DNA of 64,000 bases from contig CBDFLQ010000007.1 in the NCBI GenBank assembly GCA_965249275.1, positions 960,001-1,024,000 on the forward strand, written 5' to 3'. Both the position numbers and the translations under genes were made by a program. Below, one piece after another: positions 1-64,000 of this stretch. The number at the start of each line of letters is the position of its first letter. Positions within the stretch are counted from its first letter, which is position 1. The notes under the pieces are model-generated. The model searched no databases, was not told where the DNA came from, and saw nothing but the letters and a program-made list of their open reading frames with translations. The DNA comes from Dehalococcoidia bacterium. GTDB lineage: Bacteria; Chloroflexota; Dehalococcoidia; Plut-88900.

Positions 1-1157
1 TGGGCTTCAAATGCCTTGGCGGTTTCCGAGTTTACGCTCACCGTATATTCGAGGCCCGGTTCTAAATCTGAGCCAAAAGGAACTACGCTATCTACCGTAG
101 GGTAGTCATCGGTGCAGGCTACAAAGGGGTCAGCAACTTCATGGTGGGTTATTGCTACCTCAATCCTATCTGACCTTTCTCGCCGGATTTCGTAGCCATT
201 GAACTGGGAGCAGCTGCCACCCTTGGGCAGGCCGGAGACGATCCGCAGTTGGTATTGAGGCGGATCGCTTTCCAATATCTCCACATCCCAACTTTCGATC
301 GGGGATTCGGTGATGAAAGTGTGCCCAAGGCCGGGGTCCGGCAAAGTGAATGTAGTGGTCACTGTACCGTTGACAATTACCCGATAGGTCTTCCTAGATT
401 CGAGTGCCGATCCCGCAAGCTCTACCGTGTCGAGTTCCACGACCTGCTCGTGACAGGGGATAGACCAAGCGGTGAACGGCGGCTGCATCAGGGTGACACT
501 CACAACAATATCGTTGCCGTCCAGTTGCAGACTTTGGCTGCCGGGACGGGCGCAACCTTCTATGGCGGACTGGTAGTAGGCGATACGGAGGAAGTGTTCA
601 GGCTCGTTGGGGATTAGGTTAGCGGAAATCACCGTAACAGGGACTTCCACCCATGTCCGCCAGTCTGGGTTGAGGTCATCGACTAGGTCGGGTGGAGGTT
701 CTACCAACACCAGGAGTATATCTACACTGTCTGGGTTGCCGCGAGTGATCACCTCATAAGCCGTATCGTTGGTAAAGGCAAGACGGCCGTCCGATTCAAT
801 GATCCTGGCGCTTATTGAATACCTGTTGCGGGAGTCGATGTCTTCACGGCTGTATTCAACCTTGAACTTGATGGGCACTTGTCCCGGGTCTGAGATGGTC
901 TGCCGAGCAATGAGCCGAGCAGGGGCGTCGGCATAGGAGACGTCTCGCAGCTCCATTACTACTGAAGCACCCGGGCTGAGGTTTAGCCGCTCCCGATAGG
1001 TGACGGTGCCGTTTATCGATGCGTTAGGGGTCTTGCCTGACGGCACTTCCCACGTTGCGTTGGATGAGTCTGAAGCGCTTTGGCAGGCAGCCATAGACAA
1101 CAGGACAAGACTGACTCCTAAGGCCAGGAACAGTGCAGACTTTAATTTAAATTTCAT
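1..1157 (-). CDS. YbaY-family lipoprotein with C-terminal extension (3' end outside window)
   Basis: Not in the ORF track. Manual translation from ATG at 1157: MKFKLKSALFLALGVSLVLLSMAAC (lipobox), then GTVTYRERLNLSPGASVVMELRDVSYADAPA...GQVPIKF (YbaY-like); frame stays open to position 1. Confidence 0.8.
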   Translation of the reverse strand, partial: MKFKLKSALFLALGVSLVLLSMAACQSASDSSNATWEVPSGKTPNASINGTVTYRERLNLSPGASVVMELRDVSYADAPARLIARQTISDPGQVPIKFKVEYSREDIDSRNRYSISARIIESDGRLAFTNDTAYEVITRGNPDSVDILLVLVEPPPDLVDDLNPDWRTWVEVPVTVISANLIPNEPEHFLRIAYYQSAIEGCARPGSQSLQLDGNDIVVSVTLMQPPFTAWSIPCHEQVVELDTVELAGSALESRKTYRVIVNGTVTTTFTLPDPGLGHTFITESPIESWDVEILESDPPQYQLRIVSGLPKGGSCSQFNGYEIRRERSDRIEVAITHHEVADPFVACTDDYPTVDSVVPFGSDLEPGLEYTVSVNSETAKAFEA

Positions 1158-1277
1158 GTCGTCAACCTCGGTAACCAGGATGAATTAGGATTACATTTGT
1201 ATAGACGCACCACGGTGCATATTTGTTCCCAAATTCATCCAGGAAACCGACGCACATACTCACTCGTGCCGTTGACT

Positions 1278-1796
1278 TCAGTGGGGGTGGGGCTCCGAGA
1301 GGGGAGGGGGGCCGTCCATTCGCAGCATGGGAGAGCCGGTGAAGGTAACTACCACACACGGCATGTTGTCGAGGACCTTGCGAGCGAACCAGAACGGGCC
1401 CCACCACGGCAATCGCAGCCTTCGATTCAACTGGATTGCGGCCAGGGCAAGTGCAAAGCGGCGGCGGGGAAAGCCCGGCCTTTCGGCCCACCGCCCGATG
1501 AAGTTGAAAATGTGAGGAAGCCGGTCGTTGGTATTCCAGAGAACACGCGCTCGGCCCGGGATTTCAAACCAGGGCTCGAACTCCACCGTATTCAATGTGA
1601 CGACCGGATTTGCTGCAATGTTGGCTACCCAATCACGACGCCCAGGGTACCCCGACAAGACCACCTGGTCCGCGCCATTCCAATAGTAGGTGGTCTCTAC
1701 AGTACGCCCGCCGCCTGACCTGCGTCGGGTCATGGTAGTGCGGATACGGAAACTGTTTCTTAGGATGTCGGGAAGGGGGTGTGGGAGGTTGGTCAT
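1278..1796 (-). CDS. Nitroreductase/deazaflavin-dependent (DDN-like split-barrel) family protein
   Basis: TMTRRRSGGGRTVET...SGYPGRRDWVANIAANPVVTL resembles the DDN GRxSG...DWxxNLxANPxV pattern. Confidence 0.55.
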   Translation of the reverse strand: MTNLPHPLPDILRNSFRIRTTMTRRRSGGGRTVETTYYWNGADQVVLSGYPGRRDWVANIAANPVVTLNTVEFEPWFEIPGRARVLWNTNDRLPHIFNFIGRWAERPGFPRRRFALALAAIQLNRRLRLPWWGPFWFARKVLDNMPCVVVTFTGSPMLRMDGPPPLSEPHPH

Positions 1797-1933
1797 GGGC
1801 AGGTGTGTGGATGGTAACAACACGAGGAGCAGCTAGCTCTTTGATGGCAATCTAAGGAGATCGGGAGTGCTAGCATTGTTTGGCCACGCGGCGGCACTGT
1901 GTTCTACGAGCCGTGAAACAGGCTCGGGCAGTC

Positions 1934-2173
1934 CTAGTGGGAAGTTCCTAAAATAGCTGCCAAATCACGGCCTGACGTTGCCGGGGGCAACGGTTTGCGG
2001 TCAACTCGATACAAGGCGACTGCTTCTTCCACAATCCGGCAAAGTTCTTCAAATACTAACCGCTCGTCGTCGCCATGACATCCGCCATAGACCAACCCGG
2101 GAGCGCTTCCTACGTAGCACTGGTCAGCTTCGGACCACTCGACCACCTTAACGTACCGGGCGCTGTCATTCAT
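1934..2173 (-). CDS. hicB: HicB-like antitoxin (short, no DNA-binding domain)
   Basis: VVEWSEADQCYVGSAPGL...CHGDD...EEAVALY; overlaps hicA stop (ATGA). Confidence 0.75.
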   Translation of the reverse strand: MNDSARYVKVVEWSEADQCYVGSAPGLVYGGCHGDDERLVFEELCRIVEEAVALYRVDRKPLPPATSGRDLAAILGTSH

Positions 2174-2367
2174 GTCATTGAATCCTCAATGGCGGTTCTT
2201 ACTGCACGTCTTTGGTAGTTCTTTGCATCATCCCCTAGGTTACCGGAAATTGTAACAGGTCGAGGAACGTTAGGATGTACAAAGTTACGATGGTTGCCCC
2301 GTCCACCTCGATTAAAGAAGCCCGCCCGTTCCAAGTCGAGTACCAATGCGCGGATCTTTGGTGGCAA
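2170..2367 (-). CDS. hicA: HicA family toxin
   Basis: LERAGF...GRGNHRNFVHP...VTISG with the conserved His; 65 aa. Confidence 0.8.
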   Translation of the reverse strand: MPPKIRALVLDLERAGFFNRGGRGNHRNFVHPNVPRPVTISGNLGDDAKNYQRRAVRTAIEDSMT

Positions 2368-2517
2368 GGTTAATCGACGTCTGCCGACAGGCTTATGGTC
2401 TTTAAGCCAGCCTTAACAAAGAAGACAACTTTGACTCGCTGGTTTGTAGATAGGGATATAGTGGTCAAGTCTAGAAAGGCCGATGCGGACCCATAGGATC
2501 AAGGATTTCCAGGAAAT

Positions 2518-2591
2518 TGGCTGGGGAACCAGGATTCGAACCTGGGCTTACGGATCCAGAGTCCGCCGTCCTACCGCTAGACGATTCCCCA
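2518..2591 (-). tRNA. tRNA-Gln(CTG)
   Basis: Reverse complement TGGGGAATCGTCTAGCGGTAGGACGGCGGACTCTGGATCCGTAAGCCCAGGTTCGAATCCTGGTTCCCCAGCCA; cloverleaf with encoded CCA. Confidence 0.95.
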
Positions 2592-2661
2592 TCGGGCATC
2601 CCATTTTAGCAGACTGGACCGGGCTAGTCGAAGAGTGAAATCAGCCTTCTACCCCGGCCGC

Positions 2662-4128
2662 CTACTCCAGCGCCTCCAGTGCTGCCCTAAGCCGTCCTAT
2701 GCACCGTTTTCTCCCCAGAACCGACATGGTCTGGAACAACGGTGGTGCCGCCGTACGGCCCGTCACCCCAACTCGAAGAGCACCGAATAGCTGGCCTGTC
2801 TTGATGCCCAAAGTCGGGGCCAAGGGTCTCAATGCCCCTTCCAAGGTCTCCACATCCCAGTCTCGCAACTCCGTCAGCACAGCAAGAGCCGATTTCAGTG
2901 CGGTAACAGCCCCCTCGTGGTCCATCTTCTTAGGTACCAGGGCCTCAGGGTCGTGAGACAGATCTTCCACAAAGAAGAATTCTGACAGTTCAGGTAACTC
3001 TTCCAAAGTCTTGGTACGCTCCTGGAGCAGCTCAAGAACTTGTCCTAAGTAGTCTTGATCCAAGGGACGGGGGATGTCTTGCGGCAGACCGGACTCCAAG
3101 GACTGCAGGGCCACTTCCATAAATCGATCAGCGGACAATTCCCGCAGGTAGACGCCGTTCATCCAAGCCAGTTTTGTGATATCGAATATGGCGCCGCTTT
3201 TCCCCACCCTCTCCAAAGTGAAGTGTTTGACGAGCATCTCACGGGTGAAAAGCTCGGTGTGGTCGTCGAGGGCCCAGCCCATCAGGGCGAGGTAGTTGAC
3301 CATAACATCGGGCAGGAAACCCAGGTCTCTATAGTCGAGAAGTGCAGCGGCGCCGTGGCGTTTGCTCAGCTTGGACCGGTCGGGGCCGAGGATGATGGGC
3401 AGATGTCCGTATTCGGGAGGAGTCATGCCGAGGGCCTCGTAGAGGAGCAGGTGCCTGGGTGTACTCGAAAGCCACTCCTCCGCCCTCAGCACATGGGATA
3501 TTTCCATCAGGTGGTCATCGACCACGTTGGCCATGTGGTAGGTCGGGAACCGGTCTGTCTTGATGAGCACGAAATCTCCGAGTTGGTCCGACTCGAAGGA
3601 GACTTCGTCACGTACGCGGTCGTTGAAGGATATGGTCTGGGCCTCGGGGACGCGGAACCTGACGACAGGAACGTCGGCATCTCCCCCGGCCTTGGCCTGC
3701 TGCTCAGATACGTCCCGGCACCTACCATCGTAGCGCGGGTTCTGTTTATGCTTGGACTGCTCGTCCCGTACGGCTTTCAGGCGCTCCGCCGAGCAATAGC
3801 AATGGAAGGCTGCACCACTGTCAAGCAGCTGTCGTGCGTAGCGGTCGTAGATGTCTAGTCGCTCAGACTGGAGGTAAGGCCCGAAGTCACCTCCGACCTC
3901 GGGGCCCTCGTCCCAGTCCAGGTCAAGCCATCTGAGACTTTCCAGTATGGCCTCAATGGCGCCTGTTTGGGTACGGGCCTGGTCGGTGTCTTCGATCCGA
4001 ACGATCATCCGACCGCCGTTGTGCCGGGCAAACAGCCAGTTAAACAGTGCAGTACGGATATTCCCGACGTGAGGTATCCCCGTTGGGCTGGGGGCGTATC
4101 TAACTCTAACTTTTTTGTCTTGTATCAT
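2662..4128 (-). CDS. gltX: Glutamate--tRNA ligase
   Basis: RYAPSPTG, HVGN (HIGH) and KLSKR (KMSKS) motifs. Confidence 0.97.
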   Translation of the reverse strand: MIQDKKVRVRYAPSPTGIPHVGNIRTALFNWLFARHNGGRMIVRIEDTDQARTQTGAIEAILESLRWLDLDWDEGPEVGGDFGPYLQSERLDIYDRYARQLLDSGAAFHCYCSAERLKAVRDEQSKHKQNPRYDGRCRDVSEQQAKAGGDADVPVVRFRVPEAQTISFNDRVRDEVSFESDQLGDFVLIKTDRFPTYHMANVVDDHLMEISHVLRAEEWLSSTPRHLLLYEALGMTPPEYGHLPIILGPDRSKLSKRHGAAALLDYRDLGFLPDVMVNYLALMGWALDDHTELFTREMLVKHFTLERVGKSGAIFDITKLAWMNGVYLRELSADRFMEVALQSLESGLPQDIPRPLDQDYLGQVLELLQERTKTLEELPELSEFFFVEDLSHDPEALVPKKMDHEGAVTALKSALAVLTELRDWDVETLEGALRPLAPTLGIKTGQLFGALRVGVTGRTAAPPLFQTMSVLGRKRCIGRLRAALEALE

Positions 4129-4140
4129 CAGGCGTCAATT

Positions 4141-5070
4141 CTAGCATCCCGTGTCGCTTAGCGAATTCAGAAAGCCTGAAAGCTCTCCCGGCAACTGCGA
4201 ATTCACTTCGATTTCATCCATAGATACGGGATGCCGAAACCTGAGGTAGGCCGCGTGGAGAAAGTGTCTGGCAAGGCGCTTGTTTCTCTTCCCGTACACG
4301 CTGTCTCCGACCACCGGATACCCTATTGCCGCCATATGCACCCTGACCTGGTGTGTCCGTCCCGTCTTCGGGGTGACCCTTAGAAGCGTATCTCCCCCGA
4401 ATATCCCGACGGTCTCGTACCTAGTCGTTGACTGCCGGCCATCCTGTACGACTGCCATCTCCTTCCGACGTTTGAGATGCCTACCGAGGGGGGCCTCGAT
4501 CACACCTTCCGGGGGCACGACCAAGCCCTCGACCAATGCCATGTACATCTTGGAGACCGTTCTCTGCTTGAACTGTGCCGAAAGGTCTTGATGAGCATCT
4601 GCGGTCTTGGCGACTATAAGCAGACCAGAGGTATCCTTGTCGAGGCGGTGCACAATCCCGGGTCTGGCCGGGTCACCCACCTCGGCCAAGTCAGGCAGAT
4701 AGGCAAGCAGGGCGTTGGACAGGGTCCCACCCCCATGACCGGGGCCCGGATGGGTCGGCACTCCGGCGGGCTTATCTACCACCAACACTTCGGTATCTTC
4801 GTATAGGATGGCTAAGTCGAATGGTCGGGGGTCTGGAATCTCGGGTTGTTCGGCCTGCGGATCCATCACCACCATGTCCGACGCCTTCATCCTGTACCCT
4901 GCGCGGACTGACCGACCGTTCACTCGCACTCTTCCTTCGGCGATCATTTTTTGGATGAAAGAGCGGGATAGATCGGGGCATAAGTCGGCAAGGTGCTTGT
5001 CGAGTCTAGCGTCCGGCTTTGCAGGAAGGGTGCGGTCCTCCGGCCTCGGGTCAGGGAGGGGCGCCATCAC
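4141..5070 (-). CDS. rluD: RluA/RluD family pseudouridine synthase
   Basis: N-terminal S4 domain; GIVHRLDKDTSG and TGRTHQVRVH motifs. Confidence 0.9.
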   Translation of the reverse strand: MMAPLPDPRPEDRTLPAKPDARLDKHLADLCPDLSRSFIQKMIAEGRVRVNGRSVRAGYRMKASDMVVMDPQAEQPEIPDPRPFDLAILYEDTEVLVVDKPAGVPTHPGPGHGGGTLSNALLAYLPDLAEVGDPARPGIVHRLDKDTSGLLIVAKTADAHQDLSAQFKQRTVSKMYMALVEGLVVPPEGVIEAPLGRHLKRRKEMAVVQDGRQSTTRYETVGIFGGDTLLRVTPKTGRTHQVRVHMAAIGYPVVGDSVYGKRNKRLARHFLHAAYLRFRHPVSMDEIEVNSQLPGELSGFLNSLSDTGC

Positions 5071-5557
5071 TCGCCTTATCCTTGGAGTCCTTGCCGAAGA
5101 GCAGGGCTACGGCGAGGACCACAAACCCGACAGTGATTGAAGAGTCGGCGACATTGAACACGGGCCAAAACCGGAAGTCCACGAAGTCGACCACGTACCC
5201 GTAGGCTATTCTATCTATCAAATTCCCGATGGCCCCACCCAACTGCATGGTCAAACTTATTGCCAACAGGTTGCTTGTTCCCCCGCTCCTGAAGAAGACG
5301 AAGGCTATGACCACAACCCCGACGACCGCCGCTATTGTGAGGGCAAAGGTCTGATTAGGGAAAAGTCCGAAGGCGCTACCCGTGTTCTGGACGTAGGTGA
5401 GACGGACGGGGGTGTCCGCCGGAATGGACTCCCCAACGCTCATCAGATTTTTCACAAGGGCCTTGGTGGCCTGGTCCATCCCGAGAATCGACAGCCACAA
5501 TGCAAGGAGATACAGGTTGCGCCGCTCTCTGAATATCCCTGCAAGACGTGCCTTCAT
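5051..5557 (-). CDS. lspA: Lipoprotein signal peptidase II
   Basis: DQATK, NTGSAFG, GAIGNLIDR, VVDF, FNVADS motifs. Confidence 0.96.
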   Translation of the reverse strand: MKARLAGIFRERRNLYLLALWLSILGMDQATKALVKNLMSVGESIPADTPVRLTYVQNTGSAFGLFPNQTFALTIAAVVGVVVIAFVFFRSGGTSNLLAISLTMQLGGAIGNLIDRIAYGYVVDFVDFRFWPVFNVADSSITVGFVVLAVALLFGKDSKDKASDGAPP

Positions 5558-5575
5558 AGGTAATTCCCGGACTTC
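5436..5575. repeat. 140-bp direct repeat copy 1 (lspA 5' end plus upstream)
   Basis: Matches 7985-8124 with 6 mismatches and no gaps. Confidence 0.95.
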
Positions 5576-6020
5576 ACGATTTTACCACGGCGGCCCCGAG
5601 GCCAATAGATGAACACCGGCGTCTAGAAGCTAACCATCTTTCCAGCCTCATATGGTCAAGACAGTTTCGCAAAGTCCGTTCTTAGAGTTTTTGCCGGGCG
5701 CGCGGGCAGTCCCAGCAGTGGGCAGCCTGAAGCTCAAGGAGACTAGCTTGAAAAAACTCGATACTCTTGATATGCTCAAGCCTCGCGTGGGAGGTGATCC
5801 TTCACGCAAAGGGTGCAAAGGGCTTTGCAGTTACATTGTGGGCATTAGCTACCCAAGTGTAGGTGGAGCCTTAGAGCTACAGGGACAGTAGGCCGGTCGT
5901 TTCATCAGGTGAAAAGGCCGCCGAACTATGCCCACTTTTCGGCAGACCATTTGGATGTGCTACCAGCATGTTTTCTGCCGTCAAGACCCCATTAAGTGAA
6001 GAAAGGAAGAGAAGAACAAA

Positions 6021-6761
6021 GTGCCTTTGAAAGGTGTCATCCTAGCCGCTGGGGACGGAGGACGTTTACTGCCTATAACGTTGAAAACACCGAAGGTGTT
6101 ATTGGAGGTAGCGGGCCGTCCCATTATCCAATATCCCCTAGAAGCACTACATGCTTCCGGCGTCGACAATATCGCAGTTGTGGTGGGATATAAATCTGAA
6201 GCGATAATAGATCATCTAGAACGTGGTAGTAGCGAAGTCCCTACACCAACTTTTGTCATGAACCCCCATTATCAGGGTGAAAACGCCCTATCGCTATGGG
6301 CAGCACGAGAGTTTGTGGGGGACGACCCCTTCATTCTCTGCATGGGTGACCATATCATCCACCCTGGGGTCATCTCTCGACTATTGAATGTCCCATTAGG
6401 CACTTGTGTTCTGGGAGTCGATTCAGCAGCTCAGCACTCTTTCCAGATAAACGACGCTACTTTCGTATTCACGAATCCGTCGGGTAACGTTGTAGAAATC
6501 GGCAAGGACCTGAAGACCTGGAACGCCATAGACATGGGTGTTTTCATGCTCAACGACCAAGTCTTCGATTCGATCGATTATCTGCGGCATATCCATGGAC
6601 TGGGTGTGCAGTTAAGCCACGTAGTAAGATTGGCGACCGACACAAGCAACCCCTTCGCTACGTGCGACATGTCCGGTCTGTTCTGGGGCGACGTCGACAC
6701 CCGGGACGATTACGAACTGATCAACCGTGTTATTAGCCGCGGCGGTGGGCTGGACCTATAA
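6021..6761 (+). CDS. NTP-transferase, LicC/phosphocholine or inositol-phosphate cytidylyltransferase-like
   Basis: GVILAAGDGGRLLPIT..PKVLL, VVVGYK, MGDH, WGDVDT motifs; next to a LicD gene. Confidence 0.8.
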   Translation: MPLKGVILAAGDGGRLLPITLKTPKVLLEVAGRPIIQYPLEALHASGVDNIAVVVGYKSEAIIDHLERGSSEVPTPTFVMNPHYQGENALSLWAAREFVGDDPFILCMGDHIIHPGVISRLLNVPLGTCVLGVDSAAQHSFQINDATFVFTNPSGNVVEIGKDLKTWNAIDMGVFMLNDQVFDSIDYLRHIHGLGVQLSHVVRLATDTSNPFATCDMSGLFWGDVDTRDDYELINRVISRGGGLDL

Positions 6762-6891
6762 CGCTGCCCGCTTTCCCGTACCTGCATCATCACCTCTCCG
6801 GGTCCACTGCGATGCCTATTCAGCACGTCCGGAGACTGTATTCCGACCGCCGATGACCGCGCCCGGGTTGTATGCAAGAAAGGATAGAACA

Positions 6892-7821
6892 TTGACAACG
6901 CTCGCCGAGCTGGGAGAGGCCGCTTACGATAAGACGATCAAGTCCCCGGAACCGATGGATCCCGCTGTGGCCGCAGAACGCCTGAGGGACGTCAAACGAA
7001 TCTTCGATCAGATGGGAATAGTGTTCTTCCTAGGATCTGGAACATGCCTAGGCGCTATCCGGGAGAACGGGTTCATCCCATGGGACGATGAAATGGATAC
7101 GGCCTCCGTCATCGGGCTTCACGGCCTGACCGAGGAGACCATCGACCAGGGCATCGCAGCCTTCACTGATAACGGGTACTACGTGCACGTCGGACGCAGC
7201 CCGCTTTATGTCGGATTATCCATGGTGAAGTCGGGAATCCGGGTGGACTGGACCTGCCACCGGATCATTGGCGACAACATCTGCCAGTACCCCGCCGTCA
7301 ACACCCCCTTGAAGCTATTTACTAATTTGAAAGAGATCTGTTTCATCGGGGAGAAATTCCTAGTTCCTAATCCGCCCGAAGAATACCTTCGCATAAAGTA
7401 TGGTCGGGACTGGAAAGTCCCAAAGGGGCCCGGGTTTGAGAAGGACGTTGTGGAGAAGATCCCGGACGGCGACCTGCTCAGCCGCCTCCGTAGGATCGAT
7501 CAGTTCCTGGCCAAGCACGTCCTCCCCTGGCGTTCAGGCAGAATAAGAGTATTCAACCGCGAGGGCAAACCGGTCCATGGCGCGGAGGTCGTAGTTGCGG
7601 GAGTGGGCCGCTCCAAGACCAACAAGGAAGGATATGCGAAGCTCTACGTGCCCAATGAGTACTACTATGCAGTGACCGTCAAATATGACGATCACGAAGA
7701 GATACTCTACGAAGAGGTGCTGGTTCCGCGTGTACCGTACGTCTACAAACCGGGCCCCGACCCCAGCACGATTAAGCACTATAAGGCCGGGGTGCGGGCT
7801 ATGGCCCTGACTCGGGAGTAA
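6892..7821 (+). CDS. LicD family nucleotidyltransferase with C-terminal beta-sandwich domain
   Basis: GTCLGAIRENGFIPWDDEMD and PNPPEEYLRIKYGRDWKVP; TTG start after AAGGA chosen over the track start. Confidence 0.8.
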   Translation: MTTLAELGEAAYDKTIKSPEPMDPAVAAERLRDVKRIFDQMGIVFFLGSGTCLGAIRENGFIPWDDEMDTASVIGLHGLTEETIDQGIAAFTDNGYYVHVGRSPLYVGLSMVKSGIRVDWTCHRIIGDNICQYPAVNTPLKLFTNLKEICFIGEKFLVPNPPEEYLRIKYGRDWKVPKGPGFEKDVVEKIPDGDLLSRLRRIDQFLAKHVLPWRSGRIRVFNREGKPVHGAEVVVAGVGRSKTNKEGYAKLYVPNEYYYAVTVKYDDHEEILYEEVLVPRVPYVYKPGPDPSTIKHYKAGVRAMALTRE

Positions 7822-7984
7822 GCCCGCCAAATCGGGGAGCCCACCATTAGAGCTTGGGTCTTACATCGGCCTACACCGTATTCACTCTCGTTCTATCATA
7901 TCCCGCGGAAATTAAAACGCAGAATCGCAATGCCCAGCCCAGCCAGTCTGTCCGTTATAGCCAGGACCACTCCGCTCTTCATGC

Positions 7985-8124
7985 ACGCTCATGAGGTTTT
8001 TCACTAGGGCCTTCGTGACCTGGTCCATCCCGAGAATCGACAGCCACAATGCAAGGAGATACAGGTTGCGTCGCTCTCTGAATATCCCTGCAAGACGTGC
8101 CTTCATAGGTAATTCCCGGACTTC
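7985..8124 (-). pseudogene. Truncated lspA 5' fragment (direct repeat copy 2)
   Basis: Encodes MKARLAGIFRERRNLYLLALWLSILGMDQVTKALVKNLMSV, then diverges. Confidence 0.9.
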
Positions 8125-8156
8125 CAAATCTTAACACGGAGGATTGTAAGCGCTTG

Positions 8157-8819
8157 CTATTTCTTCCCGTCTCCACCCAGGGAAGTAAGGTCAAATGCCT
8201 TCAAGAAAAACTCTCCGGAGGCATTGGCCATTTCGTCCGTTTTGCGCGTCCAGAAGTGGTCCTCGCCATCGATGATGAAGTGCTCTTCTTCCAGGGTGCC
8301 GGCCCTTAGCCTCTCTGCGGGCAAGAAAGCGTCTGAGTCACCGCAGACCACGAATTTCGGGCCGGGGGTGATGTTCCAGCGCCTACCGGTAATGCTGGAA
8401 ACTATGGGAGACACCGCCAAAACGGGCCTTCGGGCGCTGCTTTCGACGGCCAGCCGCATGACTATCTCCGCCCCGAAAGAATAGCCGGCCAAGCCGATCT
8501 TGACAGGGTCTATGCCTTCTTCCTTGCCGAGAAACGATACGGCAGCCTTCAGGTCGTCAAGCTCGCCACGGCCGTCATCGTACTTGCCCTCGCTGCGGCC
8601 CACGCCCCGAAAGTTGAATCTAAGGCTCGGAATGCCCAGCGTAGCCAGTTTATTCGCTATCGCCAAGACTACTCCGCTTTCCATGTCGCCTCCGTGCAGC
8701 GGGTGGGGATGGGCTATGGCTACGGCAGCGCGATGCTCTGCCTTACCTTCCGGTGAACTCGTAATCACTCCTTCGATCTTCAATGAGCCAGAGGCAAACG
8801 TAACGCTTCTGCTTTTCAA
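8157..8819 (-). CDS. Alpha/beta hydrolase
   Basis: HPHPLHGGDM, RFNFRGVGRSEG, GYSFGA, DHF motifs. Confidence 0.9.
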   Translation of the reverse strand: MKSRSVTFASGSLKIEGVITSSPEGKAEHRAAVAIAHPHPLHGGDMESGVVLAIANKLATLGIPSLRFNFRGVGRSEGKYDDGRGELDDLKAAVSFLGKEEGIDPVKIGLAGYSFGAEIVMRLAVESSARRPVLAVSPIVSSITGRRWNITPGPKFVVCGDSDAFLPAERLRAGTLEEEHFIIDGEDHFWTRKTDEMANASGEFFLKAFDLTSLGGDGKK

Positions 8820-8943
8820 CTTGTATTCTCCGTTCTATCCGATATATTCGATTTAAGGTCAGGGGGTGACATGTTATGGCCTGCACTGGTAAGCCTCAAC
8901 ACCCGATGCTAGAATGGGCCATCTCCTGCGGAGGCCCATCCCT

Positions 8944-9975
8944 ATGAAAATCGTTGATCTTCGGAGCGACACGGTAACACAGCCCACCCCGGAAATGCGG
9001 GAAGCAATAGCGAACTCCACCCTCGGAGACGACGTATTCGGGGAAGACCCGACCGTCAACCGGCTGGAGACCATGGCCGCCGAGCGGTTAGGCAAAGAGG
9101 CCGCCGTACTGGTGTCCAGCGGGACTCAGGGCAACCTCACCGCCATACTCTCCCACTGCCAACGGGGAGACGAGGTCATCCTCGGGAACAAGTCCCACAG
9201 CTATCTATACGAGGCCGGAGGGGTCTCGGCGTTCGGGGGCGTCCACGTCTTCTCTATTCCCACTACCAAGCGCGGCGGGTTAGATCCAGTCGACATTGAG
9301 GACGCCATCCGTCCCGAAAACCAGCATTTTCCTCACACGGCCCTGGTCTGCATGGAGAACACTCACAACTTGTCGGGGGGGACGGCGCTCGGGCCGGGCG
9401 AACTCGGGCCCGTTGCCAAGGTTGCCCAGAGCCACGATATCCCACTACACCTGGACGGGGCACGGCTTTTCAACGCCTCCGTAGCTCTAGGGGTGGACGT
9501 GCAGGAACTCACGGGCCCTTTTGATACGGTCACCTTCTGCCTCTCCAAGGGACTGTCATGCCCCGTGGGGTCGGTCCTGTGCGGCTCGGAGGAGTTTATT
9601 CACAAGGCCCGCAAGATCCGCAAAGCCCTGGGCGGAGGCATGAGGCAGGCCGGCATCATAGCCGCGGCGGGAATCATTGCCCTGGAAACGATGGTTGACA
9701 GACTGGCGGAAGACCACTCCAACGCCCGGGCCATCGCGGAGGGGCTTGCCGAGATTCCGGGGCTCAGCCTTGACCTCGAGCGGGTGCAGACCAACATGAT
9801 TATGGTGGACGTCGAGAAGGAGTTTCCCAACGGGGGAGTTACCGCTGCCCTAGGAGAACACGGCGTAATGGCCCTGGACCGCGGGGGCGGCAAGCTTCGG
9901 CTAGTGACCCACTACGGTATCGATGAGGCCGACGTTGGTCAGACCGTCGAAGCGTTCCGGGCGGTGATGAACTAG
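8944..9975 (+). CDS. ltaE: Low-specificity L-threonine aldolase
   Basis: DLRSDTVT, GDDVFGEDPT, HLDGARLFNA, CLSKGL, GGGMRQAG motifs. Confidence 0.95.
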   Translation: MKIVDLRSDTVTQPTPEMREAIANSTLGDDVFGEDPTVNRLETMAAERLGKEAAVLVSSGTQGNLTAILSHCQRGDEVILGNKSHSYLYEAGGVSAFGGVHVFSIPTTKRGGLDPVDIEDAIRPENQHFPHTALVCMENTHNLSGGTALGPGELGPVAKVAQSHDIPLHLDGARLFNASVALGVDVQELTGPFDTVTFCLSKGLSCPVGSVLCGSEEFIHKARKIRKALGGGMRQAGIIAAAGIIALETMVDRLAEDHSNARAIAEGLAEIPGLSLDLERVQTNMIMVDVEKEFPNGGVTAALGEHGVMALDRGGGKLRLVTHYGIDEADVGQTVEAFRAVMN

Positions 9976-9977
9976 CC

Positions 9978-10937
9978 ATGGTTAACATTGGAATAATGCT
10001 AGAGGGCCAGGAAGACCTAACATGGGAGAAGTGGCACGACTTCGTAGACCGGACCGAAGGCCTGGGCTTCGAGTCCATGTGGCGCTCGGACCACCTACAC
10101 CCCCTGGTGCTCGGGCCTGACAAGGAAGTCTTGGAGGCCTGGATATCCTTCGCTACCCTCGCTGCCAGGACCGAACGCATACGCTTCGGGGCGATGGTTA
10201 CGCCTATGACGTTCCGGCATCCGAGCGTTCTTGCCAAGATGGCGGCGTCTATTGACGTGCTGTCCAGCGGGAGGCTGGAGATGGGGCTGGGGGCGGGGTG
10301 GTGTGTGCCGGAGCACACCGCATTCGGCATCCCGTTCTATGACTGGAAAACTCGTTACGGAATGCTCGAAGAGGGGCTGGAAGTAATCAAGGCGCTGTGG
10401 ACGGAGGACAACGTTACCTTTAAGGGTCAGCACTACACCCTGGAAGGGGCAACGTCTTATCCCAAGCCCCATCAGTCACCTCATCCGCCTTTCGTCATAG
10501 GTGGAAACGGTGAGAAGCGCACCCTACCGATCACGGCGAAATACGCCCAGGAGTGGAATGGCATAAGCCTCACCGTAGATGGGTTTGTTGCGAAGCGGGC
10601 CTTGCTGCACAGGCTGTGCCGGGAGATAAATCGGGACCCGGACGAGATATCGATCTCTCTAACCGGGACGGCGATTATCGGGCGGGACGACCAGGACTAC
10701 GCGCGGCGACTGGCCCGGGTTGCCAACATCCTTGGTCCGGAGAAGGGCGTCGGCGACGCTACTACAGATGAACTGATGGACAAGGGGTGGATAGTCGGGA
10801 CGCCGGACCGGGTGGTAGAGCGGATCCTCGCTTACTCGGAGGCGGGCGCATCACGGGTAATATTCCAGCTTTACGACTACGAAGACACGGAATTGCTGGA
10901 CGTCATCGCCGAAAAGGTGCTCCCTCGCGTATCGTAG
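9978..10937 (+). CDS. LLM-class (probably F420-dependent) oxidoreductase
   Basis: SDHL, EAWISFATLAART, FRHPSVLAK, SSGRLEMGLGAGW, IGGNGEKRTL. Confidence 0.9.
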   Translation: MVNIGIMLEGQEDLTWEKWHDFVDRTEGLGFESMWRSDHLHPLVLGPDKEVLEAWISFATLAARTERIRFGAMVTPMTFRHPSVLAKMAASIDVLSSGRLEMGLGAGWCVPEHTAFGIPFYDWKTRYGMLEEGLEVIKALWTEDNVTFKGQHYTLEGATSYPKPHQSPHPPFVIGGNGEKRTLPITAKYAQEWNGISLTVDGFVAKRALLHRLCREINRDPDEISISLTGTAIIGRDDQDYARRLARVANILGPEKGVGDATTDELMDKGWIVGTPDRVVERILAYSEAGASRVIFQLYDYEDTELLDVIAEKVLPRVS

Positions 10938-10956
10938 AGCCCTGAGCAAGAAGGGG

Positions 10957-12300
10957 TTATTTGTCGGGGTGGGGTGGGGGGCGCCTTTCCTTGATCCTCT
11001 TCTCTATCTCCAGCTCAAAACCCTGGCCCGACGGCTCATAGTAGTTTCGCCCCGAAAGCTCCTCCGGCAGGTGCGTCTGCTCCACGTAATTCCCATCGTA
11101 GTCATGGGCGTACTTGTAGCCTTTGCCGTACCCCGAGGCACGCATCAGTCCGGTGGGCGCGTTCCTCAGGTGCAGCGGCACGGGGAGGTGATGAGTCTTC
11201 TCGACATCTTCCTTGGCTTTGAGGTAGGCCGCATACGCCGAGTTGCTCTTGGGCGCCGTGGCAAGGTATACGGCGGCTTCGGCCATGGGGATGAATCCCT
11301 CCGGCATTCCGACGAAGTGGACCGCCTGCTGTGCCGCAACTGCCACCACCAGAGCCTGTGGGTCCGCAAGCCCCACGTCCTCCGCCGCCAATATCACCAT
11401 CCTCCGCACGATGAACAGCGGGTCTTCTCCGGCCTCGATCATGCGAGACATCCAGTATAGGGCCGCGTCAGGGTCCGAGCCTCGCAAGGACTTTATGAAG
11501 GCCGAAATGATGTCGTAGTGCTGGTCGCCGCTCTTGTCGTACCGAGGCGTACGGCGCTGCAAGGCGTCTTCTATCGCATCGACACTGATGACACGGGCCC
11601 CGGACGACGACGCCACCCAGACAGCGAGCTCCAGCGTGTTGAGGGCTATACGGGCGTCGTTGCCGCTCAAGTTGACCAGGCGGTCAAGGGCCTCGGGGTC
11701 CAGGGACATGCCCTCTCGACCGAGTCCCTTTTCCGGGTCTGTCAGAGCACGCTCGATAATGTTCCTGATCTGAGCTTCTTCAAGGGGCTTTAGGGTGAAG
11801 ACCCGGCAGCGGGAGAGAAGGGGCGCTATGACCTCGAATGAGGGATTTTCGGTGGTAGCGCCGATTAGGGTGACGGTCCCATCCTCGACATGGGGCAGTA
11901 CCACGTCCTGCTGAGCCTTGTTGAAGCGGTGGATTTCGTCGATGAACAGTATGGTGCTGCGGCGATGCATGCCGCGGATGTCTTTGGCTTCCTTGATCAC
12001 CTGTCTTAGCTCGGCGACGCCGGAGGCCACGGCGCTGACCTGTTTGAAGCTGGCCTGGGTCTGGGAGGCGATGATCCGGGCCAGGGTGGTCTTGCCACTC
12101 CCCGGCGGTCCCCAGAGAACCATTGAGGGGAGTCGGTCCGCCTCGATACTGGTCCTAAGGGCTCTTCCCTTGCCAATCAGGTGCTCTTGACCAACATATT
12201 CGTCGAAGTTGAGGGGGCGCATGCGCGCGGCTAAGGGCGCGTCCTGTCTCAGCTGAGCCTCGGTCGAGACTTCGAACAGATCCTTGCCCTGCTTTGCCAT
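10957..12300 (-). CDS. rarA: Replication-associated recombination protein A
   Basis: PLAARMRP, GPPGSGKTT, DEIHRFNKAQQD, GATTENP, VPLHLRNA. Confidence 0.96.
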   Translation of the reverse strand: MAKQGKDLFEVSTEAQLRQDAPLAARMRPLNFDEYVGQEHLIGKGRALRTSIEADRLPSMVLWGPPGSGKTTLARIIASQTQASFKQVSAVASGVAELRQVIKEAKDIRGMHRRSTILFIDEIHRFNKAQQDVVLPHVEDGTVTLIGATTENPSFEVIAPLLSRCRVFTLKPLEEAQIRNIIERALTDPEKGLGREGMSLDPEALDRLVNLSGNDARIALNTLELAVWVASSSGARVISVDAIEDALQRRTPRYDKSGDQHYDIISAFIKSLRGSDPDAALYWMSRMIEAGEDPLFIVRRMVILAAEDVGLADPQALVVAVAAQQAVHFVGMPEGFIPMAEAAVYLATAPKSNSAYAAYLKAKEDVEKTHHLPVPLHLRNAPTGLMRASGYGKGYKYAHDYDGNYVEQTHLPEELSGRNYYEPSGQGFELEIEKRIKERRPPPHPDK

Positions 12301-12320
12301 ATAACCCCTACCTTAACCCT

Positions 12321-12698
12321 TCATCGAGCCATCGTGACCACCGTGACGCCCCAGCCGCCTTCCTCAAGAGCCGCGCCCCGGAAGGAGCTTACCAGCTGAT
12401 GTCCGGCAACCCACTCGAGGACGGCACTGCGCACCTTGCCCTGACCCTTGCCGTGCACTATCCGGACCTGGTGCAGGCCCGACAGGAAAGCCGTATCCAG
12501 GTATTTGTCCAGCTTTATCAGAGCCTCCTCCACCCTCATGTGCCGAAGGTGCACTTGCAAGGGCGGCGGGTCCAATGTCCCGACCAAGAACGCCGAGCCT
12601 CCACACACACCGCACTCGGAGTGTCTTTCTCCCCACCCCACACCTTCCACGCGGGAAGCGCGGCAGGCGAGGCAGCGGTAGGTCTCAGTCTGTCTCAC
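12321..12698 (-). CDS. Stand-alone Smr-domain protein with N-terminal CxxC...CxxC zinc ribbon
   Basis: CLAC..CGVC, then HLRHMRVEEA...IVHGKGQG...EEGGWGVTVV (Smr). Confidence 0.8.
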   Translation of the reverse strand: MRQTETYRCLACRASRVEGVGWGERHSECGVCGGSAFLVGTLDPPPLQVHLRHMRVEEALIKLDKYLDTAFLSGLHQVRIVHGKGQGKVRSAVLEWVAGHQLVSSFRGAALEEGGWGVTVVTMAR

Positions 12699-14100
12699 GA
12701 CCAGAGTTGGACGTCGACCCGGGGCCCGCGTCCAGGGCCTCTATCACTGCGTCCTTCAGAGCCGCTTCCTGCTCCGGGAGAACGGTGCGAGGGTCCAGTA
12801 GCAGGGCGTTGTCGTCGATGCGGCCTAAGACGGGAGTGGGGCCAGTGCGGAGGGATTTGGCGAGGAAGTCGACCGTGACACCGTTCGGGGGGCGCACCTG
12901 CAAAGCCCAGGTTGGAAGAGTGTCGCCGGGGAGGCTGCCTCCGCCTATGGTCGACGTAGTCTCGACAACGTCGACGCCATTTCCAATAGCGTCGCGCCAC
13001 GCGAGGGCCCTCAGCTTGATGGTCTCCAGAGGCATCGATATCATGCGCCAGACGGGCACCTTGTCCAGATGTTCTTCCTTAAGGTAGTGGAGGAGGGTGG
13101 CGGTGAGGGCTGCCATCGTCATCTTGTCGATTCTGGCGGCCCGGGCCAAGGGGTGACGAGCCAGCTCGGAGACGAGATCCCGGCGACCTACGATAATGCC
13201 GGCCTGCGGCCCTCCAAGCAGCTTGTCTCCCGAAAAGGCCACCAGGTCCATTCCTGCGGCGATGCTGTCCTGGGGTCTCGGCTCATCTGACAGCCCGAAG
13301 TCTCGGGTGTCCACTAGGCAACCGCTACCGACGTCGTGGACCACAGGAATCCCTGCCTCTCGGCCCAAAGCAGCGAGTGCACCAGTGTCAGGGGCCTCCG
13401 TGAAGCCGATGACCTTGAAGTTGCTGGAGTGAACTTTCAGGAACAGGGCAGTGTTTTCGGTAATGGCGTTGCGGTAGTCGGACAGGTAGGTGCGGTTGGT
13501 GGTACCGACCTCAACCAGCCTAGCCCCACTCGCACTCAATATCTCGGGGACCCGGACGCCGCCGCCGATCTCCACGGCCTCTCCCCGGCTCACGATGACA
13601 TCCCGACCCAAGGCGAGAACGCTCAGGATGAGATGTAGGGCCGCGGCGTTGTTGTTAACCGCCAGGGCGGACTCGGCGCCAGTGAGCCGGCTGACGAGGG
13701 ACTTGAGGGTCGCGTCCCGGCCACCCCGCTCGCCCTTCTCCAGGTCGATCTCTAGGTCGGAGTAACCGGCGCCCGCTTCCATCGCCGCCTTTGCCGCCTC
13801 CTCGCTGAGCGGGGCCCGGCCGAGGTTGGTGTGGATAACGACGCCGGTGGCATTGATCACGCGTCGGGGGGAGGGCTTCCACAGAGTCTTGGCTTTCCGG
13901 GCAATCTCCCCGACAAGGACATCCAGGGAGGGCACAGCACCTCCGTCCGATATGCACTGTCGCGCCGCCTGTAGCGAGTCCCGGGCGAGGGTGACCAAGG
14001 CGCCGTGGGAGTAGGTCTCCACCAGTGCCTTAGTTTCATCGGTCGCGAGGAGTCTATCGACGCTCGGGAGATCCCGGAATTTGTTCTCAATTGTAGTCAC
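12685..14100 (-). CDS. selA: L-seryl-tRNA(Sec) selenium transferase
   Basis: INATGVVIHTNLGRA, VNNNAAA, VSRGE, EVGTTNRT, FSGDKLLGGPQAG; GTG start after GGAG. Confidence 0.96.
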   Translation of the reverse strand: MTTIENKFRDLPSVDRLLATDETKALVETYSHGALVTLARDSLQAARQCISDGGAVPSLDVLVGEIARKAKTLWKPSPRRVINATGVVIHTNLGRAPLSEEAAKAAMEAGAGYSDLEIDLEKGERGGRDATLKSLVSRLTGAESALAVNNNAAALHLILSVLALGRDVIVSRGEAVEIGGGVRVPEILSASGARLVEVGTTNRTYLSDYRNAITENTALFLKVHSSNFKVIGFTEAPDTGALAALGREAGIPVVHDVGSGCLVDTRDFGLSDEPRPQDSIAAGMDLVAFSGDKLLGGPQAGIIVGRRDLVSELARHPLARAARIDKMTMAALTATLLHYLKEEHLDKVPVWRMISMPLETIKLRALAWRDAIGNGVDVVETTSTIGGGSLPGDTLPTWALQVRPPNGVTVDFLAKSLRTGPTPVLGRIDDNALLLDPRTVLPEQEAALKDAVIEALDAGPGSTSNSGRETD

Positions 14101-14206
14101 GGAAGTTGCTCCACACGGCGATTTTAGCACGTTGGGTTTGCGGGCTGGTACAATCGGCGTAGGCTAGGGTGTGGTCGATGGATGCACGGAGGAAGGAGTG
14201 GGCGAC

Positions 14207-15340
14207 ATGGCGGACTACATGGTTATATCGGCGGACTCTCACGCAAACGAGCCTGTCGAGCTATATGAGCGTCTCCCGGAGGAGTACCAGCCTCGGGCAC
14301 CGCGGGAGATCACTAAGGACGGGCATCGCTACCTGAGGATAGAGGGTGCCGGGGATATGCCCCTCGACGCTCCGAATCCTCTCTCGGAAGAGGACATGCG
14401 CAGGTTTTTCCGGGATGCAGAGAAGGGCCAGGAACTGATCGCCAGCAACCCGAGCGACCTGGCGGGCGGGGTAGACATCCCAGTCCGGCTTTCGGACCTG
14501 GAGGTTGACGGAGTTTCGGGGGAGGTGATTTACCCGCAGGGCATTTTCAAGTCCTTCGCATCGCCGGACCCCGGCTACCAGGCAGCGCTTACCGGGGTGT
14601 ATAACGACTGGTACCACGAGATATTCGGGGAGCATCCGGACAAGTTTGTCGCGTCGGCGTTGCTGCCGATGGTAGACATCCCCTCGGCGGTAGAGGAGGC
14701 GAGACGGGTATCGAGGCTCGGGGGGAGGTCGTTTTCCGTGCCCATCAGCATGCCGACGCTTCCTTACAATTTCCCGGAATATGACCCGTTCTGGGACATC
14801 GCAGAGAGTACCGAGACACCCGTGGCGTTTCACGTTTTTACAGTGGGCCCGACGGGCCAACCTCCATCGGGGCCACACCGGGACGGCCCGGGACAGGACC
14901 TAGCCAGCGAGATAGTAGACATGGCGCACGCGATGAACCCGCTTACCTTGCTGGTTGCCTCCGGGGCGCTGAAGCGTCACCCGGGCTTGAAGTTTGTGTT
15001 GGTGGAGGGAGGGGTGGGGTGGCTTGCGTGGGTGCTGCAGACACTTGACGAGATGCAGGTGAAACGGCACATGTGGGCCGAGCCGAAGCTGAACATGAAG
15101 CCCAGCGAGTACTTTCATCGGCAGGGATACGCCACCTTCGGAGACGATCGGGTAGGGCTTATGACCCGATACGTGATTGGTGTGGAAAACCTGATGTGGG
15201 GCAGCGATTACCCACACGACGAAGGTACTTTCCCTCACTCACGGGAGGTGATAGAGCGGACGTTCGAAGGAATACCGGAGGATGAGAAGCGTAAAATGGT
15301 CGGAGAGAATGCGGCCAAGCTGTACGGGTTTTTCCAGTAA
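14207..15340 (+). CDS. Amidohydrolase family protein (Amidohydro_2 type), paralogue 1
   Basis: ISADSH, FHVF, VEGGVGW, WGSDYPHDEGTFP. Confidence 0.9.
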   Translation: MADYMVISADSHANEPVELYERLPEEYQPRAPREITKDGHRYLRIEGAGDMPLDAPNPLSEEDMRRFFRDAEKGQELIASNPSDLAGGVDIPVRLSDLEVDGVSGEVIYPQGIFKSFASPDPGYQAALTGVYNDWYHEIFGEHPDKFVASALLPMVDIPSAVEEARRVSRLGGRSFSVPISMPTLPYNFPEYDPFWDIAESTETPVAFHVFTVGPTGQPPSGPHRDGPGQDLASEIVDMAHAMNPLTLLVASGALKRHPGLKFVLVEGGVGWLAWVLQTLDEMQVKRHMWAEPKLNMKPSEYFHRQGYATFGDDRVGLMTRYVIGVENLMWGSDYPHDEGTFPHSREVIERTFEGIPEDEKRKMVGENAAKLYGFFQ

Positions 15341-15368
15341 CCAGGGATCCAGGTATTTGGGAGGTGAA

Positions 15369-16502
15369 ATGTCGGATTACAAGGTCATCTCGGCGGACTC
15401 ACATTGCAATGAACCGGCAGAGATATATGAAAGGCTCCCTGTCCAATATAGGGCGAGGGCGCCCCACGAGGAGAGCATAAACGGTGAGAGATTCATGGTC
15501 TTCGAGGGGCAGGCACCGATGCCCGTCATTGCCCCCAACCCGTTGAATGAAGACGACATGCAGAGGTACTGGCGGGACGGGGAGGACTTAGGACGTCAAC
15601 AACATAGGGCAGGGGGAGTAGACATACCTCTGCGCTTGGCAGACCTGGAAAAAGATGGCGTCAGCGCCGAGGTGATCTACCCGCAGGCCGTTTTCAAGAC
15701 TTTCGCATCCCCGGACCCCGGGTACCAGCTAGCCCTGTCGGGGCTGTACAACGACTGGCACCACGAGATATTCGGCGCCCGACAGGATGTCTTCGCGGTA
15801 ACGGCCGAGATTCCCATGCTCAACGTGCAGGATGCAATTGGCGAGGCGAAGCGGGTGGCGAAGATGGGCTACAAGAGTCTATCGCTGCCGTGTGCAATGC
15901 CGACTAAACCGTACAATCACCCGGACTACGAGCCGTTTTGGGATGCCGCCGAAGAGCTAGACATCCCGTTGGCTTTTCACGTATTCACCACGGGGCCCGA
16001 CCCGGCAGCCACTGCGGCAGCGCACGAATACGAACGGGCCACGGGCGTGGGGGAGGACCACCTTGGGAGCATAACCGGCATGGCGGCAGCCATGGGTCCG
16101 ACGATCATGCTTATCGCTTCCAACACGCTGGGACGACACCCGAACATGAAATTCGTGCTGGTGGAGTCGGGGGTGGGGTGGCTGGCGTGGGTGCTTCAAT
16201 GCCTGGATGAACTGCATGCCAAGCGTCACATGTGGGCGGTCCCTCACCTTGAACTGCCGCCCAGCGAATACTTCAAGCGCCAGGGATTCGCCACCTTCGG
16301 GGACGACCTGGCGGGTCTGCTTACGCGTGAGCTCACCGGTACAGATTGCCTGATGTGGGGCAGTGACTATCCCCACGACGAGGGCACGTTCCCTCACTCT
16401 CAAGAGGTGATAGATCGGATTTTCAAGGACATACCTGAGGATGAGAAGAGGAAAATCGTCGCGGGGAATGCGGCCAGACTGTATGGCTTTTCCATGTCTT
16501 GA
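15369..16502 (+). CDS. Amidohydrolase family protein (Amidohydro_2 type), paralogue 2
   Basis: Same motifs; ATG after GGAGGTG. Confidence 0.9.
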   Translation: MSDYKVISADSHCNEPAEIYERLPVQYRARAPHEESINGERFMVFEGQAPMPVIAPNPLNEDDMQRYWRDGEDLGRQQHRAGGVDIPLRLADLEKDGVSAEVIYPQAVFKTFASPDPGYQLALSGLYNDWHHEIFGARQDVFAVTAEIPMLNVQDAIGEAKRVAKMGYKSLSLPCAMPTKPYNHPDYEPFWDAAEELDIPLAFHVFTTGPDPAATAAAHEYERATGVGEDHLGSITGMAAAMGPTIMLIASNTLGRHPNMKFVLVESGVGWLAWVLQCLDELHAKRHMWAVPHLELPPSEYFKRQGFATFGDDLAGLLTRELTGTDCLMWGSDYPHDEGTFPHSQEVIDRIFKDIPEDEKRKIVAGNAARLYGFSMS

Positions 16503-16566
16503 CCAATTTAACTTCCCAATCGTAAGGTAGCTCTCATCCCCAGCATCTCGATTGGAGCGTATACAC

Positions 16567-16983
16567 ATGCAAGTCCCGGAGCAGATAGAAGAGTTTTTGA
16601 AGAAGGTGCAAGTCGGAGTCCTTTCGACGGTGGACTCCCAGGGCAGGCCTCACGCCATTCCGATGTGGTGCATATACGAAGACGGCGAGTTCGTGATGTC
16701 GACGGGGTTAGGGTCCCAGAAGCACAAAAACATCCAGAACAACGAAAACGTGATGCTGGTCTTTGACCAGCGGGAGACTCCCTACTACGCCGTGATGGTG
16801 CGTGGCATCGCCCGCCTGGAGACAGTGCGTTCGACAGAAACCATTCAGCGCATTGCCCAGGCGTACCTGGGAGAAGAGGGCGCAAACAGATACCTGGGAG
16901 GGCGCCCGGCTGATGCAGAGTCGGCGACGATACGCGTAACACCTACGAAGTTCATCGAATACCACGGCCTGAGCGGAAGGTAA
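16567..16983 (+). CDS. PPOX-class (pyridoxamine 5'-phosphate oxidase-like, possibly F420) protein
   Basis: VLSTVDSQGRPHAIPMW...SQKHKNIQNNENV split-barrel pattern. Confidence 0.8.
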   Translation: MQVPEQIEEFLKKVQVGVLSTVDSQGRPHAIPMWCIYEDGEFVMSTGLGSQKHKNIQNNENVMLVFDQRETPYYAVMVRGIARLETVRSTETIQRIAQAYLGEEGANRYLGGRPADAESATIRVTPTKFIEYHGLSGR

Positions 16984-17023
16984 GGTACCCAACCCGACCT
17001 TTCGAGAACCGGGAGGCGCCCAA

Positions 17024-18637
17024 ATGGACCTGGTCTTCCTAGGCGGAAACGTCATAACTATGACCTCCCTGGACAAGCGCGCGGAAGCGGTCGCGGTTCG
17101 GGACGGGAAGATAGCTGCGGTCGGGGCGAGCGCGGAGATCTCGGCGATGGTGTCGGAGGGGACGGAGGTCGTGCCTCTTGCAGGGCGCACCCTGATCCCG
17201 GGCTTCGTCGATCCTCATAACCATTTCTCGGCCACGGTGTTCGACCCGGTAGCGGTGGATTGCTGGACGCCGCCACACGAAAGCATCGCCGGTATAAAGG
17301 ATGCGATAGCTCGGGCGGCGAGTGCAGCTCTCCCGGGACAGTGGATATTCGGTTGGGGCTTCGCCGGGGACTACGTCCGGGAGGGGCGGAACCTGACGCG
17401 TCGGGACCTGGATGATGCGGCGCCTGACAACCCGGTCTGCATCATGGACGGGTCTCACCACAGCTGCTATGCGAACTCATTAGCCATGCAGCTAGGGGGG
17501 ATAGACTCAAGAACTTCCGACCCGCGTGGAGGTCAAATCCTCAAGGATGACCAGGGAGAGCCGTCCGGCGAGCTTTGGGAAAGGGCGATGGACCCCGTAC
17601 ACTCGCTGTGTCTGAAAGCCCACGTGGACCACTACGGCGACGGGGCCGCGGAGTTTGTCTACCGGAACTCGATGAAGCACCTGTCGGTGGGGATTACGTC
17701 TGTGGGGGAGGCGTTGGTTACGCCCGATGCGGCCCGGCTGTACAAGATGGCCGACGAGCAAGGCAAGATACCAATCGCTCTCAGGCAGCAGCTTGGGGGG
17801 CTGACGTTCTTCAGAGCACCGGAGGAAGCCTCACGGGGCGAACTAGGGATAGAGGACACGTCCGACCGGCTGCGGGGTGGGACGCTGAAGATGTTCATGG
17901 ACCCGGTGTTCCCCGACTCGGCCAATTTCAAGTGCCACGATAATGGGGAGATCGAGCGGGTTGGGACACAGTACTACTCGCAGGAGGAGGCGGACGAGCT
18001 TGTGCTATCAGCGCACAAGCTAGGGATGCAGGTGATCATCCACTGTCTCGGGCCGTGGGCGATCGAGCAGGCGCTCAACTCCTTCGAGCGGGCCTTGCGG
18101 GAGAGGCCTGTATCGGACCCTCGGTTCCGCATTGAGCACTTCACAATGCCGACCCGGGAGCAGATAGAGAAGGCACGTTCGCTGGACGTGATAGCCTCTG
18201 TGCAGCCGCCTTTCATTTACACCTGGGCAGACCGGCAGCAGGTGCGAGCTCGGGAGCTGGGCCGCACCTTCGGGATAGAACCATTTCGGAGCATGATCGA
18301 TGCTGGCCTGACGGTGGCGGCGGGGTCGGACAACCCGTGTGCTCCACTGGACCCGCTCATCGGGATCCGGGCGGCGGTGAACAGGGTGGCCCGCGGGACA
18401 GGAGATGCCGTCTCCCCCGAAGAGGCTATCACTCCAATCGAGGCGCTGAGGATGTACACGATAAACTCTGCGGCGGCCTTGAGGAGAGAGACTGAGGTGG
18501 GGTCAATTGAGGTTGGGAAACGGGCAGACCTGGTTGTCCTGGGGCATGATCCGACGCAGGCGAACCCGGACTTCATTACCGACATAGCCGTAGAAAGCAC
18601 GTATGTCGACGGGCAATGCCTGTACAGCAGGTACTAG
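17024..18637 (+). CDS. Amidohydrolase 3 (YtcJ-like)
   Basis: PGFVDPHNH, HCLG, RIEH, GSDNP, GSIEVGKRADLVVL. Confidence 0.9.
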   Translation: MDLVFLGGNVITMTSLDKRAEAVAVRDGKIAAVGASAEISAMVSEGTEVVPLAGRTLIPGFVDPHNHFSATVFDPVAVDCWTPPHESIAGIKDAIARAASAALPGQWIFGWGFAGDYVREGRNLTRRDLDDAAPDNPVCIMDGSHHSCYANSLAMQLGGIDSRTSDPRGGQILKDDQGEPSGELWERAMDPVHSLCLKAHVDHYGDGAAEFVYRNSMKHLSVGITSVGEALVTPDAARLYKMADEQGKIPIALRQQLGGLTFFRAPEEASRGELGIEDTSDRLRGGTLKMFMDPVFPDSANFKCHDNGEIERVGTQYYSQEEADELVLSAHKLGMQVIIHCLGPWAIEQALNSFERALRERPVSDPRFRIEHFTMPTREQIEKARSLDVIASVQPPFIYTWADRQQVRARELGRTFGIEPFRSMIDAGLTVAAGSDNPCAPLDPLIGIRAAVNRVARGTGDAVSPEEAITPIEALRMYTINSAAALRRETEVGSIEVGKRADLVVLGHDPTQANPDFITDIAVESTYVDGQCLYSRY

Positions 18638-18661
18638 TCGAGCAGAGATAGGGAGCAAGCA

Positions 18662-20239
18662 ATGACTCAACAGGAAGAGTATGACATCATCATAGTCGGG
18701 GGCGGGCACAATGGGCTGACGGCCGCGGCCTACCTGGCTGACGCAGGCATAAACGTACTGGTACTGGAACGTCGGGACGTGGTGGGTGGGGCGGCGGTGA
18801 CGGAGGAGCTGATACCAGGGTTCCGGTTTTCTACGGCGTCGATGTTCTGCGGGATGGTGCAGTCCAAGGTTGTCGAGGACCTGAAGCTGCAGGACTACGG
18901 ATACGATGCCTACGGAGTCGATCCTCCATACACATTCATGTTCCCGGACAACTCCTACCTGTGCGCCTGGAATGACCCAGACATGTTCAGGCGTGAGATT
19001 GGGAAGTTCTCCTCAAAGGACGCTGACGCCTTTTTCGAGCAGCAGCGTTTCATGCAGCGATACCAGGAATACATCCGACCTTATTTTCTGAGGAAACCGC
19101 CATCCGTTGCGGAGTTTGCGGCCCAGTTCAAGACGCAAGAGGAGGAAGAAGCATACCGGGCGATCATGTTCGGGTCGGCGGGGCACTATGCACTGGACAA
19201 CTACGAGTCGGACGCGGTCAGGGTAATGGCCACTGGGCTGGCGGCCTCGGGTAACGATGTATCACTTTTCAGTAAGGGCAACATGTTCAAGGCGCTGTGG
19301 GCCAACATGGCAGAAGCGACGGGAGTGGCGGGAGTTTGGGGATTCAGCCGGGGCGGCATGGGGGCCATCACCCAGGCCATGGCGGCATCTGCCGAGGCGA
19401 AGGGTGCAACGATCAGGACGGGTGCGGAAATCGAGGAGATCCTGGTAGAGGATGACCGTGCGACGGGCGTGGTACTAACGTCCGGCGAGACAATCCGGGC
19501 GCGTGCGGTAGCCTCCAACGCCGATCCCAAACGGACATTCCTCAAACTCGTTCCGGGCGGGCATCTGGAACCCAGTATCGAGCGTGACGTGAATAATTTG
19601 AAGCTCAGGGGAAACCTGGCCAAGGTGTTCATAGCATTGGACGCTCGGCCGGAGTGGGCCTGTTTCAACGGCGAGGACCCAGGGACACGGGACCAGGGAT
19701 TCATCGGCCTGGTGCCATCCATCGAATTCGTTGAGGAGTCTCGGGTGCAGGCGCTCAGGGGCGAGATGCCGGACAAGATATGGACGTTTCTGCATGTCCA
19801 ATCGATAACCGACGACTCCCTGGCCCCACCAGGGAAGCACGCCATGACGTGCTACTTCCAGCACGTGCCCTACGAGTTGGCAGAGGGAAGCTGGGACGAC
19901 GAGTCCACCAAGCGCGAACTCTCAAACCGGTGCCTTAACCACCTGCGGGAGTACATTACAAACCTGGACGACATCATGATTGATAACGTTGTGTTCGGGC
20001 CAAGGGACATTGAGGACCGTTTCTATTTGACCGAGGCCACGATGCACCACGGCGACATTACCCCCGACCAGATGTTTTCCCTTCGACCGTTCGCGGGTTA
20101 CTCGGACTACCGGACGCCGGTGAAGAACCTGTACTTATGTGGGTCGGGGGCGTTTCCGGGGGGGTCGGTGTCTGGGGCGCCGGGGCACAATGCGGCGCAC
20201 GAGATTATCAAGGACTGGCGCGAGGGGTTGATCGCGTAG
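18662..20239 (+). CDS. FAD-dependent oxidoreductase, phytoene desaturase-like
   Basis: VGGGHNGLTAAAYLA, GGAAVTEE, GGMGAIT, LYLCGSGAFPGGSVSGAPGHNAA. Confidence 0.88.
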   Translation: MTQQEEYDIIIVGGGHNGLTAAAYLADAGINVLVLERRDVVGGAAVTEELIPGFRFSTASMFCGMVQSKVVEDLKLQDYGYDAYGVDPPYTFMFPDNSYLCAWNDPDMFRREIGKFSSKDADAFFEQQRFMQRYQEYIRPYFLRKPPSVAEFAAQFKTQEEEEAYRAIMFGSAGHYALDNYESDAVRVMATGLAASGNDVSLFSKGNMFKALWANMAEATGVAGVWGFSRGGMGAITQAMAASAEAKGATIRTGAEIEEILVEDDRATGVVLTSGETIRARAVASNADPKRTFLKLVPGGHLEPSIERDVNNLKLRGNLAKVFIALDARPEWACFNGEDPGTRDQGFIGLVPSIEFVEESRVQALRGEMPDKIWTFLHVQSITDDSLAPPGKHAMTCYFQHVPYELAEGSWDDESTKRELSNRCLNHLREYITNLDDIMIDNVVFGPRDIEDRFYLTEATMHHGDITPDQMFSLRPFAGYSDYRTPVKNLYLCGSGAFPGGSVSGAPGHNAAHEIIKDWREGLIA

Positions 20240-20251
20240 CGGAGCGGGGGA

Positions 20252-21660
20252 GGGCGGTTCTCGAAACGCCCCTACGATGGCAGGTCAATCCGGGGTGAGG
20301 GGAGCGCCCCACCCCAGGCGACCGGCCGGTCGCCCCTACGGGAGGGGATGGATTCCGGGTCGGGGGGGAGGGGTTATTCAGTTGGGTCTCGGGGGTTTCG
20401 GTTTTGGTGGGGAGGGGTGGCGATGGAAGACGCCCGTTTGGCAGAGCTGCTTGTTCGTGGACTTGCAGCCATTATGCCCTGATGCTAGATGGTATACACG
20501 GACAATTCTCGGGCCAGACGTCCGGCAGAGGCTCCTTATGGGGGCTGTATGCCCGTGGGGGGCTTGTGGGGGCCAGGGATCCAGCTGTGCGAAGCCCCAC
20601 AGCCTAACTGATAGTGTCCAAGTTCGCCGGAAAAGGACAGGAGCGAATATCCTCCGGGCACCCCCGCGCCTTAGCGCCAAACTCCAGCAATGCGGGCCGA
20701 CGTTCGAGACGATTCTCCATGGGGGTCATGCGGTCCGCGGAGTGTATGCTCCGGTCACCCTTGATACAATCTCCCTGTGCCCCCTGAATTCCCGACTTCT
20801 CGGGAATGACAGAGGGGGAATGGAGGGAGCGTGAAGGCCAGGGCGTCTTTCCATCGCCTGGGTGGTGGGGAAGGGTGAGCCGGAACCTATGGATGAGGAG
20901 ATGGCGGCTTTCGCTTGAGCCGTGGGGCAGCGCGTGGGCTGCCCTTTGGGATGGGCTTGGACGTTGAGTCCTCGGGGGGTCCGGTGGGCTTCCCTAGTTT
21001 TTGGTTCCTCCTTAAGGTAGTTAGGTACGTGTTCGAACGGTGGGAAGATTAGCACGAGTGTTCAGGTAGGGTCAAGGGGTTGATGTCACACTTGGGGAGA
21101 CACCGCCCAGCCCCACCGGGGAACCCTCACCCCCTTTGTCCCCCTCTCCCTTAGGGCCTTCAAGGGAGAGGGGGAGATAAGAATAGAGGCCCACGTGCGT
21201 GCTCTGCACGCACGTGGGCCTCTAATTCAGTACTGGTGGGAGGGGGACAAGGATGGTCGGATAGGCATCTGTGTTGTACAAGCAAGCGCTTTAGATCCCT
21301 AGCGGGGCCTCGGGATGGGAGGGGGCTGGGGTGGAGGTGCAGGGTGAGCGCGATTTATTGGCAGAACTGGGCCTCCCCCCGCTCGACCCTTCGACTTTGC
21401 TCAGGGTGAGCGACCCCTCCCCGGGGATGGATTCCGGCTCTCGGCGGCCGGAATGACGGATGGGGGCTAGGAATGGTGTGATGGGGCAAGTCCTAGATCC
21501 CTCGCGGAGCCTCGGGATGACATGGCAAATGGGGGCGGAGGGGAGAGGACGTGACGAATTGGCGGTTCTGGGCCGCCCCCGCTCGACCCTTCGACTCTGC
21601 TCAGGATGAGCGGCCCCTCCTAGGGATGGATTCCGGCACTCGGGGGGCGGAATGATGGAA
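20252..21660. repeat. Non-coding mosaic of REP-like palindromes, including two tandem composite units (21292-21460, 21494-21660)
   Basis: GGCG..CGCCCCTAC x2; (G)ATTCC..GGAATGA(C) x3; CCCTTCGAC..GCTCAGG x2; TAGATCCCT..CTCGGGATG x2; CCCCTCTCCCT..AGGGAGAGGGG; perfect 19-bp stem at 21184-21224. Confidence 0.8.
21007..21075 (-). promoter_or_regulatory. Putative sigma70 promoter with LexA-like box and strong SD, no following start codon
   Basis: TTGACC-18-TAATCT with extended TG; GAAC-ACTC-GTGC in the spacer; AAGGAGG downstream. Confidence 0.4.
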
Positions 21661-21907
21661 GGCACGCTTCCCCCCATATTCCTCGCGGGGCCTCGGAATT
21701 GTGGATGACAGGGTTGCATACGTCGGCAGGGTGAGGGAAATTGATTCCGGCTTGGGGGGCGGAGAAATTGAGAAGGATGGGAGCGGATTCGGGAGTGGGA
21801 CTCGACGCACTTTGGGAATGCATCGCTGTAGAATAGGTCGCCATCTGATGCCACGTTTGTGTTAATAGTCGAAAATGCACAGGAAATAGCTAACTAAGGA
21901 GAACAAG

Positions 21908-22267
21908 ATGGGCAATCCGGTCTTACATTTTGAAATAACCTGCAAGGATGCGGGAGCAGGTCAGGGCTTCTATAGAGACCTGTTCGATTGGAAGATAGCG
22001 TCAGACAATCCTTGGAATTATGGGCTGGTGGAGAAGGGGTCCGAGGAGGGGATCGGGGGAGGGATCACTGGTACGAACCCCGAAATGAGCCATCCCGGGG
22101 TGATGATCTACGTGGAGGTGGAGGACCTGCAGGCGACGCTGGACAAGGCTGAGGGCCTGGGCGGCAAGACCACGATGCCAATTATGGAGATTCCCGGAAT
22201 GGTTACCCTGGCCCATTTTTCCGATCCTGATGGGAATGTAATCGGGATCGTGAAGTCTGCAGAGTAG
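21908..22267 (+). CDS. VOC/glyoxalase family protein
   Basis: NPVLHFEI, FYRDLFDW, GIGGGI, DPDGNVIGI. Confidence 0.9.
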   Translation: MGNPVLHFEITCKDAGAGQGFYRDLFDWKIASDNPWNYGLVEKGSEEGIGGGITGTNPEMSHPGVMIYVEVEDLQATLDKAEGLGGKTTMPIMEIPGMVTLAHFSDPDGNVIGIVKSAE

Positions 22268-22294
22268 GTGTTCAAGCAGTCCTGAGTAACCTCC

Positions 22295-22322
22295 GGCAGC
22301 CGGGCCGCGCGGCCCGGCTGCC
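22295..22322. terminator. Perfect 28-bp palindrome between convergent genes
   Basis: GGCAGCCGGGCCGCGCGGCCCGGCTGCC. Confidence 0.6.
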
Positions 22323-22328
22323 AAAGGT

Positions 22329-22523
22329 TTAGGCGGCTGGCTTCATTCGCTCCGTGTTAACCGGTCTGTTTTGGACCTTCACCGTGCGGCGGGAGACCAT
22401 GGCTGCGACATCGGCCTCGTTGAGGTCTCGGCTGCACTGGAAACAGGTGATGTAGTGGCCGAACAAATCGGTGCCGGAGAACAGATCGCCTCCGCACCAG
22501 GGGCAACCCTTTAACCAGAACAT
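22329..22523 (-). CDS. Small Zn-ribbon protein (CPxCGGD...CxQC), 64 aa
   Basis: MFWLKGCPWCGGDLF...CFQCS; ATG after AGGAAGGAG. Confidence 0.7.
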   Translation of the reverse strand: MFWLKGCPWCGGDLFSGTDLFGHYITCFQCSRDLNEADVAAMVSRRTVKVQNRPVNTERMKPAA

Positions 22524-22781
22524 TGTTTCAATCTCCTTCCTCACCGGTCTGCGGTACACATTCTCCCGAACCCTGTGAAGGCCCGAGACATTTAACGTCC
22601 CTACATTTTCTATAACGAAAGATCGGCGATTTGGTTCCTTCTCGGGGGCCGGGAATTTCCAGAAGGCGTTACAAGCTAGTATTTGCGGCGTGGGTAGAGC
22701 CTTATCCAACGCTGAGCCAAGGCGCGAGCCAGTTGACTACGATTAGAGAGTCGTTTTAGTATTGGATGTCACGAATCTCGG

Positions 22782-22858
22782 GGCGCATTCGTCTAGCGGC
22801 CTAGGACACCGCCCTCTCAAGGCGGAGACCACGGGTTCGAATCCCGTATGCGCTACCA
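22782..22858 (+). tRNA. tRNA-Glu(CTC)
   Basis: GGCGCATTCGTCTAGCGGCCTAGGACACCGCCCTCTCAAGGCGGAGACCACGGGTTCGAATCCCGTATGCGCTACCA. Confidence 0.95.
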
Positions 22859-22925
22859 CTATATGTACGTGCTAGCTATAGAACGCCTTGATGGTCAGTA
22901 CGGTCACCACTTAAGACACCACCTG

Positions 22926-23075
22926 ATGGCTACCCCAAAACGCCCCAATCCTCCACAGAAACCTTCACCATCGCCTCCATCTCAGCCACGTCCCAAGCCA
23001 ACCATTGAAACCTTTAACCCTCAGCCAAGACGCCCGCTTATCTCAGGAATGGAAGATACTCATGGCTGCCTCTAA
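22926..23075 (+). CDS. Pro-rich micro-protein 1 (49 aa)
   Basis: MATPKRPNPPQKPSPSPPSQPRPKPTIETFNPQPRRPLISGMEDTHGCL; paralogous to the next ORF. Confidence 0.6.
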   Translation: MATPKRPNPPQKPSPSPPSQPRPKPTIETFNPQPRRPLISGMEDTHGCL

Positions 23076-23166
23076 TCCGTCAAAGCCTCAACAGAAGCCA
23101 CCCTCGCCTTCCCCTTCACAGACACGCCCCAAGCCCACGAGGGAGACCCGCAGCTTACCTTTATAA
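23062..23166 (+). CDS. Pro-rich micro-protein 2 (34 aa)
   Basis: MAASNPSKPQQKPPSPSPSQTRPKPTRETRSLPL; 16 of the first 29 aa identical to micro-protein 1, ungapped. Confidence 0.6.
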   Translation: MAASNPSKPQQKPPSPSPSQTRPKPTRETRSLPL

Positions 23167-23688
23167 GGTCAGGCTGATCACTCCCCAAGTGGCACCTGTC
23201 ACCATCTCTACGATTAGCAGGTGCCCCATCCAATCTGCCCTTCCCGCCATTTTGTCGAGGAATTCACTGTTGTCGCGCATGTGCTCGCCAGCAGTCTCGA
23301 TCAAATGCCTTTTGAATTCGGTGGGGTCAAGTTCAACATCTGACTGAGGGTCGAATCCCTCGCGATCGACAATTAGTAATCCCGGGTCTATTGTCGCGAG
23401 CTTGCCAATTTTGAGTGTTCGAACGGCGCCGATTCTAATGGCAAAAAAGGCAGCCAAGGCTAGGATTCCAGGTATCGCAGCCCAAAGGGTCCAAGAAATC
23501 TTGCCACCGTTTATTGCGCCTACAATTGCCGGAATGCCGATTAAAGCAATCGTTGATTGTGCAAGCTGGCTCTGTATCCGCTCTTCTACTGCGGATATGC
23601 GCCTCAACATCCACTCATAGGATGAGGGAATGTATTCGTAAGCAAGGTCAAGGGACGGATATTTTTGATCCGGCGTCGCTTTACTCAT
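23161..23688 (-). CDS. Hypothetical 3-TM membrane protein
   Basis: 175 aa; N-terminal helix, two adjacent hydrophobic segments, polar loop, C-terminal hydrophobic segment. Confidence 0.75.
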   Translation of the reverse strand: MSKATPDQKYPSLDLAYEYIPSSYEWMLRRISAVEERIQSQLAQSTIALIGIPAIVGAINGGKISWTLWAAIPGILALAAFFAIRIGAVRTLKIGKLATIDPGLLIVDREGFDPQSDVELDPTEFKRHLIETAGEHMRDNSEFLDKMAGRADWMGHLLIVEMVTGATWGVISLTL

Positions 23689-24026
23689 TGGACCTTAAAA
23701 TGTAAGGCCATGCATTCAGACCGTCAACTAACATTCAATAGACCTGCGGAAATCACTGCAAAGACAAGACCCACGCCCCCGGCGCAGAATGTGCGATCCT
23801 CAGTTAGGGAATACGGGTGGGTGAGACGTGGTCCGCTCTGATGCTATAACGTCCGCGCCATGAATGGCTGAAGGGCGTCGAGCGAGCAGGCCAGTTCGCA
23901 AGGTGAGATTGACCAATTCAGTTGATTGGCCAATCAATAATACGGGTTGCCAAGCTCTAGCTATTCTATTTGTCGACTCTCGGCAGCCTACGTCCAGCAT
24001 TCATTGCCTACAAGCAACTGATGGCG

Positions 24027-25268
24027 CTAGTAGGCTACTTTCGTATCAGTAGCTACCAGCTTGCCCTCTTTGACCTTGTTTACGATGTAAGAGAGATCAC
24101 TGATGTATTCTTCGACTACCGGCTTCTGGATTAACGATAGCATCATGTGTATGGCGTTGGGTTCCTGGATACGGCTGGTGTACCAGCCTGAGTCGCTCAT
24201 GCCGTCTGCGACGGCGAAAATATCGAATTCGCTGGAACCGTAAGTGAAAATGGTCAGTTGCGGGTCTCCGTATGTTTCCAGGCCATCGATGCGATTAACG
24301 CCGTCCATTAAGGCTTCCCTGATGTGGAGAACCTCTTGCGCAATCCTCATATACCCCTCTTCGCCCAGATAGTTCATTACCGCCCATGCGGAGGCTATGG
24401 CGCCACCGGGTCGGCTGCCGACGAATGTTTGGGTCGAGTAGAGGCCTTTCGACCATTGGTCGAAGACGAATCCCTGGTATTCCAGGTACTGGGCGTCGCT
24501 GTATAGGACCGTGGATGCGCCCTTTGCTGCATAACCGTTCTTGTGAATATCCGCGGAGATGGACCTGACGCCGGGAATGGCGAAATCGAAGTCGGGTATG
24601 GAGTAGCCCAGTTTCCTGACAAAGGGCGCGATAAATCCGCCTATGCAACAGTCGACGTGGAGCCAGAGGTCTCTGGACTGGGCCAGTTCTCCCAAGTCGC
24701 CGATGGGATCGACAACCCCATGCGGGTACTCCGGGGCCGAGCCGACCATCATGATCGTATTGTCGGTGATGGCGTCGGACATGGCATCAACATCGGCGCG
24801 GAAGTCAGGGCCCGGGTTTACCCTTACTACTTTCATGTCCAGGAGTTCGGCGGCACGGTCAAACGCAGGATGCGCCGTGCGGGAGGTCAATATCTCAGGA
24901 GCGCCCTGGATGGGTCTATTGGCTCGGGCCCAGTCTCGGGCGGACTTTATGGCGAGGAAGATGCTTTCGGTGCCTCCCGTTGTCATGCTGCCGGCGGCGT
25001 TCTCTCCGCCGTGAAGCAGCCCCAGGCTTAGGTCGATAACCTCTTCCTCCATGTTGGCTAGACTCGGGTAGACCTTTGGATAGACTGCGTTCTCGTTAAA
25101 GAACATAGCGTATGCGTCATGGGCGACCTGTATAACATCATCGCCGGCGTAATAGAGCAGGCCCGAGATTTTCCCGGTGCGCCAGTCGATATCACCCTGT
25201 CGCGCTTCGGTGAGACGGTCTTTTAGCTCGTCCCAGTTGGTGCCGGTTTTCGGAAAAGACTTGCCCAT
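24027..25268 (-). CDS. PLP-dependent group II decarboxylase / sphingosine-1-phosphate lyase-like
   Basis: TTGGTESI, WLHVDCCIGGF, SISADIHKNGYAAKGAS, GSRPGG. Confidence 0.85.
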   Translation of the reverse strand: MGKSFPKTGTNWDELKDRLTEARQGDIDWRTGKISGLLYYAGDDVIQVAHDAYAMFFNENAVYPKVYPSLANMEEEVIDLSLGLLHGGENAAGSMTTGGTESIFLAIKSARDWARANRPIQGAPEILTSRTAHPAFDRAAELLDMKVVRVNPGPDFRADVDAMSDAITDNTIMMVGSAPEYPHGVVDPIGDLGELAQSRDLWLHVDCCIGGFIAPFVRKLGYSIPDFDFAIPGVRSISADIHKNGYAAKGASTVLYSDAQYLEYQGFVFDQWSKGLYSTQTFVGSRPGGAIASAWAVMNYLGEEGYMRIAQEVLHIREALMDGVNRIDGLETYGDPQLTIFTYGSSEFDIFAVADGMSDSGWYTSRIQEPNAIHMMLSLIQKPVVEEYISDLSYIVNKVKEGKLVATDTKVAY

Positions 25269-25396
25269 AATTCATCTCCTGAATTGTTCTAAGGGATGTG
25301 GAGTATTCAGATTTCTTCCACAAAGGTAATGTCAAAAGAAGGTTGCGTCAACAGTTTTGCGAACGTTAAGAGTGCGACACCCTGCCTCTCAATAGC

Positions 25397-25425
25397 TTGA
25401 CGGGTTCACCTAGGGCCCATAGAAT
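25397..25425 (+). promoter_or_regulatory. Putative sigma70 promoter for the solute-binding protein gene
   Basis: TTGACG-17-TAGAAT. Confidence 0.55.
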
Positions 25426-25474
25426 GCCGCATTGTGCCTACCGAAGAGCCGTTCATTATGATATGGGAGGAAAT

Positions 25475-26896
25475 ATGGTCAAGATCGGAAACACAACTAA
25501 GAAGATGACAAGAGGCCGCGTCATCTTGGGGGTTATGGGCATTCTGCTGGTAATCCTGCTGGTATCCGCGGCCTGTGCAGGACCTGCCGGCCCTCCAGGT
25601 CCTGCCGGTCCCTCCGGAGCTGCCGGCGCAGCCGGCGCCACAGGCGATGCGGGACCCGCCGGCCCGCAAGGCCCACAGGGCCCCGCCGCCGGTGAGGCAC
25701 CGTTGCCCACGGCGACACCTGTTCCCACGGCAATGCCCGAGCCCACCGCCATGCCGGAACCCACTGCGATGCCCGAGCCTGAGAGCCTTATAAGGCCGCC
25801 ATCCGAGTGGACAATAGAGAATCCAGCAACGCGCGAGGAGATAGAAGCGGAACTGGAAAACTACAGAGGCCAGACCATAACCTACGGAACTTGGGGTGGC
25901 GCCTACACCTCCGCAGAGCAAGTGGCATATTTCGATCCCATTGCTGAACAGTTTGGCATCGAAGTAATTGCGGACGGGACTACCAACCCGAATACGAAGC
26001 TGCGACTGATAGCCGAGACCGGCAACTTCGACTGGACCTTCGCCCTGGGGACTACTCCGGTCTTCGCCGAGCTTGGTGAGATCGGGCTCCTGGAACCCCT
26101 GGACAAGAGCGTGGTCGACAACCGGAGCTTTGCTGGGATCCTGAGGGACCACGCCTACTTCGCCGGCGTAGGAGGAATAGCCTCCGAACCGCTGGCATAC
26201 AGCACGAACACTTACACCGAAGAAACTCGGCCCAAGACCATGAAGGACTTCTTCGACGTGGAGAACTTCCCCGGTGTCCGCGCTCTGGACAGTCGTGGAT
26301 GGACGTGGTTGCGCTACGTGACGGCCGCCTACTGGAGCGAAAACCCCGAGCACATAGGCACAACCGATGGCACTCTTAGCCTCGAACAGATCGATGAGGC
26401 CTACACTTACCTGGACGAGCTGAAGCCCCACATCAACGTCTATGCCGCCGGTTCCTCCGACTGCCCCACCTTCCTGATCGTAGGCGAGGTGGACATGTGC
26501 CTCACCGGCAACGGCCGTTTCGGAGCAGCCATCCTAAACGGCGATCCACTGCAGATGTCCTGGGAGGCCGGGCACCTGATGACCACCTTCGCCCAGGTCA
26601 TTCCCATCGGCTTGAGGGATGCCGAGCCTGAGAAATTTGAGCTTACCCAGCTCATCATGGCATACCTCTCCTTCCCGGAGATAAACAACCAGATCTCCCG
26701 CTACATCCAGTACTCCCCCATCAACCAGGCATCTTGGGAGCTTCTTGCCGGTCCGGAATTCGACGAAGCGCGGCAGTTCCTGCCCACCTCACCCGCTAAC
26801 GCCCAATACGGCTGGCTAGTGGACGAAGTATGGCAGACCGGCGTCACCGCCGAGCAAACTGAGCGCTACGTCACCTGGCAAACTGAGGGTAGCTAA
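25475..26896 (+). CDS. Extracellular solute-binding lipoprotein (PotD/PotF-like) with collagen-like stalk
   Basis: Lipobox SAAC; 12 Gly-X-Y triplets; PTAMPE x3; WGGAY and FFDVENFPGVRAL SBP motifs. Confidence 0.85.
   Translation: MVKIGNTTKKMTRGRVILGVMGILLVILLVSAACAGPAGPPGPAGPSGAAGAAGATGDAGPAGPQGPQGPAAGEAPLPTATPVPTAMPEPTAMPEPTAMPEPESLIRPPSEWTIENPATREEIEAELENYRGQTITYGTWGGAYTSAEQVAYFDPIAEQFGIEVIADGTTNPNTKLRLIAETGNFDWTFALGTTPVFAELGEIGLLEPLDKSVVDNRSFAGILRDHAYFAGVGGIASEPLAYSTNTYTEETRPKTMKDFFDVENFPGVRALDSRGWTWLRYVTAAYWSENPEHIGTTDGTLSLEQIDEAYTYLDELKPHINVYAAGSSDCPTFLIVGEVDMCLTGNGRFGAAILNGDPLQMSWEAGHLMTTFAQVIPIGLRDAEPEKFELTQLIMAYLSFPEINNQISRYIQYSPINQASWELLAGPEFDEARQFLPTSPANAQYGWLVDEVWQTGVTAEQTERYVTWQTEGS
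25580..25777 (+). repeat. Coding repeats: (Gly-X-Y)12 and 18-bp PTAMPE x3
   Basis: GPAGPPGPAGPSGAAGAAGATGDAGPAGPQGPQGPA; cccacggcaatgcccgag-type units at 25724-25777. Confidence 0.9.
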
Positions 26897-26933
26897 AGCA
26901 TTAGAAAGCCAGTCTTAGGTCATAAGTAGAATT

Positions 26934-26984
26934 GGTGAGGTCGGGTGTCAGGAGAATGATGCCCGGCCTCACCGCTTTCTTTTT
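26934..26984 (+). terminator. Rho-independent terminator
   Basis: GGTGAGGTCGGGTGTCA/TGATGCCCGGCCTCACC stem followed by a T-rich tract. Confidence 0.75.
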
Positions 26985-27248
26985 ATGGAGCATTGGCCAT
27001 GTAGGGTTCTTCTCTGTCCCAGCTTTGATCAACTTTGCCAGATGGAGAGCGACCCGAGTGTCGGGGCCCACACCGTTGTTCTCTGATCAACATCGGCCAC
27101 GTGGATGTCACCCAGTACAAGAACCGTATACCAGGATGGAAACTGCACAGTAGGGATACTACGAAAAGAGCCGAGCAAGACCGACCATTACCAGGGACGC
27201 GCGTTTAGTGGATAATTAGGCTAGCAAGGTAGCTGCAAAGGACGTTTT

Positions 27249-27650
27249 ATGGCAGAAAAGCTTAAATTGGAAGATGCGCAGGTGGGGGAGACGATAGGGC
27301 CGTATCGTTACAGGGTGACCCGGGAGATGGTGGCGTTCGCCGCCTCCAAGGAGATGTTGAGCAGTTCTCGGTATTCAGGGGATAGCACTATCGCACCGAG
27401 CGCCCTTACGGACAACGACTATTCCCTGGCATTCATGATCCAATACAACGTGGGGGACGCCATCCACACCAAGGCCGAAAATCATTACATCAACCCACCC
27501 ATGATCGGCAAGGATCTGATCGTAACCGGAGCGATATCCGACAGATTCAACAAGAGGGGCAAAGACTTCCGGGTATTTGAAACGACCACTTGCGACGAGG
27601 ACGGGCGGGAGATAGTCAAAAGCAAGAATACACTGCTCTTAAGCCTCTGA
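27249..27650 (+). CDS. MaoC-like hot-dog fold protein
   Basis: VGETIGPYRYRVT, AIHTKAE, KRGKDF pattern; paired with next gene. Confidence 0.65.
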   Translation: MAEKLKLEDAQVGETIGPYRYRVTREMVAFAASKEMLSSSRYSGDSTIAPSALTDNDYSLAFMIQYNVGDAIHTKAENHYINPPMIGKDLIVTGAISDRFNKRGKDFRVFETTTCDEDGREIVKSKNTLLLSL

Positions 27651-27714
27651 CGTATGCCACAAAAAGTGAGCGTTAATCTTATTGGAATGGGCGTCGAGAG
27701 GAAAGGAACATAGC

Positions 27715-28155
27715 ATGACAGTCGCAGCGGGGGAGCTGGTCCCGGGCTTTAGCCTCCCTTCATTGACCAGGAAGATTTCAGCCGAGGACATAATATCCAA
27801 CAGCAGGGGGAGGGAGTCGCTGTGGGGACAATCGTTCGCGGGAAAGAACATTCATAACGACACTGAAACCGCCCACTCGCTCGGGGCACGGGATGTCGTG
27901 GCCGGGGGCGTCGACACTATGAGGGTGGGCTGGGAAATGCTCTTTAATTCATTTGGTGAGCGTTGGCTCAAAGGCGGCAACTTATCTTGCACTTTCATCA
28001 ACTGGGTTTGCGGGGGAGATGAGCTAACGGCCAAGGGTGTCGTCAGAGAGCCGACGGAAGGGGATGCCGCCGATCACGTATATTTAGACATCTGGCTAGA
28101 AAATCAGGATGGGGACAAGGTGATAGTGGGCAAGGCCAGCGTCCCCGTTAACTGA
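27715..28155 (+). CDS. MaoC family dehydratase
   Basis: NIHND..AHSLG..VVAGG, GDELTAKGVV, ENQDGDKVIVGKAS. Confidence 0.75.
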   Translation: MTVAAGELVPGFSLPSLTRKISAEDIISNSRGRESLWGQSFAGKNIHNDTETAHSLGARDVVAGGVDTMRVGWEMLFNSFGERWLKGGNLSCTFINWVCGGDELTAKGVVREPTEGDAADHVYLDIWLENQDGDKVIVGKASVPVN

Positions 28156-28163
28156 GGTCAATT

Positions 28164-29375
28164 ATGACAAGTACCCAAGGGGCGCTGGACGGGATAAAGG
28201 TGCTGGAACTGGGTCAAGGGTTGGCCGCTCCCTATTGCACCAAGATGATGGCCTCATTCGGGGCGGAGGTGATCAAGATAGAGGACCCTTCCGGGGGCGA
28301 TAGCTTCAGAAGTACGGGCCCTTTCCTTGACCACATACCCCACCAGGAGACCAGCGCTCCCTTTTTGTACCTGAACACGGGCAAGAAAAGCATTACTCTC
28401 GACCTCAAAGCCGCCTCGGGTGTGGAGACTTTCAAGAAACTGATTGCAAAGGTAAACGTGCTAGTGGAGGACTTGGCACCTGGGTCGATGGCCGAGATGG
28501 GCCTGGGCTACGACACCCTGGAAGGCATCAACCCGGGTCTAGTGATGTCGTCTATCACGGGTTTCGGGCAGACGGGCCCTTATCGGGACTACAAAGCTAA
28601 CTCTATGATTAGCTACGCAGTCACGGGGCTGATGTACATGAACGGCGAGCCCGACAGGGAACCGTTAACGGGCAGCGGCCATATCCCGGAATACGAGACT
28701 GCGGTGCAAGCTTACAATGCAATTGCCGCGGCGCTTTACTGGCGGGAGGAGAGCGGGGAGGGGCAGTACATCGACGTTTCCGTGATGGAGGCAATGGCCT
28801 ATTTCCATGAATTCGCCATAGTGGTCTGGACTCATGTGGGTCTGCAGAACGAACGAACAGGCAACCGCCATCCGGTGGGGATACATCCCCTTGCTTTGTT
28901 TCCGTGCAAGGACGGATATGTTTCGATCAGCGTAGCCACACCCGACCAGTACGACAACCTGATGCTCTTGATAGAGAGGCCCGACCTGCTGGATGACCCC
29001 AGATATGCCGACCGTCACGATCGATGGAACATCGCGGATGAATTTGACGAGATCCTGTTGCCGTGGTTAGCGGAACACACTGCCGACGAAATAGTCCGGC
29101 GAGCCCAAGAGTTGAGGATACCGTCCGGGAGACTAAACAACTGTGAGCAATTGATGAGCGACGTCCAGCTGGCCGCAAGGGACTTCTGGGTAGACGTCGA
29201 ACATCCATACGCGGGGCGGCAGACTTATCCCGGCGCTCCGTTCAAGATGACAGATACGCCCTTTCAACTGAGTCGGGCTCCGCTTCTCGGAGAGCATAAT
29301 GAGGATATCTACGTGAACAACCTGGGCTTGAGTCCGAAGGAGATGGCTGAACTGAGGGAAGCGAAAGTAATTTAA
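28164..29375 (+). CDS. Family III CoA-transferase (CaiB/BaiF), subunit lacking the usual catalytic Asp context
   Basis: LDGIKVLEL, GAEVIKIE, NTGKKSITLDL, GFGQTGPY, APLLGEHN; PEYET at the site where D is usual. Confidence 0.9.
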   Translation: MTSTQGALDGIKVLELGQGLAAPYCTKMMASFGAEVIKIEDPSGGDSFRSTGPFLDHIPHQETSAPFLYLNTGKKSITLDLKAASGVETFKKLIAKVNVLVEDLAPGSMAEMGLGYDTLEGINPGLVMSSITGFGQTGPYRDYKANSMISYAVTGLMYMNGEPDREPLTGSGHIPEYETAVQAYNAIAAALYWREESGEGQYIDVSVMEAMAYFHEFAIVVWTHVGLQNERTGNRHPVGIHPLALFPCKDGYVSISVATPDQYDNLMLLIERPDLLDDPRYADRHDRWNIADEFDEILLPWLAEHTADEIVRRAQELRIPSGRLNNCEQLMSDVQLAARDFWVDVEHPYAGRQTYPGAPFKMTDTPFQLSRAPLLGEHNEDIYVNNLGLSPKEMAELREAKVI

Positions 29376-29406
29376 TCCGTCAGAGGCGGAAAGAGCCATA
29401 CCATAT

Positions 29407-30693
29407 ATGAAGGACGCATCAAAACAATCATCTCTAAAAGGTGTGCGGGTCCTGGACCTGACCCGGGGCTGGGCAGGCCCAATCGGGGGCCGTTTCCTGG
29501 CAGACTTCGGGGCTGAGGTAATCAAGATCGAGGCTCCGACGGGTCGGGGGCTGGCCAACGTGGACCCTCCCCAACCCTTGAAATACATGCGGGTAGTTCA
29601 TGCCCCTTATCCCAACAATGACCCCGGCGATGAACCTTACAATCGCTATGCGCCCTTCAACGAATACCACCGCAACAAACTGAGCCTGACCCTGGACCTG
29701 ACCGCGGAGGAGTGCAAGGAGATATTTCGCAACCTGGTTCTCATCTCTGACGTGGTCCTGGAGAACTACAGCGCGAGGGTAATGAGGAACTTCGGATTTG
29801 ACTATCCCTCCCTCAAGAAACTGAACCCGTCCATAATCATGGTCTCAATGCCGGGTTTCGGGACGTATGGGCCCCAGGGGCACTTCGTGAGCTACGGAAG
29901 CGATATAGAACCGAACGCAGGGATCACACACCTGATGGGGTACGCGGGCTCGGGGCCCATGCGGCATGGCGAGGCGTACGCCGATCCGAGCGCCGGCGTA
30001 CACGCGGCTTCGGCCATGGTAACCGCGCTCTTTCACCGGAGGCGCACAGGCAAAGGGCAATATGTAGACCTCTCTCAAAGCGAATCCATGATAGGGCTGA
30101 TAGGCGAGCACTTAATGGCCTACAGCATGAACCGGGAGGAGCCGGAGAGGATGGGAAACAGGCATCCCGTTTTTGCTCCAAACGGGTGCTACAGGTGCAG
30201 GGGAGACGACAAGTGGGTGGCAATCTCGGTGGCGAACGACGAGGAATGGACGTTATTTTGCGAAGTCCTAGGCAGTCCCGAGTGGATGCGAAACGAGAAG
30301 TTTGCGGACCAGGAAGGGCGTCGGGAAAACTGGGAGGAGCTGGATGCCAACATCTCCCGGTGGACAGCCGACAAGGACTATAAAGAAGTGATGCATTCCC
30401 TTCAGTCGAGGGGGATAGCTGCTGGAGCGGTGTTTACGAACCAGGACGTGGCGGAAGACCCTCATCTGAAGGAGCGGGGCTACATATGGGACGTACCCCA
30501 CGCCAAGGCAGGAACCATGCAATTCCTAGGGGCGCCAATCCTGCTATCCAGGACACCAATGGTGCTGCACAGGCCTGCACCCACGCTGGGCGAGCACAAC
30601 GAGTATGTGGTTACGGACCTGCTGGGCATGGAGGCGGCACATGCAGACCTGCTGGAGGAAGCGGGGTTGATGGTCACAAGGCCGCCGGTCTAG
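29407..30693 (+). CDS. Family III CoA-transferase (CaiB/BaiF)
   Basis: LKGVRVLDLT, GAEVIKIE, RNKLSLTLDL, AYAD (catalytic Asp), APTLGEHN. Confidence 0.92.
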   Translation: MKDASKQSSLKGVRVLDLTRGWAGPIGGRFLADFGAEVIKIEAPTGRGLANVDPPQPLKYMRVVHAPYPNNDPGDEPYNRYAPFNEYHRNKLSLTLDLTAEECKEIFRNLVLISDVVLENYSARVMRNFGFDYPSLKKLNPSIIMVSMPGFGTYGPQGHFVSYGSDIEPNAGITHLMGYAGSGPMRHGEAYADPSAGVHAASAMVTALFHRRRTGKGQYVDLSQSESMIGLIGEHLMAYSMNREEPERMGNRHPVFAPNGCYRCRGDDKWVAISVANDEEWTLFCEVLGSPEWMRNEKFADQEGRRENWEELDANISRWTADKDYKEVMHSLQSRGIAAGAVFTNQDVAEDPHLKERGYIWDVPHAKAGTMQFLGAPILLSRTPMVLHRPAPTLGEHNEYVVTDLLGMEAAHADLLEEAGLMVTRPPV

Positions 30694-30913
30694 TAACCCC
30701 GCGCCAAAAGGGTGAAGCCTCCACGGGTGTGGGAACGACAACCCGTTGCAGCGCATGAGTATCGGGGTTGGGGGAGTGAGGGTGGTCTCGGACCAGCGTG
30801 GGGTTAAGGGTCGGGGAAGGTCAGCATGAGACAGGCACGTTTGGAAGGTGGGGCATTCTCGCCAAGCACCGATTAGAAACTAATTTCGAGGCTCCCCAAA
30901 GGAGAAGGAACAG

Positions 30914-31990
30914 ATGGCTGTCGAAGTATCCATATCCCCTGACAAGTGGTCGTTAGAGCGCCAGTGTGATTTTATCTCGAGGCTGTACTGGCTTTGGGTC
31001 GGGGGGATGACGGTAGTTACGCTCTTTAAGCATGGGGAAGAGGCGGTTGTGAAGTGGCGTTTTACCATGCTAAACAGGCACTCGCAGGGCCACTTCATCG
31101 ACGGGCTGAAGAAGCTGGGAATCGACCCAGACAAGGAACCTGCAGCGGTAGTTGCAGCGAAATACCACTATTTCTCCAACGGTCTGGGAGGCATCGATCT
31201 GGAGATGGTAGTGGAGTCACCCAAGAAGGCGTGGATCCGGTATAACGGACCCTATGTGCCGGATGGGACAGGGTGGCTTGCCAATCCGCCAAGCGTGGGT
31301 CGGGCGCCCTTCGAAGGCTGGCATCCTTACAACGGAGTCCGGCTTAACAAACCCCGCCTGGGCTTCGTTCTGTGCAGGGGTTTCGCGGACGGTGAGCCCT
31401 ACGCCGAAGGCTACTTCCTGGAGTACGACCATGACCTCTCGAAGGAGGAGCGCTTCAGGTTCGACCCTTCTGAAACCATGCCGCCGTTTGACCCCGCGAC
31501 TGCACCGAAGCTCGATCCCAAGGTCTGGCCCCCTGACCGGATTGCCAAGTCCAAGCGCAATTTCGGGCGGGGATACGTGGAGGTGAGCATATTGTCCCTC
31601 GTCGAAGTTCTGGACGCCCCCACGGTTGTCGGGATTGTAGAGAAATCATATCGGGGGATTGCTATCCAGTACGGCAGACGGTTGCTAGATGAGCTGGGTG
31701 TCAAGGGCTCCGATGCCGGTGCACTGGCCACCTTCATGAAACATCTCACAGACATGGCGGGGGACGAGTCGGAGCTTACGTCTCCCTCTCCGCAGAAGCA
31801 CATCTTACGGACAACCCGCAGGCGTCTCTTCGAGGTAGACAAGGCATCCGTAGAGATACACAGGGCGATGTTCGGGTTCGTGGAGATGATGGCGAAGATC
31901 GTGGGTCGGGGGATACGAGTCTCTCTAACGGCGCTGAAGGAAGAGGGCTCACCCTATGACGAGGTGGTGTTCGAGGATGTCGGGGGCTAG
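30914..31990 (+). CDS. Hypothetical protein
   Basis: 358-aa ORF with strong SD (AGGAGAAGGA) and host-like codon usage; no motif recognised with certainty. Confidence 0.75.
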   Translation: MAVEVSISPDKWSLERQCDFISRLYWLWVGGMTVVTLFKHGEEAVVKWRFTMLNRHSQGHFIDGLKKLGIDPDKEPAAVVAAKYHYFSNGLGGIDLEMVVESPKKAWIRYNGPYVPDGTGWLANPPSVGRAPFEGWHPYNGVRLNKPRLGFVLCRGFADGEPYAEGYFLEYDHDLSKEERFRFDPSETMPPFDPATAPKLDPKVWPPDRIAKSKRNFGRGYVEVSILSLVEVLDAPTVVGIVEKSYRGIAIQYGRRLLDELGVKGSDAGALATFMKHLTDMAGDESELTSPSPQKHILRTTRRRLFEVDKASVEIHRAMFGFVEMMAKIVGRGIRVSLTALKEEGSPYDEVVFEDVGG

Positions 31991-32085
31991 GGATCAAGGG
32001 GCCATGCCTCTGCCCATGACCTAAATTGGCACCGCTCGCCGGACAGTTAAGGCTACAGCGCAGCTTGGCCTACCGAAGAGCACTA

Positions 32086-32898
32086 TTATCTGGACGCATC
32101 CCAGCTTCCCTTCCAATTGGGGCGCCAATCCGTCCACTTTGCGAACTCTTTTGGCTTGATGCCCGTGTCATAGATCTCGACGGTGATCGGGAGTTTGTGG
32201 AAAGTTTCGGGGATCAAGCTGCTATCGCCGTCGGGGCAGACTGAGACGGATATCAGCAGGTCGATTTCCGCGTAGAATTCGATGTAGTCGCCTTTCTTCG
32301 CGTCGGTCTTGCTGAAGTATCGGCGGCCCGTCAAACCATCAATGCGCATCTTCATGAAGAGGTTGATGTTGTCACCGATTACGTCTTCCTCGGTAAGGCC
32401 CATAGATTCCGCGCCCTGCAAAAGATTGAGGTGACATCCGTTTAAACCGGGCACGCCGAACGTCAGCTCCCAGACCTCTGAAGCGCAATGACTCCCCGAG
32501 AAATGCGCGTGCCATCCCTCGTCGGCCGGGCCTGTTTCAACTGTGTCCGCGATACAGGTGGCAATGGGTCGATACATGGGGAGGTCGGACCAAAGCCTGG
32601 AATTCGTCGTGATGAATAATCCATCTGCAAGAAGGGTGCGATTCAGGCTTAGCGACTCCCGCTGAGGACAATCGGCGTTCCAGAGACAAACGTCTACAAC
32701 TTGCGGGCCCTCTTCCTGGATGATTTTGAAGGTCTGACCCTTGTCCACCCTGAATCCTCGTCCATTGTTAGGTTCGATTCTTGATCTTTGCAGCAGCTTG
32801 CGCTCGGAAACCCTTGTTCGGATATCGTTGTAAAACTCGAGGTCCATTCTTAATGGCTCTGGGTTGGCGTCTATTAGACTTTTCTCGGAAGACTTCAT
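32086..32898 (-). CDS. DUF1989 / urea carboxylase-associated family protein
   Basis: GQTFKII..EGPQVVD, GCHLNL, NINLFM, KGDYIEFYAEIDLLISVSVCP. Confidence 0.8.
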   Translation of the reverse strand: MKSSEKSLIDANPEPLRMDLEFYNDIRTRVSERKLLQRSRIEPNNGRGFRVDKGQTFKIIQEEGPQVVDVCLWNADCPQRESLSLNRTLLADGLFITTNSRLWSDLPMYRPIATCIADTVETGPADEGWHAHFSGSHCASEVWELTFGVPGLNGCHLNLLQGAESMGLTEEDVIGDNINLFMKMRIDGLTGRRYFSKTDAKKGDYIEFYAEIDLLISVSVCPDGDSSLIPETFHKLPITVEIYDTGIKPKEFAKWTDWRPNWKGSWDASR

Positions 32899-32979
32899 TC
32901 GCGCTTCTCCTTCCATCTGGAGTGCAAAGGCTCGCTTGACCTAGCTTAACCGAGGGTCCCTCATACGTGGGGGGCAATA

Positions 32980-34449
32980 TCAAGGATAGAAGAGTTTTTG
33001 GGCAGCTTTACGGAGGTCGCTTCGGAAGTCGGGGTGGGCTACGGAGATGAGCTCGGCGGCCCGCTCCCTGAGAGACTTGCCCAAGAGCCGGGCGATACCG
33101 TATTCAGTGACGATTGTGTCGGCGAAGGTGCGGGGGATGGTGACGACCCCACCCTCGGGGAGTTGAGGGACGATTCGGGATACGGTGCCTCCAGCCGCCG
33201 TGGACCTTAACAGCGTGATAGCCATTCCACCCTTTGAGAGAACGGCTCCCATATGCAGCTCGGTCTGACCTCCCGTGCCGTTCCACATTCGGGTCCCGAT
33301 GGTCTCCGAGTTGATCTGACCGGTCAGGTCGATGGATATGGCGTTATTGATGGCGTAGTAGTTGTCGTGGGCGGCCACGGTGCGGATGTTCACCACGTAC
33401 TCGGCGTCGTAGAGCTCTATGAGCGGGTTGTTGTGGGCCCACTCAATCTCCTTTGGGCTGGAGCCGTCAACGCTGGTCCCGACCAGCTTGTCCCGGTGAA
33501 TGGTCTTTCGGCTGCCGTTCAGGATGCCATCCCGCACGAGATCGAGGACGCCGGGCGTGGCCATCTCCGAGTGCCAACCCAGGTCTTTCTTGGAGTCGAA
33601 GGCGCCCAGTCGGGCCAGGTACCGGCCCGGACTTCCGACCCCGATCTGGATGGTGCTTCCATCAGGGATGATTTCCGCCACATGGTCTGCAAAGGGCTTA
33701 TCCTCTTGCGGAGGGGAGCCCCAACCGAAATCGCCGGCCAGCGCTCGCACCTCAACAAGGTTTTTGTCACAAAGGCTCGGCACCCATTGTTGGCGCTCGA
33801 TTCCCGACATGTGGGGTATGAACCCGAGGAGTTCCGACTTCACCTTCTCGTCTTCCACACCATCTATGATCGCCCTCGCTTCTTCCACGGTGATCTCGGG
33901 TGGGGTGTAGTGCACCGACCTGTCGATTTCCGACAGGTGGATGTAGTTGTCCCCGTAGGTGCGTATGAAGGTCGGATCGTGCTGGGCAATGACTTTCCTT
34001 GCGCCTTTGGCCCAACTCCGGCTGTCCCACATGCCCGCCCCGAAGCTACAGTAACCCAGTTCATTCGGAGTAGACATCCGCACAATGGCGACGTCTGCTA
34101 CGAAACGGGGTTCGCGCTTCTCACGGTACGGTTTGAACTCGTGGGAGAGGACCATGGGGTAGTAATCGATCAACTTTTTGTCGTGGGCAGGACGGGAGAA
34201 GGCCCCAAGATAGAAATGTGCGACCAGATTGAAGCTGTCTCGATATCCCCCACCCAGCCAGTCCTGGTACTCGAAGGGGCCCTGGAACATTATCCTCACG
34301 TCCGAAAGCTCGGCGCTCCTTGCGGCCAGAGCGTTAGGGATAAAGTTGTTCACCGACGGGTCAAGGTAGACGCGGCCTCCGGAGTCGACGATGCTAACTG
34401 CCTCTTCAGGCGATACGACACTTTTGTTGTAGTGGGCTATCCAGTCCAT
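32980..34449 (-). CDS. Acetyl-CoA hydrolase / 4-hydroxybutyrate CoA-transferase family
   Basis: DGSTIQIGVG, DLGWHSEM, INNAISIDLTGQ, GTGGQ, VTEYGIA, ISVAHPDFR. Confidence 0.9.
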   Translation of the reverse strand: MDWIAHYNKSVVSPEEAVSIVDSGGRVYLDPSVNNFIPNALAARSAELSDVRIMFQGPFEYQDWLGGGYRDSFNLVAHFYLGAFSRPAHDKKLIDYYPMVLSHEFKPYREKREPRFVADVAIVRMSTPNELGYCSFGAGMWDSRSWAKGARKVIAQHDPTFIRTYGDNYIHLSEIDRSVHYTPPEITVEEARAIIDGVEDEKVKSELLGFIPHMSGIERQQWVPSLCDKNLVEVRALAGDFGWGSPPQEDKPFADHVAEIIPDGSTIQIGVGSPGRYLARLGAFDSKKDLGWHSEMATPGVLDLVRDGILNGSRKTIHRDKLVGTSVDGSSPKEIEWAHNNPLIELYDAEYVVNIRTVAAHDNYYAINNAISIDLTGQINSETIGTRMWNGTGGQTELHMGAVLSKGGMAITLLRSTAAGGTVSRIVPQLPEGGVVTIPRTFADTIVTEYGIARLLGKSLRERAAELISVAHPDFRSDLRKAAQKLFYP

Positions 34450-34578
34450 GCGGTTTCTTGAGGTGAAATCTTCCCGGAACTTCCCGACAAAAATCACCCT
34501 CCTCAGCGAGCCTACGGCCCTAGCCCTCTCCTCATCAAGAGACCTTTGCGTAACTCCGGGCAGGGGGTCGGGACCCCC

Positions 34579-34647
34579 CATTCCGCTCTTGAGACCCTTC
34601 GACTAAGCTCCCTCCAAAGGCGGATCTTCGACAGGGCGAGCGGAATG
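34579..34647. repeat. REP-like element (CCCTTCGAC family)
   Basis: CATTCCGCTC...GAGCGGAATG inverted ends enclosing CCCTTCGACTAAGCTC; related to units at 21.4 and 21.6 kb. Confidence 0.55.
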
Positions 34648-34743
34648 CCCCGCCCTTGGGGATGGATGTGCCATATTTCGTTAGTTTGCTTACACAGGAA
34701 TGGCGGTGATATAAAGATTTCATCTAGGGAGAGGGAATAGAAG

Positions 34744-35880
34744 TCAGGGAATAGCGGCGATGGCGTCTATTTCGCAGAGGGCTTCGGGGAAGCCTCCCAT
34801 GCTGTCGACGGCAACGCTTGTGATAGCCGGGGGTCGACCCTTAAAGACCTCGCGCCTTATGTTCAGCGACTGTTGGAAATAACCGGCGTGACTGATGAAG
34901 CAGAAGACTTTCACTGCATTATCGAAGCTACATCCTACGGAGTTGAGGGCTATTTCAACGTTCTTGAGGGCCTGTCGAAACTGGGCGTCGAAGTCTCCCG
35001 GAAGTACCAGGTTTTTGTCCTTGTCCCGGGCCACCTGGCCGGATACATAAGCCAGTCCGTCGGCGACGACCACGTTGCTGAAGTTGAAGGGGGGAGGCAG
35101 TTCAGGAGAGTTGACGAACTCGGCCTTGGACGGAGGAGCGAGGGCAACAGCATCGGTTTCGACGAGGGCATGAGGGTCATCAAGGGCACGGATGGAGACC
35201 ACGGAGTCGCCGGGCCAGTCCACTTCGAAGACCTCCTCTCGAATGCGGTATAGCTCTCGGTAGTAGAGGGGGTTGGAAATGAAATAGTTGATCTTCACGA
35301 GGTCACCAAAACCTGCTCCGAACTCGGTGAGAGAGGCATCAAGGTTTTGGTAGACGGCGTGGAGCTGGGATGGGAAGTCGGTTGGAGGTTCCTGGTCTTG
35401 CCGACTTGCCGCGGTTTGCCCCGAAATAAAGATTGTGTCGCCGGTTCTCACACCCGTAGAAAATGGGCCTGTTCGCTGCATCGGCCATTTGGTGTTCTGC
35501 CCGAGTCGGGCACAGGCTTCGATTTCGATCAGAGCGTCGGGGGAGGTTAGGGATGCGACAACGGCGGTAGTGCCGGCGGGGGGATGGGTGGGGAACATGC
35601 GGGCACACATATTGTGGAAGGTCTGGACATGGAGGGGATTGACCAGGTAAGCCGTGAGTTTGACAACATCGGAAAGGTCGGCGCTGGCTTCTGCCAGGAC
35701 TTGAGCCATACATTCAAATGCACGGTCGGCCTGGGCCTCGAAGTCTCCCGCACCTATGATGAGTCCAACGCTGTCCCGGGCCCTTTGCCCCGAGACGAAA
35801 ATCCAGTCTCCGGCTCTCGTGCCTTGGGAGAGGGCGCCCGACGTGTCGAGTCCGGGGGGATTGATCAGTTCCACCTTCAT
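34744..35880 (-). CDS. Triple-domain RidA/YjgF family protein
   Basis: Three repeats of FVSGQ/FISGQ/YVSGQ...VK...IEIEA/VETDA/CEIDA. Confidence 0.85.
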   Translation of the reverse strand: MKVELINPPGLDTSGALSQGTRAGDWIFVSGQRARDSVGLIIGAGDFEAQADRAFECMAQVLAEASADLSDVVKLTAYLVNPLHVQTFHNMCARMFPTHPPAGTTAVVASLTSPDALIEIEACARLGQNTKWPMQRTGPFSTGVRTGDTIFISGQTAASRQDQEPPTDFPSQLHAVYQNLDASLTEFGAGFGDLVKINYFISNPLYYRELYRIREEVFEVDWPGDSVVSIRALDDPHALVETDAVALAPPSKAEFVNSPELPPPFNFSNVVVADGLAYVSGQVARDKDKNLVLPGDFDAQFRQALKNVEIALNSVGCSFDNAVKVFCFISHAGYFQQSLNIRREVFKGRPPAITSVAVDSMGGFPEALCEIDAIAAIP

Positions 35881-36103
35881 GTATCAGGCCCTCTTTATTA
35901 GTGCTTACTGAGCGGAGTAGGGATGCGCTGAAGCTTGAACGCCGTCGTCTCCGGCATTGTACAAGAATCGGGAGGCAGGTACGGAAAGGCTGCGTGCGCT
36001 GCTGCCAGCCATGTCTCGGCGTTTACAATTAACCTGCAATGCGCACCTGTATTCGGTAATATGAGATACTCACGGGACCAGGTAATTCAAGAGGGAGAGC
36101 CAT

Positions 36104-37219
36104 ATGTCGGACCTGATGATAATTTCAGCGGACTCACATGCATCGGAGCCGTCCAGCCTGTTCGAGCAGCTGCCGGAGGAGTACCGAAGGCGCGCGCCCC
36201 GGACGGAGGAGAGGAACGGAGGCATCTACTACATCCAGGACGGGCAAAGGCCGCTAAGGCAGGACATCGCAATAACACAGCTCACCGAGGAAGACAAGCG
36301 GCGGGAGTTCAGGAGCGATGAAGGGGCGGGGCAGGGGAGGGAGGCGGGCACCGATCTGCCGCTGAGGATAGCCGACCTGGAAGAGGACGGGGTGAGTGCG
36401 GAGGTCATATATCCCAATGGCATATTCAATGCCCTGGCCTCTCCGGACCCCGGGTACCAGGTGGCATTCAGCCGCCTCTACAACGATTGGTACCACGAGG
36501 TCTTCATCGACAACATGGAAAGGTTCGTACCCTCCGCGATGATTCCCATGGGAGACATTGAAGGATCCGTGAAGGAAGCAAGGCGCACGGCCAAGCTCGG
36601 ATACAGGTCGTTCTCCCTGCCGGTGCTTCTGTCCAACCTGCCATACAACAGGCCCGACTACGAAAAGTTCTGGGATGCGATGGACGACTTGAAGGTCCCC
36701 CTGAGCTTTCACGTATTTACCGGGACTGACCCGATACCGGAGGACATGGGGGAGGAGAACTCCCACGGAGCAGGCCTGATCTACATAGGACTGGGGATGA
36801 CGGTAGCGATGGCCCCGTTGACAATGCTAACGGCATCGGGGGTGCTGGAGAGGCATCCAGAATTGAATTTCGTGCTGGTTGAGTGTGGGATAGGCTGGCT
36901 GGCGTGGTACCTAAACGTGCTGGATGAACTCTACGACAAGAGGCACATGTGGCAGCAGCCCAAACTGTCTCTGAAGCCGAGCGAGTACTGGAAGAGGCAG
37001 GGCTACGTAACGTTCGGGGATGATGAGGTTGGTTTGAGGAACCGGGACATTACCGGGGTGGACTGCCTGATGTGGGGCAGCGACTATCCCCACGACGAAG
37101 GAACCTTCCCGCATTCCAGGGAAGTGATAGATCGGACATTCAGTGAATTGCCGGAGGAAGAGACGCGGAAGATAGTCGGGGAGAACGCGGCGAAGCTGTA
37201 CGGGTTTCCGATGAGTTAG
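36104..37219 (+). CDS. Amidohydrolase family protein (Amidohydro_2 type), paralogue 3
   Basis: ISADSH, FHVF, WGSDYPHDEGTFPHS. Confidence 0.9.
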   Translation: MSDLMIISADSHASEPSSLFEQLPEEYRRRAPRTEERNGGIYYIQDGQRPLRQDIAITQLTEEDKRREFRSDEGAGQGREAGTDLPLRIADLEEDGVSAEVIYPNGIFNALASPDPGYQVAFSRLYNDWYHEVFIDNMERFVPSAMIPMGDIEGSVKEARRTAKLGYRSFSLPVLLSNLPYNRPDYEKFWDAMDDLKVPLSFHVFTGTDPIPEDMGEENSHGAGLIYIGLGMTVAMAPLTMLTASGVLERHPELNFVLVECGIGWLAWYLNVLDELYDKRHMWQQPKLSLKPSEYWKRQGYVTFGDDEVGLRNRDITGVDCLMWGSDYPHDEGTFPHSREVIDRTFSELPEEETRKIVGENAAKLYGFPMS

Positions 37220-37249
37220 GGGGAGGCTCACACGGCAGCCTAGAGTTCA

Positions 37250-38389
37250 ATGCCCGCCTACCTAGGACAGATAGACCCGAATGACTTCGAGCTCACGCGG
37301 GCCCCGGTACTGGATGCTTCACTACCGCCCGCGTACTTTTTCACTTCGCAGGAATTCTACGAGCGGGAAGTCGAGAGCATCTTTCTGCGAGAGTGGCTTT
37401 GTGTCGGGCGGACTGATCAACTTCAGAAGCCCGGGGATTACTTCACCATCGACTGGCCCGAGGTGCCGGTGTGCGTTGCGCTGGACCGGTCCGGCAAGAT
37501 GCACGCCTTTTCGCCCGTATGCCGTCATCGCTCAACCCTGGTAACGTCTGGGGAGGGAAATACCAGGTTCTTCCAATGCCCGTACCACGGTTGGACATAT
37601 TCGTTGTCAGGTGAGCTGGTCGGGGCTCCGGATATGGACCGGACCAAAGAATTCGACAAGTCCCTCCACTGTCTGCCATCCATCAAGGTTGCAGAATGGG
37701 AGGGTTTCCTTTTCATCAATCTAGACCCCGAGTGTGATCCGTTCGGCGAATACCTGGACAGCTTGTCTGAGTGGTTGGCTCCGTATGGCATGAAAGACAT
37801 GAAGCTGCACGACCGGCAGCAGTACGAGCTGGGCTGCAATTGGAAGATCTACGTAGACAACACCGCAGAGGAGTACCACGTTAACTATGCCCACTCTGCC
37901 TCAATAGCTCCCTACTATCCCACCCGAGCCTTTACACCTGACGACAGCCACGGGACCTGGGAGTTGTTGCTGGGGAAACAGCCGGGCGATGCACAAACGC
38001 TGTCCGGTGAGTCTGTATTGCCTGCCAATCCCAAACTTTCGGAAGAACAGGCCCGCGAGTTGGCCATCGTCATCATTTACCCCAACATGGTGCTCATCAA
38101 TAATCCGGTAGGAATGAACTATGGAATCACCCTGCCTCTCAGGCCCGACCGGTGCCGTTTGCTGATGGGCAGCTGTTTCCCGGAGTCCGCGATCAAGCAC
38201 CCGGCTTTTGAAAAGGCCGCGGTCCGACTGGAGGAGGCTCGGGAGCAGATCATGAGGGAGGACACAGCGGTATGTGAGTCCTCCCACCGGGGGTTGAAGT
38301 CGCGATTTGCGAGTCGAGGGCGATACAGCCACCGAGAGCGGCTCACGCATCGGTTGCACAACTACGTGCTCGACCGTGTGCTGGGTTGA
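37250..38389 (+). CDS. Rieske non-heme iron oxygenase alpha subunit
   Basis: CRHR...CPYHGW, NWK...EEYH...H, ED...CE. Confidence 0.92.
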   Translation: MPAYLGQIDPNDFELTRAPVLDASLPPAYFFTSQEFYEREVESIFLREWLCVGRTDQLQKPGDYFTIDWPEVPVCVALDRSGKMHAFSPVCRHRSTLVTSGEGNTRFFQCPYHGWTYSLSGELVGAPDMDRTKEFDKSLHCLPSIKVAEWEGFLFINLDPECDPFGEYLDSLSEWLAPYGMKDMKLHDRQQYELGCNWKIYVDNTAEEYHVNYAHSASIAPYYPTRAFTPDDSHGTWELLLGKQPGDAQTLSGESVLPANPKLSEEQARELAIVIIYPNMVLINNPVGMNYGITLPLRPDRCRLLMGSCFPESAIKHPAFEKAAVRLEEAREQIMREDTAVCESSHRGLKSRFASRGRYSHRERLTHRLHNYVLDRVLG

Positions 38390-38452
38390 ACGAGTTGCGG
38401 CCGGCTAGGCCAACTGACCGATTCTCGTTTTCAGGAGTCTAGCAAGGCCCTC

Positions 38453-39454
38453 TTACGTCACCTTGCTCAGCACCTCTTCCCAAACCCGTTGCAGGTATTC
38501 CTTCCGGCCTAAGATATCAGGCGGGAGGTTTAGGAACGTGAAGGCCATGTAGCCTGACCGGGACTTGTCTCGATGCTCGGCGATCTGCTCTGCACACTGT
38601 TCGGCGTTGCCGACTATGGCCCACTCTTCGAGGTTGCGCAGCTTGTCCAAGCCGAGGTCTACGGCGGTGCGTTCCTGCATTCCCCAACCTCCGTAGACCG
38701 CCGCCGTTGCCTCCGCTGTTTCTTTCGCAGATCTGATGGCCGACTCACGGTCTGAGGCGAAGCTGATACAACGGTGAGCGGCATAGAACCCCTCGCCCGA
38801 GTTCTCTAGCTTATCGAGCTCCTCCCAGTATATGGTGGCGAGGGACTCGTGGTCGGCCCAGCTGACGTAGGGGCCGACCAGACAGGCGTCGGCGATGCGG
38901 GCTGCTCTGCTCGCGGCTCGGCGGCCCTGGCACGCCAGCCAGATGGGCGGGCGCGGTGAATGCACGGGCCTAATGCCCATTTGAGCAGCCGTCGCCCTGA
39001 AATAGCGCCCGCGATACGTGACCTCTTCCCCCGCCCACAGTATCTTCATCAGTTCGATGGACTCTTCGAGCCTACCCACTCTCTCTGAGCGGTTAGAGCC
39101 GACTATCTCAAGCTCCTTCTCTCGGTACCCGAGCCCCAGGCCTAGGATGAACCGCCCGTTGGAAATCTGGTCCAACGCTATGGTCTGTTCCGCGATGTCG
39201 ACGGGGTTGTGGAGGGGCATAAGGAGCACGCCGGTTATCAGTCTGATCCTGGACCCGGCGGCAGCCAGCCGGCCCAGCAGAGGCATGGGAGAGACCCACC
39301 TGGTCGGGTGGGAGACCCAATGCTCGGGGGCGTAGGCTCCCCAGAAGCCCAGCTCCTCGCCAAGGGTCACCAGCTCGGCGGTCTCTTCGATCTGGTCGTG
39401 CATAGGCCGGTTGGGGTCGGCCATGAAGTTTCTGAGGTTTAAGCCAAATTCCAT
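38453..39454 (-). CDS. LLM-class flavin-dependent oxidoreductase
   Basis: PEHW, LHNPVDIAEQ..LDQISNGRFILGLGLGYR, PPIWLA. Confidence 0.9.
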   Translation of the reverse strand: MEFGLNLRNFMADPNRPMHDQIEETAELVTLGEELGFWGAYAPEHWVSHPTRWVSPMPLLGRLAAAGSRIRLITGVLLMPLHNPVDIAEQTIALDQISNGRFILGLGLGYREKELEIVGSNRSERVGRLEESIELMKILWAGEEVTYRGRYFRATAAQMGIRPVHSPRPPIWLACQGRRAASRAARIADACLVGPYVSWADHESLATIYWEELDKLENSGEGFYAAHRCISFASDRESAIRSAKETAEATAAVYGGWGMQERTAVDLGLDKLRNLEEWAIVGNAEQCAEQIAEHRDKSRSGYMAFTFLNLPPDILGRKEYLQRVWEEVLSKVT

Positions 39455-39571
39455 GTCGTTTCTCCCGTGCAAGAGAGCTTTGGATAACTCCTATCGTGGG
39501 ACTGTTTTGAGGATTCCGAGCATATTTCCAATCCCGAATACTCGCCCCTGGATTCCCGTTTTCACGGGAAT

Positions 39572-40627
39572 TGTAAGTGTTAGGTAATTCGTTGACAGAT
39601 TGGTATAAGAGGCCAACACCAATCTGGAGGCGAGAATGCGAGACAATAGCAAGGACCTCACCCTTGAACGGAACTACATTCAGAAGTGGCGGTTCCTCAT
39701 CCATGAGTATCAACTGGTCAAGGCAGGGAAGCATCCCCGTTTCCGCTTCGCCCAGGACTTCTACTCCTTCCACGGCACCAGCCGTCAGACCTTTGCCAAG
39801 TACTACAACCGATTCCTCCTCTCCCCCTCCGACAACGCCTTCCTCCCCCGTAAGCGGGGTCCCGGGTGGAAGTCCCGCCGCACCCTGCCCTACATTGAGC
39901 AGAAGGTCATCAACGAGCGCCTTAACGGTACCAACCGTTACGAGATCTATGCCATACTCAAACCCATCCTTAAACACAACACCCCTAAGCCCTCCACCAT
40001 CTACGCCATCACCAGACGCCACGGTTTCAATAGGCTCACAAAGCCGATGCAGCAGTCGAAGCGCAAGATCATCAAGACCCGGGCAGGAGAGCTGGGCCAC
40101 CTGGACAGCCACTACCTCAGCCGGGATACCATCGTGGGCACCAAGCACCGCTACTACCTGGTGGGCCTCATCGACGCCTACACCCGTCTGGCCTGGGCCG
40201 AAGTGGTCGGAGACATCAAGAGTCTCTCCGTTATGTTTGCTGTATTGAAGTCCATCAACTTCCTCAATGCGGAGTACGGCATCCAATTCGAGGCTATCCT
40301 CACCGACAACGGCCCCGAGATGGCCTCCCCAAGGAACACCGAGGGCCACCCCATGGAACGGATGCTCAAGGAACTGGGCATAAAGCACCGCTACACCCGC
40401 CCTTATAGGCCCCAGACCAACGGGAAGATAGAGCGGTTCTGGAGAACCTTGAACGAGGACCTGCTGGAGGGGACAACCTTCGAATCGGTCTCGGAACTGA
40501 AGGACGAGCTTCAGCAATACCTGATCTACTACAATACTCAGAGACCCCACCAGGCAATGGACGGAAAGACCCCTTTGCAAACCCTTAAATCTCTCTAATT
40601 CTGTCAACGAATTACCTGACATCTACA
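39572..40627 (+). mobile_element. IS481-family insertion sequence (1056 bp)
   Basis: TGT...ACA ends; 28-bp TIRs TGTAAGTGTTAGGTAATTCGTTGACAGA / TGTAGATGTCAGGTAATTCGTTGACAGA; 5-bp TSD GGAAT. Confidence 0.92.
39636..40598 (+). CDS. IS481-family DDE transposase
   Basis: GELGHLD, IDAYTR, LTDNGPE, PYRPQTNGKIERFWRTL, YNTQRPHQ. Confidence 0.93.
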   Translation: MRDNSKDLTLERNYIQKWRFLIHEYQLVKAGKHPRFRFAQDFYSFHGTSRQTFAKYYNRFLLSPSDNAFLPRKRGPGWKSRRTLPYIEQKVINERLNGTNRYEIYAILKPILKHNTPKPSTIYAITRRHGFNRLTKPMQQSKRKIIKTRAGELGHLDSHYLSRDTIVGTKHRYYLVGLIDAYTRLAWAEVVGDIKSLSVMFAVLKSINFLNAEYGIQFEAILTDNGPEMASPRNTEGHPMERMLKELGIKHRYTRPYRPQTNGKIERFWRTLNEDLLEGTTFESVSELKDELQQYLIYYNTQRPHQAMDGKTPLQTLKSL

Positions 40628-40665
40628 GGAATGACGGTTATGCAAAGTCCCTGTCTCAGCAACGT

Positions 40666-41283
40666 TTATTTCAGGAATGGGTTCCACTGGGCCTCCGCTC
40701 CGACGCTCGAGTGGGGCCCGTGGCCGGGAAGGACCACTGTGTCCGGAGGGAGGGTCAGCAACTTGGTCTTTATGCTCTCGATCAGCTGCTCCCAGTTGCC
40801 GCCTTCGAAGTCGGTGCGACCGACGCTGCCTCTGAACAGGGTGTCACCGGTGAAGACCAAGCCATGACCGTAGTACGAAATCCCCCCAGGCGTGTGTCCG
40901 TGAGTCTCGATTACCGAAAAGGAGAGGTCTCCAATCTCGACTGAGTCGCCTTCTTTGAGATAGAGGTCGGGTTCAGGGGGGTTGCGGAAGCCGGGGATTA
41001 TGGAAGCGGAATCGGGTGGCTTTTCGAGCATGTAGGCGTCATTTTCGTGGATGGCGAAGAGAGCGTTGGTGGCGTCCACCATGTCGGCCACGGCGCCGAT
41101 GTGGTCCTCGTGGCCGTGGGTGGTGAGCAAGTATTTAACCTTCAGCCCCGAGTCCTCCACGGCACTAATAATCGAACGCCACTCAGCGCCCGCGTCTACG
41201 ATTGCGGCTTCCTGGGTCTCGTCCGACCCGATTATGTAGGTGTTCTCCTGGTATGGCCCGACCACCACGACTCTAAGGATCAT
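40666..41283 (-). CDS. MBL-fold metallo-hydrolase (glyoxalase II-like)
   Basis: THGHEDH, HGHTPGG, GDTLF..SVGRTD, PGHG. Confidence 0.92.
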   Translation of the reverse strand: MILRVVVVGPYQENTYIIGSDETQEAAIVDAGAEWRSIISAVEDSGLKVKYLLTTHGHEDHIGAVADMVDATNALFAIHENDAYMLEKPPDSASIIPGFRNPPEPDLYLKEGDSVEIGDLSFSVIETHGHTPGGISYYGHGLVFTGDTLFRGSVGRTDFEGGNWEQLIESIKTKLLTLPPDTVVLPGHGPHSSVGAEAQWNPFLK

Positions 41284-41541
41284 TGCTTAAGGCGGCTCCT
41301 TTGTGCGGGATTGGGGGTCAATCTAACTGGTGGGTCGGGGGGTAGTCAACAGTTACTATAAACCATGATATCCATCACGTTGCGGAGGACTGCTTCAGCT
41401 CAGTTTCGCAACAAAACAATAGACTAGCGGCGTTGTCAGCGCTCAGTACTACACTAAAGCTGAATGGATTTTGAGATCTCGCTGGAACCCACGACCTGTC
41501 TTATATACCAGAGCCTTGGCATGTTAGATAATTAGTGGAAA

Positions 41542-41879
41542 ATGAAACTGCCGAATGTTCAAAATGCACTTGTTGATAAGAGTAAGAGCAAAGATTATTT
41601 GCTATCAAGATCTCATCAAAGGGGTAGGAGCAAGTCATTTTCTTTCTACGCCATGGTTTCAGTCCCGATTCATGGCAGGTCTTCGCTGAGGCATTGAGAT
41701 TACACGCTCGAAATCATGACCTTGCTGAAAAGATTGAAACGCCCTACGGCCTGCGCTACTATGTTGACGGTATTCTTCAAACTCCTGACGGAGCGAACTC
41801 ACGAATCAGAACCGTCTGGCAATTCGATCATACAAGGGATTATCCTAGACTGATCACAGCGTATCCGCTAAGGCGATAA
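41542..41879 (+). pseudogene. DUF6883-like protein, frameshifted
   Basis: MKLPN...KDYLLSRSHQRGRSKS in one frame and RHGFS...TPYGLRYYVDG..TPDG..RTVW...PRLITAYP in another; shift near the T-run at 41638-41646. Confidence 0.7.
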
Positions 41880-41883
41880 GCCA

Positions 41884-42126
41884 TTGTTTAGAGAGCATGA
41901 ACATATAGTGTTGACCTCGGATATCCGCGGCGACCATGGCGAGCGGCTAAAGCCAGGAGATGTGGGCGCAGTAGTACACGTTCATCCTGGCGCAGAAGCC
42001 TATGTAGTGGAGTTCATGGCCTTGGACAACCATACTGTAGCGATGGCCACTGTTCTTCCGTCTCAAGCCCGAGCCGTCACGAGCAGGGACCTTATCCACG
42101 CCCGAGACGTGGAATTTGCCGTTTAG
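41884..42126 (+). CDS. DUF4926 domain protein
   Basis: EHEHIVLTSDI..LKPGDVGAVVHV...AYVVEF...TVAMATV. Confidence 0.75.
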   Translation: MFREHEHIVLTSDIRGDHGERLKPGDVGAVVHVHPGAEAYVVEFMALDNHTVAMATVLPSQARAVTSRDLIHARDVEFAV

Positions 42127-42234
42127 GGGCTTCTTCCCTTCTCCACTGAAGTAATCCTGAAGTTCTGCCAAGAGTCCCATAGAGGTCATTCGCGCCTTTT
42201 GCGAGCCGCATAATGGGTGACATATCACCGCCTA

Positions 42235-42279
42235 TTGTGCGGCTTTTCACTTGCGTCACCCCTGCCCCTATGCTATATT
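42235..42279 (+). promoter_or_regulatory. nuo promoter with overlapping Rex-like operator
   Basis: TTGCGT-17-TATATT with extended TG; TTGTGCGGCTTTTCACTT resembles TTGTGA-N6-TCACAA. Confidence 0.5.
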
Positions 42280-42307
42280 CAGGCCAACTTTTCCGGGGAG
42301 GCTTTGG

Positions 42308-42679
42308 GTGCTGGCCGACTACGGCTATATAGGTCTCTTCCTTCTTCTAGCAACCTTTATTCCAATCTCGATGATCCTGTTACCTTGGGCATTGTCCCTG
42401 GTCAGGATCAGACCTCGCAACCCAACTCCCGTAAAGCTCGAGACCTATGAGTCGGGGATGCGGACGGTCGGGGGATCCTGGATCCGGTTCAACTTCCGTT
42501 ACTACTTCATCGCTCTTCTCTTCGTCATATTCGACGTGGAGGTTATCTTTCTATTCCCCTGGGCTGTCCACCTTGACCAGCTGAAGGTATTCGGACTCAT
42601 AGAGATGGGAATTTTCATCGTTATCCTGCTTATCGGCTACGCCTACGCATGGCGGAAGAAAGCCCTGGAGTGGAGCTAA
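42308..42679 (+). CDS. nuoA: Complex I subunit A
   Basis: [24 protein letters not shown]. Confidence 0.95.
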
Positions 42680-42683
42680 AGTC

Positions 42684-43298
42684 ATGAAAGGTAACAAGGG
42701 GAATCTTCCCATTCTAGGCACCTCAATCGACGTTCAGGCCCTTGACCTTGCTGAAGGCGAAGAGGTCAACGCCCTCAAGGCGGCGTCTCAGTTCCCCAAC
42801 CCGGACCCGGTGATTGAGGTGCCGGCCGACCTTAAGCGCAGCATCCTGGTCACGAGCGTCGACTACATACTAAACTGGGGTCGGCGAAATGCCGTCTGGC
42901 CTCTCACTTTTGGGCTTGCGTGCTGCTCTTTCGAAATGATTGGTGCGGCCATGTCTCGTTACGATATCGCACGCTTCGGCGCCGAAGTATTTCGCGCCAC
43001 CCCCCGCCAGGCCGACCTCATGATCGTCGCAGGCACCCTCACGTGGAAGATGGCCGTACCCGTGAAGCGCATATACGAGCAGATGGCCGATCCCAAGTGG
43101 GTTATCTCAATGGGAGTGTGCGCCACCTCGGGCGGGCCCTACTACGAGTCCTACTCGGTGGTCCCAGGGGTCAACCGCATTGTCCCTGTGGACGTCTACG
43201 TACCCGGCTGTCCACCCCGCCCGGACGCCCTCCTGTATGGCCTGATGCAGCTTCAGGAAAAGATCAAGAAATACAGCATAGTTAAGGCGAAGAGCTAA
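42684..43298 (+). CDS. nuoB: Complex I subunit B
   Basis: [26 protein letters not shown]. Confidence 0.96.
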
Positions 43299-43304
43299 CC
43301 TACA

Positions 43305-43751
43305 GTGACCACCGAGCTTAACGCCCAAGACCTCGCCCGGAGTATTCAGGACCGTTTCCCCGGCTCGGTGGTGGAAGCCGGAGGCAATGCCCTGGTTGTA
43401 ACCACCGACACCCTCGCCAAGGTGGCCCGTCACTGCTTTGAGGACCCCGATCTGGCTTTCGACTTCCTTGTTGGTGTTACGGGGGTGGACTACATAGACC
43501 ACTTCGAAGTCGTGTACCATCTCTTATCGATCAAGCATAATCACTCGGTTGTCCTGAAGACTCGGGCCTTTACCAGGGAGTCACCGTCCGTGCCTTCGGT
43601 GACCGACATCTGGCACGGCGCCCTGCTCCAGGAGCGGGAAGTTTACGACCTGATGGGCATCGCTTTCGAAGGACATCCCGATCTGAAACGTATAATGCTG
43701 TGGGAGGGCTTCCCGGGCCATCCTCACCGCAAGGACTTTACCAACGCATAG
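43305..43751 (+). CDS. nuoC: Complex I subunit C
   Basis: EREVYDLMGI.FEGHPDL.RI, GHPHRKDF. Confidence 0.95.
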   Translation: MTTELNAQDLARSIQDRFPGSVVEAGGNALVVTTDTLAKVARHCFEDPDLAFDFLVGVTGVDYIDHFEVVYHLLSIKHNHSVVLKTRAFTRESPSVPSVTDIWHGALLQEREVYDLMGIAFEGHPDLKRIMLWEGFPGHPHRKDFTNA

Positions 43752-43809
43752 CCGCAATATTTCTGTTGGCGGTGACGGTTCCAACCACCATGAATGAATC
43801 GAGGACACG

Positions 43810-44913
43810 GTGACCCTTAAGACCGAAGAGGTGATGGTCAACATCGGGCCTCAGCATCCGAGCACCCACGGTGTGTTCAGGATGCGGGTCACCTTCGACG
43901 GCGAGGTAGTTACCGATCTGGAGCCCGTATTCGGATACCTGCACCGCGGAACCGAGAAGCTGGCCGAGGAGCGGACCTACACCCAGATAATCACCCTCAC
44001 CGACAGGCTGGACTACCTGGCCTCCATGTCCAACAACCTCGCCTACGTTCTCGCAGCGGAGAAGTTGGCGGGCATCGAGCCTCCCGAAAGGGCGATGTAC
44101 ATCCGGGTCATCATGGCAGAGCTGATGCGTATCGCGAGCCATTGCATGGCCCTCGGTTTCTTCATCAACGACCTCGGGGCTCTTGCTACTCCGCTTATGT
44201 ACATGTTCAGAGAGCGAGAGAAGATCCTGGACCTCTTTGAGATGGTATGCGGGGCACGGATCACCTACTCTTACATGCGAATCGGCGGGGTTAGCGGGGA
44301 CCTCCCACCGGAGTTCACGCCCGCGCTGACGAAGTTCATCAACGAGATGCCGGGATATATCGACGAGTACGAGGCCCTTTTGCGGGAGAACGAGATTATC
44401 GTCTCCCGCACCAAGGACATAGCCATCCTCCCGCCGGAACTGGCAATCAACTCTTCGATCTCGGGGCCGATGCTGCGGGCCTCGGGGGTGGACTGGGACC
44501 TCCGAAAATCCGATCCGTATGAAGTCTACGACCGTTTCGACTTCGAGGTGCCCCTAGGCGCCACCGGAGACACCTACGACCGCTTCCTGGTCCGGTTGGA
44601 GGAGATGCGGGAGAGCGTACGTATAGTCAAGCAGGCGATGGAGCAGATACCCGGGGGCCGGTTCCGGGCAACGGCCCCGGCCCTGATCAGACCTCCAGTC
44701 GGCGAAGCCTACGCCCACGTGGAAGCCCCCAAGGGTGAACTCGGGTTTTACCTCGTGAGCGACGGTGCAATCTCCCCATACCGCTGCAAGATCAGGGCCC
44801 CATCTTTCATTAACCTGACCGTCCTCCGAGAACTATCCATCGGCTGGAAGCTAGCCGACCTCATCGTCATCCTTGGCAGCATAGACATCAACATGGGCGA
44901 GGTGGACCGCTAG
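43810..44913 (+). CDS. nuoD: Complex I subunit D
   Basis: [35 protein letters not shown]. Confidence 0.97.
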
Positions 44914-46121
44914 TGGACTGGTTCTACGAGTTCTGGAGAGAGCTGGGCGAAGTAATTCGCGGGTGGATCGAGGCCGTCGTGCCCGACGCCGCGGAGGGCT
45001 GGGTCACCTACCTGGTGCTCGGGCTGCTCAGCATACTGGTGCTCGTCAACATTCCGATGGTGCTTGTCCCCATTCTCATCTATCTGGAGAGGCGCCTACT
45101 TGGCAGGTTCCAAAACCGAGTCGGGCCCAACCGAGTCGGGCCCTTCGGCGTTCTCCAGCCCATAGCCGACGCCATAAAGATTATGACCAAGGAGGACATC
45201 ATCCCCACAGGCGCGGACAAGCTGGTATTCACCCTCGCGCCCGTGGCCGTGATGGTCCCTGCCCTGCTCATGTTCACCGTAATACCGTTCGGCGGGGAGA
45301 CCTATCTCACCAATCTGAATGTCGGCATTCTCTTTATAGTCGCCGTAACGGCCATGGAAACCATAGGGGTCTTCATGGCCGGGTGGGCATCGAACAACAA
45401 ATACGCTCTGTTTGGAGCGATGAGGGCTGTTGCCCAACTGGTCAGCTACGAAATTCCGCTGGTCATCTCCGTCATGGGGGTCGTGCTCATCGCCGGCTCA
45501 ATGGCGCTAAACGACATCGTTGGAGTCCAGAGCAGTTGGCCGCTCATTCTGTTCCAACCGCTGGGATTCATCATCTTCTTCATGGCGGTATCCGCGGAGC
45601 TCAACCGCTCGCCGTTCGACCTGATGGAGGCCGAGTCGGAAATCATAGCGGGGATTCACACCGAGTACAGTGGCGTGAAGTTCGTCATGTTCCTGACTGC
45701 AGAGGGCATCTCCCTTGTCGGTTACTCCGCTGTGATGGCCACGTTATACCTGAGCGGCTGGGAGGGGCCGGGTCTGCCGGGGTACCTCTGGCTGCTGGTC
45801 AAGATATTCTTCATATTCGGCATCTTCGTATGGACTCGGGCCACGCTGCCGAGACTCCGAGTAGACCAGGTTATGACCTTCGCATGGAAGTTCCTGTTCC
45901 CACTCGCCCTGCTTAACGCGGCCATTACTGCGGTGCAGGTGGTCGTCTGGTCGGACGGTCTGCCCCCGTGGCTAATACCGGTGAACATTGTCATTGCGAT
46001 AGGCCTGGTCGCAATGCTGCACAAGCTCATCGGCTTCCAAGGCCAGACTCGCCAGGTAGTGTCCGGAGGCTCCGAACGGCTCGCAGCCCTGTCCAGGCCT
46101 GTAGCCGGAGGTAGTGAATAA
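44913..46121 (+). CDS. nuoH: Complex I subunit H
   Basis: ERR, GPNRVGPFG.LQPIAD, NRSPFDL.EAESE, PRLRVDQ. Confidence 0.96.
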   Translation: MDWFYEFWRELGEVIRGWIEAVVPDAAEGWVTYLVLGLLSILVLVNIPMVLVPILIYLERRLLGRFQNRVGPNRVGPFGVLQPIADAIKIMTKEDIIPTGADKLVFTLAPVAVMVPALLMFTVIPFGGETYLTNLNVGILFIVAVTAMETIGVFMAGWASNNKYALFGAMRAVAQLVSYEIPLVISVMGVVLIAGSMALNDIVGVQSSWPLILFQPLGFIIFFMAVSAELNRSPFDLMEAESEIIAGIHTEYSGVKFVMFLTAEGISLVGYSAVMATLYLSGWEGPGLPGYLWLLVKIFFIFGIFVWTRATLPRLRVDQVMTFAWKFLFPLALLNAAITAVQVVVWSDGLPPWLIPVNIVIAIGLVAMLHKLIGFQGQTRQVVSGGSERLAALSRPVAGGSE

Positions 46122-46678
46122 TGTACGGCTTGGGAATTGCAAAAGGGATGATCGTTACCTTCAAGCACCTCTTCAGGAAGCCCTTCACCGTCCAGTACCC
46201 CGAAGAGATGGTCACGCGCGGCACCCGGTTCCGCGGATACGAGTTCACCTGGTACGAAGACCGCTGCACAGGCTGCGCTTCTTGTGCCAAATACTGCCCA
46301 TTGGGCACCATCAAGATAGTGACTCACCCCGAGGGTGATCGGAAGCAGGGTCTGGACTACGCTATAGACGTTTTCGACATAGACACCGGCCGCTGCATGT
46401 TTTGCGGGTTATGCGTCGAGGCGTGCCCCTACGACGCCCTGTTCATGGGCTCGGGGTTCGAGCAGGCCGTCTACACCCGCACCGACATGGTAGTCCACGT
46501 GGACGACCTACGAGACCGGGACAAAAGGCCCAGCGCTTTCTTACGTCCCAACCTGGACGGCACGCGGTATCTGCCAGAGTATTCTCTCCCTTCCGACGGC
46601 GCAGGGCGCCCCTGGAAGGGCCGCTGGGCCGACGACGGCGAGCCTATACCCCAATCCCCCGAAAGCGGAGAGAGATAG
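46121..46678 (+). CDS. nuoI: Complex I subunit I
   Basis: TVQYPE; two CxxCxxCxxxCP motifs. Confidence 0.95.
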   Translation: MYGLGIAKGMIVTFKHLFRKPFTVQYPEEMVTRGTRFRGYEFTWYEDRCTGCASCAKYCPLGTIKIVTHPEGDRKQGLDYAIDVFDIDTGRCMFCGLCVEACPYDALFMGSGFEQAVYTRTDMVVHVDDLRDRDKRPSAFLRPNLDGTRYLPEYSLPSDGAGRPWKGRWADDGEPIPQSPESGER

Positions 46679-46690
46679 AGCAGCCAGCGC

Positions 46691-47197
46691 ATGGAAGTCG
46701 GCATAGCCATAGCCTTCTGGATTCTCGCCTCCCTTGCGGTGATTTCCTCTGCAGCGGTGGTCCTTCTGCGGGATATCTTCCGTGCGTCCCTATTCCTGAT
46801 TTTGTCCTTCCTGGCAGTTGCAGGCATATACATAATCCTGCAGGCCGATTTCTTGGCCGTTGCCCAAGTCCTGATATATGTCGGTGCGATATCGGTACTT
46901 CTGATATTCGCCATCATGCTGACCAGAGACACACAGCAGGGGAATCCATCCAACCGGCTCTCGGCGCCCGGGGCTTTTCTAGCCGGAGTTATCTTCTCAG
47001 CCATCATCGTCGCCATCTTCACAACCGACTGGCCTTTATCGTCGGAGACCCCGCCCGAGTCGACTACCAATCTCCTTGCCGACGCCCTGTTCAACCGCTT
47101 CGTCCTCCCCTTCGAGGTCGCTTCCGTTTTGCTATTGGCCGCCATGATCGGTGCGATAGTCATCGCCCGACCGAAAGAGGCCGACGGCAATGATTAA
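46691..47197 (+). CDS. nuoJ: Complex I subunit J
   Basis: QVLIYVGAI.VL..FAIML, PFEVAS.LLL. Confidence 0.95.
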   Translation: MEVGIAIAFWILASLAVISSAAVVLLRDIFRASLFLILSFLAVAGIYIILQADFLAVAQVLIYVGAISVLLIFAIMLTRDTQQGNPSNRLSAPGAFLAGVIFSAIIVAIFTTDWPLSSETPPESTTNLLADALFNRFVLPFEVASVLLLAAMIGAIVIARPKEADGND

Positions 47198-47498
47198 CCT
47201 TGAACACTTCCTGGTCCTGTCGGCGATCATGTTCTGTATCGGTCTTTGGGGGGCACTGTCCAAGAGGAACATAGTCGCGATCCTGATGTGCATCGAGATT
47301 ATGTTCAATGGGGTGAACATCGCCTTCATAGCTTTCTCGCGATACAATTCCCCGACGTTATTGACGGGCCACGTGTTCGCAATCTTCGTTATTGCCATCG
47401 CTGCCGCCGAGGTGTCGCTCGGGCTGGCCATCGTCATTGCCGTATTCCGAAGCCGCCAGACCGTTGAGGTCGGCGAGGTAGGGATACTGAAAGGCTAG
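47190..47498 (+). CDS. nuoK: Complex I subunit K
   Basis: LMCIEIMFN, AAAEVSLGLA. Confidence 0.95.
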   Translation: MINLEHFLVLSAIMFCIGLWGALSKRNIVAILMCIEIMFNGVNIAFIAFSRYNSPTLLTGHVFAIFVIAIAAAEVSLGLAIVIAVFRSRQTVEVGEVGILKG

Positions 47499-47512
47499 GC
47501 TCCACTACACTT

Positions 47513-47710
47513 ATGAGCTGGATGGAATTCAAACGCGTCCCAACTCTCATCGTCGCCGAGATGTGGAAAGACCTATTCGAGGGCGAGGGACTTCCCACCC
47601 GCATCCTCCCCGAGGGCGATATCCTCTCCTGGGCTGAGGGCGTGCCGTTCATCGTTTACGTTCCAAAGGGCCGCGAGCACATCGCCGACGAGATTCTCAG
47701 GAAGATATAG
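47513..47710 (+). CDS. Small hypothetical protein inside nuo operon (DUF2007-like)
   Basis: AEMWKDLFEGEGLP...VYVP...ADEILR; fills the nuoK-nuoL gap, stop abuts nuoL ATG. Confidence 0.7.
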   Translation: MSWMEFKRVPTLIVAEMWKDLFEGEGLPTRILPEGDILSWAEGVPFIVYVPKGREHIADEILRKI

Positions 47711-49630
47711 ATGATCCCCGAAGCGGCAAGCTGGCTGATCCTATTCCTTCCCCTAATCTCGTTCCTCTTAATTGTCTTCGTGGTACGTCCCCTGTTCGGG
47801 TCTGCGGCCATTGTGGCGGGCTTCGTGGCCGTACTATCTATCGGCGGATCTTTTGTACTGTCCATCTGGGCGCTGGCATCGGTTATCGATACGCCGGGCC
47901 ATCTGCAGGACTATTCGAGCCATGGATGGATGGATATAGGCGTCTTGCAGATCAAGATGGGAATCCTGATGGACTCCCTGACGGCGATCATGCTCATTGT
48001 GGTTACGGGCGTTAGCCTGATGGTGCAGCTCTATTCATTGGGCTACATGAAGCACGACGCCTCGATAGCCCGGTTCTTCGCATACATGTCGCTGTTTACG
48101 TGCTCGATGCTCGGGCTGGTAATGGCCGACAACCTGATAATGCTCTTCGTATTCTGGGAGCTGGTCGGCCTCTCCTCCTACCTGCTGATAGGCTTCTGGC
48201 ACGATAGACCAAGCGCAGCGGCAGCCGCCAAGAAAGCGTTTATCGTGACTCGATTCGGCGACATGGGTTTCCTAATCGCCATCCTGGGTGTGTACATGAC
48301 CCTCGGCGCCGATGGGCTGGACATCGCCTTCTTGAACGAGGCCGCCGGAGGCCCCCTTGCCGGGATTGCCCTCACACTGGTTGCGCTGGGCATTTTCTCG
48401 GGTGCGGTCGGGAAGTCGGGGCAGTTCCCCCTTCACACCTGGCTCCCAGACGCGATGGAAGGTCCGACCCCAGTCAGCGCCCTCATTCACGCCGCCACAA
48501 TGGTGGCCGCCGGTGTATTCCTAGTAGCCCGCATGTTCCCCCTCTTCGAAGCCTCCACCGCTGCAATGACCACCGTTGCTTACATCGGGGCGGGGACTGC
48601 CCTCTTCGCGGCCACCATGGGCCTGGTGATGACGGACATCAAGCGAGTGCTCGCTTATTCCACGGTGAGCCAACTGGGGTTCATGATGTTCGCCCTGGGG
48701 GTCGGGGCGGTGCCAGCGGCCATTTTCCACCTGTTCACCCACGCATTTTTCAAGGCCCTGCTCTTCCTGGGCTCGGGAAGCGTCAACCATGCCACGGGAA
48801 CCTATGACATAAGACGTATGGGGGGTCTGGCAAAGCCAATGCCCTGGACCTTCGCCACATTTGCCATAGGCGGGCTGGCGATATCGGGCATACCTCCATT
48901 CTCGGGGTTCTGGAGCAAGGACGAGATATTGGCGGCGGCGTGGCACGGGGATAAAGGGGTCTATATTCTCGGCATTGTTGCCGCCTTCCTAACCTCCGTA
49001 TACATATTCAGGCTTATCTTCATCACATTCCTGGGCAAATACCGCGGCGGCGAGGCCCCACAGCACGGCGAACACGTACCAGATGAACCCCATGAGTCCC
49101 CTGTCATCATGGTTGTTCCAATGCTCATTCTCGCTGCAGGGGCGATTGCTGCGGGGCTAGCCAACCTGCCCGGCTTCTCGATCCTCGGCATCCCGGAGAG
49201 CTGGATGTCCGATTTGCTCACGGGCCACGGGGAGCCATTCCCCACGGGCATCGCAGTCTCGTCCTCGCTCGTCGCTGCGCTGGGCATTGGCGTGGCCTAT
49301 GCCATCTATGTCCGGCGCATCATCACCCCCGAGAAGATCATGGCAACCTTCAGTCCCATCCACCGAATTCTCGCCCGGAAATACTACATGGATGAGATAT
49401 ACGAGACGGGGATAGTACGCAAGGTGGGCCTGGGAATCGTGGCACGGGGCGGGGACATATTCGACAGGAACGTGGTGGATCGTATCGTCAACATAGTGGG
49501 TTCCTTGGGCCGAAATTTCGGGGGCGGCATAGCCAAACTGCAGACAGGACAGGTGCAGGCCTATGGGGTCGGAATTTTTGTCGGTCTGATAGTCATTATG
49601 GCCATATTCTGGTTCGCGACCGGGATGTAA
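47711..49630 (+). CDS. nuoL: Complex I subunit L
   Basis: WELVGLSSYLLIGFW, GKSGQFPLHTWLPDAMEGPTPVSALIHAATMV, HAFFKALLFL. Confidence 0.97.
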   Translation: MIPEAASWLILFLPLISFLLIVFVVRPLFGSAAIVAGFVAVLSIGGSFVLSIWALASVIDTPGHLQDYSSHGWMDIGVLQIKMGILMDSLTAIMLIVVTGVSLMVQLYSLGYMKHDASIARFFAYMSLFTCSMLGLVMADNLIMLFVFWELVGLSSYLLIGFWHDRPSAAAAAKKAFIVTRFGDMGFLIAILGVYMTLGADGLDIAFLNEAAGGPLAGIALTLVALGIFSGAVGKSGQFPLHTWLPDAMEGPTPVSALIHAATMVAAGVFLVARMFPLFEASTAAMTTVAYIGAGTALFAATMGLVMTDIKRVLAYSTVSQLGFMMFALGVGAVPAAIFHLFTHAFFKALLFLGSGSVNHATGTYDIRRMGGLAKPMPWTFATFAIGGLAISGIPPFSGFWSKDEILAAAWHGDKGVYILGIVAAFLTSVYIFRLIFITFLGKYRGGEAPQHGEHVPDEPHESPVIMVVPMLILAAGAIAAGLANLPGFSILGIPESWMSDLLTGHGEPFPTGIAVSSSLVAALGIGVAYAIYVRRIITPEKIMATFSPIHRILARKYYMDEIYETGIVRKVGLGIVARGGDIFDRNVVDRIVNIVGSLGRNFGGGIAKLQTGQVQAYGVGIFVGLIVIMAIFWFATGM

Positions 49631-49634
49631 AGCT

Positions 49635-51107
49635 TTGTTCACTGGCATACTCAGCTTAATAGTGTTCCTGCCCCTAGCCGGGGTGCTGCTCATTCTCCTT
49701 CTGCCTCGGGCTGAGGGAGGACGAAGCCGCCAGGTGGCCCTTGGCGTCACCCTGGCCACCCTCGCCCTAGCTATCATCACTGCCATTCGCTTCAATACCT
49801 CCATTTCCGATCCCCAGTTTGTCGAGCAGTACCAGTGGATCCCATTTATCAACGTAGAATACTTCTTAGGCGTGGACGGCCTATCGATGCCGATGGTGGT
49901 CCTGACCGCCCTCCTTTCCGTTGCGGCGATTCTGGCCTCCTGGAAGATCAACTATCGGACCAAGGAGTACTTCATCTGGATGCTCGTCCTGGAAACGGGC
50001 GTCATGGGGGTGTTCACCTCTTTGGACCTGGTCCAGTTCTTCCTCTTCTGGGAAGTGGAACTGGTCCCCATGTACCTGCTCATATCTATTTGGGGAAGCG
50101 GCCGCCGAGAGTACTCGGCGATGAAGTTCCTGATCTACACGGTTGGGGCGAGTGCGCTGATGCTGGTCGGGATTCTGGCGGTCGGGTTTGCGGCAGGTTC
50201 GTTCAACATGATCGAGCTCGCCAAGACGGGGTCGGACTGGATACCAAACCTGTTCATCTCCGCCGAGCTCGCGTTCCTTCTGATAATGGCCGCCTTCGCC
50301 GTTAAGCTACCCATCTGGCCTTTCCATACGTGGCTCCCGGACGCCCACACCGACGCCCCAACCGCTGTCAGCGTCATGCTGGCCGGTGTGCTCCTCAAGA
50401 TGGGGGGTTACGGCATCCTCCGGATCTCCATCAGCCTCTTCCCCGAAGTCACCGATAAACTGGCAATCTGGCTGGCAGTTCTGGGGGTGGTCAACATTCT
50501 GTACGGAGCGTTCGTAACGTTCCAGCAGACCGACCTGAAGCGGCTCGTGGCGTTCAGCAGTGTCAGCCACATGGGATTCGTGCTCTTGGGAGTCGCCTCC
50601 CTGGACGAAGTGGGACTCACCGGAGCCGCGCTGCAGATGTTCACCCACGGCACGATCACCGGTCTCCTCTTCTTCCTGGTTGGACTCGTATACGACCGGG
50701 TCCATACACGGCACATCCCGGACCTCGGGGGCCTGGCGAACCGAATGCCATTCATAGCTGCGGCCTTCCTCATCGGAGGATTGGCGTCTCTGGGTCTTCC
50801 GGCAACCAGCGGTTTCGTGGCAGAGCTGACCATTTTCTTAGGCACTTTCCAGGAGTGGCGAACAGCCACGGTCCTGGGTGTGCTCGGGATCTTTCTTTCG
50901 GCGGGCTATATTTTGTGGACCCTGCAACGCACCATGTACGGCACCCCAACTACTCGGTTCCAGCACGTCGGGGATGCGGGGATTGTGGACAAGGCCGGAG
51001 CCATTCTGCTAATCGCCCCGATCCTTATAGTCGGGGTCTATCCGTCCTTTATCACCGATATGCTGAGGGAAGGAATAAAGCCTATCAGCGCCCTATACGG
51101 CGGCTAG
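49635..51107 (+). CDS. nuoM: Complex I subunit M
   Basis: GVDGLS, FWE..LVPM, PFHTWLPDAHTDAP, SSVSHMG. Confidence 0.97.
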   Translation: MFTGILSLIVFLPLAGVLLILLLPRAEGGRSRQVALGVTLATLALAIITAIRFNTSISDPQFVEQYQWIPFINVEYFLGVDGLSMPMVVLTALLSVAAILASWKINYRTKEYFIWMLVLETGVMGVFTSLDLVQFFLFWEVELVPMYLLISIWGSGRREYSAMKFLIYTVGASALMLVGILAVGFAAGSFNMIELAKTGSDWIPNLFISAELAFLLIMAAFAVKLPIWPFHTWLPDAHTDAPTAVSVMLAGVLLKMGGYGILRISISLFPEVTDKLAIWLAVLGVVNILYGAFVTFQQTDLKRLVAFSSVSHMGFVLLGVASLDEVGLTGAALQMFTHGTITGLLFFLVGLVYDRVHTRHIPDLGGLANRMPFIAAAFLIGGLASLGLPATSGFVAELTIFLGTFQEWRTATVLGVLGIFLSAGYILWTLQRTMYGTPTTRFQHVGDAGIVDKAGAILLIAPILIVGVYPSFITDMLREGIKPISALYGG

Positions 51108-51122
51108 TCCAGGCACACGCTA

Positions 51123-52589
51123 ATGTATCCTGACGACCTATATCTCTTAATGCCCGAGCTGGTCTTGGGCGGGGCCGCGGGCATCATCATCCTTCTAGAC
51201 CTCGTCCTCAAGAAGAAGGATGTACTTGCTCCCCTGAGCCTAGCGGGTATCGCCGCTTCGGCGGCACTCTCACTGGTGCTCTGGCTCAAGGTTGACGGGT
51301 TAGAGTCCAACGCATTGACTGGGTTCAACGGTTTCCTAGTCGTTGACCACTATGCTCTGTTCTTCAAGTTCCTTATCCTCGGCGCGACTGCCTTAGTCTT
51401 GATGGCTTCCCATTCCGCCACGGGCTTGCGGGCCTACCGAGCCGAGTATTTCGCCCTGATTATGATGGCCTCCGGCGGTCTGATGCTCCTGGCCGCTTCC
51501 ACCGAGCTGATATCCATTTACGTATCCCTGGAGTTGAGCGCACTGGCCACCGTGGCCCTGATAGCTCTCAACAAAGACAATCGCTCCACGGAGGCTGCCC
51601 TGAAGTTCCTGGTGCTGAGCGCTATCAGCTCGGGAATAATGCTGTTCGGGTTTGCCATGATCTTCGGACTCACCGGCAGCACGAGGCTGCTGGACATCGC
51701 CGACAGACTGACGCCCTTCAGCCAGCTAATCGAGCAGCCGGCCCTGTTACTCGGAGTCATCTTCATCGTCGCCGGGTTCGGGTTCAAGATCTCCTCGGTA
51801 CCCTTCCAGATGTGGGTACCAGACGTGTACGAAGGCGCACCTACCCCGGTTGCCGCCTATCTCTCGGTGGCGAGCAAAGCGGCAGGGTTTGCGGTTATCG
51901 TTCGTGTGTTTTTCCTAGCCTTCGGCTCCGTCACCGAGGAGTGGGCGCTGCTATTCGCCATCCTGGCAGCCGTATCGATGTTCATAGGCAACCTGGTAGC
52001 CATAGCCCAGTCGAACATCAAGCGGATGCTGGGCTACAGCACCATAGCCCATGCCGGGTTCATCATGGTGGGGCTGGCGGCCATTGGGCGGGACGGCTCG
52101 GCCCTCGGCCCGGGGGTCGAGAGCCTGATGTTCTACCTGGTCGCCTATGCGGCTACCAACCTAGCTGCGTTCTTTGGGGTGATCGCCATATCCGGCGTTA
52201 TCAAGAGCGAGCTAATTCAGGACTACGCGGGGCTCGCGCGGCGGAACCCGGTGTTGGCACTGGGTATGGCAATATCCCTCATATCCCTCATGGGCATCCC
52301 GCCAACCGCCGGATTCTGGGCCAAGCTGAACGTCTTCAAGGCCGCCGTCGAGACCGACCTGGTGTGGCTGGCGGTGGTCGGGATGGTAAACAGCGTCATC
52401 TCGGCCTACTTCTACCTCCGGGTGATAAAGGCGATGTACCTGGCCCCCTCCCGCAGGGAAGAGCCCATAGCCACTACATTGCCCCTGAACGCCGCTATGG
52501 CCATAACGGTACTCGGGGTGCTGTTCATGGGAATAGTGCCCAACTACGTTATGGACTTGGTCGGGACTGCGGTTACGACGCTGGGCTGA
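51123..52589 (+). CDS. nuoN: Complex I subunit N
   Basis: EAALKF, FKISSVPFQMWVPDVYEGAP, KRMLGYS.IAHAG, GIPPTAGF. Confidence 0.97.
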   Translation: MYPDDLYLLMPELVLGGAAGIIILLDLVLKKKDVLAPLSLAGIAASAALSLVLWLKVDGLESNALTGFNGFLVVDHYALFFKFLILGATALVLMASHSATGLRAYRAEYFALIMMASGGLMLLAASTELISIYVSLELSALATVALIALNKDNRSTEAALKFLVLSAISSGIMLFGFAMIFGLTGSTRLLDIADRLTPFSQLIEQPALLLGVIFIVAGFGFKISSVPFQMWVPDVYEGAPTPVAAYLSVASKAAGFAVIVRVFFLAFGSVTEEWALLFAILAAVSMFIGNLVAIAQSNIKRMLGYSTIAHAGFIMVGLAAIGRDGSALGPGVESLMFYLVAYAATNLAAFFGVIAISGVIKSELIQDYAGLARRNPVLALGMAISLISLMGIPPTAGFWAKLNVFKAAVETDLVWLAVVGMVNSVISAYFYLRVIKAMYLAPSRREEPIATTLPLNAAMAITVLGVLFMGIVPNYVMDLVGTAVTTLG

Positions 52590-52609
52590 TTCAGCCTCGG
52601 CTGTTCGGT

Positions 52610-53020
52610 CTAATAGAGCGCCTGACGCCCTTCAGTTCTGTATGTCAGCAAACCAGTGTGGCGCGCGAGCACGTCAAAATCGGCGTCCTGGTGTAGAACT
52701 GAGGCCCCCGCGCTTATGGCTACTGAGGCGATGAGGCAGTCGATGAGCTTGCGGACAGTTTCTCCATTTCGACGGCAACGGCGGTATAGGGCAGCCGCAT
52801 CCTCATAGTCAGTAGGGTCGGTCGGCAGCATCACTGCACGGGCCAAGAGTCTGCGCAGGTCCAATAAATGGAATTCGTCTCGGGCCCCGGCCAGCACTTC
52901 CATACGCACGGCATCACATATGGCAATCTCGTCAGACAATAGTTCATCTACGAGAAGGCAGACTGGAGAACCGGTGTCGCGGAGGAATTCAATCCAGGCC
53001 GAAGTGTCGATCAGGATCAC
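52610..53020 (-). CDS. vapC: VapC PIN-domain toxin
   Basis: LIDTSAWI, MEVLAG, IDCLIA, HQDADF. Confidence 0.9.
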   Translation of the reverse strand: MILIDTSAWIEFLRDTGSPVCLLVDELLSDEIAICDAVRMEVLAGARDEFHLLDLRRLLARAVMLPTDPTDYEDAAALYRRCRRNGETVRKLIDCLIASVAISAGASVLHQDADFDVLARHTGLLTYRTEGRQALY

Positions 53021-53220
53021 AACGAACGGCCGGAGCGCATTGCTTCCAGGTCACCGTCCCAGCCGGTGCCGCGGAGTGCGCGGGCTTCGTCCAGGGACAA
53101 TGACTCAGCAGCAACCATTCGGAGGGCGAAGTTAACCGCCTCGCGCTTGGTTGAAATACGGTAGCGTGCCATCACTTCGGCGACCACTCGATCATCTATG
53201 TCTATGTTGGTGCGTGTCAT
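53017..53220 (-). CDS. vapB: VapB antitoxin
   Basis: MTRTNIDIDD...TKREAVNFAL...GWDGDL; overlaps vapC start. Confidence 0.88.
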   Translation of the reverse strand: MTRTNIDIDDRVVAEVMARYRISTKREAVNFALRMVAAESLSLDEARALRGTGWDGDLEAMRSGRSL

Positions 53221-53315
53221 ACACCAAGCATACACCATTGAGGCGCCTATAGCAAGATAGCATGGTGAATTCGATTATCCAGGACTGCGCTAAGGCAGTA
53301 CCCCGATAGGGGGCT

Positions 53316-54233
53316 CTACGCCCCGAACCGGTCCCCAACCGCCAGGCCCGATTGTTCGATGTATTCGGGTGCGGGTATCTTCCTAGACTCGGGTGGCTGC
53401 ACTCGCTTTATCTTCACCGAGCCCCCACCCCCGGTACCCACCGCGAATCCATCCTCTGCTATGGCCAGCACTTCACCTGCGGCCCCGGAATCAGAGCTCA
53501 ACTCCGAATCGAAGATCTTGACTTTCTGGCCCTTCAGGACTCCCCATGCGCCAGGCTGAGGGTTAGTGCCCCGAATGAGGTTGTATACGGTCTGAGCGTC
53601 CTTCTGCCAGTCGATCTCCGCGTTTTCGGGGCGGCAGATACCTTCGTAGGTGGCCTGAGACTCGTCCTGCACGATTCTCGGGGCAGTGCCGGCCTTCACC
53701 AGGTCCACCGACTCTAACATAGCGGCTACGCCATCCGGGAAGAGGTGGTTGAAGTAGACGGATCCGACGGTGTCGTCGGGTCCGATGGCCGCTTCCTTCT
53801 GCATAAGGATGGGGCCCGTGTCCAGGCCTTTGTCGGGCCAGAAGATCGTGAGGCCCGTCTTGTCATCTCCGTTGATGATGGCCCAGTTGATGGCGCTCGC
53901 GCCCCGGTGTTTCGGCAGCAGGGACGGGTGGTACTGGATGGTGCCCAGAGTCGGCTCATTCAATACCCTCTCCGGCACGAGAAGCGTCACGAAGGCCATA
54001 ACCCCGATGTCCGGCTTCATTCCCGCGATAGTGTCGTAGATCTCATCTGTCTTCATGGACGTTACCGTTATCAGGGGGATGCCAAGCTCCTCCGCCTTTG
54101 CAGACAGGGGGTCAGGTCGGCCCCTCCTCTCCGGGGGTGCGAAGACTCCCACCACCTCATCGTCTCCCCGGCCCACGAGTTTTTCCAGGACTCCGGCCCC
54201 AAAGGGCGCCTGACCTATGACTATTATTCTCAC
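53316..54233 (-). CDS. Formyltransferase family protein, 10-formyl-THF dehydrogenase N-domain-like
   Basis: IGQ..FG, YHPSLLPKHRGASAINW, FWPDKGLDTG, LFPDG, ATYEG. Confidence 0.8.
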   Translation of the reverse strand: MRIIVIGQAPFGAGVLEKLVGRGDDEVVGVFAPPERRGRPDPLSAKAEELGIPLITVTSMKTDEIYDTIAGMKPDIGVMAFVTLLVPERVLNEPTLGTIQYHPSLLPKHRGASAINWAIINGDDKTGLTIFWPDKGLDTGPILMQKEAAIGPDDTVGSVYFNHLFPDGVAAMLESVDLVKAGTAPRIVQDESQATYEGICRPENAEIDWQKDAQTVYNLIRGTNPQPGAWGVLKGQKVKIFDSELSSDSGAAGEVLAIAEDGFAVGTGGGGSVKIKRVQPPESRKIPAPEYIEQSGLAVGDRFGA

Positions 54234-54377
54234 CTGTGTACCTCCATCAGACCTAATCTCGGCAATATCAGCCCGCCCATGAGCAGTGGGAGTCTCGACT
54301 TGGATTCCGGCTGCGCTTTATACTTGCGCCCTCAACATCATGCCTTCCCACAGGCCCGAGACCCGAGAGAGGCCAAC

Positions 54378-55247
54378 TTGTCCGAAGAGCAAAACATAAG
54401 ACGGGTAGCCGTATTCTACCATCCGCGGCTCCCCGCGGCCCGGGTCCTCGCAGATGACCTGCTGGACATCCTCGGCAAAACCGGCGTCAGGGGATGGGCG
54501 CGTTCGGCCTGGGACGAAGAGATAACCTCAGACAACGTCGGTGACCGGGACCTGCTGATCAGCGTTGGGGGGGACGGCACCATGCTGCGGGTGTCCCATC
54601 TTGCCCTGTCCTCCGAGATCCCCGTCCTTGGCATCAACATGGGTAAAGTGGGGTTTATGAACGAGCTCAACCCCGCCGAGGCCCTCCAAGACCTCCCGCG
54701 GCTCCTCGCTGACGGAGGAAGGATCGAGCGTCGCGCCACGCTCCAGGCGGAGGTCGTGCCTCCGGCCACGACGGCCGATGGAGAGGGCACGGGGCGCAGG
54801 ACTTACTTTGCATTGAACGACGTAGTTGTAGCGCGGGGGCGCGTGGCTCGGGTCATACGCATCGAGGCCCGCATCGACGGCGATCTCTTCACCGTCTACA
54901 AAGGTGACGGTGTCATTATCGCCACGGCCACCGGCAGCACCAGCTATTCCATGGCTGCGGGCGGCCCGATTCTCAATCCCCTTACAGACGAGTTCGTGCT
55001 CAACCCCGTGACTTCACACCTCACCATTTCCAACGCCCTGGTGCTGCCACCCACCTCGGTGATAGACCTCACCGTGAGCACCGACCACGAGGTGATAATG
55101 AGCGTAGACGGCCAGATAGAAGCCGACCTCGAGGACGGTTACACCGTTTCCGCCACCATAAGCCCAAACTCCGCTCGATTCTTGAGATTCCAGCCCCCCG
55201 GCCGCTTCTATTCCACGGTTACCGAAAGGCTGACCAGAATGGAATAA
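54378..55247 (+). CDS. nadK: NAD(+) kinase
   Basis: GGDGTML, GINMGKVGF, ALND, GDGVIIATATGSTSYSMAAGGP; TTG start chosen. Confidence 0.93.
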   Translation: MSEEQNIRRVAVFYHPRLPAARVLADDLLDILGKTGVRGWARSAWDEEITSDNVGDRDLLISVGGDGTMLRVSHLALSSEIPVLGINMGKVGFMNELNPAEALQDLPRLLADGGRIERRATLQAEVVPPATTADGEGTGRRTYFALNDVVVARGRVARVIRIEARIDGDLFTVYKGDGVIIATATGSTSYSMAAGGPILNPLTDEFVLNPVTSHLTISNALVLPPTSVIDLTVSTDHEVIMSVDGQIEADLEDGYTVSATISPNSARFLRFQPPGRFYSTVTERLTRME

Positions 55248-55260
55248 GCTCCATCCCCTC

Positions 55261-55794
55261 ATGATCGACAAACCCAAAACAAAGAGCACCCGCATCTACG
55301 AAGGCAAGGTGGTCAACCTGCGCATCGATGCTTTCCACCTTCCAGATGGCAGAGAAGCCACAATGGAAATAGTCGAGCATGTGGATGTGGTGCATATCCT
55401 GCCGGTCAACGACGACGGCAACCTATTATTGGTGAGGCAGTACCGGGCCGCGGCGGGAATGGAGCTATTGGAAACACCAGCCGGCGGCATAGAGCCCGGC
55501 GAGGATATCGAGGCCGCGGCCCAGCGCGAGCTCAGGGAGGAGACCGGCTACCGGGCTGAAAAATTCAGGCTGCTCGGCTCGGTCTACAGTTCTCCGGGGT
55601 TCTGCACCGAATTCAACCACCTATTCCTGGCCACTGGCCTCTCCTACGATCCGCTTGAGCCCGACGCCGATGAGGATATCTCCCTTGTCCCTGTCACGCT
55701 TTCGGAGGCTATGGACATGGTACGCACCAGCCAAATCGGCGATGCGAAGTCGGCCGCAGCCATACTACTTTACAAATCTCTCAGCACAACATAA
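55261..55794 (+). CDS. NUDIX hydrolase (ADP-ribose pyrophosphatase-like)
   Basis: PAGGIEPGEDIEAAAQRELREETG, SPGFC.E, DAKS. Confidence 0.9.
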   Translation: MIDKPKTKSTRIYEGKVVNLRIDAFHLPDGREATMEIVEHVDVVHILPVNDDGNLLLVRQYRAAAGMELLETPAGGIEPGEDIEAAAQRELREETGYRAEKFRLLGSVYSSPGFCTEFNHLFLATGLSYDPLEPDADEDISLVPVTLSEAMDMVRTSQIGDAKSAAAILLYKSLSTT

Positions 55795-55855
55795 AATGAC
55801 CTCGTTCCCACTCCTTCTCCCAAGGGGTCTTTTTATTTTCCTCCTTGCCAACGCC

Positions 55856-56326
55856 ATGGCCCTTAAGAAGACATACCTTACACACAGGCGATTCGAGGAG
55901 CTTAAGCTGGAGCTTCACCAGCTCCGCACCGAAAAGCGCCACAAGATAGCCGACCGCATACTCCACGCCAAGGACTTCGGCGGCACCGACGACAACGCCG
56001 AATTCGACGACGCCAAGAATGAGCAGGCGTTCATCGAGGGGCGGATCATGACCCTGGACAATATGCTGCACAATGCCACCGTAATCCCCGACGAGCACCG
56101 GAAGTCAGCCTTTGTAGACATGGGGGCCAAGGTAACCGTTCAGAACGAGTCGGGGCGCACCATGAATTACCTGATAGTAGGCAGCGACGAAGCGGACCCC
56201 AAGGCCGGGAAAATCTCCAACGAAAGCCCCGTGGGCAAGGCGCTCCTCGGCAGCAAAGTCGGTGACGACGTCCGGGTAATAGCGCCCGCCAGAGTCCTCA
56301 AGCTGACCATCAAGAGCATTGAATAG
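55856..56326 (+). CDS. greA: Transcription elongation factor GreA-like
   Basis: NAEFDDAKNEQAFIEGRI, IVGSDEADP..GKISNESPVGKALLG. Confidence 0.9.
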   Translation: MALKKTYLTHRRFEELKLELHQLRTEKRHKIADRILHAKDFGGTDDNAEFDDAKNEQAFIEGRIMTLDNMLHNATVIPDEHRKSAFVDMGAKVTVQNESGRTMNYLIVGSDEADPKAGKISNESPVGKALLGSKVGDDVRVIAPARVLKLTIKSIE

Positions 56327-56364
56327 CCAGAGGGGCCTTCCATTAGGCCCTCAATCCTTTCCGC

Positions 56365-57867
56365 ATGGCCGATAGAGGCGAAGACCTTTTCCAGCAACGG
56401 CTCTCCAAAGTTGAGCGTCTGCGCGCCCAGGGCATCGACCCTTATCCCGCCCGTCTCAACCGCACCCACACCGTAGCAGACGCCTTAGCCTACTTCAGAG
56501 CAATCGAAGATTCGGGGCGCGTGCCGCGGCGTTCGGTTGCTGTGGCCGGGAGGCTTATGGCTCTCCGGGGCATGGGCCGGGTCGCATTCGCCGACATCCG
56601 GGACGGCACGGGGTCTGTGCAGCTATTCATCCGAAGGTCGGACCTGCAGCCCGAGCAGCAGATCGTACTGTCGGAGTTGGACACCGGGGACTCCATCGCT
56701 GCCGAGGGGCCCATGTTCCGCACCCGTACCGGCGAGATTTCAGTCCGTGCCCAGTCCCTAACCCTGCTCACCAAGGCGCTCCGCCCACTACCCGAAAAGT
56801 GGCATGGCCTCACGGACGTCGAGAAGCGGCACCGGCACCGTTACCTTGACCTTATATCCAACGACGACGCACGTAGAATCTTCGACATTCGCACTCGGTT
56901 CATCTCATCCATGCGCCGCTTCATGGACGACCGCGGCTTCGCCGAAGTCGAGACCCCCATCCTACTCCCGGTCGCTGCAGGGGCCATGGCTCGGCCCTTC
57001 GTAACCGAGCACAACGCCCTAGAGCGCACGCTCTACCTGCGGATCGCCACGGAACTCTATTTGAAGCGCCTCATAGTCGGAGGTATCGACAAGGTGTACG
57101 AGATCGGGCGGATATTCCGCAACGAGGGGATCGACACCAAGCACAACCCCGAGTTCACAACCATGGAGAGCTACGAGGCCTACGCCGACTACAACGACGT
57201 TATGAGCATGGTAGAGGATATGTTGGCCTATATCACGCAGGAGGTGCTCGGGACCCGGACAGTCCAGTATGCCGGCCACACCCTGGACTTCACGCCTCCG
57301 TGGCCCCGGGTCTCCGTCCGGGATGCGATCCTCGGGAGGAGCGGCCTGGACATCGCCGACCCGAAGTACTCCGACATCAACGTATTACGAAAGGATGCGG
57401 AGGCCGTAGGCCAGCGAGTCGAGGGGCTCAGCCCTGCGCAGCTTTATGACAAGCTGCTCTCCACCTTCGTTGAACCATACATCGTCCAGCCTACTTACGT
57501 CATCGACCATCCGGTCGAGATGTCTCCTCTATCCAAGCGCAAGCCCGACGATCCCCGTTTTGTCGAGAGGTTCGAGGGGTTTGCCGCGGGAATGGAAATC
57601 GCCAATGCCTTCACGGAACTTAATGACCCGATAGACCAGCGAGAACGCTTCGCCGAGCAGGAGAAGTTCAGGCTTGAATTCGGTGACGAGGAGGTAGACC
57701 GGCTGGACGAAGACTTCCTTCTGGCTATGGAGCACGGGATGCCACCCACCGGGGGACTCGGCATGGGCATCGACCGGCTGGTGATGCTATTAACGGACCA
57801 GCAGTCCATCCGGGAGGTCATCCTGTTCCCGCAGCTTCGCTCGGTCGAGCGGCGCGACCCGCAATGA
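56365..57867 (+). CDS. lysS: Lysine--tRNA ligase (class II)
   Basis: PLPEKWHGL, RIATELYLKRL, FRNEG, HNPEFT, GMPPTGGLGMGIDR. Confidence 0.97.
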   Translation: MADRGEDLFQQRLSKVERLRAQGIDPYPARLNRTHTVADALAYFRAIEDSGRVPRRSVAVAGRLMALRGMGRVAFADIRDGTGSVQLFIRRSDLQPEQQIVLSELDTGDSIAAEGPMFRTRTGEISVRAQSLTLLTKALRPLPEKWHGLTDVEKRHRHRYLDLISNDDARRIFDIRTRFISSMRRFMDDRGFAEVETPILLPVAAGAMARPFVTEHNALERTLYLRIATELYLKRLIVGGIDKVYEIGRIFRNEGIDTKHNPEFTTMESYEAYADYNDVMSMVEDMLAYITQEVLGTRTVQYAGHTLDFTPPWPRVSVRDAILGRSGLDIADPKYSDINVLRKDAEAVGQRVEGLSPAQLYDKLLSTFVEPYIVQPTYVIDHPVEMSPLSKRKPDDPRFVERFEGFAAGMEIANAFTELNDPIDQRERFAEQEKFRLEFGDEEVDRLDEDFLLAMEHGMPPTGGLGMGIDRLVMLLTDQQSIREVILFPQLRSVERRDPQ

Positions 57868-57940
57868 CCCTCCCGAAACTCCACCCTCGTTCTCACTGTC
57901 TTATACTGTTCCGAAACATCCAGACTCGAGAGTTCCATTC

Positions 57941-59209
57941 ATGCTGTCCATCAACCTAATACGCGAAAATCCGAAAGTCGTCCGGGAGGCCCTTGACCGT
58001 AGGGACGAGGACCATGCACCCCTTGACCGGATCATCGAACTCGACGAAGGACGCCGAGTAATTCTCACTTCCTCAGAGACCCTCCGCGCGCGCCGCAACC
58101 AGGTCAGCAAAGAGCTGTCCAAGATGAAGGAAAAGCCGCCTGAGGTGATAGGGGAGATGCGTCAGGTCGGGTCGGAGATAAAGACCCTCGAAACCGACCT
58201 CAAGGAGCTGGATGAAGAGCTGGATCTGCTACTGCTCCAAATACCGAACATACCCCTACAGGATGTGCCTTCGGGCGCCGACGAGAGCGGCAACGTGCTC
58301 ATAAATACCGTAGGGACGGCACCGACTTTCGAATTTCAGCCCCGGCCGCACTGGGAAATCGGTGAGAATCTGGGCATCCTGGACTTTGAGAGGGGAGTGA
58401 AGATATCGGGCTCCCGATTTTATGTGCTGAAGGGGCGCGGGGCTCGGCTCCAGAGGGCACTCATTTCCTGGATGTTGGACTTTCACCAATCTCAAAACGG
58501 CTACACGGAGATCTATCCGCCCTTCGTGGTCAAAAGGGAGGCGCTGGTCGGGAGCGCTCAGCTGCCAAAGTTCGCCGATAACGTCTACCACGACGAGCAG
58601 GACGACCTCTGGTTAGTCCCCACTGCCGAGGTGCCCCTGACAAACCTGCACAGGGACGAAATTCTCGACGCTTCCGATCTCCCCATCAACTACGTTGCCT
58701 ATACGCCCTGTTTCCGCCGGGAGAAGATGTCGGCCGGCAGGGACACCCGTGGCATCAAGCGGGGACACCAATTCGACAAGGTGGAGATGTACAAGTACGT
58801 CACACCTGAAGACTCCGAAGAGGCTCTGCAGTCCATGCTCTCCCACGCCGAGGGTGTCGCCGAGGCACTTGGGCTATCCCACCGTGTCCTTGAGCTCTGC
58901 ACAGGCGACCTCGGGTTCCACTCCGCCAAGTCTTATGACGTGGAGGTGTGGGCGCCGGGCTGTGAAGAGTGGCTGGAGGTGAGCTCCTGCAGCAACTGTC
59001 TCGATTTCCAGGCCCGCAGAGCCAACATCCGCTACCGACCGAAGGAGGGGACACGGCCCCGGTACGTACACACACTCAACGGCTCGGGGCTGGGGCTGCC
59101 GAGAGTGTTGATAGCCGTGCTTGAGACTTACCAGCAGGCCGATGGGTCGGTGCGTATCCCGGAGGTGTTGCAGTCTTACACTGGGTTCGACGTCATCCCT
59201 ACTCCCTAA
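57941..59209 (+). CDS. serS: Serine--tRNA ligase
   Basis: LVPTAEVP, CFRRE, HQFDKVE, EVSSCSNC, HTLNGSGL. Confidence 0.97.
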   Translation: MLSINLIRENPKVVREALDRRDEDHAPLDRIIELDEGRRVILTSSETLRARRNQVSKELSKMKEKPPEVIGEMRQVGSEIKTLETDLKELDEELDLLLLQIPNIPLQDVPSGADESGNVLINTVGTAPTFEFQPRPHWEIGENLGILDFERGVKISGSRFYVLKGRGARLQRALISWMLDFHQSQNGYTEIYPPFVVKREALVGSAQLPKFADNVYHDEQDDLWLVPTAEVPLTNLHRDEILDASDLPINYVAYTPCFRREKMSAGRDTRGIKRGHQFDKVEMYKYVTPEDSEEALQSMLSHAEGVAEALGLSHRVLELCTGDLGFHSAKSYDVEVWAPGCEEWLEVSSCSNCLDFQARRANIRYRPKEGTRPRYVHTLNGSGLGLPRVLIAVLETYQQADGSVRIPEVLQSYTGFDVIPTP

Positions 59210-59326
59210 CCCCTTCCCATCCTTCGTCATTCCGCCGTCCGAACGGCATCTTCCTTCTTCCCTGACATATCCAATGCACGATTTTTTCGTTAACCTAGCT
59301 GAGAGGGAAGGTTGCATATTTCAAGC

Positions 59327-60640
59327 ATGAATTGGCCCAGGCCGCACCGTGCCGGGCGCTGGATCATGGCAGGACTCATCGTGGTCGCTGCGCTAGTTAT
59401 TGCCGTGTCCTGCACAGAGGAACCCAATCCAACCCCACTACCTCCCACAAACACCATTGCCCCCACTCCAACTGCGCCGCTCCCCACACCCGTTCCCATT
59501 CCCACTGCCACACCTACCCCCACTCCTGTACCCCGGGACATCTCGCAATGGACGGCGGAGAACCCCGCCACCTTTGAGGAGATAGAGCTGGCATTGGAGA
59601 AATACCGTGGCGAGAATCTTAAAATTGGCTCCTGGGGTGGCGCCTACGAGGAGGCACAGAGGCAGGCCTACTTTCTACCGTTCCAGGAGAACTTTGGAAT
59701 AAAGACCGAGTTAATTGATCCAAATCTTTACTGGCGGACCGTCCCACTCGTAAGGAAAAGGCCGACGTTGGACGTGTATGACGTTTCGACTAGGTCTGCC
59801 AATCATCTCGGGATTGAAGGCGATTTGGAAGAGCTTACCCCAGCCATACACAACGGATACTTGTCCGGCTTTCCGGAGGTTGCTAGAACCCCGTGGAGCG
59901 GAGGTGGCGGAACCATCTGGTCTACGGGGTTAGCCTACAATCTGAACGCAATAGACGACTTGTGGGGAGGTCAACATCCGACAAGTTGGGCGGACTTCTG
60001 GGACGTGGAACGGTTCCCGGGCAGACGCGGTATGTTCGACGCACCCCAGGAGAGCATCTTCTTTGCCCAGTTCGCGCTTAATCCCGATCTCCTGAACGAG
60101 TCGGAGTCGCGTCTCGCCATCGCAAGGTTGACCGATCAACAGGTGAACCAGTCCTTCGAGAAGATGGAAGAGATCAAGCCCCACATCGACGAGTGGATAT
60201 GGGGATGGGAATGCATACGTATGCTCCTCGGCAGCGAACTAGACATATGCACCACGTGGAGCCACCGTATTTGGGATGCTCAACAGGAAATGGGGGGAGA
60301 ATCCCTCTACTATTGCTACGAGTGTGGGCACGTCAACCAAACCGATGTATTCGCGATCCCACTGAGCGCTCCCAACAAAACCCTCGCAGAGCTATTCATC
60401 GCCTGGACAGGTCATCCTCACATAAACGTGCGATTGTCCAACTACATCCCCGATGGCCCTCTCAACACCAACGCCTTACCCCTTCTCCAACATACCCCTT
60501 CCGCAGAGAGCATTGCCGCTCTGCCCACCTCCCCCCAAGCTCCTGAAAGGGCCGTTCTGATAGACGAGAAGTGGCTGGCTTCAGTCGAGGACACTCTAAT
60601 CAAGAGGTTCGAGGATTTCCTAGCGGACGTGAACCACTAG
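59327..60640 (+). CDS. Extracellular solute-binding lipoprotein with Pro/Thr stalk (paralogue of 25475-26896)
   Basis: Lipobox AVSC; PT repeats; WTAENPATFEEIE..LEKYRG..WGGAY, WADFWDVERFPGRR. Confidence 0.85.
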   Translation: MNWPRPHRAGRWIMAGLIVVAALVIAVSCTEEPNPTPLPPTNTIAPTPTAPLPTPVPIPTATPTPTPVPRDISQWTAENPATFEEIELALEKYRGENLKIGSWGGAYEEAQRQAYFLPFQENFGIKTELIDPNLYWRTVPLVRKRPTLDVYDVSTRSANHLGIEGDLEELTPAIHNGYLSGFPEVARTPWSGGGGTIWSTGLAYNLNAIDDLWGGQHPTSWADFWDVERFPGRRGMFDAPQESIFFAQFALNPDLLNESESRLAIARLTDQQVNQSFEKMEEIKPHIDEWIWGWECIRMLLGSELDICTTWSHRIWDAQQEMGGESLYYCYECGHVNQTDVFAIPLSAPNKTLAELFIAWTGHPHINVRLSNYIPDGPLNTNALPLLQHTPSAESIAALPTSPQAPERAVLIDEKWLASVEDTLIKRFEDFLADVNH

Positions 60641-60688
60641 CCCTCACCTCCACGTCAAAAGGCGTATCATATAGTCCGTCCCGTGCCC

Positions 60689-60778
60689 GGAGGGATGGCC
60701 GAGTGGTTTAAGGCACCGGTCTTGAAAACCGGCGTGCGCGTCAGTGTACCGTGGGTTCGAATCCCACTCCCTCCGCCA
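60689..60778 (+). tRNA. tRNA-Ser(TGA)
   Basis: GGAGGGATGGCCGAGTGG...CCGGTCTTGAAAACCGG, long variable arm, GTTCGAATCCCACTCCCTCCGCCA. Confidence 0.95.
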
Positions 60779-60938
60779 CTATAACTTTTTTGACTGTCCG
60801 CTTTTTTCTCATTTCATGCTTGCTCCATAGCTAATATAGTCTCTTGTAGTGCCCTGCCCCACCCTCCTAATCTTTTGAGTTCCCACATTAAGTGTGGTAA
60901 CATTCATGGGAACATTTGGGATTTATGGAGGCATCTGA

Positions 60939-62084
60939 ACCCTATCTGCAACTCGGGTCAAGGCCCTGAAGGATCCAGGACGCTACTCCGATGGTGGCGG
61001 CCTGCACCTTTTCATCAGCAAGGCGGTGCGGAAATCTTGGGTCCTGCACATCACTGTTGATGGACGCCGGCGGGATATAGGCTTGGGCGGATATCCGTCC
61101 GTCAGCCTGGCTCAGGCTCGTGAGAAGGCGGCGGACCATAGGGCCGCAGTTGCGGAGGGTCGAGACCCCGTGGCCGAAAAGCGCGCTCCTGCCATGCCAA
61201 CCTTTAGGGAAGCCGCCTACGCCGTCCATGAGGCCAATAAGCCCCGGTGGCGCAACCCCCGGCATGCTTCAGGCTGGATTCAGACCCTGGAGCGTCATGC
61301 TATGCCTAAGTTGGGCAACACACCGCTGGACAAGATACATCGGGGAGACGTGCTACGGGTCCTCACTCCCATTTGGATGACCCGGCCCGAGACGGCCCGA
61401 AGAGTGCGTCAGCGTATGAGGGCCGTATTCCGGTGGGCCATGGCCCACGGATTCGTGGAGTCCAACCCGGCGGGTGAAGCCATCGACGGTGCATTGCCCC
61501 CCATGCCGAAGGTGAAAGCACACTTCAGGGCACTGCCCTACCAGAACGTCGGGGCCGCAATGGAAACGGTTGCAGCATCCCATGCTTCGATGTCCGCAAA
61601 GTTCTGCTTCCGATTCCTGGTTCTCACGGCGGCCCGCTCCGGCGAAGCCAGGGGCGCTACCTGGGACGAGATCGACCTCTAGGGCCAAGAATGGCGGATT
61701 TCGTCTGAGCGTATGAAGGCTGGTGTGGAACACCGCGTACCCCTCAGCGGAGAGGCACTTGACCTGCTTGGCGAAGCATCTGTCCTGCGTGAAGACACCG
61801 GCCTGGTGTTCCCGTCGCCGCTAAAGCGGGGGACGCCCATGTCCGACATGACACTGACGAAGATGCTCCGTTCCGTCGGTCTGGCGGAACGTGCCACTGT
61901 CCACGGGTTCCGCAGCAGTTTCAAGAACTGGACACTGGAACAAACGGACACCCCGTGGGTTGTTTCAGAAGCGGCTCTTGCCCACAGCCTCGGCAATACG
62001 ACCGAGCAGGCCTACGCCAGGTCAGATCTATTCGAGCGGCGCCGCACGCTGATGCAGCTGTGGGCGGATTACCTGACCGACTGA
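60939..62084 (+). pseudogene. P4-like tyrosine integrase, inactivated
   Basis: LSATRVKAL.PGRYSDGGGL...GLGGYP.VSLAQAR arm domain; TAAR, MK, HGFR, LAH, AY residues; in-frame TAG at 61680-61682; no start codon after GGAGG (in-frame TGA at 60936). Confidence 0.88.
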
Positions 62085-62125
62085 TCTCAAGGAACCAGAA
62101 CAGCCATTCCGAGCACCGGCTCCGC

Positions 62126-62359
62126 TTATGAAGGCCGTATCCAGCCCGCACCCGTTGGGTCAAATTCACCCCTGGCCACCGGCCGGGACTCCATCCAGGC
62201 CGTGATATCGCTTGCCTTCCATCTGACGGCTGCGGGGCCGATCCTTACCGGCCGGGGGAATTCACCCTCCTGCATCAGCCGATAGATCGACGAGCGGCCC
62301 ATGCCAGTGATCTCCTCGACCTGGCGACGTCTCAGCAGTCTGTCATGCATTGTCATCAT
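62126..62359 (-). CDS. AlpA family excisionase/regulator
   Basis: LLRRRQVEEITGMGRSSIYRLMQEGEFPRPVRIG..AVRW. Confidence 0.9.
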   Translation of the reverse strand: MMTMHDRLLRRRQVEEITGMGRSSIYRLMQEGEFPRPVRIGPAAVRWKASDITAWMESRPVARGEFDPTGAGWIRPS

Positions 62360-62509
62360 CTCTTCATGTCCTCCGATTCGTAGCGGCAAAGTACCGGTCT
62401 TCCAGAGAGTCTCCGGGGCTCTGCCCTCTCTTTATGGGTTCGTGGACACGCTGCCCGTGCTGACGGGAATGGGCGAGCACGGGCGGCGTCTGTAGCCGGG
62501 GTGTGGGGT

Positions 62510-62842
62510 CTATCTCTGCTGACCCCGGAACGTCATCTGGAATCTCTCACTCATGAGGATGTCCAGGCCGTCGGGCATCCGGATTGCGAAGCGGAAGATG
62601 GCGTGCATCGCCCCTCCGCACGGTTCAGTGCCCTTCTTGCGCCACCTCATCAGCTGCTTGCGGTCCACGCCGATGGACCTGGCCATCGCACCCCAGGAGA
62701 GGCCGCTGGCCTCCTTTAGTCCTTCGAGGCGCTCCGGGAAGTCCTGAGGCAGCACGCCGCCCAGGTAGGACAGGTCGCTGCCATCATCGGCGCTTCGGTG
62801 CGTGTGGCCGTCGAAGCGGAATTTTGTGTTAGAGCTGTTCAT
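62510..62842 (-). CDS. XRE-type HTH protein
   Basis: FPERLEGLKEASGLSWGAMARSIGVDRKQLMRWR..GTEP; ATG after GGAGGTG. Confidence 0.75.
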   Translation of the reverse strand: MNSSNTKFRFDGHTHRSADDGSDLSYLGGVLPQDFPERLEGLKEASGLSWGAMARSIGVDRKQLMRWRKKGTEPCGGAMHAIFRFAIRMPDGLDILMSERFQMTFRGQQR

Positions 62843-63110
62843 CCGTCACCTCCAAAGTAAAAAGTTGGTTGAAGTCCTCCACACCGAGAGCCTTTTGCAT
62901 CCGGCGGCGGATGCGCCCGGATGGTGAGGGCCCCCCGTTGACCAGCATCGACATGTATCCGGGGCTGACCCCGACCTCCCTGGCGAGCCAGTTCTGGGAG
63001 CGGTTCAACAGGGTGAGCCGCCTCCAGAGGGCCGCCGTATCGAGCCGTACAACAGTTCGTCCTCCATGCTTCCGGGGACTTTTTCGCTTGTCGGCGTGTT
63101 GTGAACGCAT
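62829..63110 (-). CDS. XRE-type HTH protein
   Basis: SQNWLAREVGVSPGYMSMLVNG..SPS; start uncertain (63110 or 63158). Confidence 0.75.
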   Translation of the reverse strand: MRSQHADKRKSPRKHGGRTVVRLDTAALWRRLTLLNRSQNWLAREVGVSPGYMSMLVNGGPSPSGRIRRRMQKALGVEDFNQLFTLEVTDEQL

Positions 63111-63178
63111 GGCTATTCCATCTCCCTCGCAGAACGAGGGCGCAGGACTATATGACATCCTCCTCCTTCACTCATTGG

Positions 63179-64000
63179 TCACTGCGGCGGCATGGCCTTG
63201 GGCGAGTCCCGGTCACCGGGGGCACGCCAGGCTCGTCCCAGCGGCCCCAGTTCATCTGTGGCGACCCTGTGGGAGACCCACAGGGGGACGGTCGTTCCTT
63301 TCGCCTGCATCTCCTCCCCTGCCACGCGCAGGAAGTGGGTCGCCGCGATCTCGTCGTCGAATACGACCAGGACGTCGGGCCGAGTGCCGTGGTCGTCGGT
63401 GGGCCTGTGAGATGAGTAATAACGAAGATAGGGGGCGAGACGCTCCGACATGGTTGTTGGGCGCACGGCGCGCCTCTCCCACTCCAGGAAGAAAGGCCAG
63501 GTTGTCTCTCCTCTTCTGAGGATACCGAAGGCGTCCGGATGGACCGAGCGGATCCCGTCGCCGTGCCTGAAGTAGCGGGAGGCCCTCTTGGGTGGGTCGA
63601 GCTGGGAGACCTGCCAGCCGACCAAGACCGCCTGGGTTGTGAGGTGGGCCAGGAAGTCGTGGACGGCGGCGGTATGCTCGATGTGCCTGAGCAGTTGGCG
63701 TGTCCTTCTGCCCGTGACGCCGGTCCACTCATAGCTGTCGCCGGTGAACAGAGGGGCGGAGCTCCACCGCCTCCTGGCCAGGCCGACGGAGGTGCGGTCT
63801 CTACGGGCCAGGAGGGCCAGTCCCCGGTCGGTAGGGGCGAGGTGTCCGCCCGCGTCGCGTGGGCGGGCCACAAGCTTGTAGAATTCCAGGGGGATGACAA
63901 GCTGGGAGGCCCTCTGGTGGGAGACCCCCATCAGCCCGGCGAGCTCCGTGAGGGCGATCCAGGGCCAGTCGGCCACCAGCTCGACGGCTCGCTTCTCGGT
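63179..64000 (-). CDS. Replication-relaxation (Replic_Relax) family protein, 5' end outside window
   Basis: EHTAAVHDF, VHPDAFG, FLEWER, YLRYY, PDVLVV; frame open to 64000. Confidence 0.75.
   Translation of the reverse strand, partial: TEKRAVELVADWPWIALTELAGLMGVSHQRASQLVIPLEFYKLVARPRDAGGHLAPTDRGLALLARRDRTSVGLARRRWSSAPLFTGDSYEWTGVTGRRTRQLLRHIEHTAAVHDFLAHLTTQAVLVGWQVSQLDPPKRASRYFRHGDGIRSVHPDAFGILRRGETTWPFFLEWERRAVRPTTMSERLAPYLRYYSSHRPTDDHGTRPDVLVVFDDEIAATHFLRVAGEEMQAKGTTVPLWVSHRVATDELGPLGRAWRAPGDRDSPKAMPPQ

Follow-up and report, generated by a model that had tools for sequence, protein, structure and literature searches.

A proline-rich micropeptide and its convergent membrane protein form a conserved gene pair in Dehalococcoidia and other Chloroflexota

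A nucleotide-signalling domain usually accompanies SLATT proteins, either fused to them or as a paired partner. Most small regulators of membrane proteins known so far are hydrophobic peptides that span the membrane. In type I toxin–antitoxin systems, a small hydrophobic peptide is the toxin while the antitoxin is an RNA. Cationic peptides with PRP or KP repeats resemble the proline-rich antimicrobial peptides (PrAMPs) of insects and mammals, bacteriocin genes commonly occur in tandem paralogous copies, and polyproline as well as PPD and PPG motifs stall ribosomes without EF-P. PycTM has been described as being activated by cyclic pyrimidines and as forming a membrane-spanning pore in abortive infection (PMC11224242). 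The locus analysed here lies in a 64,000-nt stretch of DNA from a Dehalococcoidia bacterium (referred to as the window) and brings together two proline-rich micro-ORFs and a convergent gene for a small membrane protein, the conserved partner of this membrane-protein family being a micropeptide.

Two paralogous micro-ORFs in a variable spacer

The micro-ORFs, referred to as orfA and orfB, and the features around them are as follows, in window coordinates:

22733..22762, + strand: promoter-like site TTGACT-18-TAGTAT upstream of tRNA-Glu, a consensus match only
22782..22858, + strand: tRNA-Glu gene (anticodon CTC; Rfam tRNA, 63.5 bits), the last element syntenic with congeners before the spacer
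22865..23960, no strand: variable spacer that holds the module, with unrelated sequence in congeners
22926..23075, + strand: orfA, basic Pro-rich micropeptide of 49 aa (ATG at 22926, stop at 23073-23075)
23062..23166, + strand: orfB, paralogue of orfA, 34 aa (ATG at 23062, stop at 23164-23166)
23161..23688, − strand: membrane protein gene (175 aa, three long helices), a member of a large unannotated family
23699..23727, − strand: promoter-like site TTGACG-17-TACATT just upstream of the membrane-gene ATG, a consensus match only
24027-25268: gene for a PLP-dependent decarboxylase, at whose 3′ end synteny with congeners restarts

The original prediction had described two overlapping micro-ORFs of 49 and 34 aa, 136 bp apart and placed behind tRNA-Glu, with the end of the second overlapping the stop of a convergent membrane gene; these coordinates agree with the sequence, and both aspects of the position are seen. 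Because the offset between orfA and orfB is 136 nt, the two lie in different frames, with the end of orfA and the start of orfB overlapping by 14 nt, and the last 6 nt of orfB overlap the stop codon (23161-23163) of the membrane gene. Both ORFs have their own ATG and a Met-Ala N-terminus, and both are basic and rich in proline (29% Pro and a net charge of +4 for orfA; 26% and +5 for orfB). The longest proline run in either is two, as against the criterion for polyproline arrest of at least three consecutive prolines or a known stalling motif. An SD-like site is absent before orfA, and orfB has AGGA at −17 only. The region of the two ORFs is strongly C-skewed (GC skew −0.39).

In an ungapped alignment from the Met, 16 of 29 residues are identical between orfA and orfB, and 8 of these 16 are encoded by different synonymous codons; a recount returned exactly the eight codon pairs listed in the original prediction. 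Nucleotide identity at codon positions 1, 2 and 3 amounts to 21, 26 and 11 of 29, respectively. Because the codons for Pro, Ser and Thr all have C at position 2, which could inflate identity, we ran composition-preserving shuffles, and at no offset did any of the 20000 give as many as 16 identities (mean 8.0, maximum 14), while the Smith-Waterman score of 76 was reached by 1 of 3000 shuffles. By the Nei-Gojobori method, pS is 0.66 and pN 0.22, giving a dN/dS of ~0.16. orfA and orfB are thus genuine paralogues that have diverged in the manner of coding sequence, and the original proposal of real peptides under purifying selection is supported. The window stretch is also covered by contigs from four other public runs, and among the differences listed, the variant strains keep both small frames, with four synonymous and three conservative changes (Q20R, K24R, and T45S); within orfA there are three synonymous and three conservative changes, and no indel is listed inside orfA or orfB, with 47 additional differences lying beyond this listing.

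These observations bear on the explanation that the ORFs are not genes, having arisen either as chance frames in C-rich spacer sequence or by decay of a larger gene that contained an internal repeat. The C skew, the lack of an SD-like site before orfA and the fact that one frameshift would join the two frames all agree with it; however, the paralogy goes beyond composition, the substitutions are mostly at third positions, both copies keep their ATG and Met-Ala start, the frames persist in variant strains, and the same arrangement recurs beside homologous membrane genes elsewhere. This explanation is disfavoured, and we consider it extremely improbable. Decay of a larger gene was rejected in its own right because each copy keeps its own start; it is also countered by relatives that show both a fused two-repeat form and a split two-gene form.

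The spacer that holds the module differs in every congener examined. Synteny with congeners runs to the last base of tRNA-Glu and resumes at the 3′ end of the decarboxylase gene, and the intervening sequence is 1155 nt with the module in the window versus 300-550 nt, mutually unrelated, in four congeners. In an Rfam search of 22000-24500, the tRNA was the only match at a meaningful score. Because no terminator-like site lies in between, the promoter-like site before tRNA-Glu could also drive orfA and orfB; likewise, there is no terminator-like site between the convergent peptide and membrane genes. In one of the public runs (X4), one contig joins 22864 to 23961 as if the module were lacking, which, as a single contig of depth 5.1 and side 30, is a weak hint at a module-free strain. 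An 8-nt direct repeat, CTAGCTAT, is present at 22872-22879 and 23957-23964. Integration at the tRNA is not established because this repeat and the X4 joint do not match exactly and the joint is a single low-depth contig.

Peptide and membrane genes as a conserved pair

In a word-indexed protein search, the membrane protein retrieved only itself and two relatives (P0002, 61% identity; P0003, 77% over 56%). Six-frame genome searches yielded homologues with 27-36% identity in the same genus (7/8 genomes) and in other families of the class, and among 1.84 billion proteins, a profile of 28 members matched 923 representative clusters (E≤0.001), including 704 with E≤1e-10, so that the gene is not the orphan it had been called. 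Class-wide, 30 of 401 Dehalococcoidia genomes have a homologue, and the 33 places concerned comprise eight loci linked to rpsL, the window and 24 others; in a sample of the phylum, the family is present in 7/401 Chloroflexota genomes, the window's own included. Scanning genome contigs with a sub-alignment profile gave nine loci, all in Dehalococcoidia MAGs, and a metagenome scan with the window membrane protein gave 177 pattern matches with none confirmed.

For comparison, each locus was turned so that its membrane gene lay on the minus strand, and plus-strand frames were read around its 3′ end. At 20 of the 24 other Dehalococcoidia loci, a convergent Pro-rich ORF of ~31-69 codons with an ATG start is present at the 3′ end of the membrane gene, its end lying anywhere from 265 nt ahead of the membrane stop to 70 nt beyond it; at five loci, the peptide and membrane stop codons overlap by 4 nt. 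orfB, whose last base lies 5 nt beyond the first base of the membrane stop codon, shares this convergent geometry. Among the remaining four loci, both copies in genome G143 have Pro-rich ORFs that are co-directional with and upstream of the membrane gene, one with a broken membrane gene has a Pro-rich ORF ~400 nt away, and at one (L035) no small Pro-rich ORF was found near the membrane gene. One genome (G059) carries two tandem peptide copies, each with its own ribosome-binding site, similarly to the window, while in three genomes of one genus two repeats are fused within a single 69-codon ORF. Five of nine further places from the phylum search, in other Chloroflexota classes and in a third copy in the window's genome, have a convergent Pro-rich ORF and four have no Pro-rich ORF; both new loci from the genome-contig scan have one in convergent orientation. 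The pairing of peptide and membrane genes is conserved across Dehalococcoidia and other Chloroflexota. The idea that the micro-ORFs form a module with the convergent membrane gene is supported by the recurrence of small Pro-rich ORFs at the same position in other genera and classes; a scan of homologue flanks for small ORFs with a PxPTxET-like motif, which had been proposed as a check, succeeded in the first part, the convergent recurrence at 20/24 loci, and failed in the second, the motif being DPG-x-x-I-K.

The pairing is also specific. The rpsL-linked clade comprises eight loci, seven in congeners and one being a second copy in the window's genome, where the membrane gene is flanked by rpsL on one side and, at a distance of only 12 nt, by a convergent Cas4-like gene on the other, and a small Pro-rich ORF is present at 0/8 of them. 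Beside bona fide PycTM loci of the same phylum, the peptide HMM had a match at E≤1 in 0/10. When the peptide HMM was run over the same 401 whole genomes (about a billion bases), it found 21 places at E≤1e-3, of which 20 lie beside a membrane homologue, with 16 rows being training sequences that match by construction. The places outside the training set are in genomes G302, G263, G143, and G003; in the last of these, a congener of the window's organism, the peptide match exposed a divergent, convergent membrane homologue that the protein search had missed. The single exception is a peptide copy in G149 (L074) with no membrane gene within 1.5 kb. Because L035, four of the nine phylum places and the whole rpsL-linked clade lack a peptide gene, the membrane protein can exist without one. 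Across genera, no further ORF up to 1.5 kb from the pair is conserved. The module is patchily distributed, occurs in several copies per genome and has no other conserved neighbour; it is accessory.

The peptide family and the window peptides

The family peptides are mostly 31-49 aa long with 17-39% Pro and a net charge of mostly +1 to +13. In the family alignment, an N-terminal K-P-x-x-K/R-P stretch is followed by a proline tract of up to 13 residues and then by the core D-P-G-x-x-I-K/R, in which D and P are nearly invariant, and the peptides end with G-A-stop or continue into a further R-P-P tail. An SD-like tetramer is found 4-20 nt upstream of the ATG in 22 of 29 peptide ORFs, and the longest proline run in these 29 ranges from 1 to 13, with 11 of them having at least five. 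In 9/10 pairs of family members, pS is 0.30-0.78 versus a pN of 0.07-0.25, and the differences are concentrated at codon position 3; dN/dS is 0.12-0.32 in 7/10 pairs, incalculable in two saturated pairs, and 0.77 in the closely related pair L032/L034. A database of 5.8 billion clusters contains only seven such peptides among its predicted proteins, none of them named. Against NCBIfam, the peptides had no match even at E≤10, against Pfam one far sub-threshold match only (p47_phox_C, E 0.45), and the ESM Atlas returned no usable match to a canonical peptide.

Proline runs of 5-13 residues in many members, together with genes that converge and at most loci abut or overlap by a few nucleotides, leaving no room for terminators, could mean that the small ORFs act mainly in cis, with EF-P-dependent polyproline pausing and convergent overlapping transcription setting the level of the membrane protein and the peptide being secondary. 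Such a role would leave unexplained why the non-proline motif DPG-x-x-I-K-G-A is kept at the amino-acid level with synonymous variation; moreover, proline runs in the window peptides and several others do not exceed PP, and the upstream, co-directional peptide genes of G143 indicate that the antisense geometry is not essential. We therefore regard action mainly in cis as unlikely.

The small size, cationic nature, PRP/KP repeats and high proline content of the family would also be expected of exported peptides, i.e., signals or PrAMP-like, ribosome-blocking bacteriocins, for which the membrane protein would be the exporter or immunity protein, and tandem paralogous copies are in agreement with this. 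We found no signal peptide, leader-cleavage motif, nearby ABC transporter or modification enzyme, however; there is no conserved third gene, and a 165-aa three-helix protein is an improbable exporter, making export very unlikely.

How do orfA and orfB relate to this family? Both have the N-terminal K-P-x-x-K/R-P stretch and the basic, Pro-rich composition, and MAFFT aligns their KPQQKP and NPPQKP with the family KPT[QR]KP. At the place of the family D-P-G-x-x-I-K they have K-P-T-I-E-T and K-P-T-R-E-T, with only the proline in common. With an HMM built without the window peptides, neither is among the best 25 of 91810 six-frame genome segments; a family HMM built without window sequences and run on four loci gave E 0.017 and 9.8 bits for orfB, orfA being absent among the matches listed, and hhalign of the window peptides against the family gave a probability of 20% over 15 columns. 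PxPTxET, which had been proposed as the motif to scan for, is thus not that of the family, which shows DPG-x-x-I-K and whose profile does not recognise the window peptides. From position, orientation, size, charge and composition, we infer that orfA and orfB represent the small partner and may be homologous to the remaining family, with a weak link by sequence.

The window's genome has four membrane paralogues, three of them with a convergent small basic Pro-rich ORF. Two of the four are:

contig C5, 406061-406603, − strand: paralogue with an overlapping convergent 33-codon Pro-rich ORF
contig C6, 806205-806717, − strand: paralogue with a convergent 40-codon ORF that ends at 806171 and has a P-D-P-G motif

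The remaining paralogues are the window copy and the rpsL-linked copy without a peptide. The peptides of different modules differ strongly even inside one genome, and this divergence is compatible with fast-evolving cognate pairs.

The membrane protein, a proposed mechanism and known systems

The AF2 model of the membrane protein (pLDDT 84.6, pTM 0.73) has helices at 13-59, 68-93, and 122-174. In this model, the first helix comprises an amphipathic N-terminal part that continues into TM1, the second is TM2, and the third comprises a cytoplasmic part that continues into the C-terminal TM. The protein has no Pfam or PADLOC match and nothing above threshold in NCBIfam, and a Foldseek search with the model gave no match in PDB or BFVD at E≤0.001. 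Where longer database homologues are extended at the N-terminus, no clear peptide–membrane fusion is apparent.

Three weak leads, each independent of the others, suggest a likeness to the two-TM effectors of defence systems. First, the best ESM Atlas matches to the membrane protein score 0.95 and 0.94, and 12 of 30 Atlas matches are clusters in which only 11-15% of the members carry PF18967 PycTM. Second, SLATT_1 matches two members at E 0.087 and 0.058, with 12.8 and 13.4 bits against a cut-off of 41, and DUF4231 matches 3/28 members and P0055 with a best E of 0.055; overall, SLATT/DUF4231 scores of 12.8-14.3 bits lie below the cut-offs of 41 and 24.7, and the family is not assigned to either. 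Third, hhalign of the membrane family against 10 Chloroflexota PycTM proteins gave a probability of 41% and E 2.8e-4 over 100 co-linear columns. Neither the window protein nor any of the 28 members has a PycTM match even at E≤10 (Pfam gathering threshold 27.2 bits), and beside the window membrane gene there is no pyrimidine cyclase PycC, its neighbours being the tRNA, the PLP-dependent decarboxylase, a zinc-ribbon protein and a glyoxalase. We conclude that the membrane protein weakly resembles the PycTM/SLATT pore effectors.

Based on these data, we tentatively favour a model, which we consider plausible if somewhat short of probable, in which orfA and orfB are real micro-genes, predicted to be translated, and the small partners of a two-gene accessory module, and in which the peptide regulates a PycTM/SLATT-like membrane effector in a manner resembling toxin–antitoxin or abortive-infection systems. 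In this model, the basic Pro-rich peptide would act in the cytoplasm and bind the cytoplasmic face of the membrane protein, at its N-terminal helix and at the helical stretch that separates TM2 from TM3; that the peptide binds, that the membrane protein is toxic or pore-forming, which way regulation runs and that there is an antisense effect are all inferred. This binding would control the activity of the membrane protein, which, judging by its architecture, would most likely be membrane permeabilisation as for PycTM and SLATT proteins, and the pair might thus behave as a toxin–antitoxin or abortive-infection cassette in which the peptide is labile and has the regulatory part. Mutual antisense interference between the two transcripts is probable as well, given that the genes converge and that their 3′ ends usually abut or overlap. 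The roles suggested in the original prediction, those of a peptide antitoxin, a phage-protease bait or a ligand, with variable residues after ET setting specificity, are candidate roles.

In a co-fold of the canonical L031 pair, which is that of a relative and not of the window, the score was 0.35 versus 0.00 for the best of three controls, rated as 'weak support' against a mark that is reached by 58/80 solved complexes and 2/110 mismatched pairs, with only 7 of the 80 solved complexes and both of the passing mismatches reaching it at 0.60 or below; at least 94% of contacts are shared between runs, and the partner pLDDT is at least 62. This signal, as well as the conserved pairing, fits any binding partnership, including one in which the peptide is a non-toxic small subunit or an assembly or regulatory factor of a housekeeping membrane complex unrelated to toxicity or defence, comparable to the modulation of transporters or sensors by small proteins elsewhere in bacteria. 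That the rpsL-linked paralogue occupies a fixed chromosomal site in 7/8 congeners and that PADLOC matches none of the proteins are in line with such a role, which is difficult to reconcile with the patchy distribution in class and phylum, multiple divergent copies per genome in varying contexts with no conserved neighbour, and the strain-variable spacer in which the window copy resides. In addition, the family peptides are hydrophilic, unlike most small regulators of membrane proteins. Overall, we view a housekeeping role as rather unlikely.

Within the framework of the favoured toxin–antitoxin-like or abortive-infection-like module, we speculate on a more specific scheme, distinctly unlikely as it stands, of a peptide-gated suicide pore with a built-in translation sensor. 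Here, a ~31-36 residue antitoxin, of the smallest kind, would plug a PycTM-like pore via DPG-x-x-I-K, while the polyproline tract would tie peptide synthesis to EF-P and unperturbed elongation, such that phage take-over or translation stress would halt the supply of the plug and the pore would open. Convergent transcription might provide a second, RNA-level lock, and tandem divergent copies such as orfA and orfB might widen or tune the response.

The libraries searched (Pfam, NCBIfam, PADLOC, and the cluster database) contain no name for either partner, and full-text literature searches found no description of such a peptide/membrane module, in agreement with the original suggestion of an undescribed system. 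Our analysis delimits a micropeptide family and a membrane-protein family that are linked to each other, and the comparative evidence suffices to annotate dozens of missed small genes in the Dehalococcoidia, which are abundant and mostly uncultured and whose accessory genes are largely unannotated. Because peptides of ~31 residues can be synthesised, the idea of control by a peptide is directly testable. If a PycTM-like pore were indeed under the control of a peptide instead of a cyclic nucleotide, this would represent a new gating of a known class of cell-killing effectors.

The closest parallel is PycTM (Pfam PF18967), the Pycsar effector, which is of similar size (160-200 aa) and has the same order of elements, i.e., an N-terminal helix, two TM helices, a cytoplasmic helical stretch and a C-terminal TM, as read by eye from 10 Chloroflexota sequences and, on the window side, from the AF2 model. 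It differs in that the conserved partner of the window family is a micropeptide, found beside 0/10 true PycTM genes, and the pairing of a PycTM-like membrane protein with a Pro-rich micropeptide and not with a nucleotide cyclase would be new. SLATT (NCBIfam NF033634) and DUF4231 (Pfam PF14015) give repeated weak matches over the region of the N-terminal helix and the two TMs, while the window membrane protein has no nucleotide-signalling domain. Similarly to toxin–antitoxin pairs, the module is a self-contained two-gene cassette that is multi-copy, patchy and present in variable contexts, and it combines overlapping convergent 3′ ends, a type I-like geometry, with a small, labile-looking partner as in type II; unlike the hydrophobic peptide of type I systems, this partner is hydrophilic, and selection acts on it at the protein level. 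Finally, proline-rich antimicrobial and polyproline arrest peptides are likewise cationic, ~30 residues long and characterised by PRP/KP repeats or long proline runs, whereas the family described here is bacterial, is encoded beside a membrane protein and has a conserved non-proline C-terminal motif.

A variable spacer behind tRNA-Glu

The stretch that separates tRNA-Glu from the gene of the PLP-dependent decarboxylase (22859-24026 in the window) is a spacer that differs in each of the congeners compared (loci L002, L003, L005 and L009, from genomes of the same genus), and the site has the look of a small-cargo hotspot. In L003, the spacer holds another open frame of ~137 codons that is rich in Cys and His. 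The module, comprising the Pro-rich micropeptide genes and the convergent membrane protein gene, is bordered on both sides by an 8-nt direct repeat, CTAGCTAT (22872-22879 and 23957-23964), and in the public sequencing run X4 a single contig connects 22864 directly to 23961. Because the positions of the repeat and the X4 joint do not coincide exactly, they do not establish an insertion mechanism.

Surroundings of the module in the window

Two reading frames from the surroundings are as follows.

22329-22709, minus strand: CxxC zinc-ribbon protein, 126 aa; weak matches, with E 0.005 for Lar_restr_allev and E 0.006 for the ECs_2282 family
25397-26896, plus strand: 499-aa ORF

The zinc-ribbon gene is conserved and syntenic in congeners and therefore does not belong to the module. 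The N-terminal part of the 499-aa ORF contains collagen-like triplets (G-P-A/G-P-Q) as well as P-T-A-M-P-E repeated three times, followed by a long globular part. At ~20680-21660, GC-rich stretches match several separate places in congener loci at 71-100% identity and in both orientations, a pattern at the sequence level that suggests a family of short, dispersed repeats. The region is also covered by numerous spurious frames rich in Pro and Arg.

Peptides and membrane proteins in other arrangements

One polyproline peptide is an orphan.

L074 (G149:C1:3278077-3281154), 1501-1596, plus strand: orphan polyproline peptide, no membrane homologue within 1.5 kb

This peptide, which is followed by GC-rich repeat-like sequence, is a near relative of the peptide of the module in genome G209 (L029). 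Two membrane paralogues in genome G143 (L062/L075 and L108) are preceded, in the same direction, by Pro-rich ORFs arranged as two to three tandem copies, the ends of which overlap the membrane gene's start region.

In the window's own genome and in seven of the eight congeners, a membrane-protein paralogue without a peptide is flanked by rpsL on one side and by a convergent Cas4-like PD-(D/E)XK gene on the other.

L012-L018 and L022: rpsL-linked loci; example L022:793-1479, plus strand, and L022:1492-2013, minus strand
C6:610885-611457: rpsL-linked paralogue, window's own genome

The stop codons of the membrane paralogue and the Cas4-like gene are only 12 nt apart, and the Cas4-like gene matches TIGR00372 under the cut-off (E 8e-10).
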